DNA of 63,397 nt, filler included, from Octopus bimaculoides (lineage: Eukaryota): NCBI RefSeq assembly GCF_001194135.2. It is 7 parts of 7 records of this genome, joined end to end, with 100 filler letters (N's around TTAATTAATTAA, not from the genome) between each part and the next. Parts side by side here need not be neighbours in the genome. Positions count along the whole stretch, not along the records: positions 17,058 to 39,945 come from NC_069002.1; 6 more parts are not named here. One strand, given 5' to 3'. The notes beneath the pieces were generated by a model. It had not been told where the DNA came from and did not search any database. It worked only from the letters and a program-made list of their open reading frames with translations. The translations under genes were made by a program, and so were the position numbers. Of the stretch, positions 1 through 63,397 are shown piece after piece; position 1 is the stretch's first letter; each line of letters opens with the position of its first letter.

Positions 1-25316: not shown

Positions 25317-26328
25317 NNNNNNNNNNNNNNNNNNNNNNNNNNNNNNNNNNNNNNNNNNNNNNNNNNNNNNNNNNNNNNNNNNNNNNNNNNNNNNNNNNNN
25401 NNNNNNNNNNNNNNNNNNNNNNNNNNNNNNNNNNNNNNNNNNNNNNNNNNNNNNNNNNNNNNNNNNNNNNNNNNNNNNNNNNNNNNNNNNNNNNNNNNNN
25501 NNNNNNNNNNNNNNNNNNNNNNNNNNNNNNNNNNNNNNNNNNNNNNNNNNNNNNNNNNNNNNNNNNNNNNNNNNNNNNNNNNNNNNNNNNNNNNNNNNNN
25601 NNNNNNNNNNNNNNNNNNNNNNNNNNNNNNNNNNNNNNNNNNNNNNNNNNNNNNNNNNNNNNNNNNNNNNNNNNNNNNNNNNNNNNNNNNNNNNNNNNNN
25701 NNNNNNNNNNNNNNNNNNNNNNNNNNNNNNNNNNNNNNNNNNNNNNNNNNNNNNNNNNNNNNNNNNNNNNNNNNNNNNNNNNNNNNNNNNNNNNNNNNNN
25801 NNNNNNNNNNNNNNNNNNNNNNNNNNNNNNNNNNNNNNNNNNNNNNNNNNNNNNNNNNNNNNNNNNNNNNNNNNNNNNNNNNNNNNNNNNNNNNNNNNNN
25901 NNNNNNNNNNNNNNNNNNNNNNNNNNNNNNNNNNNNNNNNNNNNNNNNNNNNNNNNNTGTTTATGTGTGTGTGTGTGTGTGTGTGTGTGTGAGTGTGTGT
26001 GTGTGTGTTCAATTATCAACACATTTACACATCATTTTGTAGAACCCTTCATTTGCATAAGTAAATATGAACACCGAATATTTTTACGGCTTGATTCACA
26101 GTCTTATTCTTTCTTGCAATGCTTTTTATTGGCAGAGGGAGACATAAGAGAAACGACATACTCTGTGCACAATGGCAATGGAAATGTGCTGAAGTGCCGA
26201 GGACACCAGATGAAACTTGCTGTGATGGCTTCTTCTGTAAATGTAACCCCTTCTGGAGAGCAAACTGTCGGTGCCACTCATTAAGTCTTTCACAAACGGC
26301 ACTTGAGGGCTGCCGAAAAAGAAAATGA
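19612..26328 (+). CDS. Agatoxin-like (8-Cys ICK/knottin) peptide precursor 1, spliced join(19612..19672,22413..22467,26136..26328), 102 aa
   Basis: Hand-spliced translation: MKIILGFSFCVLSYAMPLNN-D-VATVNKSQHVINRSLVE-R-GRHKR/NDILCAQWQWKCAEVPRTPDETCCDGFFCKCNPFWRANCRCHSLSLSQTALEGCRKRK*. All junctions are GT-AG with matching phases (1 then 2). CDS is 61+55+193=309 nt with no internal stop. Cys spacing C-x6-C-x10-CC-x4-C-x-C-x7-C-x-C. Confidence 0.85.
20440..21975 (-). mobile_element. Degenerate Tx1/L1-like LINE (APE to RT start) inside intron 1 of knottin gene 1
   Basis: Minus-strand remnants VVAIRET, DGKFVVLDL, APGP and SSLIGPE in the order expected for Tx1 ORF2; many stops and frameshifts. Confidence 0.6.
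22413..22467 (+). CDS. Knottin gene 1 coding exon 2 (propeptide DVATVNKSQHVINRSLVER)
   Basis: Acceptor gtttttatcccatttcag|AT and donor AG|GTAAAC; 55 nt, phase 1 in and phase 2 out, the same phases and AT.../...AG ends as exon 2 of the neighbouring paralog. Confidence 0.7.
23390..23800 (+). mobile_element. Penelope-like GIY-YIG fragment in intron 2 of knottin gene 1
   Basis: LCNC / CQLDSKCKTRNVVHKCKVT...YKG...R..NH matches the PLE zinc-finger plus GIY-YIG motif order. Confidence 0.65.
26136..26328 (+). CDS. Knottin gene 1 coding exon 3 (RHKR site plus mature 8-Cys ICK peptide)
   Basis: Acceptor gctttttattggcag|A in phase 2; coincides with ORF 26119..26328; CC-x4-CKCNPFWRANCRC resembles the arthropod agatoxin-like peptide core as I recall it (CC-x4-CRCNLWGxNCxC). 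Confidence 0.9.
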
Positions 26329-27689
26329 AAGAATCGATGTCTTCTTTTTTTTCTCATCCATTTCGTTTATCATTTTTTCTTTTCCTTCTTCCTACTTTGA
26401 TGAAGAAACAGTGTTCAAAACATCGATTGTTCTGTTGGCACGTTGACTTTTTTAATTTGTTCCTTGTTTTTCTCGTATAAATTTGCTATGGCGCGTTTTT
26501 GATACTGTCTTGCCTTGATAAAATATAATTATCTATATACTAATTAGAAAACTATAGCAGATTCAAACAAGAAATCCGCTGGATATTTATTTTATGTACT
26601 ACAATATATATTGTTCTTATTAAACCTCTAGATTCTACTTGATCTACAAATAAATAATTACAGTAATCTATAACGATCGTCTAATAATTTGTTTTCCGTT
26701 AATTTAATTTTTTAACTGTTCGCGTTGCAGATCTTCACTCTGTTACTGTAAAAAGTAATTGTTGTTGTTGTGACTTAACCTCTTAAGTTAAGCATGGTAA
26801 AGCTGACCACTGATGAATGCCTTTCCAGCAGTGGCCACTCTTCATTATTCAGACATTTTTCGGCTGCTATGTGAGACTTGAGGAGGATCTGCCTGCTATG
26901 TTTAGCAAGTTGAATGAACACTACTAACAAACACTCGACTTCTGTAGCCTTTTTATTGTTACAATCATAACACAAGAGATGCCATGCCCATCACACACTC
27001 ATTGCAGTAATGTTTTCTGTCATATTATAAAGATGTTTTTGTAGAGATATCAATTTTCTGCCTTTGCATTTTATCGTTGTAAACATGGTTTACAATTTTA
27101 TATTGAGAATATTACTCCTCAATAACTTTCCTGCTTCTAAGTATTGTCTTCGATTTTACCATTAATTTTCATACATGTCTAGGAAATAATTTCTAAAGCA
27201 TCAAATATCGATAAAAGTAAATTATCTCAAGCACTGTTTATCGTGATCAGGAGCTCAACAGATTTATCAGAAATAATTTAAGAGTCTCATATAAATTTCC
27301 GATCTTAGAGGGTAGTCTATATTAAAAGGATAACCTACTGTGCATATTTGCAACACAGAGAGATCCAGCAATGTTAAGTGCGCATACGACTTTTTTTATG
27401 GTAACTGATTATCCACGATTACTGAAGACAATCTTTACAAACTAAACTTTCTCGAAAAACACTGGATGTTTGTAAGTCATTCTACTACCATTTAAGGAAA
27501 CAGATAAGTCGTTAAATTATGTATCGAATTATTTACCTTATTAAGAAATATTTTCTTAGAATTTCTGATTTCTCTTTGCGTCGAAGGTACAAATTTTTAA
27601 CGAAGTAGCTTTTTTTATTTCAATAAACCGTCGCCAGAAAAGGCATTAAAGACACAAGTAACTCTATAGAACCTTACATGCAGCAATCA

Positions 27690-28300
27690 ATTACAAACAT
27701 TCTTAGCTGTTAAAACACTAACAAAACTAGATCAAGTGATATAACGTGGTTTAACCCCCCCCCCTATTAAACTTAGCTATTTCTAACATCCACATTAGAA
27801 TTCATTCTCACCCTAAGCTGTTGCTACAAAAATTTAAACAAAAACACATGAAATTTATCCTAGTATCCACTCCATCTTATTTTGTGCCAAACCAGAGAAT
27901 ATGCTGCCCCAAATGCTCAACTTTACCAACGATAGTAACACATACAAAGAAAGAAATTTGAACAGCATGAACCATAGTAACTGCTCTTTGGACGACAAAT
28001 GCATAGTTAATGACAGAATAATAATACATTTTTACCATTTATAATTGAACAGGAATATACGGGGTTCAACTTCTACACATCTTAAACGAAGCTGTAACCA
28101 ACACTCTCATACATTTAGAAATCGGAATACAAACAAATGGACCATCAATCTTGAAATTTATTCGAGTGTGAAATGGAATACTAACCTCACATGCGAACGG
28201 AATATTATTTTTGAAGTTAAATCACTGAATCTTGTAATTCGTACCCTAGAGAAATATTAGTACGCCTAGTAGAAATTTACTAAATAAGCATAATGAAACA
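27690..28300 (+). mobile_element. Penelope-like linker and GIY-YIG fragment
   Basis: DITWFNPP motif, CSLDDKC, and ORF 28045..28260 GSTSTHLKRSCNQHSHTFRN. Confidence 0.7.
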
Positions 28301-28528
28301 AAATCCCCCCTTCCAAACGTAGGGCCTCAGATCACATAAAGGCTTTCTGGCCGCAACAACAACGAAAAGTGACTACCGGAAGAGGGCCTCTACTACGGCT
28401 AAGAGTATCAAACAAACAACACCAACAATAGAACGACAAATACAACACAACCAGCGGCAAAAGACAGCAACGTCAGCAACAACATCGTGCAACAGCAGCA
28501 GCAGTGGCTACCGTGACAGCTGTAAAGT

Positions 28529-28915
28529 CCGGTGTTGGCACTCCGTCGCTTACGACGTCGAGGGCTCCAGTTGATCCGATCAACGGAACAGCCTGCTCGT
28601 GAAATTAACGTGCAAGTGGCTGAGCACTCCACAGACACGTGTACCCTTAACGTAGTTCTCGGGGGATATTCAGCGGGACACAGTGTGACAAGGCTGACCC
28701 TTTGAATTACAGGCACAACAGAAACAGGAAGTAAGAGTGAGAGAAAGTTGTGGTGAAAGAGTACAGCAGGGTTAGCCACCATCCCCTGCCGGAGCCTCGT
28801 GGAGCTTTAGGTGTTTTCGCTCAATAAACGCTCACAATGCCTGGTCTGGGAATCGAAACCACGATCCTATGACCGCGAGTCCGCTGCTCTAACCACTGGG
28901 CCATTGTGCCTCCAC
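28529..28915 (-). mobile_element. tRNA-derived SINE family B, full-length with 12-bp TSD
   Basis: Minus-strand head GGAGGCACAATGGCCCAGTGGTTAGAGCAGCGGACTCGCGG...GGTTTCGATTCC; CAGCTGTAAAGT is repeated directly at 28517-28528 and 28916-28927. Confidence 0.9.
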
Positions 28916-30455
28916 CAGCTGTAAAGTAGCATCTAAAATAACAGCAGCAATAAAATCAGGAGCGGAAATAACATTAACAACAAACAACAATAGAAACAAC
29001 ACCCTAAAAGTATCTTACATCATCAACATTAGGGACAACAACAAAGAAATCACAAAGCAACAAAAATACAATAGAAAAATAAACACAAGTTCAAACAAGG
29101 TGCAGCCATAAATTAGGTGCTAAATTTCGCTTACACTAAAGGCCAGAACAGTGTCTGTTACACACGGTCATAGACACAATCATAGAAAATTAATGGACCA
29201 CATCTAACACCCTACGAACATTACTACACCATTCGATGACTATATCTCATTAACAAATAGCTTTCATACAAAAATCATAGGGCAAGATATAACAGACACT
29301 CTTTTAAAAATCAAGTATAATCCTGGTGGAATAAAAGATTTAGAAGGAATATTAACTAAGATTTACTTGTAGAAACACAGCTATCCAGGAGAACAAGACA
29401 TCTATCTTTCCACGGAAATAAGGTCGGTGGGCTTGTTCACTTTCCTTATCCAATAGACAGAGTGAATGCACATAGCTCTCGAACGTTTTGCTAGCAGTCC
29501 CACCTGCTCAACATCTTTAGGTCTGTAGATATAGATGTAGTGGCCTTCCATGAGACCACAATTTTTGAGGCACGAGTTTTCATGCGAACATCGCAGCGAT
29601 GAGATGTACGCATCTTCACTCTTCACGTCGAACGGAATTTAGAAGCACGGTTAGTGTCATTTTCAGACAGGTTTTCAGAAAGGTATCGCGATAAGTTAGT
29701 CGAAGCAGACATAAGCAGATGCAAATACCAAACTAATAAGCAATTTCGCCAGGGATGGGGTGGCTACATTCCATGGGACATCTGCAGGTCTTCGAAAGAC
29801 ATCTTTCTTTTTAGTCCTAGTGTGTCATTGAAACGCCATTTTGGACGCATGCATGAACTGTGTGAGTTAATCTGATAGGAGAGAGGATGCAAAAGCTTCA
29901 CAAATCTTTTCAGACGTTTCCAGCTTTCTGACAGGTATCCACTGGATTTCAGGCTAGGTCACTGCAATGTACAGTGATATTTGCTCAGTGGTCAGAATAA
30001 ATAGCCTCCCATCAGAACTGTTCGGTGTCATGTACTTGGTTTGAGATCGTTTCCAGGTATAGAGAGGGTCCGACTATCAGATGTGAAAATCACCCCGCCA
30101 GGTCAGGAAGGGTATGTAGCTTTATCTGTCGCAAGTTCTGATGAAAGAGGTTTTGGTGTACAAATTTGAATGAGCTCAATACAGACACTTTCGTCTTTGG
30201 CCTCATGGACGTTTTCAAGTTTTCTCTTGGAAAGAAAATTGAGGATGGAAAAGGATGGTCTGACTTTCATAAAATTCGTTGAAAATCAAATGAATGCGGC
30301 ATGCATGGCCTGACTGTAAGCCTAGTACTTATTCTGTCACACTCTTTTGCCAAACCGCTAGGTTTCTAGGACCTAAACACACCAATATCGGTTGTCAAGC
30401 GATGGAATGGGAACAAGCAGAAAGACACAAAAAAATACACAGACACTCACACACA

Positions 30456-30487
<32 letters not shown>

Positions 30488-30959
30488 TACATATGTATAC
30501 ATATATACGACAGACTTCTTTCAGTTTCCGTCTACCAAATCAACTCGCAAGGCTTTAGTCGGCCCGAGGCTACAGCAGAAGACACTTGCCGAAGGTGCCA
30601 CGCAGTGGGACTGAACCCGGAATCACGTGGTTCGGAAGCAAGCTTCAATCAAATTATATGTACTTCTGACATCATGATCACCCATTTCGTAACTAATGTG
30701 GTGGTACTTACTTATTCGCACACGTATGCATGCACACACACGCACACATCCACATACATATAGCTGGCTTTCGCTGTTTGTTAGTTCAACCTTTCTAGAA
30801 TAGATGAGTAAATTTATCTAAATTGGGTTTTGGTATATTAAGCGCAAGTTTACGCATATAGCGCTGCTTTTATATTTGCCAGCTGTGTCAACTAACATAT
30901 ACAGGCTGTTCAAAAAACATCTCTACAGTAAGTATTTTATTGCAAAATAAATATTTCTA

Positions 30960-31400
30960 AGATGGTATAAGACTACAAAAGAATATATTAGATTTTATGA
31001 GGCTTTAAAAAACTTTATTAGAGGTGTTGAAAGGGTCGTCCTTCATTTTCAATATATAAGTTGACTCTTCTACACATGTTTTGAAATACATCTTGGAGGG
31101 TCTGATGCAGTATGGACTGTGTGAAGGTTATGAATGCGTCTTTTAGCACGTTAATGGGTTTTTCAGGCTATTCTCGTGCACTGATCCTTTACTTGCTTCC
31201 CAGAAAAAAGTCTGGTGGTGTTAAATCAGGTGATCTTGGTGGCCAAAGTCCCTCCGAGATAATCTATTCACTGCTGAGAGACTTTTTGAACACCCTGAAT
31301 AAATATATATATATTGATATATTTCTCTCCTTGCTTAGAAATGAAGATTGAACGCCAAAGGAAATGCTTCATTAATTGCCATGGGTATGTAGGAGCAATT
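30960..31400 (-). mobile_element. Tc1/mariner (WPPRSPDL-type) transposase 3' fragment
   Basis: Minus-strand LWPPRSPDLTPPDFFLG...LKDAFITFTQSILHQTLQDVFQNMCRRVNLYIENEGRPFQHL*. Confidence 0.85.
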
Positions 31401-31499
31401 TACAGCGACCAATAACAATAAAAAGGAAACAGCTTGCTATAGTATATCTAACTTTTATTTTCGTCTTTACACACTCAAATTTGTAATAAATTATGCTGT

Positions 31500-32130
31500 T
31501 TCAGTCAGAAATATTTACAAGCTTTTTTTCCGACATTGCGTTCGGGGTTAAAATCCTTGGAGATGTAAGTGATGAACAAGGAGAGCGCTTCCGCCAAGAC
31601 CTGAGGACCGTGAAAGAGCGGACAAAATCATGAGGGGAGACTACTGCTGAAACATTAAATGAAATTTCCCCGAGGAAGTCTACAAACGCAAAAGCTCCAA
31701 GTGCAAATTCTTGCCTGAATAAGATATATTTGTGTTTCATCTTCTATCCTAATCGGTTTCTCGACTATACACACTTATAATTTGTACATAATATATATTT
31801 TCTACTGAAAAACAGATGGCGAAAGAACATGATAACATTTAGTTTACTCTGCATTGGAATAAGAAATATTATTTTTATTTTGTTGTGGTCTACTAACTCG
31901 TAGACATGAATAAAGTTAGAATCTCAAGGATGGATGTTTGTTCTTTTCCATCTAGTTTGAAGATAGCATAACTAGAAAATTATCAGATCGATTACATCAT
32001 ATCTTGGGAAGTATTCAAAATTTGGAAAATATTAAAAAAATCTTAATTGTAAAAAAATCTAGCGGTTACAGAGGAAAACTAACTTCATATTTGAATTCAG
32101 CTTACTCAAATTACATTATACCAATTATTG
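31500..32130 (+). mobile_element. DNA transposon 3' fragment, tentatively Chapaev3-like
   Basis: LGDVSDEQGERFRQDLRTVKER...DYC matches the VSDE.GERFHQD...DYCW transposase C-terminal motif; superfamily assignment is from memory. Confidence 0.6.
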
Positions 32131-32896
32131 GTATCAATGCAGCAAAAATGATGTTGGCCAGTGTAATCTGTGACCTAACGTCTTGAGGAAATCTGTAAAG
32201 TAACTTCTTGACGCACATAAGTTGTTCTGATGTGTGTGAAGAACTAAACTGGACATTTACACGTGATATATGGAAAATCTCACATTATTTTAAACAACTA
32301 AGGAGCCGATTTTTACATGAGATCAATTTATTTATAGGAGTGTATACTATATTTCATATATGAAGCTAGATACACAATATAAGATGGTCATAAATAAAAT
32401 GACATTGATGAAACGTCTGCTGGATTAGGATTGACCGGGAGGGAAATAACAGTCTGGACTTTGCACCGATTTTTAGTAATTAATATACATTGGCAGGTAA
32501 AAAAAAACAAAAAAACACCATATAAAGATTATCGTGTTTTTATTCCATATTTTGACGCCTGCAGTGATGGATATTGGCGTAACTGAAGACATAAATTTGA
32601 TAATGTTTGAAAATGACTTTTTTCTTATTACTAATTCATACAGATGTACGAACAACATGAATTACATCGCATAAATTATGTAGTTGATACACACTCACAC
32701 ACATACACACACACAGATGCGCGCGTGTATAAACAAGAGAAAACGGTAAGAGGAACAAGCTGAGAGACAAAGAGAGAACGAGAGAAGAAAACGAAAGCTG
32801 GGGTAAACAAGCGTTGAAGAAGTTCTCTTGATAACTAACACTATATCATTATCATCAAGTTTGAATTTCACACTGGAGAACGTCTACTGAGCTCTT

Positions 32897-32990
32897 TATA
32901 TAAATACCGTTCGAATCTAACAAGTATGTAACATTTAGATTATTCATTGTGGCTGTATGTGATTCAGTAATAACAATAGACAGAGTAAGT
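32897..32990 (+). promoter_or_regulatory. Candidate TATA box and short non-coding first exon for knottin gene 2
   Basis: TATATAAATA at 32897-32906 and a consensus donor A|GTAAGT at 32985; the ATG exon at 34442 starts with a splice acceptor, so an upstream UTR exon is expected. Confidence 0.3.
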
Positions 32991-34014
32991 TATGGTAATG
33001 ATGATGGTGGTAGTGGTAGAGCTTAATCCGTTTGTTGCCTGTTTGCATGTGTACAGTCCAAGATCTGCGAAGAGAGAGGATAACCGGAATGATTTACAAA
33101 TGTTCACTTTACATCTCATCGATTGTATTTGATGAAAGTGAATCATTCGAGCTTTTGTAAATTTTGCTTTTTGGTTAATGCAAATCGGTTGTTAAGAAAC
33201 ATGAAAATATTACAGCTGGATATTATTGCTATACGTTTTTCATTAGTTCCCGGAAGATGTTCTTATTTTCTAACTTTATGACGAGACATTCGCATCCACT
33301 AAACGGCTGGTCTCTGCAACAGAGCATGACTGTTGCATCCTGGTCCATGCAACAATATTAAGCCAGTTGTACTTTAAGCGGGTTGCTGAAAGCAGAATTC
33401 CAAGATGGCAATGGCATAGCCTTCCAGGCGAAATGTGATCTGTCGCAGATCCAGGGGAGGTTGCTTTTAATGCTTGTTGCGGGATATGTACACATACACA
33501 ATTTTCTTTTGATATGAGACATATACTTGGAGTACCTGTTCCTCAATTCTTTTCCAAGATATTCCTCACCGAGTGTAGTAGCTGAAATACCTAATAGATA
33601 AAGGAAAAAGTGATCCCATTAATGAAAACAGATACGTAATTTTCTACGTTCTCAGTGTTGGAATGGAGAAAATATCGATTGTATAATTTTGTATAGGACG
33701 ATCATATGACACAAGTGTTTAGCAACAACCAATAATGTTTATTCAGGAATTAGATTCCTGTGAAATGTGAAGGAAAGACTGTTCTTGGATATAGAAAATA
33801 GAAAAAATATTTCTGACTGTACATTTCACACACAACATTTTGTCAAATGTAAATGCTGCAAGCCTGGTGTAAATGTTTGGGAGCAGAAATAAAAATACAG
33901 TTATAGAAGCCAGATACATTTGAAGTAAGAACATTTCATTCGCATTTAACATCGCATTTATGGACAAATGCTTCGAGACTTCATCTTCATCTAAATTATA
34001 TATTTACATTAGTA

Positions 34015-34242
34015 TTGAGTTGTACGGAAAGTTCGTGCCGATTTATAGTAGCTTACCTTTCGACTTATTTGCCATGAAACCACCTCAATTCTGGGAAGAG
34101 GGTATTTTCAAGTTAAAGGAAAGATGGAGACGCATTGTGTAACAAAATGGTTCATATTTGGTTGGTTAAAAATGTAATGGCAAGTATTTATTGACATTTT
34201 TCTTTCCTTTAAAAATCGGCACGAACTTTCTGGACCACCCAA
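34015..34242 (+). mobile_element. Internally deleted mariner (MITE) with TIRs and TA TSD, about 200 bp upstream of knottin gene 2 coding exon 1
   Basis: TA-TTGAGTTGTACGGAAAGTTCGTGCCGATTT ... AAATCGGCACGAACTTTCTGGACCACCCAA-TA; interior FAMKPPQFWEEGIFKLKERWRRIV is the mariner C-terminus. Confidence 0.85.
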
Positions 34243-34448
34243 TACTTATAACTATCGTTGCAGTTAGCTGTTTTACTAAATATATAAACGATTAAGTCGA
34301 AAGCTAGGATCTTCATTGAAATAAATTTGAATATCTAAAATATCATTGTTACCTAAATTTTAGCTGTAGACCTTTGCGACTTTATTGAGAATAAATCTTC
34401 CGTTTTTAATGACTCTCGTTGTTATATCTCTACATCAACAGGCACGTG

Positions 34449-34512
34449 ATGAAAAGCCTCAGTGTCTTATTGTTTTGTGTATTCGTTTCATACACCTTCT
34501 CGGATAAAGAAA
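34449..34512 (+). CDS. Knottin gene 2 coding exon 1 (signal peptide MKSLSVLLFCVFVSYTFS-DKE)
   Basis: Acceptor catcaacag| at 34441, ATG at 34449 (7 nt of UTR, as for gene 1 with the 19604 acceptor), hydrophobic core, consensus donor A|GTAAGT at 34513. Confidence 0.8.
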
Positions 34513-35053
34513 GTAAGTATAATTATAATTTTCTTGTAATTTATAGTCCTCTGAAATAAAGAGGGAGAAAACAGGGAGGATAAAAAAGCGAAGAGAAGAA
34601 AAATGAATAACGTTACTTCGGCGGGCTTTCAGAGGTGCCCCTGTTTATTTGTGATTACAGCTTTCAAATAACTCAAATAACTCTATATTTATCTACACTA
34701 CGCATGGACCATGTATTCGGAATTACGCTTCTTCTATACAATATATAACATTTAATAAACAAAGTTACTGACTAATCGTTTAAATACAAATCGGGAGGAC
34801 TTTTAACGGTGTGCTTTGATCTGTTACTGCTATATACGATAGTTCAGTTTCTTAGTTGTCAGACGAATAAGGGCGCATCTTCACTGATGAAGGATTATAT
34901 TTTACGGTAAAATCGTCGTGAAACTAGTATGTTTTACACCTGAGGAATTCCAGGTTTGGCCTAGAAGCCGACAGTGTTGATAGCCCAGTATTCGGGTCGA
35001 GTGTTTCTCTGGAAATACCTCAACTTCACACTCTTCCTGACCTTAGACTTTTG

Positions 35054-35098
<45 letters not shown>

Positions 35099-37394
35099 GT
35101 ATGTAAGCCATGCAAAGTCAAGAACATTCTATTCGATAGGCCTGTACTTTGATTCCTTTTCGCCGTAACTAGGTAGCGGCGTACTACAAGGTGAATCGAG
35201 TGAGTGTAGACATTGCCGCTAATGCTTCTTCTAATGCTGCTGGTTCGCTAGAAGAATTTCATTGGTCAACGGTATCACAAGGTTCAACGCAGAGCTTTAG
35301 TGCTTGAGTCTGTTTCTTAACGTGGTCTCAACTCGAAACCGGCAGTGCATAGTGCCAGTGAAAAGCTACAAAAGACAAAATATGAAACACATCACTTTTA
35401 ATGATAATAATTCAATTGTTTATGATATTGGTAATATCGACATATATCAAGATGAATGCTACATTCAGCTCTTTCGAATACAGTAAATGTACGACAGCTA
35501 CTGATTTTGTCTGAAAGAATGTCAAGCAAAATGCAACTGGTGTTTAAAAATTAATTAAATTAAATTACTTAAAAATTATCCTAAAAATACGATACTAATT
35601 ATTTAACAGTATTTCTCCAGGGAGTCTCTAAAGTTTGTGATATTCATCATGTGTTATTCAGGACTAGCGAAAATATCATATTTATCTCATACATTGGGAT
35701 TAAATTTACTATCGTTTATGTCTAAAATAGCCATCATTACAGTGATCAGCTATATAAACTGTAGGTGAGAGAAAATGTGAGTTCCAGTCATCACGACGTT
35801 ACCTCTTTTTCAGATTATATAATTATAAGTAAATTATCCTCTATTTAATGAAATGTCTGCTGAGCGCTACATGGGTCTTTTGTTTAAGTCTAATTTCTCT
35901 TTCAGATGTTACTCACACAGGAACTGTTGTAAGTTTCACTATAGTGACTAAAAGGTAAGAACTACATACCTGCATCTCATATTTATTTAATTTACTATTG
36001 GCAAAGAGGTAAGACGGCGAATTGGCAGAAACACTAGCACGCCGGACGAAATGCTTAAGAGTATTTCGTCTACCGCTACGTTCTCAGTTCAAATTCTGCC
36101 GAGGTCGACTTTGCCTTTCACCTTTCTTTTCGGGAGTCAATAAATTAAGTACCAGTTGCGTACTGGGGTCAATCTAATCGACTGGCCCCGGCCCCCTGCC
36201 TAGAGTAGAAAAGAGTATTGGCAAAGCGGTAAACTGGCAGAATCATTAGAATAGGTAGGACCATTTCTTCCAGGTTTCGGGTCGATGAAATACCAGTTGA
36301 GAATTAGCGTCGATTTGGACTCTCCATCAAGGTTCCAGGTCTTATGCCTATTATAGAAAGGTTATTAGTATTGGCGTAATTATATTCTGTGACTCTTTCT
36401 AAATTATACTTTTTATTCCTTTTATTTGTTTCAGTCATTTGACTGCGGCCATGCTAGAGCACCGCCTTTAGTCGAACGAATCGACCTCAGGACTTATCAA
36501 CAACTACCATTTCTTTCTCTACTCTCCAAAAAGGAACCACCTGACCATCATGTTTCTAAAACTACCCACCCTTTATCTTCCATTCGTTTGGGTATTTCAG
36601 CTACTGTTAATGATATCAAATTTACCTTCAGCTCGTGTGTCGTGTCTTTCTACATATATTTACTCAAATTTCATTAGAATTATACATGTTTAATTCTGTC
36701 GTATAGCGCAAAGGCTTTCCGTCTATACAGACACTTGTTTCATTTAATTTCTGTTTATTTATTTCATTCGTGCCTTGATACCTACCTTTTATATATTTTC
36801 CTGTCCTTCCCATAACTCGTCCTTTTTATCATTCGCTCTTGAGACTCACGTCTTGCTTTCTATTTGTCACATTCTGTCCTTCATTCTTACTCTTTTGTAC
36901 TCCAGCAGCATTTTAGTGTTGATGCCAACCAATAGAATTATACTATTGTTAAGTTTTCGAATTTTTGGTCAGTATCTGAAGAGATGACATGTCCACAATC
37001 TTTGTGTGTTACTTACTGTTTTCCTTATGTTCTTTCTTCATTTTCCTGTGGCACGTTTTACTATATTCATACATTCACACATATATAACTTAACTAGCAA
37101 CCCTTCGGTTACGACGACGAGGGTTCCAGTTGACCCGATCAACAGAAAAGCTTGATCGTGAAATTAACGTGCAAATGGTTGGGCACTCCACAGTCGCACG
37201 TGTTTCTGGAGAAATTGAGCGTGACAGAAAATGTAACAAAGCAAGGCTGTCAATCAAAATACAAATACAAGTACTGCTAATTTTTGCCAGCTGAGCGCGG
37301 GCTTGAGCCTTGCTCGAGGACACAACCTGCCGCCGGGAGTCGAACTGAGGACCTTAAGATCGCGAACAGAATACCCTAGCCAGTAACCATGTGC

Positions 37395-37429
<35 letters not shown>

Positions 37430-37766
37430 NNNNNNNNNNNNNNNNNNNNNNNNNNNNNNNNNNNNNNNNNNNNNNNNNNNNNNNNNNNNNNNNNNNNNNN
37501 NNNNNNNNNNNNNNNNNNNNNNNNNNNNNNNNNNNNNNNNNNNNNNNNNNNNNNNNNNNNNNNNNNNNNNNNNNNNNNNNNNNNNNNNNNNNNNNNNNNN
37601 NNNNNNNNNNNNNNNNNNNNNNNNNNNNNNNNNNNNNNNNNNNNNNNNNNNNNNNNNNNNNNNNNNNNNNNNNNNNNNNNNNNNNNNNNNNNNNNNNNNN
37701 NNNNNNNNNNNNNNNNNNNNNNNNNNNNNNNNNNNNNNNNNNNNNNNNNNNNNNNNNNNNNNNNNN

Positions 37767-37809
<43 letters not shown>

Positions 37810-63397: not shown

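What the first reader, a model, noticed from the sequence alone, without database searches (positions are those of the whole stretch)
26136..26328. Gene 1 mature peptide closely resembles agatoxin-like neuropeptides and is released by an RHKR site
Seen: GRHKR immediately precedes NDILCAQWQWKCAEVPRTPDETCCDGFFCKCNPFWRANCRCH. Established: R-X-K-R is the furin/prohormone-convertase consensus. The CxCN-x-W-x-xNCRC segment matches my recollection of the insect agatoxin-like peptide core. Inference: this is the more ancestral, processed and secreted member (58-aa product), with an aromatic patch (WQW, FF, FW) of the kind that membrane-partitioning gating modifiers use.
Basis: partly seen in the sequence, partly recalled or inferred. 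Interest (0 to 1): 0.8.

Follow-up and report, generated by a model that had tools for sequence, protein, structure and literature searches.

The report
Octopus agatoxin-like (CCWamide-family) peptide gene
The flagged stretch is the last exon of a real three-exon Octopus bimaculoides gene that encodes a secreted, knotted, cysteine-rich peptide; it is a divergent extra copy of the known CCWamide/agatoxin-like neuropeptide family, and nobody yet knows its function.

Summary
Window 26136-26328 (+) is a complete terminal exon that reads (R)GRHKR-NDILCAQWQWKCAEVPRTPDETCCDGFFCKCNPFWRANCRCHSLSLSQTALEGCRKRK-stop. It is 100% identical to RefSeq "uncharacterized protein LOC128250511" of Octopus bimaculoides.

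All coding exons lie in the piece:
- 19605-19672: ATG at 19612, signal peptide MKIILGFSFCVLSYA
- 22413-22467: propeptide
- 26136-26328: the flagged exon

Membership of the CCWamide/agatoxin-like peptide (ALP) family is well supported:
- It has the eight-Cys framework.
- It scores 41 bits on an HMM of 34 published members, against a maximum of 33 for 1000 Cys-preserving shuffles.
- Its introns are phase 1 then phase 2, and the second splits an Arg codon. This is the published gene-structure hallmark of the family.

It is not the canonical or "ancestral" member. Octopus has a separate conserved CCWamide ending in LWG. This copy lacks the aromatic-amide C-terminus and carries a ninth Cys in a flexible tail, as does its paralogue LOC128250540. 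After removal of RKRK the product is probably 54 aa, not 58.

Identity with that paralogue falls from signal peptide to mature peptide. That pattern fits fast-evolving secreted peptides. The target and role (neuropeptide or toxin-like) remain untested.

Verdict: a new, uncharacterised member of a known kind, of moderate interest.

The parts
19605..19672 (+). First coding exon of gene 1 (LOC128250511). ATG at 19612. Signal peptide MKIILGFSFCVLSYA at 19612-19656, then MPLNN plus 1 base. The donor G|gtaggt gives a phase-1 intron.
   Evidence: The RefSeq isoforms X1-X3 all join different upstream 5' exons to this acceptor, which fixes the exon start at 19605. Paralogues begin MKIILGVYFCALSYA and MKTIIAFCFCFCVLISYA.
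22413..22467 (+). Second coding exon: propeptide (D)VATVNKSQHVINRSLVE plus AG. The donor AG|gtaaac gives a phase-2 intron that splits an Arg codon (AG|A).
   Evidence: Joining the three exons gives a 309-nt ORF identical to residues 23-124 of P0001.
26136..26328 (+). Terminal coding exon, which is the finding. Its first base A completes the Arg codon. Then come GRHKR, the Cys-rich peptide, RKRK and the TGA stop.
26140..26151 (+). R-H-K-R predicted convertase site. With the split-codon Arg and the Gly before it, the context is R-G-R-H-K-R, so Arg occupies P6 and P4, Lys P2 and Arg P1.
   Evidence: Sequence. That R-X-K/R-R is the furin/PC consensus is established knowledge. Cleavage was not demonstrated.
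26152..26313 (+). Predicted mature peptide of 54 aa (NDILC...LEGC). It has an 8-Cys knottin framework and a 9th Cys at the C-terminus.
   Evidence: HMM 41.0 bits. Alignment A1. AF2 model with a beta-hairpin at residues 27-31/39-43 and a tail at 47-54 with pLDDT below 50. Reduced mass 6187 Da and pI 5.6.
26314..26325 (+). C-terminal RKRK, probably trimmed by a carboxypeptidase.
   Evidence: Inference. The paralogue P0003 ends at the aligned ...LQGC.
26619..26654 (+). Polyadenylation-signal-like hexamers (ATTAAA at 26619, AATAAA at 26649), about 300 nt after the stop codon.
   Evidence: Motif match only.
37906..38120 (+). Terminal exon of a second, much more diverged paralogue (gene 2): (x)NTVKGIFNQCTKEYCYLHELIPRRSCCLGLRCVCKKIRHNCWCSSQ... 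It has the same phase-2 acceptor.
   Evidence: HMM only 14-15 bits, not above its Cys-preserving shuffles.
34449..34512 (+). Candidate first coding exon of gene 2: MKSLSVLLFCVFVSYTFSDKE plus 1 base, with a strong phase-1 donor AAA|GTAAGT. An acceptor lies 7 nt before the ATG, as in gene 1.
   Evidence: Weak tblastn similarity to the P0004 signal peptide. Tentative.

Best explanation
Window 26136-26328 is the last of three coding exons of Octopus bimaculoides LOC128250511. The gene encodes a 102-aa secretory prepropeptide of the CCWamide/agatoxin-like peptide (ALP) family.

Proposed biosynthesis:
1. The signal peptide MKIILGFSFCVLSYA is removed. This is inferred from the hydrophobic core and the small residues S and A at positions -3 and -1.
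2. The propeptide MPLNN...SLVERGRHKR is removed by a furin/prohormone convertase cutting after R-G-R-H-K-R (inferred).
3. The C-terminal RKRK is trimmed (inferred from the paralogue's end).
4. The 54-aa product folds as an inhibitor-cystine-knot with four disulfides. The pairing C1-C4, C2-C5, C3-C8, C6-C7 is inferred by homology to solved omega- and mu-agatoxins.
5. A ninth Cys is left in a flexible C-terminal tail, either free or forming an intermolecular disulfide (speculative).

Proposed action: an extracellular ligand. The conserved hairpin loop between Cys6 and Cys7 (N-P-F-W-R-A-N) is the likely recognition surface.

Place in the family: the gene is a lineage-restricted, fast-diverging paralogue. 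It groups with LOC128250540, LOC106867751 and gene 2 of this window, which share the FC-x-L-SYA-type signal peptide. It is not the canonical octopus CCWamide. Its target is unknown, as is the receptor for the whole family.
For: Identity and organism:
- 100% match over all 63 query residues.
- XP_052831630.1 and isoforms, O. bimaculoides.

Gene model:
- All splice sites are GT-AG.
- The joined ORF is 309 nt.
- Intron phases are 1 then 2, and intron 2 splits an Arg codon (AG|A).

Published family hallmarks (Thiel et al. 2021, PMC8557429):
- A conserved phase-2 intron between the second and third nucleotide of a basic codon.
- Lottia, Notospermus and Centruroides genes show phase 1 then phase 2.

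Sequence:
- The HMM was built from 34 published CCWamide/ALP peptides.
- Gene 1 scores 41.0 bits. The 1000 Cys-preserving shuffles average 9.6 +/- 5.5 with a maximum of 33.3.
- Leave-one-out scores of accepted members range from 27.9 to 68.0, and arthropod ALPs from 42 to 48.
- In alignment A1 the 8 Cys are invariant. Gene 1 also has W at Cys1+3, K-C-N, an aromatic residue plus W, and N-C-R-C.
- Other knottins score lower on the family profile: the best PDB toxin reaches 29 bits, omega-Aga-IVB 21, ASIP 16 and AgRP 14.

Structure:
- The AF2 model has a hairpin and a disordered tail.
- The top fold matches are all spider knottins and AgRP, but none is significant.

Paralogue comparison with P0003:
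- Signal peptide 80% identical, propeptide 54%, mature peptide 37% (24% when Cys are excluded).
- The ninth Cys is conserved.
Against: - The family's usual amidated aromatic C-terminus (W/F/Y-Gly) is absent, and there is an odd ninth Cys.
- Pfam Toxin_9 scores 19.1 bits, below its 21.3 cutoff. The canonical octopus CCWamide (23.5) and P0004 (25.1) both pass.
- The NJ tree has no supported node placing gene 1. The best is 44% bootstrap with P0004.
- No orthologue in another species was seen. Clustering of the library at 50% identity and poor annotation of small genes could hide one.
- No expression, peptide or cleavage data were available. The signal-peptide and convertase steps are predictions.
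Confidence: 0.82

Rival explanations
1. It is a member of the same family by descent but has been recruited as an exocrine or toxin-like peptide. Examples would be a salivary or venom peptide, or another fast-evolving secreted role, acting on prey ion channels rather than as an endogenous neuropeptide. This is.
For: - Identity with the paralogue falls from signal peptide to mature peptide: 80%, 54%, 37%, and 24% without Cys. This is the pattern of conotoxin and spider-toxin superfamilies.
- There is a local paralogue (gene 2, 11.6 kb downstream). LOC128250540 was seen on a contig of the same length, 37.7 Mb, and so probably the same one.
- The peptide lacks C-terminal amidation, which is typical of neuropeptides.
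- ALPs were recruited into spider venom.
- The nearest solved sequence relatives of the family profile are spider toxins.
- Octopuses are venomous (general knowledge).
Against: - No expression or venom-proteome evidence was found. Literature searches linking agatoxin or CCWamide to cephalopod salivary glands gave nothing relevant.
- The trimmed peptide is slightly acidic, with net charge -1 and pI 5.6. Most membrane-partitioning gating modifiers are cationic (my own knowledge).
Confidence: 0.3
2. It is an invertebrate member of the Agouti/AgRP family. UniProt names the paralogue A0A0L8G4S4 an 'Agouti domain-containing protein'. On this reading the C-terminal Cys would correspond to the tenth agouti Cys.
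For: - The UniProt name of P0003.
- Nine of the ten agouti Cys positions can be matched, including a Cys at the end of a C-terminal tail.
- AgRP 1HYK is rank 7 in the fold search.
- A nemertean CCWamide in the Thiel et al. supplement (Cerebratulus DN64514) has a full 10-Cys spacing, CC-x2-C-x2-C-x-C-x6-C-x-C-x6-C.
Against: - Pfam Agouti was not reported for gene 1 or P0003 even at E<=10.
- A profile of gene 1 plus P0003 finds no ASIP or AgRP chain in the PDB at E<=10.
- The family profile scores ASIP at 15.7 and AgRP at 13.8 bits, below several spider toxins.
- The fifth agouti Cys, which pairs with the tenth, is missing.
- There is no R-F-F triplet in the hairpin loop.
- The fold match has E=3.8.
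Confidence: 0.05
3. It is an unrelated knottin that converged on the same cysteine framework, so the resemblance to ALPs comes only from the Cys pattern.
For: - The framework C-x6-C-xn-CC-x4-C-x-C-xn-C-x-C is common among spider toxins.
- Cys-preserving shuffles can reach 33 bits.
- Pfam Toxin_9 is below its threshold.
Against: - None of 1000 Cys-preserving shuffles reaches 41 bits.
- Non-Cys consensus residues are shared.
- The intron phases and the split basic codon match the published family signature.
- The pre-Cys segment RGRHKRNDILC aligns without gaps to RGKSKSHKNSC of P0004. P0004 scores 52.5 bits and passes Pfam Toxin_9.
Confidence: 0.06
4. It is a decaying or non-functional duplicate that only gene-prediction software treats as a gene.
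For: - It is annotated only as 'uncharacterized' with XP_ (predicted) accessions.
- No orthologue was found.
- It has an odd number of Cys.
- Possible exon relics lie nearby.
Against: - The ORF is intact across three exons with canonical splice sites.
- The start codon has A at position -3, a good context.
- All 8 framework Cys and the family consensus residues are retained.
- The ninth Cys and the H-x-x-S-L...G-C tail are conserved in the paralogue.
- Three RefSeq isoforms with alternative 5' exons suggest transcript support. I could not inspect that evidence.
Confidence: 0.05

Closest known systems
Spiralian CCWamide neuropeptide precursors (for example the Octopus vulgaris, Lottia gigantea, Crassostrea and Phoronis CCWamides; Thiel et al. 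2021, PMC8557429)
   Same: - Short precursor laid out as signal peptide, non-conserved propeptide, basic site, then a C-terminal 8-Cys peptide.
- Three coding exons with phase-1 then phase-2 introns, the second splitting a basic codon.
- Conserved W at Cys1+3, K/R-C-N, an aromatic residue between Cys6 and Cys7, and N-C-R-C.
- The Phoronis form CKCGPFWFNNCRC has the same one-residue-longer loop as CKCNPFWRANCRC.
   Different: - No C-terminal aromatic-Gly amidation signal.
- A 13-residue tail ending in a ninth Cys, followed by RKRK.
- An extra RHKR site five residues after the family-conserved split-codon Arg.
- It is a second-tier paralogue. The canonical octopus orthologue is a different gene.
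Arthropod agatoxin-like peptides / U8-agatoxin-Ao1a (Sturm et al. 2016, as cited)
   Same: Homologous 8-Cys knottin core. The HMM score is comparable with that of the ALPs themselves (41 against 42-48 bits). The intron phases are the same.
   Different: - ALPs have a shorter Cys2-Cys3 loop (6 residues against 10).
- ALPs have CRCNLWGxNCRC without the extra residue.
- ALPs have the conserved tail QRxGLFQKW-amide.
- No function or receptor is known for either.
Octopus bimaculoides LOC128250540 (UniProt A0A0L8G4S4) and LOC106867751
   Same: The closest relatives found. They share the FC-x-L-SYA signal peptide. LOC128250540 also shares the ninth Cys and the tail CRCH..SL...L-x-GC.
   Different: - LOC128250540 has only a monobasic E-E-R site and ends at GC without RKRK.
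- LOC106867751 has 8 Cys, ends in TLG, has a much longer propeptide, and is identical in O. vulgaris.
Spider knottin toxins with four disulfides (omega-agatoxin IVA/IVB, mu-agatoxin-I, delta-palutoxins, Tbo-IT2, mu-hexatoxin-Mg2a; Pfam Toxin_9 and Toxin_7)
   Same: The same cysteine framework and probably the same fold.
   Different: - Lower profile scores. Pfam Toxin_9 is sub-threshold for gene 1 (19.1 against a cutoff of 21.3).
- No evidence that gene 1 acts on channels.

Membership tests
CCWamide / agatoxin-like peptide (ALP) family | Short secretory precursor with the signal peptide encoded in the first coding exon | tested here: met
   MKIILGFSFCVLSYA lies in exon 19605-19672, with a hydrophobic core and S at -3 and A at -1. 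It is conserved in the paralogues. No SignalP run was possible.
CCWamide / agatoxin-like peptide (ALP) family | Non-conserved propeptide separated from a C-terminal mature peptide by a basic cleavage site, with the mature peptide encoded in the last exon | tested here: met
   The propeptide ends ...SLVE-R-G-R-H-K-R. The Cys-rich peptide lies wholly in exon 26136-26328. Cleavage itself was not tested.
CCWamide / agatoxin-like peptide (ALP) family | Conserved intron in phase 2, between the second and third nucleotide of a basic-residue codon just before the mature peptide, preceded by a phase-1 intron | tested here: met
   The donor GAAAG|gtaaac and acceptor ggcag|AGGG split AG|A, an Arg codon. 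The first intron is phase 1. This matches Thiel et al. 2021.
CCWamide / agatoxin-like peptide (ALP) family | Eight conserved Cys in the arrangement C-x6-C-xn-CC-x4(-6)-C-x-C-x6/7-C-x-C | tested here: met
   The spacing is 6,10,0,4,1,7,1. All eight align to the invariant columns of A1. There is an additional ninth Cys.
CCWamide / agatoxin-like peptide (ALP) family | Aromatic residue between Cys6 and Cys7 | tested here: met
   The loop N-P-F-W-R-A-N. The W aligns with the family's conserved W.
CCWamide / agatoxin-like peptide (ALP) family | Amidated aromatic residue at the C-terminus (W/F/Y-Gly, with or without basic residues) | tested here: not met
   The tail is HSLSLSQTALEGCRKRK, with no aromatic-Gly. 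Thiel et al. describe this feature but not as universal. Several accepted members also lack it (Notospermus CCWa-like 3, Siphonaria, Solemya).
CCWamide / agatoxin-like peptide (ALP) family | Sequence similarity beyond the Cys framework | tested here: met
   41.0 bits against Cys-preserving shuffles with a maximum of 33.3 (0 of 1000). This falls within the leave-one-out range of members, 27.9-68.0.
CCWamide / agatoxin-like peptide (ALP) family | Expression in neurons or neuroendocrine cells | not testable with these tools
   No expression data were available. Canonical CCWamide is neuronal in the gastropod Berghia.
Pfam PF02819 Toxin_9 (spider toxin knottins) | Score at or above the gathering threshold of 21.3 bits | tested here: not met
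   Gene 1 precursor scores 19.1 bits, E=0.0016. The canonical O. vulgaris CCWamide scores 23.5 and P0004 scores 25.1, and both pass.
Agouti / AgRP domain | Ten Cys with CC-x2-C-x2-C-x-C spacing, an R-F-F loop, and a match to the Agouti profile | tested here: not met
   Only 9 Cys, with the fifth agouti Cys missing. There is no RFF. No Pfam Agouti hit. No ASIP or AgRP hit with the gene 1 plus P0003 profile.

The most novel reading that the evidence does not exclude
Octopus carries a lineage-specific, rapidly diversifying branch of the CCWamide/ALP family: gene 1, LOC128250540 and gene 2. The amidated neuropeptide C-terminus has been replaced by a flexible tail ending in an unpaired Cys. The products would then be disulfide-linked knottin dimers, homo- or heterodimeric, used as exocrine or venom-like effectors. 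That would be a second, independent neuropeptide-to-toxin recruitment of this family outside spiders. A further possibility is that the tail Cys is homologous to the tenth Cys of agouti domains, which would link the protostome CCWamides to the agouti framework.
Probability: 0.12. Interest if true: 0.7.

Novelty: new member of a known kind. Interest (0 to 1): 0.38.

Why it matters
CCWamide/ALP is an ancient protostome peptide family. Its receptor and function were still unknown in a 2026 review. Spiders turned a member of this family into a venom component.

A cluster of divergent octopus paralogues with a conserved signal peptide, a hypervariable mature peptide and an odd cysteine offers a natural experiment. 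It shows how such a peptide diversifies in a venomous mollusc with a large brain. It also gives concrete peptides to look for by mass spectrometry and to use as probes for the unknown receptor or channel target.

On present evidence, though, this is mainly a correct annotation of a database entry labelled 'uncharacterized protein'. It is not a new kind of system.

Tried and rejected
- Word-indexed homologue searches were nearly blind for this short peptide. One search gave no candidates. One search found only the gene itself. One search, using a 33-sequence profile, returned 3 hits. The exhaustive scan was what identified the gene.
- The look-up of encoding contigs found no record for P0001 or P0003. 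I therefore could not examine synteny, the chromosome-level locus or the position of LOC128250540.
- Foldseek against the PDB gave only non-significant hits with E>=1. They fit a knottin but prove nothing. The AF2 model is of moderate quality (pLDDT 67.8) and I could not read disulfide pairings from it.
- A neighbour-joining tree of the 46-column core has no supported placement for gene 1 (bootstrap <=44%). I use it only to say that the 'ancestral' claim is unsupported.
- blastn of the gene 1 exons against the rest of the piece found no nucleotide-level duplicates. Gene 2 is too diverged to map its exons by DNA similarity. I found its exon 1 with a signal-peptide and donor scan. Its exon 2 remains uncertain. 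The best candidate is 35906-35954, and it may lie in the N gap at 37430-37766.
- The Agouti reading suggested by the UniProt name was tested and rejected.
- Literature searches for the LOC, XP and UniProt identifiers, and for CCWamide or agatoxin together with octopus, cephalopod or salivary gland, found no description of these paralogues.
- I considered the alternative acceptor at 26100|26101, which would make VLFFLAMLFIG part of a signal peptide. I rejected it because the RefSeq product and the phase shared with gene 2 fix the acceptor at 26135|26136.
Full report
**1. What is in the sequence**

The piece (17058-39945) is eukaryotic. It is 37% G+C, full of di- and tetranucleotide microsatellites, and has three assembly gaps.

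Reading from 26137 gives GRHKRNDILCAQWQWKCAEVPRTPDETCCDGFFCKCNPFWRANCRCHSLSLSQTALEGCRKRK and then TGA. Position 26136 is the first base after a polypyrimidine tract and CAG acceptor. The exon has nine cysteines, spaced 6,10,0,4,1,7,1,12.

**2. Identity of the gene**

The word-indexed protein search found nothing. An exhaustive HMMER scan of 1.84 billion representative proteins found four hits:
- a 124-aa protein identical over all 63 query residues (E=1.3e-38);
- two weaker, relevant proteins, P0003 and P0004;
- one low-complexity false friend, P0002.

The exact-sequence look-up names these proteins:
- The identical one is XP_052831630.1, [quoted passage not shown].
- Isoforms X1 and X3 differ only in what precedes MKIIL.
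- P0003/P0007 is LOC128250540. UniProt calls it A0A0L8G4S4, "Agouti domain-containing protein".
- P0004 is LOC106867751. Its sequence is identical in O. vulgaris.

**3. Gene model in the window**

The three coding pieces of the RefSeq protein map as follows:

| Exon | Coordinates | Content | Junction |
|---|---|---|---|
| A | 19605-19672 | ATG at 19612; MKIILGFSFCVLSYAMPLNN plus G | donor G\|gtaggt, phase 1 |
| B | 22413-22467 | AT, then VATVNKSQHVINRSLVE, then AG | donor AG\|gtaaac, phase 2 |
| C | 26136-26328 | A, then GRHKR... | terminal exon |

- All junctions are GT-AG. The joined ORF is 309 nt, encoding 102 aa.
- The split codon is AG|A, which is Arg.
- The three RefSeq isoforms splice different upstream exons onto the acceptor at 19604|19605. 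Those exons are not in this piece.
- The N-terminal extensions are not conserved between isoforms or paralogues, whereas MKIIL... is. ATG 19612, with A at -3, is therefore the likely true start. This is an inference.
- Intron 2 contains the N gap at 25317-25957, so its length of about 3.7 kb is approximate.

**4. Family membership**

Thiel et al. [quoted passage not shown] They list these shared characters:
- a short precursor laid out as signal peptide, non-conserved peptide, basic site, then a C-terminal peptide with eight Cys;
- an aromatic residue between Cys6 and Cys7;
- an amidated aromatic C-terminus;
- a conserved phase-2 intron between nucleotides 2 and 3 of a basic codon.

Their supplement shows phase 1 then phase 2 for Lottia, Notospermus and Centruroides.

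Gene 1 meets every one of these except the C-terminal amide.

The scores are:

| Sequence | Bits |
|---|---|
| Gene 1 | 41.0 |
| 1000 shuffles of gene 1 with Cys fixed | 9.6 +/- 5.5, max 33.3 |
| Accepted members, leave-one-out | 27.9-68.0 |
| Arthropod ALPs, leave-one-out | 42-48 |
| Canonical O. vulgaris CCWamide, leave-one-out | 62 |
| P0004 | 52.5 |
| P0003 | 39.2 |
| Gene 2 | 15.0 (14.0) |

In the 33-sequence alignment A1 the eight Cys are invariant. Gene 1 also carries the consensus W at Cys1+3, K-C-N, the loop W and N-C-R-C. Its loop CKCNPFWRANCRC is one residue longer than the arthropod CRCNLWGTNCRC. It closely matches the Phoronis form CKCGPFWFNNCRC.

The family profile scores unrelated solved knottins lower: Tbo-IT2 29.3, Mg2a 22, omega-Aga-IVB 21.4, ASIP 15.7 and AgRP 13.8.

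Pfam Toxin_9 detects the canonical octopus CCWamide (23.5 bits) and P0004 (25.1 bits) above its 21.3 cutoff. Gene 1 reaches only 19.1, which is consistent with a divergent member.

**5. Structure**

AF2 run on a five-sequence alignment gives a moderate model with pLDDT 67.8. It shows the beta-hairpin expected of a knottin (27-31/39-43) and a low-confidence tail at 47-54 that holds the ninth Cys.

The top Foldseek hits are spider knottins (Hm-3, PcTx1, J-ACTX) and AgRP. All have E>=1, so this is compatible with a knottin but is not evidence on its own.

**6.

- *"More ancestral".* Octopus has a separate canonical CCWamide (...CKCNLWMQNCRCVNKLWGG). Its Cys5-Cys8 core CKCNLWMQNC is identical to that of chiton, aplacophoran and scallop peptides. 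Gene 1, P0003, P0004 and the candidate gene 2 exon 1 share a different signal peptide type (FC-x-L/F-x-SYA/T) and look like a separate paralogue group. The NJ tree is unresolved (<=44% bootstrap). Gene 1 is merely less diverged than gene 2.
- *"58-aa product".* P0003 ends at the aligned ...LQGC. Trimming RKRK to give a 54-aa peptide ending ...LEGC is therefore the more likely outcome.
- *The N-terminus.* The family-conserved site is the split-codon Arg (VER|G). RHKR lies five residues further on and forms R-G-R-H-K-R, a stronger convertase motif. NDILC is the best guess, but GRHKRNDILC is possible. P0004 aligns without gaps here (RGKSKSHKNSC) and lacks the dibasic pair. P0003 has only E-E-R.
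- *The aromatic patch.* Half of it lies at family-conserved positions. The trimmed peptide has net charge -1.

**7. How it probably works, and the main alternative**

The shown and inferred steps are listed under the best explanation. In brief, this is a secreted, convertase-processed knottin ligand that presents the conserved Cys6-Cys7 hairpin.

Identity with P0003 is 80% in the signal peptide, 54% in the propeptide and 37% in the mature peptide, or 24% when Cys are excluded. This is the signature of fast-diversifying secreted peptide superfamilies. Together with the missing amide and the local duplicate, it keeps an exocrine or toxin-like role alive. I put that at about 0.3, as a sub-hypothesis within family membership.

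Canonical CCWamide is broadly neuronal in a gastropod. The receptor and function of the whole family are unknown.

The conserved odd Cys suggests either an intermolecular disulfide or a free thiol. This is speculation that mass spectrometry can test.

**8. The Agouti label**

The UniProt name for the paralogue is not supported:
- There is no Pfam Agouti hit.
- A profile of gene 1 plus P0003 finds no ASIP or AgRP chain in the PDB.
- The fifth agouti Cys and the RFF loop are absent.

**9. Novelty**

The family, its protostome-wide distribution and a cephalopod canonical member are published. This gene exists in RefSeq as "uncharacterized". I found no paper that mentions it or its paralogues.

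It is a new, divergent member of a known kind. Its unusual features are the nine-Cys tail without an amide and the polybasic end.

Noticed in passing
window 37906-38120 (+), with candidate first exon at 34449-34512 (+): A second paralogue (gene 2) lies 11.6 kb downstream on the same strand. Its last exon has the same phase-2 acceptor and 8 Cys (C-x4-C-x10-CC-x4-C-x-C-x6-C-x-C), but no family residues beyond Cys and no basic site. It also has a long hydrophobic tail (SSQNVIHVMNNGMIQTVASILSSLAILY). The candidate signal-peptide exon MKSLSVLLFCVFVSYTFSDKE has a phase-1 GTAAGT donor and an acceptor 7 nt before the ATG, as in gene 1. The middle exon was not identified. The best candidate is 35906-35954, or it may lie in the N gap at 37430-37766. 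It is unclear whether this is a functional gene or a pseudogene.
   Followed up: partly
window 27925-28006 (-) and 38628-38763 (-): Two minus-strand open stretches carry a CC-x4/5-C-x-C motif (LCICRPKSSYYGSCCSNFFLCMCYYRW and TTRPTTICCNNIECHCNI...). They lie 1.6 kb and 0.6 kb downstream of the last exons of gene 1 and gene 2. They have weak tblastn similarity to P0007 and P0004 (E=0.034 and 0.014). The piece has 4 such motifs against about 0.2 expected. They may be relics of inverted exon duplications.
   Followed up: partly
window 19605 (acceptor); upstream 5' exons lie outside the piece: RefSeq isoforms X1, X2 and X3 attach three different upstream exons. Each contributes a non-conserved in-frame N-terminal extension (MYIYIHIYLY..., MMLCEIRY..., MCR) before the signal peptide. 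One of these is translated microsatellite. They look like 5'-UTR exons over-extended by longest-ORF annotation.
   Followed up: partly
window 28538-28634 and 37097-37193 (+): A dispersed 97-nt repeat, 86% identical between its two copies. It underlies two similar minus-strand ORFs (...CTLISR..SVDR[IV]NW.PRRR.RR...). It is probably a SINE-like element. No tRNA was detected by ARAGORN.
   Followed up: partly
window 17058-17890: A 17-bp minisatellite (TTACCAGTTCGCCTCCT, with higher-order periods of 67 and 84) lies on both sides of the N gap at 17304-17662. All three assembly gaps are flanked by simple repeats ((TG)n, (AC)n or (TA)n). This explains why the draft assembly broke there.
   Followed up: no
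literature and PDB, not the window: A nemertean CCWamide in the Thiel et al. supplement (Cerebratulus DN64514...CCNDCYSCVCKFPGSNCTCKKRMFSCWGKR) has the extra Cys pair in the agouti-like spacing CC-x2-C-x2-C-x-C, with 10 Cys in all. The part of the spider toxin mu-hexatoxin-Mg2a shown has the same CC-x2-C-x2-C-x-C spacing. The agouti-type framework has therefore arisen within, or is shared with, the CCWamide/ALP family. This may be why an automatic rule labelled the octopus paralogue 'Agouti domain'.
   Followed up: no
window 22428-22436 and 22449-22457 (+): The propeptide carries two N-X-S sequons (NKS and NRS) that are not conserved in the paralogue P0003. It is unknown whether they are glycosylated.
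   Followed up: no
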